A stretch of 64,000 bases of DNA. It comes from Narcine bancroftii (lineage: Eukaryota). The notes under the pieces are model-generated. The model was not told where the DNA came from. It saw nothing but the letters and a program-made list of their open reading frames with translations, and ran no database searches. The position numbers and the translations under genes were made by a program. This document shows positions 1-64,000 of the stretch, in pieces (the stretch's first letter is position 1; each line of letters begins with the position of its first letter). Location of the stretch: contig NC_091470.1 of assembly GCF_036971445.1 (NCBI RefSeq), positions 228,036,001 to 228,100,000 of the forward strand, in the 5' to 3' direction.

Positions 1-54
1 TATTCATTTCAGCATTGACCCATGCTACTTTATCCCCTTCCTTAAAAGAAAGAA

Positions 55-1227
55 AATCGTAATTGTGCTGTGTCATCTGGAAACTTGATGACACTGTTGG
101 AGCTGGATATAGCAATGCAGTCATGGGTTAGTAGTGTGAACAGGAGCAGGCTGAGTACACAACCCTGAAGTGTGCTCAGCGTGATATGTTCAATGTTCAA
201 TGACCCAGATAAACTGTGGTGTTTCTGCTAGCAAGTCCAGGATCTCACTTCAGAGGGGGTGTGAGGACAGCTTCTACACCAGCCTCTGGGGATTTATCAT
301 ATTAAACACATAGTTGAAGTCAATGAACAGTAGCCTGGCATATGAGGTGTTGTTTTCCAGGTGGGTCAGGATGGAGGGAAGGGACAAAGTTATAGCATTA
401 TCTGTAGTAGTTTCTTCTATAGGTGAATTGAAATGGATCCAGCGTCCCTGGGAGGTGTGCGTTGATGTATTCCATCACCAGGTGCTCAAAACATTTCATA
501 ATGGTGGAGGTCAGTGCCACAGGACGGTTATCATTGAAGCCTGTTATTGTCACCCTTTTGTGTACCGGGATGATGGTGGTTGTCTTAAACCATGCAGGAA
601 CAATGATCTACTGCCATGAGATGTTGAAGATGTCCCTGAAAACCTCCGTCAATTGGTTTGTGCAGTCCTTCAGTACCCGACCAGGTAGGTTGTCTGGCTC
701 CACTGCCTTGTGTGGGTTCACCTTGGATAGGGTTTGCCTCTCCTTGGCCTGTTCATCAGAGGGGACGTGGAGTTTTCTTTGTTATCAGCCTGTTCTTCTC
801 AACAAACTGTGCATAAAAGATATTCAGTCTGTCTGGAAGGAAGGGTTCATTATCCTTAACTTGCAAGATTGAGTTGCGATTCATTATAGTCTTGATTCTA
901 TGTCACATGTGCCTTGTGTTGCTAGTGTCACACAGCTGTCTGTGTGTACCCCACTTTGCCTTCCTAATTGCATGGGAGAGTTCAGCCATGCTTGATCTCA
1001 GTGCCATCCAACTCTTTCTGAAGGCAGCATCATGAGCTCTTAGAGTGGCCTGGACCTCTGCATCCAACCATGGTTTCTGGTTAGCCCTGGTTGTGAAGCA
1101 TTTGATCTCAGTGACATCCTCAATGTACTTGCTGATGTCACCAGTAACTGAACTCGTGTACACCTCCATGATTACATGACCATTGTAGGTAGCTGCCTCC
1201 CTGAAACAGCTCCAGTCCGTGGTATCA
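55..1227 (-). mobile_element. Rex1/Babar-type LINE, degenerate RT-side fragment (continues at 10127-10500)
   Basis: The minus strand encodes DTTDWSCFRE...EVYTSSVTGDISKYIEDVT...ANQKPW and decayed RT further on. It joins 10127-10500 to restore ALQDCFDTTDW. Confidence 0.8.
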
Positions 1228-3587
1228 GTTTTTTTGAAAATTTTAGTTTTGATTTTACAGACTCATGCTTTATACACAATGTAGATCAATCTTTTCCTTT
1301 TACAGACCACTTTGTATGAAGACTTTTTAAAAATTTTCTCCTCTTCCCTCTTCCCATCCCATCCCAAATTAACAGAAACAAACATATATTGCTGAGAATA
1401 ATAATACAAATACATTAAAATAACAAAACAGAGACAGAAAAAATATTTCGTTGGGGGGAGGGGGGAATGCCAACTGGGCCTCAAAGTTATTTCTTCAATC
1501 TTGGCATTCCGGGATTGGTGTGAGTCTACTGTCCACTGTTCCTTTTGAAGAAAGGCATCGGGAAGGTTAATCACTTATGTGTTCCAATGTACTCTAAGTA
1601 TAGTTGCCACACTTCAACAAACATGTCGTACTTCCACCTCAGGATATTGGTGATTTTCTCCAGGGGAATATAACTCTTCATTTCCGAGTTCCATTGTGCA
1701 GTGATCAGCTGGGAGTCAGAGTTCCAGGTAACTGCTATACATTTCCTGGCCACCCCCAAGGCAACTTTTACAAATTGAATTTGGTATATGGACAGTCTCA
1801 GACTCACATACATAAAATATCATCCAATAGGAACAGTGCTGGGTTCTGTGGATATTCCACCCCTGTAATTTTCTCCAGAATGTCCCCAAAGGCGATTCAC
1901 CAGGCTGATACCTGGAATGGCAGGAATAACTTATGAGGAAAGATTGCGCAAATTGGGATTGTATTCGCTGGAGTTCAGAAGATTGAGAGGGGATCTCATA
2001 GAGACATACAAAATTCTGGCAGGACTGGACAGAATGGATGCGGAAGGGATGTTTCCGATGGTGGGGGAGTCCATAACCCAGAGCCATGGTTCGAGGATAA
2101 TAGGCAAACCATTTAGAACCGAGATGAGGAGGAATTTCTTTACCCAGAGGGTGGTGAATCTGTGGAATTCATTGCCACAGAGAGCAGTAGAGGCAGGTTC
2201 ATTGAATATATTTAAGAGGGAATTAGATATATTTCTTCAGTATAAGGGAATTAGGGGTTACGGAGAGAAGGTGGGGACGGGATACTGAACTTTAAGATCA
2301 GCCATGATCTCATTGAATGGCGGAGCAGGCTCAAAGGGCCAAATGACCTACTCCTATCTTCTATGTTTCTATGACTCACTTTGGTATATAGCCAGGTTAA
2401 ATGTATAATGGTTCCTGTTTCCATGCCACATTTAAAGCACAATTCTGAAATCTCTGACTTTACCTTATGCAATTTTGGTGGCGTGAGGTATAGATGGTGC
2501 AGGAATTAAATTGCATTAGCCTTTTTCTAGCATTAATAACTGCTGTCATGCTGTCCTGACACAAGTCAGACCAGCATCACTGATGGATTGTTGTTCCTAA
2601 ATCTGACTCCCATCTTTGCCTTTATTTATGGAGGCCTGGTTTCAGGCCCTCATTGTGGAACAGGAGATATATAGCAGAAATGAATATATGTGATCCCCTT
2701 TTGAACTAGAGCCTCCATGTCACTACACATCGTCAGGGCCATAAGATGGGCCTAAACTGCCTCTCAAAATAGATCTTAATTAAAGATAGCAAAAGAAGGT
2801 CCTATTTGACAGATCAAATTTATTTTTTAATTGCTTGAATGACATGAGCTGCCTCCTTTCATAATAGTCCTTGATACACTAATCCCATTCTGGCACCAGA
2901 TGTCCAGGATCTTGTTACCCATGGTCATAGGTATCAATTTATTCTGGGTTAGGGGTGCTTTGGAGGACAACCCCACTTTTAACCCAATAATCTAGTTTAT
3001 ATTTTGGCACTTTTGAATTGTGTGCTTTAATATGGGGTTGTCCGTTTTTCCTGTTATTAATTTAGAATCCCATTTATATATAATCTCTCTTGCTATCTTC
3101 TCCCCTACCTTGTGTATATCAATTTGTGTCCAAGAGGGTATACCACCCCCCCAAAGAATAAGGCCACTATTTATTGAAGTCTGAGAGTCTCATTTCCTTC
3201 CAGACTATAATCCTAAGTCAATTTTCCCATGGAGACTCTAGCCACTTTACCCCTCCAAATAAACTGCCTAACATGTCCGTTGAGTGTCTTAAAGAAACTC
3301 TGGGGCAATGACATGAGCAAAGATTGAAAAGATATTGTAGCCTTGACATCATGTGCATTTTAATGCAGTTAACCCTACCCATCAATGTTATGGGCATACA
3401 AGTCCTCTTTGATCTTTCCAAGCAGTGGGATTCAATTTATATAAATTTTGTAGGTTATTGTCCACCCTTATCCCCAGATACTTAATGCCCTTTTGTGGCC
3501 ACTTGAACTTACTCTCCTGCTGATACTCTTCATAATCCCTTTTTGTAAGTGGCGTTATTTCACTCTTATTGTAATTGATTTTGTAAC
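1228..3587 (-). mobile_element. 5'-truncated L1/Tx1-like LINE (ORF2 C-terminal half plus 3' end), interrupted by CR1
   Basis: Minus-strand ORF2 motifs SYKINYNKSE, TLMGRVNCIKMHMMSRLQYLF, CFKCGMETGTIIHLTW and ARKCIAVTW. T-rich tail at about 1228-1260. Confidence 0.85.
1889..2373 (+). mobile_element. CR1 LINE 3' fragment
   Basis: ORF 1917-2288 reads YEERLRKLGLYSLEFRRLRGDLIETYKIL...RRNFFTQRVVNLWNSLP. The 3' UTR ends ctcctatcttctatgtttctatg. Confidence 0.92.
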
Positions 3588-4998
3588 TGTAATGGAAGAT
3601 TTAAACTGTTTTTTTACTTTTGCAGCCTTTGCTTCTGCAAGGCTGAGAACTTGCTTGTTTTTTTAGAATTAGTAGACACATCAAAATTCCACCATGGGGC
3701 CCAGGATGCAGTTGAATCAGTAGACATTATCTAATTTACACTATGAGGCCCAGGGATGGTATATGAATCAGTAGACATTATCTAATTTACACCATGAGGC
3801 CCAGGGATGGTATATGAATCAGTAGACATTATCTAATTTACACCATGAGGCCCAGATGCATATGAATTAAGATCTTTTCCACCATGAGGCCCAGAGATGC
3901 AGTTTTCTTTTGTTGGTCGCAGACTGTCAGGAGACCTTGAAGATAATTAAATCATTTCAAAGAGATAAGATCTGAAGTAAACAACTTTTGGGTAATATAA
4001 GCCATGTCTGAATCATGGGTCCTCTACCGGCATCACCTACGGCTCCTAGAACGCTTTCACCAGCGTTGTCTCCGCTCCATCCTCAACATTCATTGGAGCG
4101 ACTTCATCCCTAACATTGAAGTACTCGAGATGGCAGAAGCCGACAGCATCGAATCCACGCTGCTGAAGATCCAACTGCGCTGGGCAGGTCACGTCTCCAG
4201 AATGGAGGTCCATCGCCTTCCCAAGATCGTGTTATATGGCAAGCTCTCCACTGGCCACCGTGACAGAGGTGCACCAAAGAAGAGGTACAAGGACTGCCTA
4301 AAGAAATCTCTTGGTGCCTGCCACATTGACCACCGCCAGTGGGCTGATATTGCCTCAAACCGTGCATCTTGGCGCCTCACAGTTCGGCAGGCAGCAACCT
4401 CCTTTGAAGAAGACCGCAGAGCCCACCTCACTGATAAAAGACAAAGGAGGAAAAACCCAACACCCAACCCCAACCAACCAATTTTCCCCTGCAACCGCTG
4501 CAACCGTGTCTGCCTGTCCTGCATCAGACTTGTCAGCCACAAACGAGCCTGCACCTGACGTGGACATTACCCCTCCATAAATCTTCGTCCGCGAAGCCAA
4601 GCCAAAGAGAGAAGAAAGAGAGATAAGCCATGGTCCCACTGCTGAAGTTTGAGACTCTCCAAAAGGTGGCAACATCTCTCAGCAAGAAGAAGAACTTCAA
4701 GAGTCCAGCTAATGTCCCGGTCGAGGGAGGTAGAGAAGCTGCTACTGGCGCCCCGACAACCAATTACAAGTGTGCAGTTGCTGCCTCGCTTTGGCAGTTA
4801 GGACCAGTCCAGGTGTTGATAAGTATAATTGGGAAGGGCTTGCATATTGTAGTGTGAATTCAGCTTTAAATTTGGTAATAAAGACTTGTATAAAATGAAC
4901 TGCTCTTGGTGTGTGTGTGTCTATTTTCTTTTGGTAGCTCAAACACTGTGACCAATCTAAAACGAACAAAAGTGAGAGGTACAAGTTTACCCAAGACA
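3588..4998 (+). repeat. ERV 5' LTR (contains a ~50-bp tandem array and an RTE insertion)
   Basis: Starts tgtaatggaagatttaaa and ends acccaagaca, matching the ends of 9543-10121. AATAAA at about 4877. Confidence 0.92.
4007..4622 (+). mobile_element. 5'-truncated RTE LINE inserted in the ERV 5' LTR
   Basis: ORF 4004-4558 with LERFHQRCLRSIL...QLRWAGHVSRM...RLPKIVLYG. Purine-rich tail. 10-bp TSD ATAAGCCATG (3997-4006 and 4623-4632). The 3' LTR shows the empty site. Confidence 0.93.
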
Positions 4999-5000
4999 AT

Positions 5001-5018
5001 TGGCGCTGTGAACAGGAT
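5001..5018 (+). promoter_or_regulatory. ERV primer-binding site, tRNA-Ser-like
   Basis: TGGCGCTGTGAACAGGAT lies 2 nt after the LTR. It is 17/18 identical to the complement of the vertebrate tRNA-Ser(CGA) 3' end as I recall it (TGGCGCTGTGAGCAGGAT). Confidence 0.75.
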
Positions 5019-5029
5019 TGGTCTCAAGA

Positions 5030-7290
5030 TGTTTCGCCGAAAGAGGTGAGCCCTGAGCAGTTCTTGATTCAGTGTTGGACTTCCAAAGACAATGGGTTTG
5101 GCATGTTGGCCAATACCCTGTCTTTGTTGGGACCACCCATTAGTTGGGATGAGGAGTTAGATCCATCAAGTGCACCTCTGGGAGAGTGGGTTGCCACTCT
5201 CCTTCGAGAAAGTAAATTTCCTGGTAAAAAAAATGAACGCTGAGAAACGGTTTTTGGCTGCTGGCCGCAGCCTTATACCACTCCGTTAAGCATGAAGCAG
5301 AATTAGTTCAAAGAGAAGTAGAATCTCAGCACAAGAGAGAGCAATTAGAGGAGGAGCTAAAAGCCATGTGACAACGCCATTACATGATTAGCGAGAATGT
5401 TCGCACCAGTCAGGACCGAGCCAAAGAATGGAAAGATAAGCATGTCCAAAAGATCTGCGTAATATTAAACTCCGGTAGCAACTCTGTGCAGATAAAGAAA
5501 GGCATGGAGTAGAACCCGATCCACATCGTATTTGTGCCATGATAAGGAATGGCGACGATCCTGATGTAATTGATGAATGGAACGGGAATATCTGGAATGA
5601 TGATCATGGTAATAATGCAGATACTCCTCAGCATGTAGATAACATACTGCCCTCTCCACCTGCTGTTCACGCCCACCCCATAAGGCAGCAGACTTAGCAA
5701 ACAGACGGAAGGAGGGATGATGATGTAAGGGTAGAGATTGAAGGGATAGATACCCCGATCTCCCAAGCGGACACGGGAAAATACCCGAACCCCTGCTTAT
5801 GCTCTATGGCCTATCCCCTCTACGGGATGGCCTAGGCCTCATCCCGTCCACTGGGCAAATGACCCTGTGGGCCAAAGTGGGAGCAGAGGTCAAAAGCAGT
5901 CAATGATACATGACTTCTCTATAAAAGAGCTGGCTGCCATTGGAGATCGATTTAGGCAAAAAGCGGGAGAAACTCTGGCAGCCTGGCTCCTGCGTGTTTG
6001 GGAGCAAGGAGGGGGGTAATGTATATTTAGCCCCTGAGGAATTGTTGGGATTAGGAACATTGACTACTGATATCCAGGTCACTGCTGAGCTGCGGGGTAG
6101 AGGAAGAGAGATGGATTACTAACTTGCCACTCTAGGGGATGCCCTGCTACGAGTATACCCATCACCAGTAGATTGGGATTTACATTTGCAGAATTGGGGC
6201 ACCCCAGAGGAGGGTATAGCTGTAATTCATCAGCAGGCCCTGGCCTCTGTCTTGTATGCAGGGCGTTTTAGGCTGTGAGTATATGGGGGGAGCCCTGATG
6301 AAGAGATATTCACAGCCGGAATGCATACCTGATTGGTTCGTTCCGCCCAACCCACTGTACGGGGACTGGTTCTGTCCGTAACTAGTCCGCTAATTGGGCA
6401 CCCTGTGTCTGAGGCGGTGCACGCCTTATCTGGGCTTAGAGAATTAGAGTTTGGAAGTAAAATCCACTCACGTACAACTCAAGTTAAATTTGACAAGCAG
6501 GATGAAAAGAGAGGGGCTGCTGCTAATAACGGACCGACAAGAAAGGACCTTTTTCTAACCTTGTTAAAGTTAGGCGTACCTAAAAGTGATATTGATAGGA
6601 AACCTACTGTGGTCCTTTATGCCCTTTATAAGAGAAAGGCAAGAGAACATCATACCCAGCTGTTGAGTCTTCCTGGCCCAACTGTGCCTTCTGCTCCCAC
6701 TGCTGCTCCTATCGAGCCAGCTTCTCTTCTCTTGCTCCAGTTATCCATGATGAGATACAACAAATGATTAAAAAGGCTCTTATGGATAATAGTGGCACGT
6801 GGGCCTGGAAGCCTCCCGAACCCTACTAAAGCACGAGGGTGTGGGCAGGGCCTCCGTGTCTACTCTATTGAGACACGGCGGATACATGGGGACCCACGGC
6901 CCTACACAACATTAACAATCCATTGTGGTGGGGGTAATGACTGCCAATATTTGGCCTTGGTTGACACCAGTACGGAGCACTCGGTGATTCCTGTAACCCC
7001 GACCTCTGGACTGGACCGACATTTCGAATAGAGGGGATGGGAGGAGCGATCACCCTGGCGAAGGAAATAAAAGTCCGCGCCACGGTGGGTAATGTCCCTT
7101 CCCCTATATGGTTACATGCCCTGGTGGCTGCCACTGACAAGTGTATCCTGGGTATTAATATGTTGCCCAGTACGGCCCTTAATACTAGCCAAGGGGGATT
7201 TGCATTTGGAATTCGGACTATTACAAAGAGACTAGTGGTGGGTCGAGCTAAGTGGGATCCTGTGATGGTGCCTCTCCCCCCCCACCCCCG
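5030..7290 (+). pseudogene. gag: ERV gag and protease, frameshifted
   Basis: Broken ORFs between the PBS and pol. Protease-like ALVDTSTEHSVI (6792-7031) and KCILGINML (7037-7399). Confidence 0.7.
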
Positions 7291-7298
7291 AAACCAGT

Positions 7299-9119
7299 AT
7301 GCATTCCACAATATCACCTCCTGGGGGGCAGGAAGAGATTACTGCCACCATCGATGCTTTGCAAGAAGGAGTAGTGAGGCCTGCAACGTCGCCCTTTAAT
7401 AGCCTTGTTTGGCTGGTCCAGAAGCCGGATGGCTCCTGGAGAATGACAGTTGACTATTGTTTTTTGAACAAACATGCCCCACCACTTGCTTTGGCCATTC
7501 CGGACATTGTTACCCTTATTGAAAACATTGCTACTGGGAACTCAGGAACATGGTATGCTGTCATTGATCTCGCTAACGCCTTCTTCAGTATTCTTATAGC
7601 TGAGGTCTCACAGGATCAGTTCGCTTTTACCTGGAAAGGGCATCAGTATACCTTTACCTGCCTCCCTCAGGGCTATGTCCACTCTCCCACTATTTGCCAC
7701 AGCCTAATTGTCTGTGATTTGGAGACGGTGCCAGTATCGCCTTCCCTCTCAATTCACCATTATATTGATGATGTGATGATCCAAGGGGCCACGGAAGAGA
7801 TGGTACAGAAAGCAGAACAAGAGGACACCTGGTTTACTGATGGTAGCAGCCGGTGGGTGCAAGGAAAGCAGAAGTGGAAGGCGGTGGCTTACCATCCCAG
7901 GTCAGGAACTCACTTATTGGAGGAGGGGGATGGTGGCTCCAGTCAGTATGCTGAGTTGAAGGCGGTCACTTTACCACTAGACACCCATGATCACCCTCTT
8001 CGCTTGTTTACTGATTCCTGGGCTGTGGCTAATGGACTAGTGATATGGGTGTCAGATTGGCAAAAGAATGACTGGCTGGTACATGACTGCCCAGTATGGG
8101 GAAAACAGTTGTGTCAGCTGTTGTGGGATGCTTCCCATCATCGTGAGATAACAGTATATCATGTTGACGCCCATATCAGTGCGACGACGAACATAGCACA
8201 ACATAATGCAGTAGATCAGCTTGCCACTATCAGCCACGCCGATACTGTCCCCCTGGCTCGATGGGCACACGAACAGAGTGGCCATTTGGAGGAGAAGGGA
8301 TCAGCTATGTGTGCCCGTACACATGCCTTACCTGTCCATCAGGATGATGTCCGCATGGTCATGCATATATGCCCAGCATGCCAGCTTGTGAAGTCCTGTA
8401 CCATTCCTCCTGGTCCGCATGGCCGAATAAGATGGGGAGCTCGCTCAGCTGCGGTCTGGCAAATTGATTACATAGGCCCTATGCCAGACTGTATGGGTAA
8501 ACATTACGTCCTAGTAATGGTTGACACCTTTTCGGGCCTGGTTTTTGCTTTTCCCACCAAGACGGCTGACCAAGCTAGCACTATCCAAGGACTAAACCAT
8601 TTAATTTCTCGTTATGATGTACCAGAGGAAATTCAGTCTGATAATGGCTCGCACTTCTCCAGGAAGGCAATCTGTGATTGGGCAGCTGACAACAGTATTT
8701 TATGGGTCCACCATATTCCTTATTACCCACAGGCTGCCGGGGTAGTTGAACGAATGAATGGCTTACTGAAGGAACAAATTTGTTTGTTAACACCACTGGG
8801 GACTCTGAAGGGGTGGTGCCATGTGCTGCAGCAGGCAGTCGACAATTTGAATCATCGCCCTTTGAAGGGAGGAACACCTTTCCACTGACTTCTTCACGCT
8901 TCTGAACTACAGCCTATTCCAGAGGAAAAACAGTCATTGCCCCCCATTCCCGAGCTAGAGAATGCCGGACAAAAGATAAGGGTGGCACCAACAGGTAGTG
9001 GCCCTCCTGTAAAAGGGGAAATAGTGACACCTGCCCAGGGTAACACTCGGTGGGTAGCTATTGAGGGACAGGATGGTTTAGTTTGTTTAAATACTGAACG
9101 CTTACGGCATCGTGAGTGA
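7299..9119 (+). pseudogene. pol: ERV pol (RT-RNase H-integrase) with an in-frame internal deletion
   Basis: FNSLVWLVQKPDGSWRMTVDY, IDLANAFFSI, LPQGYVHSP and HYIDD, followed within about 20 aa by WFTDGSS. HHCC zinc motif and DDE core. Stop at 8888; the C-terminal integrase piece runs to 9119. Confidence 0.9.
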
Positions 9120-9129
9120 CATACGTCAG

Positions 9130-9520
9130 GCTTCTCTGATCCAGGTTCTCCGTCTTGCACTCCTGCTAATCTGGCTTAACCGCTGCTTTGATGCCAGTAA
9201 TTGTATTTGTAATGTCGAGGACGTTCCGAGGGAGTTGCCCGTGGGGGTCATGGCCCGATGTATCCACTAATATATCTGATATTGTTAAGCATGTTTCAAA
9301 ATCTGTTTGTGAGCTTCAGTGTCTGGGTACTGTGGCCCACAAGGATATTTTGAGCCTTGATTGGAATCCTTTTTCATGGTTAAATAGTACATTTGGGGGA
9401 GTGGACCACAATATTCTCCGTTGGTTGCTCGATTATTGCCTATTTTTGTGCTTATTATAGTTTTAGTTTTTCTTTTTCACTCCTTCTGTACTCAAATGCT
9501 TGTTGGGTCTCGTAAGTGAC
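9130..9520 (+). pseudogene. env: Collapsed env remnant (signal-peptide-like start joined to a TM C-terminal part)
   Basis: Hydrophobic VLRLALLLIWLNRCFDA at 9145. In another frame, PDVSTNISDIVKHVSKSV...LDWNPFSWLNSTFGG...NILRWLL plus a hydrophobic run. It lies between integrase and the PPT. Confidence 0.6.
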
Positions 9521-9542
9521 AGGTTGCGACCAAGGGGTGGAA

Positions 9543-10121
9543 TGTAATGGAAGATTTAAAGTGTTTTTTACTTTTGCAGTCTTTGCTTCTGCAAGGCTGA
9601 GAACCTGCTTGTTTTTTAAAATTAGTAGACACATCAAAATTCCACCATGTGGCCCAGGATGCAGTTTTCTTTTGTTGGTCACAGACTGTCAGATCTTGAA
9701 GATAATTAAATCATTTGTTCAAAGAGATAAGATCTGAAGTAAACAACTTTTGGGTAATATAAGCCATGGTCCCACTGCTGAAGTTTGAGACTCTCCAAGA
9801 GGTGGCAACATCTCTCAGCAAGAAGAAGAGTCCAGCTAACGTCCCGGTCGAGGGAGGTGGAGGAAGTGCTACCGGCGCCCCGACAACCTACTACAAGTGT
9901 GCAGTCGTTGCCTCGCTTCGGCAGTTGGGACCACTCCAGGCGTTGATAAGTATAATTGGGAAGGGCTTGCATATTGTAGTGTGAATTCAGCTTTAGATTT
10001 AGTAATAAAGACTTGTATAAACTGAACTGCTCTCGGTGTGTGTGTCTATTTTCTTTCGGTAGCTCAAACACTGACCAATCTAAAACGAACAAAAGTGAGA
10101 AGTACAAGTTTACCCAAGACA
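9543..10121 (+). repeat. ERV 3' LTR, preceded by polypurine tract caaggggtggaa (9531-9542)
   Basis: Direct repeat of the 5' LTR with TG...CA ends, followed by TSD GTAAC. Confidence 0.93.
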
Positions 10122-10126
10122 GTAAC

Positions 10127-10500
10127 TCAAAGCAATCTTGCAGCGCTGCTGTGGACTTTACCCCGGCCACTTGCTGATCTTCCTGAAAACTGACCTAGTT
10201 TACTTTGTTCACTGGGATTAGCAGGACAGATATGTTATCCGAATAACCAAGGTGGAGGCAAGGTGCAGCCTTGTACACACCAGGGACGTTGGTATACATC
10301 CAATCTAGGTTACTCTCTCCTTTGGTGGCAAATGTGGTAAGACTGCTTTCAAGTTGACATGATTGAAGTTGCCCACAGCAATCATAGCACTGTCAGGGTG
10401 GGACAACTGGGCTTCACAGATGGCACCGTAAAGCTCCTTCATGGGTTCTGTCTCATTAGCCAAAGGCAGAACATAGACTGCGGCATTCAGCATGGCCAAG
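10127..10500 (-). mobile_element. Rex1/Babar LINE endonuclease-side fragment (other half of 55-1227)
   Basis: Minus strand AVYVLPLAN...ELYGAICEAQLSHPDSAMIAVGNFNHVNLKAVLP...STAALQDCF. Confidence 0.8.
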
Positions 10501-10863
10501 AATTCTCTGAACAGGTGGAAGGGCTTCATTAGAAGTAGCACGTCAAAAACAAATATCACCTGTAAAGTGCACTTTGGCAAGACAGGAAACAAAAGGGAAG
10601 CAAATGCACACCTTATGCCTGGTAACACCACTTCACTGGAAATGGATAGTGGCATTAGTGGAGATAGAGAAATGAACCAGAGTGTATTGAAAAGAACAAT
10701 CCTTCAGAATGTTGAGAGAAGATGACATGATGTACTTGCTAGTGACATCCTATTTCTGGTGTCAGAAACAAGGAAGAATGGTCTGTCAACTTTAGAGGGC
10801 GGTAGGATGGAAGACTACTTTCTTTTCTTAGGCAGCCCCTTACGATCAAGGATTATTTGCTGC

Positions 10864-11050
10864 TGTACTGACAATAACCACAAAAGCAGTGCGAGTATAA
10901 GACAGCTTTAATAAACTAATATGTACACTAAGAGGTCTTGTCTGTCTGCAAGACAAACCTAGAAGGCTAGACTGTAGCTCTGGACCGCTTTATATACAAG
11001 GTCATCAGTATGACCCCTGGTGATCTAGTGGTGTAATTACATATCACTAC
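10864..11050 (-). repeat. Probable short solo LTR (Gypsy-like)
   Basis: About 190 bp starting tgtac and ending atatcactac. The minus strand has TATA-like tatataaa and ATTAAA. Possible CTGC duplication at the flanks. Confidence 0.4.
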
Positions 11051-13170
11051 TGCAACCACTCCAGTTTTGCAAATACTGTGGTGAAAAAAAATCACAATTT
11101 CTTCTGCAGATGGGGAGGTGGTAACTGAGTGGCCTGAAAGCTTGTGATATGGTGTCACTTCTGCCACTCATTTGTCATCAATGCACGGACCCTAGGTTCT
11201 CGATAACTAAACTAAATGCTTCTTCATTCTGAGAAGTGAAGGGCATACAATTCCCGGGAGTCAAATAGGCTTTGATACATCCATGAATCTTTTAATTTGT
11301 TTATCTGGCAATCTTTCTTACCTCTATTATACAATGAGATCAGCTTTGGGAGCCTGATATCTCACCATAATGTTGTGTCTTACCTAGGGAGCTAATCTTG
11401 AGAACGAATGGAAATATACATAATTACACTCCAGAACCATCGTTGCGTGAACCTTGGTAGTCAGGTGCATTTCCTCTCAAAGCTACACCACGCTGCCTTC
11501 CGTCAGAAATTCACAGCACGACTTAGACATGGGAAACTGCAGATGCTGAAATTGGAAACAAAAAAGTGTAGGAAGAACTCAGTGGGTCAGGCAACATCTC
11601 TGGAGGGAAATTGGCAAATTACATTTCAGGTTGAAAGAGAGCCAATATAAAAAGGTAAGGGGAAGGAGTAGACAACAGCAGGTAAGCAATTGGTAGATCT
11701 AAGTGAGGAGGGGGGTTGCCTGGCAGATGGTCAGGTGGGGGAATCACAAAGGAAGAAAATAATTCTGTGGGGCAAAAAATGTCTTAAATGAATGATCTAC
11801 CAACACTTGTGGATTGTAGGGAGACAGTAGAAATGAACTGCACATGATTGGAGAGTTGATAGTGGATTTCTACAGACATCAATAATTTTTCAAAAATATG
11901 ACAAAATGGAATAAAAGCAGAAAATGATGGAAGAAATTAATCAAGCATTATCAGTGTAGAGAGAAACTAGTTGATGTTTTTCAGAAATATTGACAGAGCA
12001 ACAAAAACTAATAAGCATTCCAAGTAGCACTTTGTATCACAAGCTCAAGTAATACATGAAGGAAGCAATGATACAACTGGAACAAGGAATGGAGGTTTTT
12101 GTTCGAGTCGAAGAGTCAGATAGGTACAGGACCTCAGAAAGGGAATAATTTCAGAAACACCAAGATCCACTCTTATATCCAATCATTCTGACTGACTGGG
12201 AGCCCAAACAAATACTTAATTTTCCATTGTTAACATCCACAGAAAGTAAAGTTTAAGATTAGGAACAAAGTTTACAACTCCAATTTAAAAAGACAACTTT
12301 AAAATAAGCAAAAAATCAAATAAGCCACATATGCTCAAAATCTGGAATAAAAGGGCTTCAAACACTGAGCAGTTCAGACACATCTAGAAAGAAAAGCACT
12401 TGATGTTTCAGACCTGGGAAAGTTGGTTTTTGTAACGAAAGTGAAGGTGATAGCATCTTCCAGGGAACCATTTGGAAAATTGGATTTCAGCCAGAAGTTA
12501 TTCTTTCATCCCACAGGAAACAATCTTTCTCATGCAACAACCTGGTCTCTGCAGGTTTAGTTATATATCATTGATATGAGGAATTAATTTTGTGTATAAT
12601 GTATTTGAGTCTACTGCTTTTTCTGGATGAGATTTCTACCTTGCTTTACCAATTATTATTACGCAAGTCTTGGTCAGGTTTTACAGTTGTTGACTGAAAT
12701 GCACTACTACACAAAAGTAATGCCCTGTGATTGTTTCTAAAAAAAATCTATTAATTTCAGCCTTGAGTACACAATTTGAATGACATCTCAATGAATAAAT
12801 TAACTTTAAAAGATTCATAACTTTGAGTTTAAAAAATCTGCACCAATCCAATTTATTGAAAATATTAATTTTAAGGAGGTTGTCTTGGATACAAAACTTC
12901 AGATCAACCATGGAAGAATAACAAGCATATGAATATCAATTGTGAATGACTATATTTTGTACATTTTTGTCTCTAGAACAAATAGCATTGTTAGATTGCC
13001 ATCTCAAATGAAGGATTCAGAGGACAGCAAAGTATCATGATGTAGGAAATGGCTAAAGTGAGAAGACAGTTTTACCTAGCTCAGAATTTATTGGGGACTA
13101 AGAGCACGTGTCTTTTATTGGTTTACTTTCCTTGAGCAATGCATGGGAAGTTTGTGCAAATGGTCTACAG

Positions 13171-14272
13171 CACACATGTCAAACTCTGGCCCGCGGGCTT
13201 ATATTTGGACCGCAAGATCAGATTAAATATATATTAGAGTTGGCCCGCTGGCCGCCACGGCAGTATATCGCATGCACACTGAAGGTGAAAATGAAGACGC
13301 CGGAGGTGTGGAGGGATCTCAGAGTCTCAAATCCCGGGGATCAGAGCGCCGCACTCAGCCCGCCCGGCTCCTGGACACACAGATACGGCTGGAGTTGGGG
13401 ACCATCCTCGCTGGGTCTGCGCTTCAGCGGCGACGCCGGACCGAACATCTTGTTGGTGATGCCTTCCCCCTCGCTCCGTTCGCGGCGGACCCTGCCTCCC
13501 GCTCCTTTTGTTGGAGATGAGCCCGGCGCTGTGAGATCGCAGTTTAATCCCTCTCCAACCATGGGAGGGGGGTGGGAGCAACGCGCTCTTCTCAGCCAAT
13601 TCCTCCACCGCCCCGGACGCCGGCGTTTCAATGGGGGGTTCGGATGCCTTCGTCAGGCGACCGACCTGTTGGTCCAAGACAAGGGGAGAGCGTACAAACT
13701 CCACACAGACAGCACCTGAACTCGGGTGAACGTGGAGTTGCGACCCCACATTCCACATCAGGACTGTGTGTAAGATTGGGAGCAGTGAGACGGAAGCTTA
13801 TTTTGTTCCTGTGATTTAAGCCTTTCTTGGGGTGGGGGGGTCCTTCTCTGACCACTTGCCTAACAATTAACCTAATCAGATGTGGAGTTACCACAATACA
13901 ACAGTTCTCAACCTTTTTCTTTCCACTCGCGTCCCTGTGCCATTGGTGCTCTGTGATTAGTAAGGGATTGCTTAAGGTGGTCTGTGGGTGGAAAGAAAAT
14001 GTTTGAAGACCACTGCTTTAATCATCCCTCATTGACTCGTCATGTGCACGGTTTCAGAACGCTAAAGGAAATGGGCCAATGACAATGACAATGAGAGTTT
14101 ATCCAAAACTATTATTAAACATTTATTTTAATAAGAAAAAGTTTAACATTACATATGTTGAAAGAAAACATGCAGATGTTGTTGAAAATTTTCAATAAAT
14201 ATTTAGTTCGGCCCTCGACTTAGTCTAAGTTTTTAATTTTGGCCCTCTGTGAATTTGAGTTTGACACCCCTG
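13171..14272. mobile_element. Non-autonomous hAT DNA transposon
   Basis: Perfect 8-bp TSD GTCTACAG (13163-13170 and 14273-14280). Imperfect TIRs CACACATGTCAAACTC / GAGTTTGACACCCCTG. GC-rich interior with no transposase. Confidence 0.88.
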
Positions 14273-14329
14273 GTCTACAGTGTAGAGGTCTAAACAATCT
14301 AATACCTATGCAAAAACAGAGACCCAGGT

Positions 14330-14905
14330 GAACAAGGAAAGCAATGGATTTTATCCATACCTGGGTAATTTTTTCTTCTTCCAGTCCCCCTCCAATGACA
14401 CCTTCTTCCTCCTCTGTCAATGCAGATGGCATTTCAGCCCAACTGCAGGTTCGGATCCTCCCTCCCGTCAGCCCAGCCTGAGAGAAATTGGGTCCCTCTG
14501 AAGCCCGGTCCGCACTCGATATAACACGCATACGTGAAGTTTCATGCATGCAGGTCGAGTGCTGGCACCATCTTACACAACACTGCATGAAGTCGGTGCT
14601 GGAGTCGAATGGATGTTACCCAGGGACTGTTGTTGCGGTCTTGGGGTGAAGAGGAATAGACTCCAGAGGCTCCACTTCGAAGTTAAGCCCAAGTTCTTCT
14701 GTACTTGATAGCCGTTTAGAAGTCATTTTAAAAAAAACTGCTTGTGCTTTTATTTTCCTCATAATTTCTTCCAGGATATATCAGAAATATATTTGATATT
14801 TTCTGAAAAAAAAATTAAAGAACTTTAAAAGAAGGTTTTTAATGGTTCTGCCAGGGGGAGATGATTCTCCACATCTTCTCCCTACACCATCATGCCACAC
14901 CCCCT
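14330..14905 (-). mobile_element. Possible L1-like 5' UTR and start of ORF1 (fragment)
   Basis: The minus strand begins gggggtgtggcatgatgg..., followed by an A-rich leader and atgacttctaaacgg. The layout resembles the L1 5' end at 58540. Confidence 0.4.
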
Positions 14906-17900
14906 CAAGATTTTGGGCAGATCCATCATCATTCGATGCGTCATGACATCACCAGTAGAAGATAGAAGAGTCCTAACTCTGAGGATGGCTCCTTGCAAGT
15001 GTAAAAGTGTTCAGTATCCCAGTTAGGAGTGGTCAAATGTGAAAAGTCAAACCCCCATTCCTATCCCAGGACACTGACAGCCAATTTAGTGGGATGCAAG
15101 TTTGAAAGGGGCTTTTGTTCATTCAAGTTAAATGTAATGACTAATTAAATGTCAGTAACTAATGCAGATGGCTCATTACTGTGAGCAAGTTCTGTTACAA
15201 GGGTAGAAGTAGAAGACAGAAAGCCCACTACTGATTCCCTAAAAAGTAGTTCATGGAGGCAAAAGGAATTTTGATATCAATTTCCAAGACAGAATTTTCT
15301 CATAACCAAGGAAATGGCAATTTTGAGATAATGTTATAAACATGAAAATGGAGCTATTAATAACCCAGTAACTAATATTAGACCCTTTCGAGCAAGGAAA
15401 ATGCCCATCTATAAAGGCAGAGGTTCTTCACTTTTATGTCTAAAGACTTACCTCTCTGAATGCAGTGTGGCCGGCTCTGAGGCACCGATTCCAAACTTCT
15501 TAGGGAAGAATAATTGGTGGAGCCCTGTACTCCGCCACCTGACCTGAATGTGCAGCCACTGCAAGAGGCTGGTTAGGGGCAGGCTGATGACGCTGTCAGC
15601 CCGCGACCTATCTCCCCATTCACCCCTCTCCCTCCATGACCCCCTGAAGGCAGGGGTGGCGGGTGGGAGCTGTCAGGCAGCGGGGGCTAGCGGGAGCCGT
15701 TGGGGCAGTGAGAGCCATCAGGGGATGCCCGGTGTAGGCTGCAACACCCTCACCGGGCCACTTCAGCCTTCGGGGTCACTCTCTGTGGCTCAAAACGTGG
15801 CAGAACAATGGCCGACTTCCCTACCATAAACCCCCATGCAGCTGGAACTGTTCTGGAAAACTCAGAGCAGTTCAAGCTGCATGGGGGATTATGGGTAGAG
15901 AAGACAGCCATTGCTCTGCCACATATTTATGACAGTTGGCACTATGGCACCAGTCACCCCGTCTCCATCAGCTCCAGAGGGCGCTACGAGATGTCGCTCA
16001 ATATGAATGCGATGCTGGAGCAGCCTTTTAGGGCTGCTGTCTGTAAGGTAAGTTCTGTTTTCGATCAGCTCTTGTAGCCAGCCTCCAAGCAGAGGCCTGA
16101 CATGAAATGGCCGATTGAAGCTGAAATAATCAAATAGTGAGACATTAATGACTACAAAGTAGCCTCTTTCAGACAACAAAATAACATCAGCTCCAGTCAA
16201 GGTCAAGAGCTAAAATGAGAATTATCCACTGGAATGCAAAAGTATAAATCCTTTTAATTTTTGCATGGGAATTTAACATGATTCTCCAATTTCACTTTTT
16301 AATTTACTTAAAATAGGTGATACATTAATCAACATTGTTACAAATGGGGTCAATCTATTAGATCAAAATCACAAAAATTAGTTTCTGTAAGAGCAATTAC
16401 TTTATGAGTAAATCTTACTTTTGCTGTGTATCAAAATTCTCCAATCTGTATTGCAGCAAACGCATTAGACTTGTTACCCTTAAATGAGTGTTGGGAAAAT
16501 GTGCTTTGCACTTCAGTTCATAATTATGCAGTGACCCATTGCAAAAGAGCAAATGTGGGAATAGATATGAATTGTCTGCAATTTCTTCTGGAGAGAGGCA
16601 CTTTTGTTTGTATATGCATTCTATTTCTTATAATTTTCCAACCATTTATGATACATGGGCAGAAAATTGCTTGAAAAACACTGGAAACTTAACCTCATTA
16701 AACAATTCACACATAAACAAAGGATCTTTGAGCAAAAGCCTGAAATAAGAAACATCTTTGGAAATGTATCCCAGAAGCATTATCTTAAAAAGTGGGGAAA
16801 AGATCACAGCCAAAGACATGCTGAATGTAAATGTTACAGAAATTAAGCTAAACTGTTAATGGAACAAATTACTTTTGTAACTCACTGCTTCCTGATTCAG
16901 GTTTTCTACATAACAAAACCTATGCGCAAATACAGAGAATGGAAGAAATTTAGGCACACGTTGCACTAATCACTTAATCAGCCCAAGGTTGTCTAGATCA
17001 TCCTATACAAAGGAATGGACTGCTTCATTTTCTCACTGTCACAAATGGAAATGAACATAACATAAAAATTCACTTCTGACCTTGAAGAAAGCAGGCTGAA
17101 GAATAAATGGCAGATGTTTGGACTGACAATGCTGTTGAGTTCGAGCAATGATGCTCCAGGAGAAAAATGAATGACCTTTAGTCACAGTCACCATTTCTTT
17201 TGGGCAAGATAAATTCCAACTAATGGCATGTTTTCCCATTGATAGCCATTAGTTTCTATTTAACCAGAACTCCTTGTAATCATGGGTAGAAATGATCAGT
17301 CAACATTTTGGGTTTAAACTCATCAAAACCAAGATTAAACAGGTGAAATTACACATATAAAGGGGGGAGGGGTGAGAGAAGCTGAGGGAGAGTCTCAAAG
17401 GTAATAGCTAGAGGAGAGAAGTGTGGAGAGACAAGTAGAAGGAAAAACCATTTGGGGGGGAGAAGAATTGTTAGAGAAAAATCTAAGTGGGAGATGAAGT
17501 GAGGGCAGAAGTACGAGAAATCCATTCTCCTCCACCTCTATCTTCCCACTGGATTCTTCTACTCCTTCCCCAACCCTTGGTTCCAGCTAATCTCGTTGCA
17601 CTATCATTGTCACTTTCTCCTCTTACCAGATTCCAATCACCCACTCCACCTTCTACAACTCATCATCTTCCACCTGAACCTTTTAATTTTCTTGCCTCTC
17701 TCTCCCCCTTGTCTGACATCTGCCAATCTATTGCTTCTATCCATCAATGGATTACCAATTCCACGTAGGACCCTGTCCCATCCACTCTGTCCTCTTTACA
17801 CTGGCTTCTTTTCTCCACATCCCCATTCTTGAAGAAGAGTTTCCCCACTGCTGCTACTTGACTAGCTGAGTTCATTCGGCAGATAGTGTTCAGCTTCTGA

Positions 17901-18899
17901 TCCACTCATTGCAGGATAGTTTTGGTCTATTGCATACCATTTCCCCACGTTTTGCTGTGTTTTTCCACCTCTTTGTTTTGCTGCTATTCTGCATTGTGTT
18001 AAGCTAAGGATTAAACCCAGTTTTGATTGTTACAGTTGGTGCTGATAGTCCACGTTCTGAAATTTCAATGCTCCCAGTAACATCAAAACTTGTTATGCAG
18101 TGGGAATGTGCCAACAACTGACATTCTCTTATTAATGTAACTGTCATGTGACTTCAGCCCAATCGTAGTCTTCATTTCAATATCAGAACTAATGGAAAAC
18201 TTCAGTCATGCCCATCTGCACCCATTTTGTGAAACACCTGCAACATTTATGGCCATAAAGAATGCAGAATGGCAAAAAAGGAAGATGAATGACATGACCC
18301 TGAATATTGCCACATCACCATCAATCATCTTAATTTCTGGAGATGTCAACACCTTCACACAGTAGGCTTCACAATCACCAGCAATCCTTAGATGCAGAAA
18401 TCAACATATACATCGTATAAGGAATTGCAGTCATCCTTTCCAAGTTGATCAAGTGACATCTGCAGCAACACGTAGAGCACCAGATGCCACCGTCCTCCAC
18501 TGAGGCCCAGATTGCTTATACATGAGAAGACCTAAAGTAGAGTTACACAAGAAAATCTGCAGATGCTGGGGTCCTGTCCAATATATAAAAATGCTGGAGA
18601 AACTCAGCATCCATTGGAAGTAAAAGGCAATGTTTCAGTCCTGAGCCTTTCATTAATTCATGCTAGTTAGTTGAGGGGACAGCCATCTTTAGAGACAGTC
18701 TCACTGGATCAAAATTGACTGGGTACAGTACTTTATACATCATAGCCACATGAATTAAACATTTTCAGGTGTGTAGAACACAGCCACTAGCTAGCACATT
18801 CATAAAAGGTGACAATTTAGTTTTATCTAATTGAGAACTGTAAATTACCATCTGAAGTACTTCCAATTTTTCTCTTGATTTAATTTCATATTAATTATG

Positions 18900-19200
18900 A
18901 ACTAGATCTTACATGTGAACCACATGTAGATTCATACATCTTGAGGAGATGTTTATGGGAATTCTCAGAGGCATGGTGGATGCTTGGATTGTATTGCCAG
19001 GGGCAGAGGGGAGACCAGCACAACAGCGACATTCAAAAGACTTTTAGATAGGCACACGAAGCAAGAAAAAAATATAGGGTTATGGGTGTAAGGTGGTGGA
19101 GGATGAGATTGTTGTGGAGAAGGTTTACATAGGTAGGCACAACATCATGGGCCGAAGGGCCTGCGCTGCACTGTAATTATCAAGGTTCAATGTTATTTTA
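18900..19200 (+). mobile_element. Degenerate CR1 3' end
   Basis: Decayed tggattgtattgccagg...ttcaaaagacttttagataggcac...atgggccgaagggcctg, matching other CR1 3' ends in the window. Confidence 0.7.
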
Positions 19201-20038
19201 CTGTCACATAATAATACTTTAAAAATGTAACATATATGATATACTTTTGTCTGCTGTAAGGCAAAAACTCACCGTGAGCACGATGGCCTTAACAATAAGA
19301 GAAAAGGAAGCAAAAGGGAGTCCCTTCAGAGATATTGAGTTTTGTGGATTTGCCTCCAGTGCTCCCGCAGCTTCTGCAGGCTGAGGAGGCGGAGCGGGAC
19401 TCAGAAATGCCCCCGAGGGCTCTGGAGCAAAAAAAGAGAGAGAGAGAGAGAGCTTCTGCAGGCTGCACAGACTTTGATCCATCAGAAACCCGAGCTTCAG
19501 ATCCAAAGCTCCGGCATGATCAGGAGCTTTCAGTGCTCGAGGTCCTTCAGGAGTCCTTCCCTTTAGATTAACTAATATTTAAAATATCTGCTACACTTGC
19601 TTCAGTTAATGGGTGAAAAACATTTCATATACGTGAACCACTTTATCAAACCTGCTACCTTTATGATTTGTGGAAATAGACCTCAAGATCCTTCATTCCT
19701 CCACACTTTTTGTTACTCACTATTTTGTGCATGTAGAGCTCGTCGAAAGAATCAAAGACCTGTTGATCCAAACCAAGGCTTTTATTAGCAAAAGACAGGA
19801 GTTCTTCACAGGTGGCCGACCAGTCCGGAATGATCCGACCTGGCTAGGGACACAACCCTTTAAGGCCCAGACAGTAGGCGTGGCTAAGCTCTCAGCCAAT
19901 CGCTGTAAGCACAGTCTAGATATTTTAACTATATACACTATATACATTGGTGATAGATCTGTACTATCACATTCACCCCTTCTTGGAGAATTGACCCTGG
20001 AAAAAAAAACGAGGGAGAGAATGAAAGGAAGGGATAGG

Positions 20039-22900
20039 TTAAGGACTGTAGTGGTCAGGAGGTCTGACCATCCGGCGTGACCACCGTGGTGCCGGGATTG
20101 GGGTCGCTGGAGTGGTGTCGCCAGCGGGCTCGTCGGGTGCGACCGCTCCTTCGCTCAATTCCCCAGTCGTGTTGTCGGCAGGGTGGCCCAGGTCGTTGGG
20201 GTGCCTTTGGTCCTTCTGTTGCGGCACGGGCCCTGGGGAATAAAGAGTTGAGGAAGGTTGGGTTGGGGGGTTTGCTGGGTCTACCACGTCCTGTGCTAGG
20301 TCCCGCACCAAAACAGTGTCCTCCTGCCCGTCTGAGAACTCAACGTAGGGGTAATGCGGGTTCGCGTGGAGTAGAGTCACTCGGTCGACCAAGGGGTCGT
20401 TCTTTGAGTGCTGGACGTGGCGTCGCAAAAGGACGGGGCCAGGGACGGTGAGCCATGCCGGTACAGTGGTTCCTGATTCAGATTTCCTCGGGAAAAGGAA
20501 CATCTTTTTGTGGGGGGTGGCATTTGTTGCAGTACATAGGAGGGAGTGGATGGAGTGTAAGGCACTAGTGAGAACCTCCTGCCAGTGAGAGGTGGGGAGA
20601 CCTTTAGACTGGAGAGCCAGTGTAACCGCTCTCCAAATGGTGGCATTCTCCCTCTCGACCTGGCCGTGACCGCGTGGGTTATAGCTGGTGGTCCTGCTTG
20701 AAGCGATACCACACTCCAGAAGGTACTGTTGTAGCTCTGCGCTCATGAATGAGGACCCCCTATCACTGTGGATGGAATTGGGGTACCCAAAAATGGCGAA
20801 AATACTGTGAAGGGCCTGTATCACTGAGGTGGCAGTGGTGTCTGGGCAGGGCACAGCGAACGGGAAGCGGGAGTACTCGTTGATGGCCGTAAGGATGTAG
20901 TTATTAAGGTTAGTCGACGGTAGGGGCCCCTTAAAGTCTATGCTAAGACACTCGAAGGGGCGGGTGGCTTTGATAACATGGGAGTTATCTGGACGGAAGA
21001 AGTGGGGCTTGCATTCAGCGCACACCGAACAGGCTCGGGTCATGGAGCGGATCTCCTCGACTGTGTAGGGTAGGTTGCGCGCCTTCACAAAGTGGGAAAA
21101 CCTAGCGACCCTGGATGACAGAGCGCCTCATGGAGTTTCCGTAGTCTGTCCATCTGTATGCTGGCGCACGTCCCCCTGGAGAGCGTGTCAGGCGGGTCGT
21201 TGAGCTTACCAGGCCAGTACAGGATGTCATAGTTAAAGGTGGAGAGTTCGATTCTCCATCTGGCGATTTTGTCGTTTTTTATCTTACCACGCTGGGTGTT
21301 GCTGAACATGAAGGAGCCCGTGCGTTGATCAGTCAACAGTGTAAAGCGCCTCCCAGCGAGGTAATGTCTCCAACAACGCACCGCTTCAACTATGGCCTGG
21401 GCCTCCTTCTCGATTGAGGAGTGTCTACTCTCTGGACCCTGGAGGGTTCTGGAGAAGAAGGCTATAGGCCGACCGGCCTGGTTCAAAGTGGCTGCCAGGG
21501 CGAAGTCGGATGCATCGCCCTCGACTTGAAACGGGACAGACTCATCGATCGCGTGCAGCGTCGATGTCGGATTTGATTCGATTGAAAGCCGCTCTGGCTT
21601 TGATCGAGAGGGGAAAGGAGGTGGTCTTGATAAAAGGACGCGCCTTGTCGGCATAGTGTGGAACCCAGTGGACGTAATATGAGAAAAGTCCCAGGCAGCG
21701 TTTGAGCGCTATCTGGGTATGGGGGGGGAGGGGTAAGTCCATTAGGGGACGCATGCGGTCAGGATCTGGCATGACTATCCCGTTCTCCACCACGCAACCT
21801 AGAATCGCGAGTCGTGTGGTCCGGAAGACACACTTGTCCAAATTGTAAGTCAGGTTCAGCCGACGGGCAGTTTGAAGAAATTTGTCTAGGATGGCGTCGT
21901 GGTCCTGCGTGTCGTGGCCGCAGATGGTGATATTGTCCAGATACGGGAAGGTAGCGGTTAGCACGTTCTGGTCCACCATCCGGTCCATTTCCCGCTGGAA
22001 GACTGCGACACCATTTGTGACCCCGAATGGTACCCTGAGAAATTGATACAGCCGCCCATTCGCTTCAAAGGCCGTGAATGGTCGGTCCTCGCAGCGGATC
22101 GGGAGCTGGTGATAGGCCAAACGTAGGTCAATGGTGGAATATGCTGTATTGAGCGATCTGGTTCACCACATCCATGATGCGTGGCAGGGGGTACGCATCC
22201 AGGAGCGTGAAGCGGTTAATGGTTTGGCTATAGTCAACCATCATCCGTAGCTTTTCCCCGTTCTTGACAACCACCACCTGGGCTCTCCAGGGACTAAAAC
22301 TGGGTTCGATGATGCCCTCATCCAGCAATCTACGCACCTCACTCCTAATGAATTGCCTGTTTTCGTAACTATATTGCCGACTTTTGGTGGTCACAGGCTT
22401 CCAGCCAGGGGTGATGTTTGCGAAGAGTGCTGGCGGGGCAATCCGGAGTGTGGAAAGGCCGCAGGATTGGCCCCAGGGCACGGGGGCAGGTTGCTCGGGT
22501 GCTTCGAGGGTGGGGCGATGGCAGACCGAGAGGGGGGGTGTGGGGTCCCCCAAAGTGTAGGGACACCGTTCGGAACTGACACTGAAAGTCTAATCCCAGC
22601 AACACTGGGGCGCACAATTGGGGAAGGACGAATAATTTGAAGTGGGTGACCGTTATGCCCTGTACTTCCAGCGTGGCGATGCAATACCCCTTTATCCCAG
22701 TCGAGTGCGACCTCGTCGCTAATGAGATCCTCTGGGTAGTGGAGATAATGTCAAGTCCCCAACTGAGGGCCAGATCTGGCCGGATAAAACTGTCAGTTGA
22801 CCCAGAGTCAAATAAGCAATTGGTGTAGTGTCCATGCACTTTAATCAGTTCCATTGCTTTAGTGAGGGGATGAGAGCATTGCTGGTTTAGTGTTATAGAA
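20039..22900 (-). pseudogene. pol: Gypsy pol: protease, RT, RNase H and integrase (frameshifted)
   Basis: CLFDSGSTDSFI; SPWRAQVVVV...MVDYSQTINRFT; VPFGVTNG...YLDNITI; DASDFALAATL...EKEAQAIV; SIDFKGP...HSDRGSSF...GQVEREN. Confidence 0.92.
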
Positions 22901-23280
22901 GCAGCCACTGATCCAGTTGACAGGGGAGTTCTGCGTGATGACGTCACGCAACGGGATGACGTCATAGACGCAGTCAGCGCTGGAGGAGCAGGTTGGAGGA
23001 CCTCCCGGAAGTGCTGTTGTGGCGGCGTCAGCAGATGAAAGGTAAGTAGTGGGGTTTGTAGTTGCTCGCGGTTGGCGGTGAGTAGGTAGTTGGTTGCAGT
23101 GGTCGTGCCCCGGTTGTCATCAGCGATGGACGCTAGGGTGAGTACCTGGTTCGCTGCAGTGGGTCCCCAGTCAGTCGTGGTGGCCACACCGGTGGCGGCA
23201 GCAGAGGAGCGGGCAGCAGCAGCGGTAGCGTTGGCCGCGGCGGGTCCCCAGTCAGTCGTGGTGGCCGCATCGGCGGTGGC

Positions 23281-24380
23281 TTAGGCAGCGGCAGACGGGG
23301 AGCGGGCAGCAGCAGCGTCGGCCCCGGGGGTGGCTGTGGCGGCGGCAGCAGCAGCGGGAGCGTCGGCCCTGGGGGTGGTCATGGCAGTAATGGACTCTAC
23401 AGTCGGGACCAAGGCCGGGTCGAGTGTTCCACATGGGGGCGAGAGGCGGGCCAATATCATGGTTGCTAGGGTGGGCTGCCCCTTCCGGGTTCGGTGTCTC
23501 TGTGACGTCAGGCGTTGCCGTGCAGGGGAGCCCTCGCTCTCATTAGACGAGAGCTCTGGGGAAGAAGAGTTTGAATTGGATAATGGCGGTTGGGCTTCAC
23601 ACGAGGCACTGTGTTTGCCGGCGGCCATTTTAGACCTACAGACTGCAGCAAAGTGGCCGTTCTTAAGGCATTTCTGGCACCTGGCTTTTCTTGCTGGGCA
23701 CTGGGACCTGCTGTGCTTGTCCCTCCCGCAGAAATAACATTTTGGGTTCGCAGGGAGCAGCGTAGCAGCAGCCGACAGGCCGTAGGTATCTCGGGGGGTG
23801 GTAGGGTAGAAGGGCATTCTACTCACATCAGAACGAGGGGTCCAGTCCCTAGAGAACTCATTGGACTTTAAGGCTGCATCCTCCATTGTGATCGCAATCT
23901 GGGCTACATCCTCTAGTTTTTCTACCCCTTGCTCAAGCAAGCGCAGCCTCACTTCGTTCGATTGGAGCCCGGCCACATAGGCATCTCGGACAAAGTCGCT
24001 AGTGATCTCGGCAGCAGTTTTGTCCACAGTTACAGTCCTTGCCCAATGCCTTTAATACTTGTAAATATGCCCTGCTGGACTCGCCGGGCTGTTGCTTCCT
24101 CGATGCAAGCACAAGCCGGGCATGAACTCTGTTCACCGGTTGATCATACAGTTCTTTCAGTATCTTTATGGCTACGGTGTAAGTGGTCTCATCCTGGATA
24201 TTCTCGTAGACTCTCAAGGACACCATAGACAGCAATGCTGTTAGACGCTAGTTATCCTCCTCTTCCTGAATGAATCTCAGGAAGTTTTCAAAGTTCAGCA
24301 GCCAGAACTTAAAGGCTTTGAAGGCTGTAGCTGACTGTGGGTCAATATCAAGTTTTTCTGGCCGAGTCAAACGCTCCATC
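23281..24380 (-). pseudogene. gag: Gypsy gag with zinc knuckles
   Basis: MERLTRPEKLDIDP..., ARLVLASRKQQPGES and CYFCGRDKHSRSQC-PARKARCQKCLKNGHFAAVC. Confidence 0.88.
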
Positions 24381-25441
24381 CCTTTCAAAAAATTTTTTTC
24401 CTTTTTGCTAATAAAATTGTAGAGCTCGTCGAAAGAATCAAAGACTTGTTGATCCAGACCAAGGCTTTTATTAGCAAAAGACAGGAGCTCTTCATAGGTG
24501 GCCGACCAGTCCGGAATGATCCGACCTGGCTAGGGACACAACCCTTTAAGGCCCAGACAGTAGGCGTGGCTAAGCTCTCAGCCAATCGCTGTAAGCACAG
24601 TCTAGATACTGTAGCTATATACACTATATACATTGGTGATAGATCTGTACTATCACACCCAGCAAATGCACAAACCTACTGAAGAAATACAGCAGATCTC
24701 TCCTGTCATCTTAGCCCTTTGTTTATACTTGCCCTCTCCTGTTTCCACTTTAATCTCAATAAAGAGTCCCAACCCAAAACCTTGACATTTCTATCCATGG
24801 ATGCTGTCCGACTCACTTGAGTTCCTTCATCTTCTCTTTGTTAATTCTTTGAGGAATTAAGATTCAACAATGCAGTCCTTGTAAGCACTTACTGCCAAGA
24901 ATGGACAAGGGATTACAATCTACTTCCCTCAATACTCAGTGCATGAATCAAGTGTGGTGTTTTTCCCATCTAGCATCATACCAGGAGGTCAGATACATTA
25001 CAGTTCAAGATAGCTATCACTACACATCCGCTCCCCACAAGTGTGCCATCCTTCAAGAGAAAGTCAACACCAGAAAAGTGTTGAGTTTCTCTTCCCCACT
25101 TTTTTTTCCACACTCCATATATTTGCATATCACATTGCTTTGTCGGGTTGCACTCTTACAACAAAAACATTTACAATTGCAGGAGACACTGCTGGGTAAA
25201 TTCTGAAAGAAAATACACATCATCATAAAGGCAATCATGTGGGATGCATTATTTGCAGAAAACAACTTTGGAAGTTGATCATATCACAGGGCAGCATAGT
25301 GGGAAACTATTCTCAGCCTGCACTCAAGGAGTTTCATTAATCCCCTAAACCCCATCCACATTATGGTCAATAACCACTCAGCAGACTCCCCCTCCACCTT
25401 CCTCCCCTACATCCCATCGTCCCCATCATCATCCCCTCCCT

Positions 25442-28400
25442 CATGGTAATTGGGATTCTTCTGACCACGAGCGAATGTTGGAGAAGGAAGGTCTTACCTC
25501 GGGTTAGATGCACAAAATGGATGTTCCACAAGGTCATGAGTTAATAATAAAATATACGGTAAGTAATACAAAAGAACTCAAGTTTCTTTATCACAATAGA
25601 AGAAACATTACATGATACCAGGAGTGGGTATCAGCAGAAGACATGAAGTGTGACAGAATATGTTGTGTTTTATATTGTATACAGATATGATTTTGGGAGA
25701 TAAAGTGTGGCAGTTTTTTTTAGTGTAGGTCACATACAAACACTTTAGATCAGATCTCATTTAAAATACTGGAGCTTTGCTCAAGCTAGACAGGCCAGCT
25801 CCAAATGCCTTTGCAAAAGCTTTGGGGAATGCCCAAGGAATTGTTGTTTTGAAAAGCAACAGATGAAAGAACTCATCGGAGCCTTAGTCTGTCTGAGTGG
25901 AGGTTACTGTTCTAAGAGGGGCATGTAGTTTTTCAAGCAGAGAGAGCAAAACAGATTTTTCTCTGAGAGAGAGAGTTCTGCAGTTTTATGATCAGCAGCA
26001 ACAGCTTGGACTGGAACTGGACAAGCTGGCAAGCTTGTGGAAAAACCCCATTTTGAAAGATGGGTTGCGTGTGTTTAGTTCAGCCTGGTCAAAGCTCGTG
26101 ATTCATTCAAGAGGAGAGGACTGGCTGCCTAATGTTTCACTTGAAATAAGAGCAATAAAAATGAACTCTGTGGTGACCTGAAAGAAAGAGGTTATCACCT
26201 GGAAAACCTTGAAGGGGCAAGTTTCTTCAGCAAGACACTGAAGTGGCTGATAAAAAGGAATCAGTTGTGGGTGTCCAGCGAACAACAAATCTCTCTCTGA
26301 AAACTGTCATGAACATTCCTGAACACTAACCATTTACCTTGCAAGCACCAAAACCTGGTGAACTTTTTAATTGTTAAATTTTGTGCACAGTATAAGGATT
26401 GCCTGCAACCATTAAACTTGGAGGAATGAGAAGTGAGATTGGACTGTGAATCAAAGAACTTACACACACATTTCAAACATGTGTCAAACATGTGTGCTTA
26501 GAATTAGAAGGGGGTTAAGTTAGGTTAATTAAGTTAATAGTGATAAGTTAAAATGTGATTCTGTTTTCATGTTTAAAGATAATTAAAAGCAACTTTTGTT
26601 TAAGTAACCATTTATCTTGGTGAATATCTATTGTTGCTGGGTTTTGGGGTTCTCTGGGCTCATTACAGAAGCCACCTGATGATGTGAATTGGACCACAGG
26701 TCGTGGTTGTTCAAACAATGATTCATGCTTTATCTGCAACCCATTGGACTTGATAGCAAACCAGATGCACAGAAGATTACACTGCTACTTACTGTGGCAG
26801 GTCCAGGGCAAGTTTGACAAGGTTATTGAGATGTTTGATGGACACTGCTCACCAAAGCAAAATTAAATGTTCGAGAGGTTCGTATTTCGCTCGCGCATGC
26901 AGCTGCAGGTAGAGAGCTTTGATACTTTTTTAACAGATTTGAAATTGAAAATAAGAACATGCAATTTTGGATTGCTTGCAAGATTCAATGATCAAATTGT
27001 GTTTGGAATTATTGACAAGGGAGAGTGAGAGGTTGCTATGAAAGAAAGAGCTTACCTTAGCTGGAGCTGTGAAGATACAATATGCCATGCCAGTGAATTT
27101 GCTCTGCAGCACATGAAAAAGTTTGATGGGAGTGCAAGGGCTGGTGAAAATGAAGGCACAGCTGTAGCTACAGTGTCTGGAAGTACACATGAACAGAGAA
27201 TGAGACATAGAAAACAATAAAAAGACAGAGAAACTTTCAATTGTAAATGATGTGTTACTTAACATGCACCAAAACAATGCCAAGCAAATGGAAGAGTCCT
27301 TAACAGTGCAAAGGACAAAATCACTCTGCAAAGCAATGTTTTCCAAAGGGAAACAAAACAGAAGTGAAGGTGAAAATTAATTCTTCGTAGGCATGGTAGC
27401 GCAAGAGGTTTCAAACCAATAGATGTTGAACAGCCAAGTGTGAACAGAGTTGAGTAGGACAAGTGGACAATGCCATTGCATGGAAATGGACCAGATATTC
27501 CTTTCAAGTTGGACAGAGGCAAAGGCTAATTTGATCTGAGAGCGCAACATCAGAGCAATGAGATAAAGTCACACATTCATTCAAATTCTATTCAGCCTAC
27601 AATGGACAGCATATTCACGTGAAAGGCACATATAGACTCAAGGTGAAAGTTAAAGAGCACCACCTCATGTTTGTAGTAGTCCCAGATGGACATGACTCAC
27701 TACTTGGTGATAAAGCATGTGAAAACTTAGGCCTAGTCAAGAGGGATTGGCATTAACAGCGCCAATGCAAGAATAGTGTAGAGGAAATACTAGATCAATT
27801 TGCAGACATCTTCAAGAGGTTTTATGTTCTATCATTCACCTACAAAATACAGTTAAAGGAGGACGCAGACATGTATTCAAGTACATACCCCAAGGTGGTT
27901 CCACCACCACTAAGGACAAGCTCAAGCAGAAGCTCAACTGAATGACATCATTAAAGTTGATAAAGAAAATGGAGGAGCCCACAGAATGGGGGAATTCAAT
28001 GGTGTGTGTCAAAAAGAATGCTGACCTATGTGTGTGCATGGACCCAAAAGACTTGAATGCCAGTATAAAGGAACATTATCACATTCCAACCAGCAATGAA
28101 ATTAAAGTGAGATGACAGGTGCAAAGTTTTTCACCAAATTGGATGCATCCCAGGGCTTCTACCAATTAAAACGGCAGGAAGATAGCACAAAATACTGTTC
28201 AATACACTGTTTGGCCCATACTCCTGTTTAAAGACACCTTTTGGAATTTCCTCAGCTCCTTTAGTGTTCCACCAGACAATGGAGCACATCATAGAAGACA
28301 TAAATGTATACATAGATGACATTGTCCTATGGGAATCCACACAGGAGCAACACAACGAGAGGTTCATCAAAGTGCTACACACATTCAGAAATATGGATTA

Positions 28401-29940
28401 AAGCTAAACAGAGAAAATTTCAGTTTGGTGTGAAGGAAATTACCTTTTTGTGAGATAAGCTGTCAGAGGCAGGTGTAGAGCTAAACAAGAGCAAGCTGAA
28501 AGGAATTCTAGACATGCCCAGACTATAGACAAAAAGAGAGTACTGGGAATGATCGATTTCAATGGTAAGTTCATACCAAACCTGTCTTCCAAAATAAAGT
28601 ATCTGAGGGAGTGGTTACATGACAAATCTGAATTCAAGTGGATGGCCAACCACAAGGAAGAATGGGGATGACTGAAGACCATTTTAACTACAGAAATGGT
28701 ACTTTTGACATTCTTTGATCCATCCAGAAGGACAAAAATATCTATGGACGTTTCAAAAGATGGAAAGGTACCATACTACTTCAAGCAGTGCGAGAAGATT
28801 GGAGGCCAGTTGCATACACATCAAGGACAATAACCACATCTGAATGTCAATATGCACAGATAGAGAGAGTGCCTAGGTCTGGTCTATGGACTAAAGAAAT
28901 TCCACCAATATTCATGGCAGAGACAGACCAAAAGCTATTAATAGCCATAATCAAAAAAAAAACCTCAGTAAGATGTCACCACGAATCCAAAGACTGATGA
29001 TGAAGCTACAACATTATGACTTTGAATTGGTGTACATACCAGGGAAACTTATTGCGGTGGCTGATACTCTGTCCAGGGAAACAACGCAGAGTGAAGCACA
29101 CAATAAGAGTTCCACGGATAAAGATGTGAATCTCTGTGTGAACTTGATCACTGAATCTCTTCCCATATCCGACTGGCATGAAATCCAAGCAGATTGTGGC
29201 TAAAACAGAAAAGGACATAGTTCTACAAAAGGTCATCAAGAATCTGAATGGAGGTTGGCCTAGAAGTGAATGTCATCAATACTACAATATCAGAGCAGAA
29301 AAGAGTGTTGTCAATGGGCTTCTACTCAGAAAGTGGAAAAATAAAGGAGGCAAAAAGCAAATTATGACAAGTCAGCAAAAGCTTAGAGTCAATGGCACAT
29401 GACACAGTGAGACTCAGAGATTCCAACACCTGGGACAAGAAGGAAGGCCACTGTCCTGGAAGAGGTAAAGGTAAGATCCTGCCATGTCAGAACAGAGAAT
29501 GATCAAATACTGAGGAGGAATCAAAAGAGCCTGCTGAAAACACAATGTTGGAAGAACAGACAAATGCAGAAATGGGAAACACCACCAGTGCTAGACAGTT
29601 GTGGACCAGAAGAGCTGACACAAGCATTAGTAAAGTAACCAACAGGCTAAGTCTCTAAAGGAAAAAGAACTGGACACTTATAATGTTTGTGCTGTTGATT
29701 TTTGTGTTCAACTTCAAATTGAAAGAATACTGTAAAACAATGTAAGATTGCTAGATTAAACATCTTAAGAAAAGGTGATGTGGTGATTGGGAGTTGGTGA
29801 TCCTCCTGACCATTAGAGAAAGCAGGAGACGAAATGTCCCACCTTGGGTTAAATGCACAAAATGGAACTTGTGAGTTAATAATAAAATATGTAATACAAA
29901 ATAACCCAAGTTTCTTTACCACAATAGAAGAAACATCACA
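25442..29940 (+). mobile_element. Old Mag-like Gypsy LTR retrotransposon, heavily decayed, interrupted by a solo LTR
   Basis: Diverged LTRs at 25442-25612 and 29779-29940. Leu-tRNA-like PBS tgataccaggagtggg at 25613. PPT aagaaaaggtga. Motifs FERFVFRSRMQ, EEPTEWGNSMVCV, YMDD-type core tacatagatgacatt and MSPRIQRLMMKLQHYDFELVYIPGK. Near-TSD tccct/tcccc. Confidence 0.85.
25649..26667 (+). repeat. Solo LTR (~1 kb) related to the Gmr1-like element at 32680-35801
   Basis: tgtgacag...cattaca with a perfect 4-bp TSD GAAG (25645-25648 and 26668-26671). Homologous in inverted orientation to 34519-35801. Confidence 0.88.
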
Positions 29941-30109
29941 TCCCCATCTTTCCACACACTGCTCCTTTTACCTTTCCTCGCTCGATTTCCCACGCTCCTT
30001 CAATAAAATTAGATAAGTGAGATGGCCGACCCGTTTCCTACTCTAAGGCAACTCAGGTCAGTCGCCAAGGAGCTCAGGAACCCACTCCGGCGCACACGCT
30101 CCTCCCCCG

Positions 30110-30665
30110 CCCCCCGAGGCAACGGCCAAACCCCCGCGCGTACTCCTCTCCCCCACCCCCCCCCCGGCAACGGCCAAACCCCCGCGCGCTTCCGACCCCG
30201 AGGCAACGGCCCAACCCCCGCGCGCACTCCCCCCCCCCACCCGACCCCGAGCAACAGCCCAACCCCCGCGCGCTTCCGACCCCGAGGCAACGGCCCAAAT
30301 CCCGCGCGCACTCCCCCCCCACCCGACCCCGAGCAACGGCCCAAATCCCGCGCGCACTCCCCCCCCACCAGACCCCGAGCAACGGCCCAAATCCCGCGCG
30401 CACTCCCCCCCCACCCGACCCCGAGCAACGGCCCAACCCCCGCGCGCTTCCGACCCCGAGGCAACGGCCCAAATCCCGCGCGCACTCCCCCACCCCACCC
30501 GACCCCGAGGCCAACGGCCCAACCCCCGCGCGCTTCCGACCCCGAGGCAACGGCCCAAATCCCGCGCGCACTCCCCCCCCACCCGACCCCGAGCAACGGC
30601 CCAAATCCCGCGCGCACTCCCCCCCCCACCCGACCCCGAGCAACGGCCGAACACCCAGCGCGCGC
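30110..30665. repeat. CpG-rich VNTR, 13 units of two alternating variants (~36 and ~46 bp)
   Basis: Core ccgaccccgag(g)caacggcccaa(a/c)(t/c)cccgcgcgc, followed by either actcccccccca or tt. Confidence 0.95.
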
Positions 30666-31839
30666 TGTCCCTGTGGTGCGCGACCAAATGAAATTCCTTC
30701 CGTCATATTCCGCCGCATTAACACACACTAATCGCTAGAAGTGGGCAACGAGATGGTTATATAGAAGAAAGAAAACATAATGTAAGTGTAGTAGTAATAG
30801 CTTTTTTTAAAGCAGTGAGGATTTCTAACCCTTGAGAGCTTGTGGTTTGAAATGGGCGTGACATTACATTGTGCTCCTTATATCAACTCCATTTAAATCC
30901 ACAACCTACCTTGGTCACACACAAGGAAATCCAGGTCTGCCTCACGATTAACTCTTGCACTATGCAGGATGGCACAAGTGCGTCGGGGCAGTTCATCAAC
31001 GTCATGAAAGCCAAGCTTCAGTGCCAGGGCTCGGTATCATGAGGGAGGGGGTACTGGGGCATTCGAGGGCTATGCCCCCCCAATTGTACCCCCCCCCCCC
31101 CAGCCACTGCACAAGCATCACTCGGGAGTTGTGGGTCATGTGAAAAGTCGGCTCAGTGCGTGGCCTCCAGGTGCGAGAGCATGTAGTGACCTGAATGGGA
31201 TAGGATAGGGTTTGCCTTTGAGCCCCAAAATGCCTGAGTGACCAAACGTATTCATATAGGCTGCCAACGGGGCCCAAAAAAAAGACAGATGAAAACTTGC
31301 CTCAGCAGCAGCCAGCACATTTGGTCAAGGGTGAATTGAGAAAGTCTGGGGGATGTGTTTGTACCTATGGGAACAGATCCAGCAATCTATTGGGATGTAC
31401 TCAAACCATATGGATCCCATGGAAAACCATTCTCTTGTGAATTTCAAGCATTGACAGTCATCAGAGACTGTTAAAAGAATTAACAAACGAACATGGATTA
31501 AATCGAAAGCCACATTCTGCACAACTCTGATGGACACTTATCAGTGGTGGAAAACTTTATGATTGGAAGATAGTTTTAATTTACAATTGCGAACTGCAGC
31601 CCCCCCCCCCCCCCACACCACTGAGTGAGTTCTTGAACAGCAGTATGTGCCCCCCCTCCCCCCACCACAATTATCCTAATGCTCCCGATTAGATCTATTC
31701 TGATGCTGACTCTGGTCACTGTCTGGAATGGTGGTGCCAACACTCAGGACAGAAAAACTCCAGAGGGTTGTTAACTTGTCCTGCAACATCACAGGCACTA
31801 GAAATCACTCCATCAAGGACATTTACAAGAGTGATCCTC

Positions 31840-32675
31840 ATCACATAGTTCCACCTCCTGACCTTCTCCCCATAACCCTTGATCCCCTAACTAATTAAAT
31901 ATCTCAATTTTTTTGTCTTAAATATACCCAATGACTTCACTTCCACAGCCGTCTGTGGCAACAAGTTCCACAGACTCACAACCTCTGGCTAAATTCTCTG
32001 CATTTCTGTTTTAAATTAACACCTTTTTATCCTGAAATTGTGGCCTTGTCTCAGACTCAGCTACCATGGGAAACAACTGTCACATCTACTCTGTCCAGGC
32101 CTTTCAATATTTGAAATGTCTCTATGAGGTCCTCCCTCATTCTTCTGTACTCCAACAAGTACAGTTCAAGAGCCGACAAATGTTCCTCATCTACTATCCC
32201 TTTCATTCCTGGTATAATTTTAGTAAATCTTTGAACCCTCTCCAATGCCAGCACATTCTTTTTCAATTAAAGTGACCAAAACTGTGCACAGTACTCTGTC
32301 CTACCAGCACCCTAAAGAGTTTCATCTTACATCCCTGCTGTTATATGCTATTCCTGAATGAATGCCAACATTCCATTCGCTTTCTTCACTGCCGACTCAT
32401 CTTGGAGGTAAACCTTTAGGGTATCCTGCAAGAGGACTCCCAAGTTCTTTTGAACCTCTGAATTTTGCATTTTATCCCCATCTAAATAATAGTCTCCCAT
32501 CTATTTAATACATTGAAGTGTATGACTGTACACTTATAACATTGTATTTCATCTGCCATCTCCTTGCCCATTCCCCTAATCTATCCAAATCTCTTTGCAG
32601 CCTTTCCATGTCCTCAGCACCACCTATTTTGGTGTCACCCACAAATTTAGCTACAAAGTTATCTATTCCATTATT
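31840..32675 (-). mobile_element. CR1 LINE 3' fragment
   Basis: Minus strand LERVQRFTKIIPGMKG...LELYLLEYRRMREDLIETFQILKGLD. Confidence 0.85.
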
Positions 32676-32679
32676 GTCG

Positions 32680-35600
32680 ATGTAGAGTAATTGTGAGAGT
32701 AAGGATTTCTCTTTATCAAGGAAAGAGTTACCTTGCTCTTTTAAAACTATTTCAGGAGGTAGACAAAGACCTTGTTACAGCACATGCAGGATATATCTCA
32801 TAATCCTCTTCAACTTCATCCTTACTAGGCCAATTTGTTAATCTCAAAACTGACCCAACTTTATCCTCTGCCAAATCATTCCCTAATAAAAATAAGACAC
32901 CCTGCATGGGTAACCACTACAACAGCTCCTTTAATTCTAAATTCAGCACTATGCTGTGAAGAGATATTGACTCTACCTCACCTCCAACACCTTTAATCAT
33001 AGTTGTCTCCCCTGCGTCAATCTTCTGATCCACAGTTAAAACATTTTCCAGCAACAGTGACTGAGCAGCCCCAGTATCTCTAAGAATTTTAACTGGAACC
33101 TGTGGTTCTCCCTCCTTTACTGAAACCAAGCCCTCTAACACAAAAGGTTTGAAAACATCCATGACACCCTTACCAGGTTTGGAACATCTGCTCTCCTTAA
33201 ATTCAACTGTCTGAATACATGCTTCTGGTAAAACCTCCTTTTTTCGTCTCTTTTTCAATACGAGATAATTCGCAATAACATGACCAGGTTTCTTACAAAA
33301 ATGACATACAAATGCAGAAGTTCTGTCCTTTCCCACCTTACCTTCATCTTTTCTCTTAACATTCTCTCCAGACTTAATTTCAGTCTTACTTGTCTGCTCC
33401 ACATTAACCTTCTGAACAGGCTGACTAATCTGTTCCACATTAACTCTCTGAAAAGGTTTACTATTCTGAAATGCATTTTTGTGAATTAGGGCAAATTTGT
33501 CGCTAATCTAGCTGTTTTCCCCCACGCCTCTCTCATCCAGGTATAATTTAATCTCATTTGGAACACACTTTTTAATTTCCTCAATTAATATCAATTCTCT
33601 CAATCTGTCAAGATCATTATTTATTGCTTTTGAGGCACACCAATGGTGAAAACATAGAGATTTTCTCAGAGCAAAATCCATATAAGATTGATTCCATGTT
33701 TTCACGAAACTCCTAAATTTTTGTGTTTATGGCTCCAGAACCAACTCATAAGCTTTCGATACTGCTTGTATCATAATTTGCCACTTGCTCTGTAGTCAAT
33801 CTAGAGTATGCAATTTGTGCTTTTCCTTTCAATACACTTTGGAGCATAAGAGGCCATTTTTCTTTTGCCCATCTTGATCTTTCAGCAACTTTTTCAAAAA
33901 TCTGAAAATATATATATCTCCCTCATCAAAAGGAGGAACTGGATTTACCTCTCTACTAGCCAAAAACCTCTCCCCAGAAGTTACAGCTTCAATTCTCTTA
34001 CTTCCCTCCATCTCCAATTTTAACTTCTCTAATTGAAACCCTCTGTCCCTTTCAATTTCCTTGCTCCGTCTTTCAGCTACCTCTAACTCATATTTCCTCC
34101 ATTTTTCAGTTTCCTGTGCCTCATATATCCTCTGTTTTTCAGCCTATTTGTTTTTCAGCTTGGTCTGCCTCATATTGTCTCTTTCTCAGCCTCTAACATG
34201 CTCCATTTCTGTCTTTCCTCTTCCACCCTCAATTTCTCCAATTCCAATTACAACTCAACAAATCTATCCTCTGGAAAATTTTCTTTTTCACTATATTTCA
34301 CTATAATCCTCTCTATTTGTATTTTCCTCATCCAATGCTTGACTTCAGTCAGTTTTAATGCCTTAGAAATAACCCTCTTTTTTCTGGCTCTGCAGGTGAT
34401 GGTTGTGACAAAAAATGTATCAACATCCATTGCTTTAAAAATAAGCTTTAAAAAACCCAATTAACTAATAAATCACCGAAAATCCAATTTTCAATCTGAA
34501 AGGACGATCCCCATAAAATGTTACGAGCCCAGAGCAGCAATAGATATTCACCAAGGAAAATGGTTACTTAAAGCAAACAGAATCACACTTTAACTTATCA
34601 CTATTAATTTAACCCCACTCTAATTCTAAGCGCACATGTGTGTGTTAATTTAAGACAAGTTGTTTGGTCCACAGTTCAACCTCACTTCTCATTCTTCCAA
34701 GTTCACTGGTTGCAGGCCATTCATATATTGTGCACAGAATTTAACATGTATAAAGTTCACCAGGCTTTGGTGCTTGAAAGGTAAATGTTTACTGCTCAGG
34801 AAGGTTCTTGTAGGTTTGCAGAGAGAGATGCGTGGTTCCAGAATTTTCACAACTGAGGTACCACCATTAGTCACCTCAAAGTCTTACTGATGAAACTTGG
34901 GGCAAGTTTCTAGATGATAACCTTTTTCTTTCAGGCTACCACAGAGTTCCTTTCTGTTCCCCTTATTCCAAGTGAATCATGAGACAGATAGCACATCTAG
35001 CCATCTGCCAGTCTGGAGTTTCTGTTTCAGTTCCAACAAGCTTCTCCTGGCATGTTACAGTTTTCTGTGTCACACACAGTCAAAGACTCCCTTCTATCTC
35101 TCTCTCTCTATCTGAGATTCAAAACTGCCAGCAGCATGTCCTCTCTCTCACTTGCAAAACCCCTGACCTTCTCCAGCAAATAATAGGAGTTAGTCTTCTG
35201 CTCCATCTGTTGCTTTAGGTAAACAATAATCTCTCAATGAATGACCTCTGAGTGAGAACTTTGCAGAGAGGTCAAAAACCTTCCAAAAAGGTCCAAAACA
35301 GACAACCTGACTCTGGTTGTTCTTCCACGACAATAGTCTATTCATTTCATGACATCATTTCAATTAGCACCTACATGTGAAATGTGCATAGCATTCTCCA
35401 TAGTTTCTGTAAAGTCACTGATATTAATTCTTTGGTATTTCAAATAAAATCTGTTTTAAAATGTGTGTATGTATGTAACCTACTCTAATTTTACCAATTT
35501 ATCTCCCAATAACATTCCCAAATATTCATCACAGTACACCTCCAGACTATCTGTGGCTCCGACAAGCTCTTTCATCTGTTGCCTTTTTGTAAACAACAAT

Positions 35601-35801
35601 CCATTAGTGAAGTCCCTTGGGTACTCTCCAAAGGTTTTGCAAAGGCACTCGGAGCTGCCCTGTCTAGCTTGAGCAGAGCTCCAGTATTTTAAATGAGATT
35701 TGTTTTGAAGTGTTTGTATGTGACCTACACTAAAAAACCTGCCACAATTTATCTCCCAAAAACATCTATATACAATATAAAACACAACATAATCTGTCAC
35801 A
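32680..35801 (-). mobile_element. 3'-truncated Gmr1-like Gypsy element: 5' LTR (34519-35801), PBS, SCAN-like gag and protease
   Basis: LTR with TG...CA ends. Degenerate Pro-tRNA-like PBS TGGGGATCGTCC (34502-34513, minus). Motifs VPPFDE, LRELILIEEIKKCVPNEIKLYLDER (SCAN-like capsid), CHFCKKPGH and VKILRDTGAAQSLL. Confidence 0.85.
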
Positions 35802-37416
35802 GCCCTCACACCCAAAGTGTCTCTTTTTCTTGATGAAAATGAATGCAAAGTACTTATTTAGGTTCTTAACAATATCCTCAGCATCCACATGCAAGTTCCC
35901 ACTTTTATCCTTAATAGGCCCACTCCTTGATGTTCTACTCTATTAATACGTATGTCTTTTGAATCCCTTTGCATTCCCATTTATGTTAACAGCTATTTTT
36001 TCTCATACTCTGTTTTTGCTTATCATTTTAATTTTCACTTTCAGATTCTTTTGTAATCAGCCTCATTCTTTCTGGTATTGACAACTTAATACTTGATGTA
36101 TACAACCTTTTTTTGGTTTATCTTGCTCTGCATCTCATTATCCAGGGAGATCTGGCTTTGTTTTTTTTTAAATCCTTTTCCCCTCAGGAAATGTGCCTGA
36201 GTTGTAACAATATTTTCCTTAAAGATGGTCCAAGTTCTGTCAATGTTTGTTTCTTTTTTACTGAGATCAGATCCATTCTCATCCCATTGAAATCAGTTTT
36301 TTTTTCAATTAATTTGGACCACTCCTAACAACAGTCAGAGGTCTCCACCTAATTGAAAAGGATATCCATTATTTTGGTGCCCAAGAACAAGATGACTTGT
36401 CTCAACATCTATCAGCTGATGTCACTGACATCTTCTGTGGTGACATGCTTTGAGAGATTGATTCTGGACTGAATCAACTACTATCTCAGGATCTGGACCC
36501 ATTTCAATTTGCCTATTATCCTGCTAGCCCTCCACTCTGTTAGCTCACCTAGGCCACAGGAGCACCTTGGTCAAACAGTTTTTCATTGACAGCAGCTTGA
36601 TATTTAACACTACCATAACATGACCAAGCTAAATGATCTGAGACTGTACATCCTTCTGCAACTGGATCGTTGACATCCTTATTGACAAACCTTGATCAGC
36701 ACTATCACCTCCTCCTCTCTGACCATCAACACAGGGGCACCCAAGGGTGCATGCTTAGACACCTATTCTATTCCATGTACACTCATGAATGAATAACAGT
36801 TCAGCTCCAATTCAATCTACAAATTTGCTGATGACATCACCTTTGTTGACTGAAATGTGGAGTCAGAATACAGGATGGAGATAGAAGCTGGTTGGTGGTG
36901 TTAGAACAACAAAGTTGCTCTCAACATCACCAAGACGAGGAGTTTGTTGTTGGTTTTAGAAAGGAGGGGTCAAGGGATCATGCAACATTCTGCATTGATA
37001 GGACAGAGATGGAGAGGGTTAGGACCTTCAAATTCCTATATTTCAGAAGTCTTTTGGAGTAGGCACATCGAGGCAACTATGAAGGCACACCAATGCTTGA
37101 ATATTCTAAGGAGTCTGAGTAGATTTGGCATGTTGGAAACTATCAAACTCATGCAGGTGAGCCATAGAAATTATACTGACTCTTGTATTATAGCGTGGTT
37201 TGGATATTTGAATGCTCTAGAACAGGGATGGTCAAACTTTTTTGGTTGTGGACCACAGACAGAAAAATGTAAGGAATCATGGGCTAAACAATATTAAGCC
37301 CAGCAGTTTTCTTGCGGGAAAAAAAGCAGGAGCGTTTCTATTGATTGATTTATTTATTCATGCAGCAGAATCTAGTGCTGAAACTAAGAAGTGCAATGTA
37401 TCATTGCTATTTATTA

Positions 37417-39727
37417 GGCCCTTCCAAACTACCATGTAAAATAGAGTTAACCGGGCAATTTGCATGGTTAGTGACCCAGGGACAGCCTGGTCAGAATCCT
37501 GACCTACCTCACATGTGGTATGGGAACCCAGTAAAACTTACCCGGGTGTCCTACTCCGGCAGTTTGAAAGGGAAAATGGCTGACCCGGTTACTTTGGTGG
37601 TGTCAGCGCTTGAGTGCGTGCATCACAGGAAAATCCCCAGCTGAAGAGCTGCTTCAGCAATAGGGGGGAGAGTGGTTGCTGCCGCGATGGAAGAGTGGCC
37701 GCTGCCATGATCGGGGAAAGACTGGGGTCCGCGATGTTCTGCTGCTGTGAAGGCTGCTCCAGTTTGCGGCACTGTAAAGCGGTTCCAGTGGTGTGGAGGA
37801 TTATGAATAAGGAAGAGAACCATTGCTCCTGCACTCCCGCATTGAGCCATCACTGTGGACCGGAGTGGCATGTCTCAACATCTTCTTTTTCTTTGGCTTG
37901 GCTTCGCGGACGAAGATTTATGGAGGGGGTAAAAAGTCCACATCAGCTGCAGGCTCGTTTGTGGCTGACAAGTCCGATGCGGGACAGGCAGACACGGTTG
38001 CAGCAGTTGCAGGGGAAAATTGGTTGGTTGGGGTTGGGTGTTGGGTTTTTCCTCCTTTGCCTTTTGTCAGTGAGGTGGGCTCTGCAGTCTTCTTCAAAGG
38101 AGGTTGCTGCCCGCCAAACTGTGAGGCGCCAAGATGCACGGTTTGAGGCGTTATCAGCCCACTGGCGGTGGTCAATGTGGCAGGCACCAAGAGATTTCTT
38201 TAGGCAGTCCTTGTACCTTTTCTTTGGTGCACCTCTGTCACGGTGGCCAGTGGAGAGCTCGCCATATAACACGATCTTGGGAAGGCGATGGTCCTCCATT
38301 CTGGAGACGTGACCCATCCAGCGCAGCTGGATCTTCAGCAGCGTGGACTCAATGCTGTCGACCTCTGCCATCTCGAGTACTTCGATGTTAGGGATGAAAG
38401 CACTCCAATGGATGTTGAGGATGGAGCGGAGACAACACTGGTGGAAGCGTTCTAGGAGCCGTAGGTGGTGCCGGTAGAGGACCCATGATTCGGAGCCGAA
38501 CAGGTATCTTTGTGAGGTTTTTCAGTTGGTTGTTTTTCCAGACTCTTTTGTGTAGTCTTCCAAAGGCGCTATTTGCCTTGGCGAGTCTGTTGTCTATCTC
38601 ATTGTCGATCCTTGCATCTGATGAAATGGTGCAGCCGAGATAGGTAAACTGGTTGACCGTTTTGAGTTTTGACCTAGTGTCGCCGAGAATATTCTCCCAG
38701 AATCACAGTGCGGCTTTCGCGCAAACAGAGGAACTACTGACATGGTCTTTGCCCTCAGACAGCTCCAAGAAAAGTGCAGAGAACAAAACAAAGGACTCTA
38801 CATCACCTTTGTTGACCTCACCAAAGCCTTCGACACCGTGAGCAGGAAAGGGCTTTGGCAAATACTAGAGCGCATCGGATGTCCCCCAAAGTTCCTCAAC
38901 ATGATTATCCAACTGCACGAAAACCAACAAGGTCGGGTCAGATACAGCAATGAGCTCTCTCAACCCTTCTCCATTAACAATGGTGTGAAGCAAGGCTGTG
39001 TTCTCGCACCAACCCTCTTTTCAATCTTCTTCAGCATGATGCTGAACCAAGCCATGAAAGACCCCAACAATGAAGACGCTGTTTACATCCGGTACCGCAT
39101 GGATGGCAGTCTCTTCAATCTGAGGCGCCTGCAAGCTCACACCAAGACGCAAGAGAAACTTGTCCGTGAACTACTCTTTGCAGACGATGCCGCTTTAGTT
39201 GCCCATTCAGAGCCAGCTCTTCAGTGCTTGACGTCCTGCTTTGCGGAAACTGCCAAAATGTTTGGCCTGGAAGTCAGCCTGAAGAAAACTGAGGTCCTCC
39301 ATCAGCCAGCTCCCCACCATGACTACCAGCCATTGGGCACATCTCCATTGGGCACACAAAACTCAAAACGGTCAACCATGTCTCAACATATCACGGCAGC
39401 AGTCACTTCCTACCCACCCCCATTTGCGTCAGCGGCATGTCGCTGGAGGGGGTGGAGGGGGGACGACTGACGAGGGGGTTTGGCGACTGATGCTAGGCTA
39501 TTGACAGCTGGTGAGGGAGGGCCAATACTGACGGCCAATACTTCCCGTGAGTGCACGTCGCATCACTCACCACAAAATCACGGGGATAGGATCCCCCTTA
39601 AATTGCTGGGTTGGCAATTTATCAGGTAGGTCTGGCTACAATTTGAAAGCTGCATTCTGCACCCACGACCCAGTAATCATACCTGGGTCCCAGGAGGGCT
39701 ACCCGGGTGCTGCAATTTTGAAAGCAC
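37417..39727. mobile_element. Probable PIF/Harbinger-like MITE nested in the hAT element
   Basis: TTA on both flanks (37414-37416 and 39728-39730). Degenerate TIRs ggcccttccaaact / aattttgaaagcac. Subterminal acccgggt motifs at both ends. Confidence 0.55.
37882..39376 (-). mobile_element. RTE LINE with 5' inversion (3' part on minus at 37882-38671; inverted RT part on plus at 38672-39376)
   Basis: Both pieces lie inside one 13-bp TSD CATGTCTCAACAT (37869-37881 and 39377-39389). RT motifs FVDLTKAFDTV, GVKQGCVLAPTLF and LFADD on plus; C-terminus and tail on minus. Confidence 0.93.
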
Positions 39728-40439
39728 TTATTGTTAGAGACTATGTTCAAATGGGAACACTTAAAAATGGGCAACGGGCTGCAGTTGGCCCACAGGCCGT
39801 TGTTTGGCCACCTCTGCTGTAGAAGGTAACAAAGGTAGCCAGGTACATCACAGGATCTAACCTCCCATCGATTGAATACATCCACGTGAGGCACTGCCTC
39901 AAGATGACACCAACATCATCTTGGTGACAGTCCCATCTTACTATCTTTGAGTAGAAGACCAGCGCCTGTTATGTTCAAGAACAGTTTCTTTCCAATAGGT
40001 TTTGAACCTCCTATTGTTATACTAATGATGGACTTTCCGTCACCACAGAAGGATCATCTGAATATTGCAGTCTGTGAATATTATCTATCTACTTTTTAAA
40101 GATCATCTATTTAATTTTTTTAATAAAGTACCTGTTTAGCAAGTAGGAATTGTAGTGCATATGTATATTGTAAAATGTATATGGCAATTAATACATTATC
40201 AATTGAGAGCTTGCATTTACTTAGCAACTGCTTATCCTCAAAGTATCCCAGAATAATATGCAACCAAAGAAATATTTCAAATTGCAGTCATTAATATAAG
40301 AAGCATGGGAACCAATTTACATACAACAAATGTCCATAAACAGCAATCAGAGCCAGAAATTCTGAGGAAATATTCTTCCCTTGTTTAGAATAGAGCCATG
40401 GGTTATTTTATATCTATTGGAGAGTCTATTTGGAGCAAC

Positions 40440-40665
40440 ATAGGTAGCATAGAGGCACCATTGGCCCACATTTGAATCTGTTGCTGATGGTAAGGAGTTA
40501 GTACGTTCTCCCCATGATCACATGGTTCTCCACTCAATGCTCTGGTTTCCACCCACATTCCAAAGACATACGGGGTTAATAGGTTAATTGGTCTCAAGGG
40601 CATAGTTAGGTGGCATAGGCTCATGGGCTGGAAGGGACTGTTTCCGTGCTGTATCTCTAAATTAA
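40440..40665 (+). mobile_element. SINE (V-SINE/HE1-like); related copies at ~51770-51970 (+) and ~56285-56530 (-)
   Basis: All three copies share gtaaggagtt(t)gta..ttctcccc...ggtttcc.cccac...aggttaattgg...gctgtat.tcta. Confidence 0.7.
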
Positions 40666-42284
40666 AGAGTAAATGACAGATGAGGCTTTGGTTTAGCATC
40701 TCATTTGAAAGATGCTAACCCCTGCAGTACAACATTGCAGTAAGAGAATGATATATTAACCTTGATTCAGTAGTGGAATGATGCAGTGATTTTCCTGTTA
40801 CAATGGCTTACTTCTATTAATGGAAACACTAGGGAGGTTAGATAAAGCATAAAGCAGATGTCAGGTTGATTACCTTTGAACATGATATTTTGATTTTACT
40901 ATTGATGTCAAGTTTCCTGTGAAAGTTTTTTGAATTGAAACCTTAATAGCTCCTCTAAGATTTTGTCCATCCATCTTAATCTATTTTGGATTGTCAACTG
41001 CTTTTGCTAATTCTTTTATTTTAGACATTTTTGAAATATATGAAACATTCAACTTTTCATGTTATCTTGATCATATTGGTGAAGAAAGCAGAAGTAATAT
41101 CAATCAAAATAAAGGCAGTGTCCTCTTGCTGTTTTAATGGTTAGTTTCATGATTTGACTGCAATTCTTGCAGCTTGCTCATTTTACATTTTAAAACAGCT
41201 CTGCCCCTCAGTGGTTATATTATATACTATAACTTATTCTCAGAACTGTAATTTTGGTTATTGCTTTTCAGAATGTGTAAACATTTTGCTTTTGTAGTTC
41301 TGTACCAATATTTTGCAGAATTGTTCAGTCTTAGCAGAAATAAAATTGATGGAATGCAATTTTGGTACAGCTGATGACCCATAGCATCAAAATGCATGCA
41401 GCACAGTATGCAGTGTGTCATTCTTATCACAACTATATTGAACAGATGTTGTTTTGACAGGTAGATTGGTGAGAATGTGCATGCAGTTTATTCTCTTATT
41501 ATTGATCCTATTGCCATCAGTTACAATTTCATGACTGTCATTTCATTGAGGGTTCTGCCAGTCTAGTCTATGGTAGCACTCTTTTGGTGATGTGTGTTGA
41601 AATTCCCTTCAAAGGACATAAAACATGGAGAAAAACTAATTCATTAGCTGAGGGAGTATAGTAAGTGGTAATCAATAAGCATTTTTTTTTGCCATGTTTG
41701 ACCTGAACTTTGAAATTTTCTGGGCTCCTTTGTCAATGTGGAAGACTTCCTTAACATCCTATCTTCCTCTGGTAGAAGTGTCCTGCAGATACATCAGGAG
41801 AAAGCCAGGAAATACTGGCAATTCTGGCAGATAGATATGATTTCTTTACCTTGAATTTGCCAAATGAGATGATTAGTGCATCGATTTGGCGCCGGCTGCA
41901 GGATGTTACTGTCTCAATTGAGCTGTGTGTCATTTCCCAATTAATTGCCTTGATTACAACCAAGTAATAATTGATAACATTCTTATTTTTCTTTCTAGAG
42001 ATCAGGCACTCTTGGGGGTTCCTAAAATAGGTACAATCCTTGTTCATTGGGTTTACTACCTTATAATTAGCAATTCCCTGTTTGTGCACTTTATTGTGTA
42101 ATTTTGGTAAAATTACAATATCTACAAAGACAATCTGCTACAAAATAACCCTGCTCACTTAACTGTGTTCCCCTTTTAACAATGATTCAAAATCCTCATG
42201 ACTTCCCACATATAATATCTAAGTGACAGAAGGACATTTTATATGCTCACATCCAATCATGTGTGTTAATATATTCATATTCCA

Positions 42285-42870
42285 GATGCTGGTGGAGAAT
42301 TTGTCCTCACTGGGACTCAACAACTCTCTCTGTGACTGGATTTGGACTTCCTAACGGAAAGACCACAGTCTGTCCATGTTGGCAGCAGAAAGGCAAGCAT
42401 GATGAGCATAAGTGCACAGGTGCTAGGTACTCAGCCCACTTTTGTTCACACTACAGACCTATGACTTCAACACTAGATCCAGCTCCAAAAGAGTCATCAA
42501 GTTTGCAGATGACACAACAGTAGTTGGACTTATCAGCAACAACGATGAGTCAAAATAGATGATGCAAGAATAACAAACTGAGTCTCAATGTTGATAAGAC
42601 AAAGGAGATGACTGGACTTCAGGAGGAGTAGGAACAACCACCCTCCACTACACACTAATAGGTTGGTGGAGAGAGTGAAGAGTGTCAAGTTCCTCGTAGT
42701 TCACTTAAAACAGTGACCTATCCTGGACACATAACATCTCCATTTGTCGAGAAGGTGCAACAGCGATTACACTTTCTGAGCATACTAAGGCAGATGAAAC
42801 TACTGGCCACCATTTTGTCAACTTTCTACAGGAGCTCTATTGAGAGTGTACTGGCTAGCTGCATCACAGT
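42285..42870 (+). mobile_element. Decayed Rex1/Babar RT fragment
   Basis: ctggatttggacttcct (WILDFL-like), aagtttgcagatgacacaacagtagttgga (KFADDTTVVG) and cagcgattacactttctgag (QRLHFL). Confidence 0.75.
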
Positions 42871-44940
42871 TTAAAGAGAATAAAGGTGGATAAATCTCCG
42901 GGTCCTGACAAGATATTCCCTAGGACCTTGAGGGAGGTTAGTGTAGAGATAGTGGAAGCTCTGACAGAAATATTTAAAATTTCATTAGCCACGGAGGAGT
43001 TAGTTCATGTTGTTCCACTGTTTAAAAAAGTTTTAAAAAGGCTCTAAAAGTAAACCTGGTAATTATAGACATGTGAGTCTGACGTCAGTGGAAGGAAAAT
43101 TAATGGAGAGTGTTCTTAAAGATGGAATATGCAAGTATTTGGATAGATAGAGACTGATTGGTTGTAGTCAACATGGTTTTGTGTGTGGTAGATTATGTTT
43201 AACAAATCTTATAGAATTTTTTGAGGAGGTTACTAAGAAGGATGACGAAGGAAAAGCTATGGATGTTGTCTATATGGACTTTAGTAAGGCCTTTGACAAG
43301 GTTCCACATAAGAGGTTAGGAAGGTTGAATCATTGGGTATTAATGTTGAAGTAGTGAAATGGACGGAAGATGCCAGAGAGTAGTGGTGCAAAATTGTCAA
43401 ATTGGAGGCCGGTGACTAATGGAGTGCCTTGGAAAGTAGGATTAAAGAAAAACTCAAGGTATTCTATGTGTATGTGAATAAAAGGATGACGAGATTGAAG
43501 CCAACATGTGGCTGGAGGCAGAGAAGATTCATGAGGTCCTAAATGAATACTTTGGTTCAGTATTCACAAGAGAAATGGACCTTGATCAGGGTGAGGTCAG
43601 AATAGAACAGGCTTTTGTGTTGACGATGTTGAGATTAGGGAAGATGAAGTGTTGGATCTTATAAACGTTAAGATTGATGTACCCAGGGCCAGATGCGATA
43701 TACCCCAGGTTTCTGTGGGAAGGGGTGGGGGGGGGAAGAGAAAGTTATGGAATTTGTTTTGATCTTTGAGTCCTTCTTGGCTACATGGGAGGTGCTGGAG
43801 GATTAGAGAATGTCTAATGTGGTCCTCTTGTGTAAAAAAATGTAATAGGGAGAATCCTTGGGATTATTGATAGTGAGTCTTACGTCGGTGTGCAAACTAT
43901 TGGAGAGGATTCTTAAGGATACGATTTATGAGCATTTGGAGAAGTACAATCTCGTCAAGGATAGTCAGCATGGGTTTGTGAGGGGAAGGTTGAGCCTCAT
44001 GAGCCTAATTGAGTTTTTTGTGGAGATAACAAAAGAAATTGATGAATGTAGGATGGTAGATGTATATATGGATTTTAGTAAGGCATTTGACTAGGTCCTC
44101 CATGGGAGCCTTGTTCAGGAAGTCTTGAGGCACGGGATCTGTGGAACCTTGGCTATGCGGATACAGAATAGGCTTGCATGTAGAAAGCAGAGAGTAGTAG
44201 TGGATGGAAAGTATTCTGCCTGGAGGTCGGTGATTAGTGGAGTTCTGCAGGAATCTATTCTGGGACCCCTGCTCTTTGTAATTTTTATAAGTGACTTAGA
44301 TGAAGAAGCGGAAGGATGGGTTAGTAAGTTTGGAGATGATAGGAAGGTTGGAGGAATTGTGGATAGTTTAGAAGGTTGTCATAGGTTACAACAGGATATA
44401 GTCTGGATGCAGTGTTGGGCAGAAAAAGTGGCAGATGGAGTTCAATATAGATTCTGTAAATGTATTTTGGAAGGCCGAACTTGAAGGTGGAAATCATGGT
44501 TAATGGCATGATTCTTAACAACGTGGAAGAACAGAGGGACCTTGGAATCCAAATTCATGGATCTCTCAAGGTTGCCATGCAGATTGATAGGGTAGCTAAG
44601 AAGGCTTATGGAATGCTGGCCTTCATTAGTAGAGGGATTGAGTTCAAGAGTTGAGAAGTAATTTTGTAGCTCTATAAAACTAGATTTACCACACTTGGAA
44701 TATTGTGTGTAGTTCTCATTACAGGAAGGATGTAGAAGCTATGGAGAAGGTTCAGAGATTTACCAGGATGTTGCCTGTATTGAAGAAGCTGTCTTTTGAG
44801 GCAAGGTTAGCAAAAGTAGTGCTTTTCTCTTTAGAGTGAAGGATGAAAGTGAATTAATAGAGATTATGACAGCCAGAATATTTTTCTTGGGGTAAGAGAG
44901 ACAGATACCAAAAGACATCTGTAAAAGCTGAGGGAGGAAA
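42871..44940 (+). mobile_element. Two adjacent CR1 ORF2/RT fragments (42871-43430 and 43431-44940)
   Basis: KSPGPD, SQHGFV and VYMDFSKAFD each occur twice. GVLQESILGPLLFVIFISDLD and SKFGDD. Confidence 0.85.
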
Positions 44941-47277
44941 TTTTTTTTTTGAAAATTTTATTTATAAACAATAATGAATCATACAATCAAAATACAATCC
45001 AATACATAATGTTTTATCGCATGTAGCCCCGATCCCCAACCCACCCAAGCCCCCTCTAAACTACCCCAAAAGAAAAGAAGAAAAAGAGGAGATCTCCAGC
45101 AATGCCACTCAATCATTTGCCATGGATTGGGACTGCAGCACCAATGTATGGGAAAGAAAATATTAATGATCTAGTCACATATTTTCCATATATGAGCTCC
45201 AAGTTTTAATAAAAAAATAATTATTATTTCATAAATTATACTTTATTTTCTCCAAAGGAATAGATGATCTCATCTCCACATGCCACTCAATTTAGTCTCA
45301 TTTTTCCATGTAACTGCAAAATATTTCCTAGCCACTGCTAAAGCTAATCTTAAAAAAAGCAATTTGAAATATATCTAATTTTAATTCCAAACTCAGTGTT
45401 TTAATATAACCCAATAAAAATATATTAGGGATAAGTGAAATTTTAAATTTAAACGTAACCTCGAAAAATTCCTTAATTTTATTCCAAAAAGGTTTAACTG
45501 TCTCACATAGCCAAACTGAATGTAAAAAAGTACCCACTTCCTTATGACACTTAAAACATAAATCAGAAGAAACATATTTATATTTCTTTAATTTCTCTGG
45601 AGTCAAATATAATTGATGGATAAAATTATAGTGAACCAATCTATACCTTACATTTGCAATTTTAGTCATACTATTCTCAAATATAGACATCCATTCATCT
45701 TGAGAAATAGATATTTCCAAATCTTTTTTCCTACTTCACTCTAGATTTATAAGCATCTGGTTTAAGCATTTTATTCTGCAATAAAGCATACATATCAGAT
45801 ATAATCCTTTCTTACTGCCATCAGTAAATAAAATTTCAAATTTAGACCCTCTAAGAAGCCTCAAAGTACACCCAAAATTATCAAGCAATAATGTTTTAAC
45901 TTGATAATAGGAAAAAAGAGTATTTGAAGATATTTCATATTTCTCTTTCATTCTTTGAAAAGAAACAAAATAACTCACCTCATAACAATCTTCTACTAAT
46001 TTAATTCCTTTTTGCTCCCACAACTTCAAAAGTTGATTATTAACAGTAAAGGGAAAAAGCTTATTTTGAAACAAAGGTATTTTAGCCAAAATTTTCCCTT
46101 GGTACCTATAATTTAATTCTTTTTATTCCATAATTCCATCAAATGTTTTAACACAGGTAAATTATAATTACTTAATAACTGAACATTCCATCGATTAATA
46201 AATTGATCCATCCTCTTCTCACCTATCTGAAATAATTCAAAATTGGCCCATATCAGAGGGTTGTCTACTTGAAACATCCTATTAATAAATTTCAACTGAG
46301 CTGATTCATAATAATGTTGAAAATTAGGGAGTTGCAAACCTTCTCAAACATATCTCCAAGTTAACTTCTGCAATGATACCCTTGCCATTTGGAGTCTGTT
46401 TTTTTATAGTTAATTGTACAATTTTTTCTGGATGTTAGACCTTAATGAATGTTTATGGCCCGAGCACTGATGATGAACTGATATGTTTGAGAAACTATTA
46501 CAGAGAACCAGGCATCGTTATTGTGAATTGGGGGGAGAGAGCTCATAAAGAGTTAGCATGGCAGTTAAAAACGGAACAGGTGTCTAGAACAATAAATGCT
46601 ATTAGGCATCATTTGATGATTACGTATAAACCACAAGAGATTAATGATGAGTTTTGTATGTTTTATGAGAAATTGTATACTTTTGAGATATCGCAAGATG
46701 TAGTTAAAATTGAAACATTTCTATCTGGTTTAACTTTATCTTCTTTGAAGGATAAGGATATTAAGGAATTGGATGCTTCTTTTACTGCTAAAATACCGAA
46801 TGACACACTTCGGCCTATGCCAAGTGGTAAGTCTCCTGGTGATGATGGGTTTACTTCTGAATTTTATAAGGAATTTCAAGATTTTTTAATTCCCTTATTG
46901 ATGGAGGTTTTAGATCAAGTGGAAAAGATTGGGTCCTTCCTGGATTCTTTTTCTAAAGCAATTATTACTGTTATCCTTAAGAAGGATAGGGATCTCTTTG
47001 TTAAATGTGGATTATAAGATTGTAGCCAAGATTCTGGCTAATAGATTGGCTAAATGTTTACCTTACCTGGTTCATGTAGATCAGGCGGATTTTTATCAAG
47101 AACCATTATTTAGCAGACAATGATGTAAAGTGGATTTCATTAATTAATATTTCTTGGGAGCAATCTGACCAACCAATGGTAATTTCTCTTGATGCAGAAA
47201 AGGCTTTTGACAGGGTGGAATGGAAATTTTTGTATAAAGTTTTGGAAAAGTTTAATTTTGGGCCTCTTTTTATTGGT
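44941..47277. mobile_element. L1-like LINE sequence in two orientations (3' part on minus 44941-46390; EN/RT part on plus 46391-47277)
   Basis: Poly-T at 44941. Minus strand LQLPNFQHYY...HYNFIHQLYLTPEKL...CFKC. Plus strand MNVYGP, GKSPGDDGFTSEFYK, SLLNVDYKIVAKILANRL and [12 protein letters not shown]. Confidence 0.82.
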
Positions 47278-47880
47278 TGAGTTCAAGAGTTGAGAGGACA
47301 TGTTGCAACTCAAAAAATGTCTGGTGAGACTACACTTAGTATTGTGTTCAATTCTCGTCACCTCATTATAGGAAGATTGTGGAAGCTGTGGAGAGGGTGC
47401 AGAGGAGAATTACCAGGATGTTGCCTGGATTGGAAAATAATTCTTATGAGGCAAGGTAAGAAGAGCTCGACTCTTCTCCTTGGAGTGAAGAAGGATGAGA
47501 GACTTAATAGAGGTCTTCTCCCCCAAGATTCTGAAAGACATGTATAAGGTGATCAGCCAGCACCTTTATCCCAGGGCAGAAATAGCCAACACCTGAGGAT
47601 CTCTATATGGTGAAGGGAGGAAAGTTTAGGGGAGACACCAGGGGTATGTTTTTTATGCAGAGAGTTGTGAGTGCTTGGAATGCCTTGCCAGGGATGGTGG
47701 TGGAGGCCAAAACATTAGAGGCTTTTAAGAGACTCTTAGACAGACACATGGATGAAGGAAAAGTAGAGGGTTATGAGGTAGGAAGGATTTGGCAATTTTT
47801 TAGTAAGAATATGTAGGTTGGCGTAACATCAAGGGCCGAAGGGCCTGTACTGTGCAGTAATGTTCTATGTCCTATGTTCT
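47278..47880 (+). mobile_element. CR1 3' fragment
   Basis: FFMQRVVSAWNALP...FKRLLDRHMD. Tail gttctatgtcctatgttct. Confidence 0.85.
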
Positions 47881-48799
47881 AAGATCGGTAAATTAGGAAT
47901 GTTTCATGAGGACACTGGACATTATAAAAGAAATATGAATTATCAGAGAAGAAGGATGAAATGTGGAATTCATAACTGGAGTAGACTGCATTGACAGAAT
48001 GCAGAATTACTGTGCCAAGCTGGAGTCAGGAATTTAGTTAAAAGGCAAAGAATTGGAAAGGTTAGATGAAAAAACTAAAAATTCAGCAGAGCATTCAGGA
48101 AAGAAAGACAGAGAAGAATAAGATGAATGTTACTCAGTTATTGTAAACATTACAGCAGTTCTATAGCAAGGATAGTCAGCATGGCTTTATTAATAGAAGA
48201 TCCTTTTCAAATATTTGAATTTTTCAAAGATGCAATGAAGTGCATTGATGAGGGTCATTCATTTGGTGTGGTCTGTAACTCTTCCACTCAAAACATTGGT
48301 TCAGTGCAGTTTGGCCATTGGTAGAATTTTCTACCTCAGAGAGCAGTAGAGGTTGAGTCATTGAATTTATTGAAGTCTGAGATAGAGTTCTGAAATGTGG
48401 AGATTAAAATGTTGTGGGGAACAAATAGGCAGGTGGAGTTGAGAGCAAGAGCAGATCAGCCTGGAGGAGCCATACAGCCTATCCCTGCTCTTATTTCTCT
48501 CCTTCTTCCTTACTTGTATTACAATAGTGACTTCACTTCAAAAATTCTTGACTAGTTCTTTTGGGACAAACTGATTGTGATTTTTTTTCCCCCTCTCTTT
48601 CTCTGGTGATAATTCAGCCTTTAATTGATGTTCAGGTTTAAACCTGGTCATCAATTTTCATTCATTGATTTTGAATTTACAAGTTCAAGTTTATTTAACA
48701 CTTGAAAGTAGAAGTACATCCTGACAAGACAGCATTCTCCAGTCCTTGATACAAAACAAGAAAATACTTATCCAGTCAAATGATACATATACAGTACGT

Positions 48800-48825
48800 A
48801 CACAACACACACACACACGCACACA

Positions 48826-48880
<55 letters not shown>
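48800..48880. repeat. (CA)n microsatellite within a minus-strand LINE 3' end
   Basis: Direct observation of about 40 CA units with a few interruptions. Confidence 0.97.
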
Positions 48881-48883
<3 letters not shown>

Positions 48884-49719
48884 TAAATGTTTCATAAAAA
48901 GAGTCTCAGAGGGTGTGTATGAGCAGTCATTTCAGTTGTTCAGCAGTCTCACTACCCGTGGGAAGAAACTATTTCTCACCCTGGTGGCTTTGGTCTGATA
49001 CTCTTGTATCTGTTTTCTGATGGGAATAGCTGAAAGATGCCGTGCATGGGTGGAAGGGGTCCTCAATGATTTTGTGAGCCCTCTTCAGACAACGATCTTG
49101 GTGTTCATCACCTTTTGGTCTTCATGAAGGAGTCTTTGGCCATGTCTCCACTATGGCCTAGATAAAGTGCCAATGAAAACAAAACTTTATCAATGCATAA
49201 GATTCATTGCCATTGTCATTATTTAAATTATTTGAGTGTGAAAGAATCTGATGAAAAATTTGTGTTAGAAAATTGGCAGTTTGTTTTGTATATTCCCTGT
49301 TTTTTTTTCAATTAAAAATGAAGGGAACTAAATGTTGGGAGAGTGTGAAAGTGCTGCACACTCACTTTTGCCCAATTTACACCACTGGCTAATGTCAAAA
49401 TAACCCCACACTAGGGCATAAAGCATAAGTTGATGTTAAAAATAATTTTAGTTTGATAACTGGCATTCAGTCAAATTGCCCCATTAGTAAGATTCAGTAG
49501 GAAAAGTTAGCTGCTGCAGAAAAACATAAATGTTTTTATCATTTATGCAAGAGGTCACCAATAATTCTTGTGAAAATCATTCAAATGTCATTGCTATTAT
49601 GATATCTAAAGCATGAGATGGGATTGGGGTGGGAGGGTAGCTATCAACTTTGGTGAGGTTGATGGACTGGCAATATTATTGGATACCCTTGAGGCAATCT
49701 GATTAATATACTATTCAGA

Positions 49720-50739
49720 TGGATTTCAGGATCCTGGATTTCCTCACCTCCAGATCCAAATCAATGTTGATTGGCAAGAACATTTCCACAATCACTATAA
49801 ACACTGGAGCACCACAGGGCAGTGTTCTTAGCTCCCTGCTCTACTCGTTTACACCTATGACTATGTGGCTTGGTACATCAATACAACAACACCATATACA
49901 AGTTTGCTGACAATACCAGTACACCAGGATGCATAAAAAGTGGTGATCAGTCAGCATACAGGAGGGAAATTAAAAACTTGGCTAAATGGTGTATTAACAA
50001 CAGCCTTGCACTCAATATCACCAAAACCAAGGAACTGATTGTAGACTTCAGGAATGGAAAATAAGAAGTGTGCGATCCAGTAATCATTGGGAGAGTTAGA
50101 GGTGAAGAGGATGAACAAATTTAAAATTTCTGGGAGTCATGATCTTGGGGGACCTGTCAAGTTGTGATGAAGGCACATTAGCACCTCTACTTCCTCAGGA
50201 GTTTGCAGAGGTTCAGTATGCCATCAGAAACATTGGCAAACTTCTTCAGATATGTAGTGGAAAGAGTGCTGACCATTTGCATCACAGCCTGGTATGGGAG
50301 CACCAATACCTCTGAGCAGAAAACCCTCCAAAAGGTAGTGGATACAGCCCAAACACTCCCCACCATCAAGAATATTACAAAGTTACCATTGGAGAGCAGC
50401 AGCAATCAACAAGAATCCACACTACCCAGGATATGTTCTATTCTCACTGCTGCCATCAGGAGGAAGGTATTGGTGCCACAGGACTTTGTATCTCCAGATT
50501 CAGAATAGTTACTCACCCTCAACCATCAGACTCCTGAACAACAGACTCATTCAGAAACTCATTTAAGGACTTGAACATTGCTCATTATTTATTACTGAAT
50601 ATTTATATTTATATATTTGCACAGTAAGTTTGTTTATATTTCTTTCTTTTTTTTATAGTTCTTTCTTTCTCTGAGTATAGTGCACAGTTACTGGTAATTA
50701 GAAATTCTCCCTGGCCTGCAGGAAAAAGAATCTTATGAT
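49720..50739 (+). mobile_element. Rex1/Babar 3' fragment; a second 3' fragment lies at ~51180-51735
   Basis: ILDFLTSR...TGAPQGSVLS, YKFADN, LALNITKTKELIVDFR and TLANFFRYVVERVLTICITAWYG. Confidence 0.82.
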
Positions 50740-51001
50740 TGTAGTGCTCGTCAAAAGAACCAAAGACTTGTTGATCCAAACCAAGGCTTTTATTAGCAAA
50801 AGACAGGAGCTCTTCACAGGTGGCCGACCAGTCCGGAATGATCCGACCTGGCTAGGGACACAACCCTCTAAGGCCCAGACAGTAGGCGTGGTTATTTGAT
50901 GTGATACTTTGAGGCTATTTTACAGCCAATCGCTGTAAGCACAGTCATTACGTTCTAGATACTGTAACTATATACATTGGTGATAGGTCTGTACTATCAC
51001 A
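50740..51001 (-). repeat. Solo LTR of the 19732-24657 Gypsy family
   Basis: tgtagtgctcgtc...ctgtactatcaca aligns to 19732-19971, with local insertions. Flanks atgat/atggt (5-bp TSD, 1 mismatch). Confidence 0.92.
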
Positions 51002-54000
51002 ATGGTTGTATGAAAAAAGAAGGCAGGCTCTTTCCTTTACAAAGGGACCAGGTCCAAATTATTGGTATATATCTTTGCTTCTTATGGACAGTGTGGGACA
51101 TACTGAGTTTCTCCAGCACATTTGTATATTAACTGTGTTTACAATCACCTCCCTTGCAGACTTTCTTACTTCATTCAAAGACAATTTCTACAGATGTGTG
51201 GTGAAAAGTGTGCTGACTGGCTGCATTACAGACTGGTACGGGGACACTAATACCACTGAGTGGAAAGCCCCACAAAAGGAGGCAAAACCCTCCCATCATC
51301 AAGAACATCTACAGAGAACGCTGCCATCAGAGAGCAGCAGTAATCATCAAGGATCCCTGCCACCCAGCACAAGCTCTGTTCTTGCTGCTGCCAACAGGAA
51401 AAAAGTATAGGTGCTACAAGACTTGTACCACCAGGTTCAGAAACAGCTGCTACCCCTCCACTGTCAAACTCCCCAACTCCCCAACGACAAACTTAATCAG
51501 AGACTCATTTCAGGACTTGCTCTTTGTACACTATTTATTATTGAATATTTATTTTCTGTTATATTTATTATCAAACAGCCAGTTTGTTCACATTTATCAC
51601 TTTTGTATATGTATCTTTTTATTTGAGAACAGTTTTTTTGTACTAAATAAAAATTCTGCCGAGCCCGCAGGGAAAAGAATCTCAGGGTTTTTTTTATGTG
51701 ATGTCATGGATGTACTCTGACAATAACATGTGAACTTAGCTCTGTGATCAACAGCTTTGTGGAAGAGGATAGATCTGTAACAGCTGGACATATCAGCACT
51801 GTCTGTAAGGAGTTTGTATGTTCTCCCCAAGTCTGCATGAGTTTTCTCCAGATGCTCCATTTTCTACCTACCCTCAAAACGTACTGGGGTTATAGGTTAA
51901 TTGGATATAATTGGGCAGCACAGGCTCAAGAACCCAAAGGTCCTGTTACTGTGCTGTATGTCTATAAATTCTATAGCTGAGACATTATTTCCCATATTTT
52001 TTCATCTCTTGAGGCAGAAATTCATGCATTGTGCATTGTGCAGATTCTATGGGAAACAGCAGGATTTCAGAATCTCACATAGAGCCCTTTGTCTGTTTAT
52101 GAGGAATGGAGTGTTGTTTTCTCATTCAACAATACCAGCCTTGCAGTGTACTTTCATTTCCCTGCATAAATAAATTTGCCAGATAAAGGTAATGGGTGCA
52201 ATTCTAAATGATTTGTTATCTTGGAGCTCTGAAGCCAAATAGATTTTCTTAGCTTTTCCCTTTATGATTTAGTGTAAAAAAGATAACAAACAGAATCTTT
52301 ATACTGTGCTAGACACTTATCCCTAAATATATAATTATTCTTTATTTATATTTTGGCTCAGACTAGTAATATAATTAGGTTTTTTGTGGCATTGATCCAA
52401 TTTACTTTAATGGGCTGTATTATTAGTGAAAACTTTAGCATTGATTAGCCTAAGTGCTGTAACCGTAGGATAGGATTCAGATTCTATTTCAAATTTCTCC
52501 TTGCAAAATTTCTTTCTGCATTTGGTTTATATTGCAACATATATTGTACATTATTCCTTTATACTATGAAGAATAGGATTTTAAATCTCAAGAATTCTCA
52601 GAGTATGAGCAGAAAGAAAAGAAAAGATCCTCAATGTATCACATCGAAAAATGAGAATAAACAATTAATCATGTTAGACTATCATGAAAAAACAACATGG
52701 GAAAAAGTTTAATTTTAATCCATTTGCCATTATCCTGTTTTAATGATTAAACAAGGATCCTGAATTATCTTGCATCCTGAATTAGCACAGCAAGTAACCT
52801 CCTATGTTTAGATCCAGCAGAAGTAACAGAGGAAGAGTGCTATGAAAACACAATACATCTGAAGATACAAATGATGAGAATCCCTTCAAGTTATACTAAT
52901 GGCATAGTGCTTCATAATAAAAATTATGTAGTTGAATTTCTCAGCAAGTATGCTAGTTCTTATAATCTGCAGATTTAGTATCCATAGAATCTGTGTACTT
53001 CCAGTTGGTTCTATATTACTGGGAGCGTAGGTTGGGTTTGTGGAGCACTCTGTTTTGAGGAGTTGAAACATTCAAGAAACGTAATGTTGTTGCACAGAAA
53101 AAAAGCCCTTTTGATAAGTTATTACATCTTTCATAGCATCGCCTGTAGTCTTAGTGTTACCCATCTTTTTATGTATACCATGGTAAATCTGTGTCCCTGT
53201 CCCTTGCTTTCCTGAGGATTTTAGTGTACATCTGAAGACTAGAGAATGCAGAATATGCAGCACCAAAAAAATTAAATCTGGGTAGTTACATTTAAATTAA
53301 GTAATTTCAATGAAAATAATCTTCAAGCTTGGCTTTATACCAAGACATTGTCAATATAATTTTTCTAGTATGTTCTATGTTCTAAGTGCTCCATCTCCAC
53401 ACTTTATGGCCTGCTTTGATCTGAAAAATTGTCAGGGTGTCATTGAAAATCTAAATTTTTTTAAAACCAAAAATAAACTTTATTCACAATATATTATTTA
53501 GAAAAAAATAACTTTTCAAAGACCTTTCACATCCGTAGCATACATTTCTAGCACTCTATTTAGCAGCATTGCCACCCCTGTGGCACCTTGTCATTACTCC
53601 CCCCTCTGTTGTTTGTGGGGCTTCTCCTCAGTCTCAGCCCCTCAATGCCCAGTAACTGTGGTCCTTCCCCACAATGCCCTCACCTTGGCTGCTCCAAGCC
53701 TCAATGCATCCATCAGTATGTACTCCTGCAGCCTGGAATGTGCCAGTTGGCAAATGGCCAAATGGCAAGTTCGTGATCTTCTAGCAGCCCTGGATGTTTG
53801 TGCTTTGTGTGTCTTTTCGGACAATTCACAGTTGTAGTTTTACACAGAGGCTGCGGTCTGCAGGAACTGGCTCATGGGGACCTGGAACTCAGGTTGCCAA
53901 TGGTTTGAACAAGAGTGCTTGCAGCCTCAGAGGCAACGTGAATCCATGGGTACTCAGGTTCTCTGAAGGAACTCGCTTTTGCTTCTCTGTCTTTTCTTAT

Positions 54001-54109
54001 TGGGGGCACTAGGCAAAACTCATGGTGACTCTTTGCCTTACAGCAGACAAAAGTTGAAGTGTATAATTTTTATGTGTTATTACACGACTATAAAAGGAAT
54101 CTTTGAACC

Positions 54110-55160
54110 TCTGAACAAAAGAAATTGATGCATGTAGGGTAGTAGATGTGGTGGATATAAATTTTAGTAAGGTATTTGACAAGGTCCCCCATGGTAGACT
54201 CATTGATAAAATCATTGGCTTCCTTGTGGAGAGTAGTAATAGGAATGTATTCTGGTTGGAGGTCAGTGATTAGTGGTGTTCCGCAGGGATATATTCTGGG
54301 ACCCCTGCACATTGTGATTTTTATAAAAGACAAAGAAGTAGAAGGATGGCTCAGTAAGTCTGCAGATGACATGAAGGTTAGAGGTGTTGTGGTTAGTGCA
54401 GAAGGTTTTTGTAGGTTAAAACAGGATGTAGAAAGGAGGCAGTGTTGACCAGAAAAGTGGCAGATGGAAGTCAATCTGGATAAGGATGAACTTGAAAGAG
54501 GAGTTTGGTTAATGGCAGGATTCTTAAGCATGGAAAAAGAAAGAGACCTTGGGATTCCAATCCATACATCTCTCAAGATTGCCATGCAGGTTGACAAGGC
54601 ATATGGTATGCTGGCTTTCATTAGTCACAGGATTGAGTTTGAGTTATAAGGTCATTTTAGATCTCTGGACCACTCTGATTATACCACAATTAGAATATTG
54701 TGTTCACTTCTTGTTGCCTTATTACAGGAAGTATGTGGAAACATTGGAGAGGGACCAGAGGAGATGTACCAGAATGTTGCCTGGATTGGAGAATTGGAGA
54801 GGTGAATTAGAGGTTTGCAAGGTTATGAGAGACAGATAGGGTGGACAGATAGGACTTTTTTTTCCAAGTCCTTGAATGGCAAACACCAGAGGAAATCTGT
54901 ACAAGGTAAGGGGTAGGGGGAAGTTAAGAGTAAGTCTTCGATACAGAGTACCGGGTGCCTGGAATGCATTGCCAGGAAGGAGGCTGGTACAACATTGGCA
55001 TTTTAAATAATCTTACATAGATACATGGATACAAGAAAAATAGAAAAATAAATGGGTGTGAGGTAGGAAAGGTTTAATTTGTTGAGTGGTTTTACATGGG
55101 TTGGCATAACATCATGGGCCAAAGTGCCTGTAGTGTGCTGTAAATTTCTATGTTCAATAT
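54110..55160 (+). mobile_element. CR1 RT-to-3' fragment
   Basis: tttagtaaggtatttgacaaggtccc (FSKVFDKV), SGVPQGYILGPL, PQLEYCVHF and a CR1-type 3' end. Confidence 0.85.
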
Positions 55161-56829
55161 TTATAGAGTTAAACTCAATGGCTTCCCTTTTGTGATAACA
55201 CTTACCATATTGCTCAATGATTGTAGTTTGTATTTATACATACACCCTTAAAGAGAGAAATCTTTACATATAATCTCTTTTTTGAAGCCTGTATTAGGGC
55301 TTTTTACATCTCTTCATCAGTTGTCAAATGTAAATTAGCATTTTATCTTTTCTGCTGCTCACAGACTTGTATCTTTTGGTTTTTATTTGTGTCTTGCCCA
55401 ATTTGTATCTCAACTTGTCTGGATGTCTTGCTTAATCAAGGAAAGTTTGTTTTGTGTTATGTAATAACATAAAAATGTAATATACATAATATACTTCAAC
55501 TTTTGTTTGCTACAAGGTAAACCAAAGAGTTGTCATAAAATTGCCCAGCGCTCCCAACAATAGGAGAAAGAGGAGCAAAAGAGAGACTCTTTAAAGACAC
55601 TGTGTCCATGGATTCACTTCCAGCGCTTCCACAAGCTCTGCAGCCACACAGACAACTGTTCCATCCATCAGCAACCAAAGCTCCAGGTCCAAACCTCTGA
55701 TACATTCAGGAAGCTTTCAACACCCGGGGCCCTTAGGGAGCCCTTCTTGTCCTCAGCACCATCTTGAATTTTGGTTCTGATATCAGGTTCCCATGAGTCA
55801 GTCTTTAGCAGTCCACAGCCTGTGTAAGTCCTTCAACCGCTGAGCCCCTTGCTGGTTCGCTGCTGTGGTCACCTTCCCTGTAGGGTCGTTTCAATTGCTT
55901 CTCCTTCTCAGTGGGGGGGGGGGAGGGGTGGTTTATGTGTTCTCCCCATTTTCTGGTGCCCTGTGCTGATCCATTGATCCCTCAGAGTCTGCAAACCCTT
56001 GTGGAACACTGCTCAACACAGGCACTGCCAAAGGATGGCAGTGTTGTACCAGGAATCAAGGATAAAGTCATGTCATGAAGTCTATATGTAGAAGCAATCA
56101 TATTCGCAGTATCCTGACATTTAAGGTTCTACAGTAATGGCAAGCAGCAATGTAAATACTTAAGTGCTGCACTACAAGTTAGGCAGCATTTGCAGTTTTA
56201 AGTTCATTATTTCAGAAATGATATAACAAGGTGGATAAAATCAGTATCAAATAGCCAAAATAGCCAGGGACATGTTATTTTTTAAATTTAGACATACAGC
56301 ACAGTAACATTTTGGCCCATGAGTCCGTGCCGCCAAATTTACACCCAATTAACCTACAATCTCGGTACATTTCGAAGAATGTGAAGAAACTGGAGCACCC
56401 AGATAAAATCCATGGAGACACAGGGAGAACATACAGTCATTACAGACAGCGCAGGATTTGAACCTTGGTCCCGATCGCTGGCACTGTAAAGGCGTTGCGC
56501 TAACTGCTGCACCAACCATACCGCCCTCGTTATCTTCATGAAACAAGATTTATTAATGTAGTTGAACGTGTGAGGAGGTGGCACAATTTTGGACACAGTG
56601 GCCTCTCCAGGACACCAGTACTTTCACTTTGTTTTCTTTAATTACAGTTAAATAGTTCAGTTAAAGTGTCATATAGTTATATAATTTTAGTTTGTAAAGT
56701 CATGACTATCCGTTGCTACAGTTTAAAATACTTAAAGTTGGTTAGAAATGTATACTTACCTCTGGGAAGATCACTGGGCCAAGCTAAACGACCACGAACT
56801 GCTGTGGGATCTTGGCCTCGGGATCGCTG

Positions 56830-57080
56830 AGGAGAAGGAAGTGGTGTGTGAGGTGGACAAAGCACGGTAAGGATGTGTACTAAGGTGAGAATAAACCCCT
56901 GCCACCTGGCTCTCCCATCCATCCAGCTTGCCAACATCTGCTTCCTGGTGAATAAAATAGATGACATCCGACTCCAGAGGGCCATGCAACATGAGCACTG
57001 GGACTGCTGTTCTTTGGTCTTCATCAAAATGTGGCTCAGCGACAGGGTCCTGGATGCTGACATTCAGCTGGACAGGTGTA
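56830..57080 (+). mobile_element. Rex1/Babar endonuclease N-terminal fragment
   Basis: LPSIQLANICFLVNKIDDIRL...DCCSLVFIKMWLSD. Confidence 0.7.
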
Positions 57081-57242
57081 GATAGCAGTTCCAATCAGCT
57101 GCTCTGCACCCACTGCAATTGTGTTGCAGCCATTGTACAAGAAGCTCCCGTTGTACACAGTGTTTGAGTTTAATAGTGAAATGTTGATTAAAGTTACTAC
57201 TTGTGTTGTCTGCATATTTGGAGCAATAACAAACATGGTGTC

Positions 57243-60200
57243 TGTGGTGGTACACTACCGGCCTACTGAAGGGGGAAACCTCTGTACCTGCAGGAGTGTA
57301 AGGGGTACAAGACAACACCTGGCCAGCTGTCAATCAGTTGACCTGAATGGATCAAGCCCCACCCAATCAAATGTCAATCACTCTCTGAGATATAAGCCTG
57401 CGCCGGCCTCTGAAGTTACTGCAGCAACAGCCAGCCTGGCTCTGTGGAAGTCTTTGTTGATTAAAGCCTATTTAACAGTCTTTACCTGTGTGTGTCTGGT
57501 TCTGTCTAACAGCTCACCACAGTGTCAGAAGTGGGATTGCTTGCATCCCAAGCCTGAAGTCTTCAAAGTGAAAAGTGAGTAGCCAGCGCCATGCTTGCAA
57601 CACGTTTGTAACTGCACCATAATGGCAGATGAATTCAGAAGGCCCAACCTGCTCGTGTTTGAGGGCAATGTGGCCAAGAATTGGCGCATATTTGAATGAG
57701 TCAGAGCATATATTTTACTAAATTTGACAGGCTCCAAGGCCATTGAAAGGGAAAGGTCATTCATATATGCAAACGAGGTGCGCGAAGGGAGTATCGTTAT
57801 CAACCTGGGTGAGTCGAGAGAGGACCCTGAATGTTTAATAAGAAAATTTCAAGAAATGTGTAATCCACAAAAGAACTTAATGATGGAAAGACACAGATTT
57901 AATACCAGAAACCAGAGACCTGGCGAGTTGATTCACTCATACATCAGCAACTTAAAAATCAGACCCATGATTTCAGAGCGCTCTGTGAAGAGTTGATTAA
58001 AGACAGGATCATCTGCGGCATCTGCAATGAAGGCATGAGAAAGGCAGTGCTGAGTGACAGTGAACTAATGCTTGCAAAGGCCATCTCCACATGTTTGACC
58101 TACGAAGCCTCAGAGGAGAACAGCAGAAAGCCAGCCCCTCCAGAGCAGTAAGGCACGAGCGTAGACACAGTACTGCATATAGGCAGTGGCCGATAGCCAG
58201 AAGAAGACGAAGCCAACCAAGCCTTACTACACCATCACCTATGATGGAGTACAGTAACTGCAACGGTGACCTCGTGGCAAGATGAGAGATGTGCCCACCA
58301 TTTGACCAACAATGCAGAGCCTGCCGAAAATGGAACCATTTTAGCAGATACTGCAGAGCCAGGCAGCAACTCACCCCGAGACCCAGATACAGAAGGATGA
58401 TTAACCAGTTGGAACCTGAGCAAGGACAAACCAACTCGGACAACGAGTATTACCTTGATGGATTGACTTTGCAGATGGCAGGAGACCCAGCAAGAATCAG
58501 AAGGAACAAGAAAGCATTTATAGCAATGAAGATTATGGTGAGAGGCGTACCATGTGACGACATGGGGTTAGACTGATAATCCCTGCTCTCCTTGAAAAAG
58601 TAACAAAAAGGTTATAAAAGTTACAGAAAATATATGAAAGAACTGTCGAAAGACACATAGAAAACATCAACAATGCCACCAAAGAAGGATAAAGGACTTA
58701 CTACTGTACAAGAAACTGAGCAAGAAAAGGAAGAAAGGGCTACCATAAGAAAAGATCCTGGAGCTGTTCGTAAGGCAGTATCCAAAGGAGAGATGCCAGA
58801 AGATTGGAAGACCTTGGACACTGCTGCACAAGGTCTCCCCCCCCCCATGGCTGTCGACATCAGGTGAAAAAAATGACTCTGTGCATGCATACAAAAAAAA
58901 GCTCCAGTGATCAAGAAGAAGACCTGAAAAAGCAAAGGAAAGAACAGGAATGACCAAAAAATTTAAAAAAAAAGGTGCAGAAGCTTCTTTATCTTCTGGT
59001 GAATTAAAGCAAATGTTAGATTTTTTTGGGTAATCCATGGAAGTGTTAACTGATGAAGTAAGGAAGAATGGTGATAAGGAAAAGATTAATACAACAGTTG
59101 GACACTAGATTTGAAATAGTGGATGGAAAAATTAAAGGGAATGAATTTGAAGTCCAAAATCTTAAAGATCAAATGAAGAAAGCACAAGCAGAAGCATGAT
59201 CCGTTAATGCAAAAAATAGATTTTTTGGAAAATTTTAGTAGATGGAATAATATCAAGATTGTTGGGCTTAAAGAAGGGGATGAGGGTCAAGATTGGAAAA
59301 AAGTTCTGCAACGGTGATACTGGAATCTTTGGGTCAGGCTGCATTTCAAGGTGATTTGGAGATGGAATGAGCCCATAGGACACTGAAACCTAAACCTCAG
59401 TCTAACCAAAGGTCCCATCCAATACTTGTCAGATTCCTTCGTAATGAAGATATTGGAGCTGGCAGTGAAACAAGCAGAAGAAAGACTATCACCTTTGATT
59501 TATAATGGAAATAAGATTTTTAAAAATCCAGATATAAGTTTTGATTTGTTGAACAAGAAAAAGGAGTTTAATCCGGTTAAAGATGTATTGTGGAAAAAAA
59601 GGCTATGCCTTTGTTTTGAGATATCCAGCTGTTTCGAAAGTATTCGTCCCGGGAGGGAGGAATAGATTTTTTACTGTGCCTAATGAAGTAAAAGTATATG
59701 CCACTTCATTACCTGTTAAAGATCAGCAGATGGTTGTAGACACTTGAATTCATTATATAACTGAGAGATTTTGCTGTAACTGAAAATACATTGAGTTTTG
59801 AGAAAATTTAAAAAGGGAGGACTGTTTAACCTATATTGTGTGTGATCTAATATACTGGATAAGATTAATGGATTAAAAGGTCTATTGATAAGCTTATAGT
59901 AAGGGATGGTAATGATGTTTCGAGTGAGTTAGTTGAAAATGTGATGCTGACCACTATGGTATCATGGGCACTATTGCAACCAGGTTTGCATCCCGTATAG
60001 ATCAGGATGATGGAGATGCTTTAACATCACATGCCTCTGGGGTTTTTCCTTATCATTCTTCTTTTTTTTCCTTTCTTATCTTTTCTTTTTTTGGTTCTTA
60101 GGCTGGACTGTTTATAGATGTAAGATATGATATGGGGAGGGTTGGGTTGGATGGGGAGATGGAGGGGGATGCTGGAGGGATATAGGTTTTCATTTTGATG

Positions 60201-63200
60201 TCTAATGGCAGTAAAACTATCATTTATTAATATTAATGGAATTCAGAATCTGATAAAGAGAAAAAGGTTATTGAGTTATATGAAAAAAGCTAAAGTAGAT
60301 GTGGCTTTTATGCAAGAAACTCAAAATTATATAAATCAGAATCTTTGAAGGATGGGGATAAAATAGATGATTATTGGTCCAAAATTACTTTACCACAGTT
60401 AAGCATAGAAAAGAAGACAGAATTAACAAATCCATTTACAGTTACAGAATTATATGACATATAATTTACCAAACAATAAGGCTCCAGGGGAGGAGTTTTA
60501 TAAAGAATTTAAAGAGTTATTAATTCTGATATTTATGGGGTTCTTAGATCAAATGGAAGATCTTTGGGACTTACCTGAGTCATTTAAAACTACATTAATA
60601 ACAGTTATTCCAAAAAAAGGGAAGTACCCTTTGCTTCCAACTGCATATAGACCAATTTCACTATTGAATACTGATTATAAAATTTTGTCCAAACTAATAG
60701 TGAATATATTATCTAAATGTTTACCTAAATTGATTAATATGATCCAAACAGGGTTTATTAAAAAATAGAAAATCAGCAGATAATATTGTTAGATTTTTAA
60801 GTTTAATAGATGTGGCTCAGAAAAGAAAAATACCATCAGTGGCTTTAGCTTTAGAAGCAAAAAAGGTGTTTGATAGATTAGAGTGGGACTATTTATTTAA
60901 AGTACTGAAGGTTATTGGAATTCTGACAAATTTTATAAACTGGATAAGAGCATTATATAATTCTCCAAAGGCTAAGGTGATTACAAATAAACAAATATCA
61001 ATATCTTTTTTGTTGGAAAGATCATCGAGACAAGGATGTCCAATATCTCCTTTTTTTTTATTTGCATGAGCTAGAGAACCTTTAGTTGAGGTGATTAGAA
61101 GTGATAATAAGGTTCAGGGCTTTAAGATACATGATAAAGAACAAAAAATTAGTCTTTTTGCAGATGTAATATTATATCTTACAAATCCTGAAACCTCATT
61201 ACAAAAAGTAAATGCTCACTTGGCAGAGTATGGGTTAGTATCAGGTTACAAAGTAAATAGTGATAAAAGTGAAGTAATGCCAATGATCAAGACAAACTAT
61301 GTTCAAGTTAAGAAAAGGACAAAATTTAAATGGAAGATTGGTGCAATTAAATATTTAAGAATCAATGTTGATAAGAATTTAAATAATTTATTTAAATTAA
61401 ACTACATACCTTTATTTAGAAAAAATAAAGAAGATTTATTAAGAAGGAAAGATTTGCCAATTTATTTAATAGGAAGGATTAATTGTGTGAAGATGAATAT
61501 CTTTCCTAGAATACAATACCTTTTTCAATCTTTTGTACCAATAATGTTTTTTTTCAGGATTTAAATAAAAGTGTAAGATTTATTTGGAGGGATAAAATGC
61601 CTTGAATGGGATTGGTAAAATTAACATGGAAATTTGATTAAGGGGGACTTTGACTGCCTAATTAAAAAAAAATATATTATAAAGCAGCTCAACCTAGATT
61701 TTTGTCTTCTTGTTATCTGATTGCATGGGTGCAAATTGAAATGAGTAAAATAGGAGAAAGTAATTCTGAACACATTTTATATAAATGGCATGAGGGATTA
61801 TTAAAAGGCAAATCAAATCCACCAATTTTGAAGCATATACTTAAAGTATGGAATGAAATACATGTTGAAAGAGGAATGAAGAATGGCTAAAATTATATTA
61901 AATCAAAATCCTTTAATTCCTTTTACAGTTAATAATCATTATTTCAATGTTTTCAATAATTGTGGAATAAAAAAAATAAAGGATTGTTTTTTTGACTTTT
62001 GACCAATTGAAAGATATGTATAATATACCACATAATACTATTTTTTCTTATTATCAACTTAAATCATATTTAAAAAGACAATAAGGGAGGAATTTAAAAT
62101 GACCAGAACAAAGTCCATTTAAATATCTAATAACAATACTTTTATTGAAAGATTTATTACTAATATGTAAATCAAATTACAAGAGACTATTCAGAAAAAG
62201 GATTTATTCAAATCTAAATCCAGATGGGAAAAAAAATTTAAATAAATAGATTCAAGAAGAAGTATGGTCAAAATTATGCTATGAAAGTGTGACAATACAA
62301 TTAATGTTAGATAATGGTACAATTTAATTTTTTTACATCAATTATATTATACTCCATACAAATTGCATGCAGTTCATTCTAATCAATGTTTTAAATCTAA
62401 TAAAGAGGTAGGATCTTTCCTGCATGCAGTCTGGCAATGTGAAAAGGTAGATAAGTTTTAGAAGGATATAATTTTATTGGGATGATTTTTGAAGACGCAA
62501 ATGTTGAAGGATCCCAGAGTATTTTTATTGGGAGCTATTTCCCAATTGAAGTTAGATATTTATCAAAAGAAGTTTTTAAATGTAGCAATAGCAATAGTAA
62601 AGAAATTTATAGCAGTAACATGGAAATCTGGTGATATTGTGGGGTTGAATAGATGGCGAATAGAATTATTAAATTATATACCTTTAGAGAGAATAATGTA
62701 TAATTTACAAAATCAACCAGAAAAATTTAATGATTTGGAAACCCTACATGGATTTTATTCTATGATTTTACCATCACCCTACCCATCTAACCCACCCTAA
62801 TTAGTTATGGTTTAAGATTGTTGTGTAAAGTGCAATGAATTAATCAAAAGATATAGGTTTATTAGCCAGGCTTTTCCTTATCCTTTTCCTACTTTTTTGG
62901 GGAAGGAAGGGGTGGGTGGTGGTGGGGGGGGGGGAGGAGAAAATATATAAAAATTATTACTTTTGTGTCGTAGTTTTTATTATTCTTAAGTTATGAATAA
63001 ATGCCATATATGTTTTGATGCAAATGGAAAATAAAATTTAAAAAAGATTAATGGTAAAGCAACAGACATGAAAGTTGACACTGGAGCCAAACGCAACATC
63101 ATGTCACAAAGAACGTTCAACCAACTGAGGAAGTCAGAACAGATCATACTGAGCACCAAGTCCACAAGCCTAGTGGCATACATGGGCAGCAGAATCAGAG

Positions 63201-64000
63201 CCGACGGCACAATGTGAATACAGTGCTACGTACAAAGATGGGTGCACATGCTAACTTCTTTTGTAGTTCAAGAAGTCGTCATGCCTCTGCTGGGCCTGAG
63301 CACAAGCATGGATATGGGACTTATTTTGTTTAGCAGAGAGGTACACCGGAGAAGTACGACTGAAGATTTTTTGACACACTGAATCTTTTCTGACTACAGT
63401 GACCTTTTTACGGAGAAAATGGGTAAACTGCCGATGACATACTCCAAGCAACTGACCTGGAAGTGAGGCCCGAGGTTCATCTGGCACACCATATACTAGT
63501 AGCAATGAAGGACAAGGTTTAGCTGGACAGGATGGAGGATCTGGGCATGATTACCTCAGTCTCCGAGCCCACCGTTAGGGTGTCCTCCATAGTGGCTGCT
63601 AAAAAAAGGCAGATAGGAGATCCAGTCTGCATCAACCAGAGAGACCTCAATACAGCTTTATAATGACCACACCAACCAATGCATACTGTGGAGTAAGTTG
63701 CCATGCAAATGGCCAGCACAACCGTTTATTTGGTTTTGGATGCAAAGAATTCCTTCTGGCAAATCAAACTTGACTACTAACAACAGCTGACCACATTCAG
63801 GACGAGTTTCAGCTGATACAGATTTCTGCAAATGCCATTCGGAATCAATTCAGCCAGCGACCTATTTCAAAGGTCAATGGAGCAAATCTTTGCTGGATAC
63901 CCCAGTGCCATCATTGTTGATGACATACTTGTTGGTGGCAAGGACTCGGAAGAACACCACAGAAATTTTTAAAAAAGATACTCGACATAGCCCGGAAGGT
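57243..64000 (+). mobile_element. Mag-like Gypsy element (5' LTR 57243-57521, gag, protease, RT), split by an L1 and running off the window end
   Basis: TG...CA LTR. Leu-tRNA-like PBS gtgtcagaagtgggat (57522-57537). Motifs MADEFRRPNLLVFEGNVAKNWRIF, MERHRFNTRNQRPGE, CRACRKWNHFSRYC, MKVDTGAKRNIM, LDAKNSFWQI, MPFGINSASDLFQ and IVDDILV. Confidence 0.88.
58540..63043 (+). mobile_element. L1-like LINE with intact 5' end, decayed ORF1 and internally deleted ORF2
   Basis: TSD AAGATTATGGT (58529-58539) / AAGATTAATGGT (63044-63055). ORF1 motif LENFSRWNNIKIVGLKEG. ORF2 motifs NINGI...VAFMQET, YRPISLLNTDYKIL, RQGCPISP, SLFAD and GYKVNSDKSE. AATAAA and A-rich tail. Confidence 0.92.

Follow-up and report, generated by a model that had tools for sequence, protein, structure and literature searches.

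How does an LTR retrotransposon start reverse transcription when its primer-binding site (PBS) carries no TGG and mirrors a segment of its own LTR? This question is raised by an element on the minus strand of a 64,000-nt stretch of Narcine bancroftii DNA, referred to below as the window. A sequence-only reading of the window had proposed that the family primes from its own RNA, and that the same stem could hide the poly(A) signal of the 5' LTR.

The element (19732-24657, minus strand, on which its features below also lie) is a decayed Ty3/Gypsy LTR retrotransposon with an LTR pair and gag-pol. Its 5' LTR (24418-24657) is 240 nt long, has TG...CA termini and shares 97% identity with the 3' LTR (19732-19971), next to which a polypurine tract is located (19972-19984); the contigs of four public runs have many loose ends at 24418 and 24657, the borders of the 5' LTR. 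The decayed gag-pol region (20042-24379) comprises Gag with a zinc knuckle, protease, reverse transcriptase (RT), RNase H, and integrase. It is damaged by one stop in gag (24248-24250) and by at least four frame changes, near 24026, 22140, 21560, and 21100, and is 81-96% identical over aligned pieces to the closest protein, P0001. Pfam searches of the ORF pieces returned a weak zinc knuckle followed by protease, RT, RNase H, and integrase in the Gypsy order, the Gypsy domain order was likewise obtained for P0001, and the best PDB match was Ty3 Gag-Pol (E 1e-72). Two TG...CA LTRs, a polypurine tract before the 3' LTR, and the order Gag-protease-RT-RNase H-integrase identify the element as Ty3/Gypsy. 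No chromodomain was detected in the window integrase (Pfam, E 0.01) or in any of the five relatives scanned (Pfam, E 0.1). The acidic RNase H positions, which are catalytic, are invariant across 47 aligned proteins. An Ala/Thr-rich repeated insert (23060-23360) separates the gag zinc knuckles from the protease, and P0001, with 1457 aa, exceeds most relatives in length by about 250 aa.

The full-length copy shows no target-site duplication (flanks 24658-24662 versus 19727-19731) and may be a recombinant of two insertions or have lost one flank. Duplications of 5 bp were found in 14 of the 17 elements with both LTRs, 12 of them directly and two after the LTR boundary had been shifted by eye. A solo LTR of the same family lies at 50740-51001 (minus strand), and its 5-nt flanks agree at four of five positions.

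The PBS itself (TTTTATTAGCAAAA, 24403-24416) is the exact reverse complement of an LTR segment at 24466-24479, the putative self-primer arm. This arm includes AATAAA (24467-24472) and, at 24475, the conserved G of pair 10; the two arms are 49 nt apart, and a single unpaired base (24417) separates the LTR end from the PBS. The 14-nt complement to the poly(A)-signal region that had first been noticed was thereby reproduced together with its coordinates, its 49-nt gap, and its AATAAA. It had also been claimed that a TGG is missing at this position, and none was found within 8 nt of the window 5' LTR end; tRNA genes were likewise absent from the window. An exact search of the window for the motif returned four sites, namely the PBS and the LTR copies starting at 19780 (3' LTR, 19780-19793), 24466, and 50788 (solo LTR, 50788-50801), which bears out that the motif is the same in all three LTR copies. 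Such a match is hardly expected by chance: among 20,000 dinucleotide shuffles of the 240-nt LTR none reached 14, the longest complement anchored at the PBS start being 10. In RNA folding of 24403-24479 the stem closes (z -3.2, with 1 of 200 shuffles equally stable), and z drops to -1.8 and -0.4 with added flank.

Four other LTR elements of the window had been credited with tRNA-type PBSs. Two of the four were viewed by eye, and for these the description stands in one case with a TGG and in the other with a site that begins differently. A retrovirus-like element (4623-10121, plus strand) has LTRs of about 375 nt, a TGG-type PBS at 5001, and a 540-aa ORF at 7266-8888 encoding RT (YIDD), RNase H, and integrase. 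An older LTR element (about 25434-29940, plus strand), whose LTRs are 78% alike over 68 nt, has a PBS starting with TGA at 25613, which we take to resemble a tRNA site. A G+C-rich tandem array at 30009-30738 consists of 36-50-nt units with all six frames open.

We were curious to know whether the self-complementary layout extends to relatives. Among the 120 listed of 1001 protein matches, the closest, with 90% identity, comes from the electric ray Narcine bancroftii, and others come from stingrays, a devil ray, catsharks, Trichuris, Palaemon, Actinostola, Seison, and Anneissia; with rays, sharks, a nematode, a shrimp, a sea anemone, a crinoid, and a rotifer represented, the clade is spread across animals. 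A full-length alignment of 47 proteins served as query for loci, as a gag-only alignment was too variable for two larger collections. It retrieved 67 loci (5 + 62, the latter from the best 80 of 568 metagenome matches), and three scans of viral contigs found no relatives. L001-L005 are animal-type retrotransposon contigs filed within bacterial metagenome-assembled genomes, where their presence is probably due to contamination by the host; two of them, L001 and L002, have a single LTR and are circularly permuted. A search of the ESM Atlas gave generic RT/RNase H clusters only.

Gag starts could be counted in 37 of the 67 loci (38 starts, L036 having two) and in the window, which makes 39; the 30 loci without a gag start were left out. 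At 36 of these 39 starts, the sequence one base past a CA pairs in register with a motif 24-87 nt upstream, and the single-base spacer fits all 36 junctions although the letters differ among them. L047 has a 12-nt complement at the opposite contig end, L055 has the entire layout (14 bp) at its other contig end as judged by eye, and L040 is uninformative, since its LTR/PBS junction lies outside the locus. The 36 starts form 19 families (20 clusters, two of which were merged as one family), with gag identities of 31-91% (median 52%) among them and 32-50% to the window. The 20 clusters carry 18 distinct PBS 13-mers. A TGG-type PBS in relatives would have spoken for tRNA priming; a TGG within 8 nt of the LTR end was found in none of the 19 families. 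The perfect match spans 10-18 bp across families, mostly 13-16, and in any family at most 1 of 2,000 shuffles matches the observed complement length.

The pairing, its register, and its conservation, with changes on both sides, were directly observed in 19 divergent families. Over pairs 1-13 (468 cells), 459 cells are Watson-Crick, none is G·U, and nine are mismatched. Of 13 positions, the PBS pairs at 12.65 with its own LTR versus 8.2 with the LTRs of other families, and for positions 7-13 the corresponding values are 6.85 and 3.73. Pairing beyond position 13 falls, to 14 of 19 families at position 14, 10 of 19 at 16, and 6 of 19 at 17. In an alignment of 18 families (L036 omitted for its duplicated junction, rows trimmed to the arms by hand), both sides have changed at 11 of 14 pairs (55 cells), while one-side-only changes number zero. 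The covariation score was reached in none of 500 shuffles, a shuffle that ignores relatedness, and slid controls were 29-50% paired compared with 97% in the true register. The family representatives used in the TGG, covariation, pretzel, and cut-feature tests were the best-paired members; first-member representatives give nearly equal pairing (253 of 260). The gag tree of the 19 families, built without an outgroup, resolves them poorly and gives strong support to none of its branches, so the changes above are counted as alignment cells. Neither of the two refutation tests that were run, for TGG sites and for loss of complementarity, overturned the proposal that the family primes from its own RNA, which these comparisons support. 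The self-complementary PBS is real, clade-wide, and probably functional.

A helix under folding selection alone normally tolerates G·U pairs. If the plus strand copied an RNA primer, the match would stay strictly Watson-Crick. An internal contrast is provided by the adjacent RCCT/AGGY hairpin described below, the first pair of which is G·U in 3 of 10 families, whereas the PBS duplex never has one. Closely related copies offer a second view of the same process. L010 belongs to nine copies about 1% apart (0.9-1.5% from its eight siblings, two of which, L011 and L012, may be one insertion) and, alone among the nine, carries one change in both LTRs that is compensated by a matching change in its PBS. 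A second family contains L013, in which both LTRs have changed and the PBS is still old, and L009, with a change in the PBS only. The states of L010 and L013 are what copying of the RNA primer into the plus strand should leave behind one cycle and two cycles after a mutation; each is a single event, and the pattern is as expected if the PBS is rewritten from the primer. In the four public runs, no variant of at least 5% was listed in either arm, which is weak evidence because all four are contigs, which cannot show starts, ends, or absence. A subfamily in runs X1, X5, and X8 equals the LTR up to 24473 and then diverges, with a different primer-arm sequence in which the G at pair 10 is retained.

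The putative cut in the window copy would fall between 24466 and 24465, and GCCT follows it directly (24462-24465). RCCT follows the arm in 13 of the 19 families, and in 10 of these 13 an AGGY lies within 22 nt of it (1.1 expected), so that a short hairpin can form; in the window copy GCCT is present, and AGGY and the hairpin are absent. In 17 of 19 families a G occupies pair 10, at a fixed distance from the cut and independent of the position of the hexamer. We infer that the cut lies at the junction of helix and hairpin, a fixed distance away from the conserved G.

Taken together, the sequences make self-priming in some form very likely, and we consider it likely that priming is Tf1-like, with the primer derived from the 5' part of the element's own RNA by an RNase H cut right after the motif. 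The transcript would start at the motif or just upstream of it, and the motif would fold onto the PBS across a loop of 24-68 nt (87 nt in one duplicated junction). The element's RNase H would cut directly after the last A of the motif, at the RCCT junction, where in most families RCCT would open the small hairpin. The freed 3'-OH would then prime the minus strand across the spacer and U5, and the short cDNA would transfer to the 3' end via the estimated 16-19 nt that separate the cut from the predicted poly(A) site. Plus-strand synthesis would finally copy the RNA primer, by which the PBS would be rewritten from the LTR motif, and wherever the arm includes AATAAA or ATTAAA, an added benefit of the pairing would be to silence the poly(A) signal of the 5' LTR.

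Some observations count against this Tf1-like model. The range of match lengths points to no single fixed primer length, and the window copy lacks the hairpin. Just 2 of 19 families have a TATA-like word upstream of the arm at the distance expected; in the window LTR the nearest TTAAA lies about 70 nt upstream of the arm, and transcription may therefore begin elsewhere than at the motif. In addition, the two extra helices of the Tf1 'pretzel' (leader-loop and U5 end-loop) did not exceed shuffles across 18 families (Fisher p 0.46 and 0.42) in what was a crude test. A word GCCGCCATGTTT, which we presume to resemble a YY1 site, occurs in two families shortly upstream of the arm, at approximately L001:340-360 and L063:270-290, and could mark the transcript start.

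Absent TATA words in 17 of 19 families and absent pretzel helices would be easier to understand if the primer were the 3' LTR copy of the motif, from the same or a co-packaged RNA, with the 3' end of the RNA trimmed to the motif and the start well upstream. The arm motif is identical between both LTRs in 16 of the 17 elements compared, so either copy would suit, and the arm often coincides with the poly(A) signal, which puts it close to the 3' end of the RNA. However, the match stops sharply after pair 13-16, which fits the copying of a short primer as far as its 5' end, pair 10 has a conserved G that would resemble a ruler or initiator near the RNA 5' end, and the A run of L052 is interrupted by a G and hence does not represent a poly(A) tail. 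We know of no precedent for a self-primer derived from an RNA 3' end, and regard this version as unlikely.

The stem might also be a regulatory hairpin that masks the 5' LTR poly(A) signal, with some other, unrecognised primer in use. AATAAA or ATTAAA is indeed found inside the arm in 11 of 19 families. Poly(A) sites generally have a hexamer, a cleavage position, and a downstream T/GT-rich stretch, and in the window AATAAA is followed at canonical distances by a predicted cleavage CA, about 16 nt past it, and a T/GT-rich stretch (24432-24451, minus strand, read from the sequence); the working poly(A) site would be the 3' LTR copy. Yet the stem is kept in the eight families without a canonical hexamer, where the arms end in GTTAAA, TTTAAA, TTAAAA, ATTAAC, or TGAAGA, and L052 has a perfect 15-bp stem with neither AATAAA nor ATTAAA. 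Moreover, the 3' arm always begins one base past the LTR end, precisely the position required of a primer, folding selection should allow the G·U pairs that are missing from all 468 cells, and no alternative primer site is evident. We therefore hold it quite improbable that masking is all the stem does. The earlier suggestion of a stem that masks the poly(A) signal of the 5' LTR is thus supported only in part, for the families with a canonical hexamer, and since these are only 11 of 19, occlusion is best seen as secondary. Finally, it is very improbable that the primer is a host RNA such as an internal tRNA fragment and that the LTR match is a by-product or due to chance: half-tRNA primers exist in Copia lineages (PMC6317226), but here the PBS varies among families and tracks the family's own LTR, and chance is excluded by the 20,000 LTR shuffles, none of which yields such a match.

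The RT of the window copy is unusual as well, with YLDN at its active site (21932-21943, minus strand) in place of YxDD. Within the 120 listed of 1001 matches, YxDN is found in 80 of the 104 related proteins in which the motif was located, and among the retrieved loci it is found in 49 of 58, most others having YxDD. Three members with YLDD (L050, L047, and L055) also have a self-complementary PBS, so YxDN and self-priming are not tied to each other. In the literature searched, no report of YxDN in a Gypsy element was found.

Tf1 of fission yeast is so far the sole proven case of self-priming. Should Tf1-like priming hold for the present clade, escape from host tRNA primers would have arisen more than once or be older than thought. 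Annotation tools based on the PBS would miss or mislabel self-primed elements, and the natural mixture of YxDN and YxDD would offer a comparison for RT catalysis. The strict Watson-Crick pairing with no G·U may serve as a sequence-only test of templated primer copying in any LTR lineage. Self-primed elements would presumably also lack the tRNA-complementary PBS that is targeted by 3' tRNA fragments (PMC7472051). At its broadest, the picture would be that of a large, uncatalogued animal Gypsy clade that evolved tRNA-free priming independently of Tf1/sushi, took as primer an LTR segment that usually holds the poly(A) signal, cuts at a helix-hairpin junction and not at a pretzel, rewrites its PBS in each cycle, and has an RT with two canonical aspartates (YxDN), the primer coming at the extreme from the RNA 3' end; we advance this combination tentatively, with somewhat less than even confidence.

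No description of priming in this clade was found in the literature, Repbase, GyDB, and most subscription journals lying outside the search. Repbase entries reportedly call some Anopheles Gypsy families self-primed (GYPSY1_AG), and prior notice in Repbase is accordingly quite possible. The name GYPSY1_AG falls in the CsRN1 cluster (PMC3601003 supplement). In the accessible text of the literature, Gypsy self-priming is attributed to chromoviruses only, namely Tf1/sushi and Tcn1 (PMC7175516, PMC10085805, PMC4600332, PMC5341516, PMC6317226, PMC2864245, PMC3601003, PMC3286476, PMC6934838, PMC5443660, PMC6238403, PMC8556966, PMC12471100, PMC4558846, PMC9094657), to which an apparently widespread, non-chromovirus animal clade would be added as a second. 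Among known lineages, identity with Saci2/lennie was set aside, since its target-site duplications measure 4 bp and its PBS, located four bases from the LTR, is of the tRNA-Leu type (PMC12471100, PMC4558846).

Short LTRs and animal hosts are shared with the Mag lineage (A, B, and C clades, SURL) and with unnamed MolGy clades. The single ORF and the double zinc knuckle of the window clade presumably resemble Mag as well. The Mag C clade, whose median LTR is 164 nt (PMC3601003 supplement), was the first candidate suspected for membership. Culex Mag-like elements, with which the clade was compared by published description, have tRNA-Leu, Ser, or Arg PBSs (PMC3286476), unlike the self-complementary PBS found here. 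Nematode belpaoviruses such as Atlas virus share the change from YxDD to YVDN at the RT active site (PMC9094657); they are BEL/Pao elements with env, whereas the present elements form a Gypsy lineage in which YxDN is mixed with YxDD. For Tcn1 chromoviruses and TAR Copia elements, self-priming was predicted from complementarity of at least 10 bp starting 0-5 nt after the LTR (PMC6317226), which is the same detection criterion as ours applied to other hosts (plants and fungi) and other lineages, Tcn1 being a chromovirus and TAR a Copia element.

The closest parallels are Tf1 and Tf2 (PMC5341516) of Schizosaccharomyces pombe, Tj1 (PMC4600332), and the Tf1/sushi group of chromoviruses, which has a chromodomain and a pretzel structure (PMC10085805). 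With these elements the window clade shares the Ty3/Gypsy order and a PBS after the 5' LTR that is complementary to an upstream LTR segment and has no tRNA match (PMC7175516, PMC4600332, PMC10085805). In Tf1 the PBS pairs with the first 11 nt of the RNA, RNase H cleaving between nt 11 and 12 (PMC7175516), whereas the match in the window clade is 10-18 bp, mostly 13-16; the Tf1 primer is the RNA 5' end, a position that is predicted for the primer of the window clade. The element would thus work like Tf1 and yet differs from Tf1/sushi in having neither a chromodomain nor, as far as detected, the two extra pretzel helices. Unlike Tf1, the window clade mostly has a short RCCT/AGGY hairpin at the putative cut, an arm that often overlaps the poly(A) signal, and an RT that is mostly YxDN.
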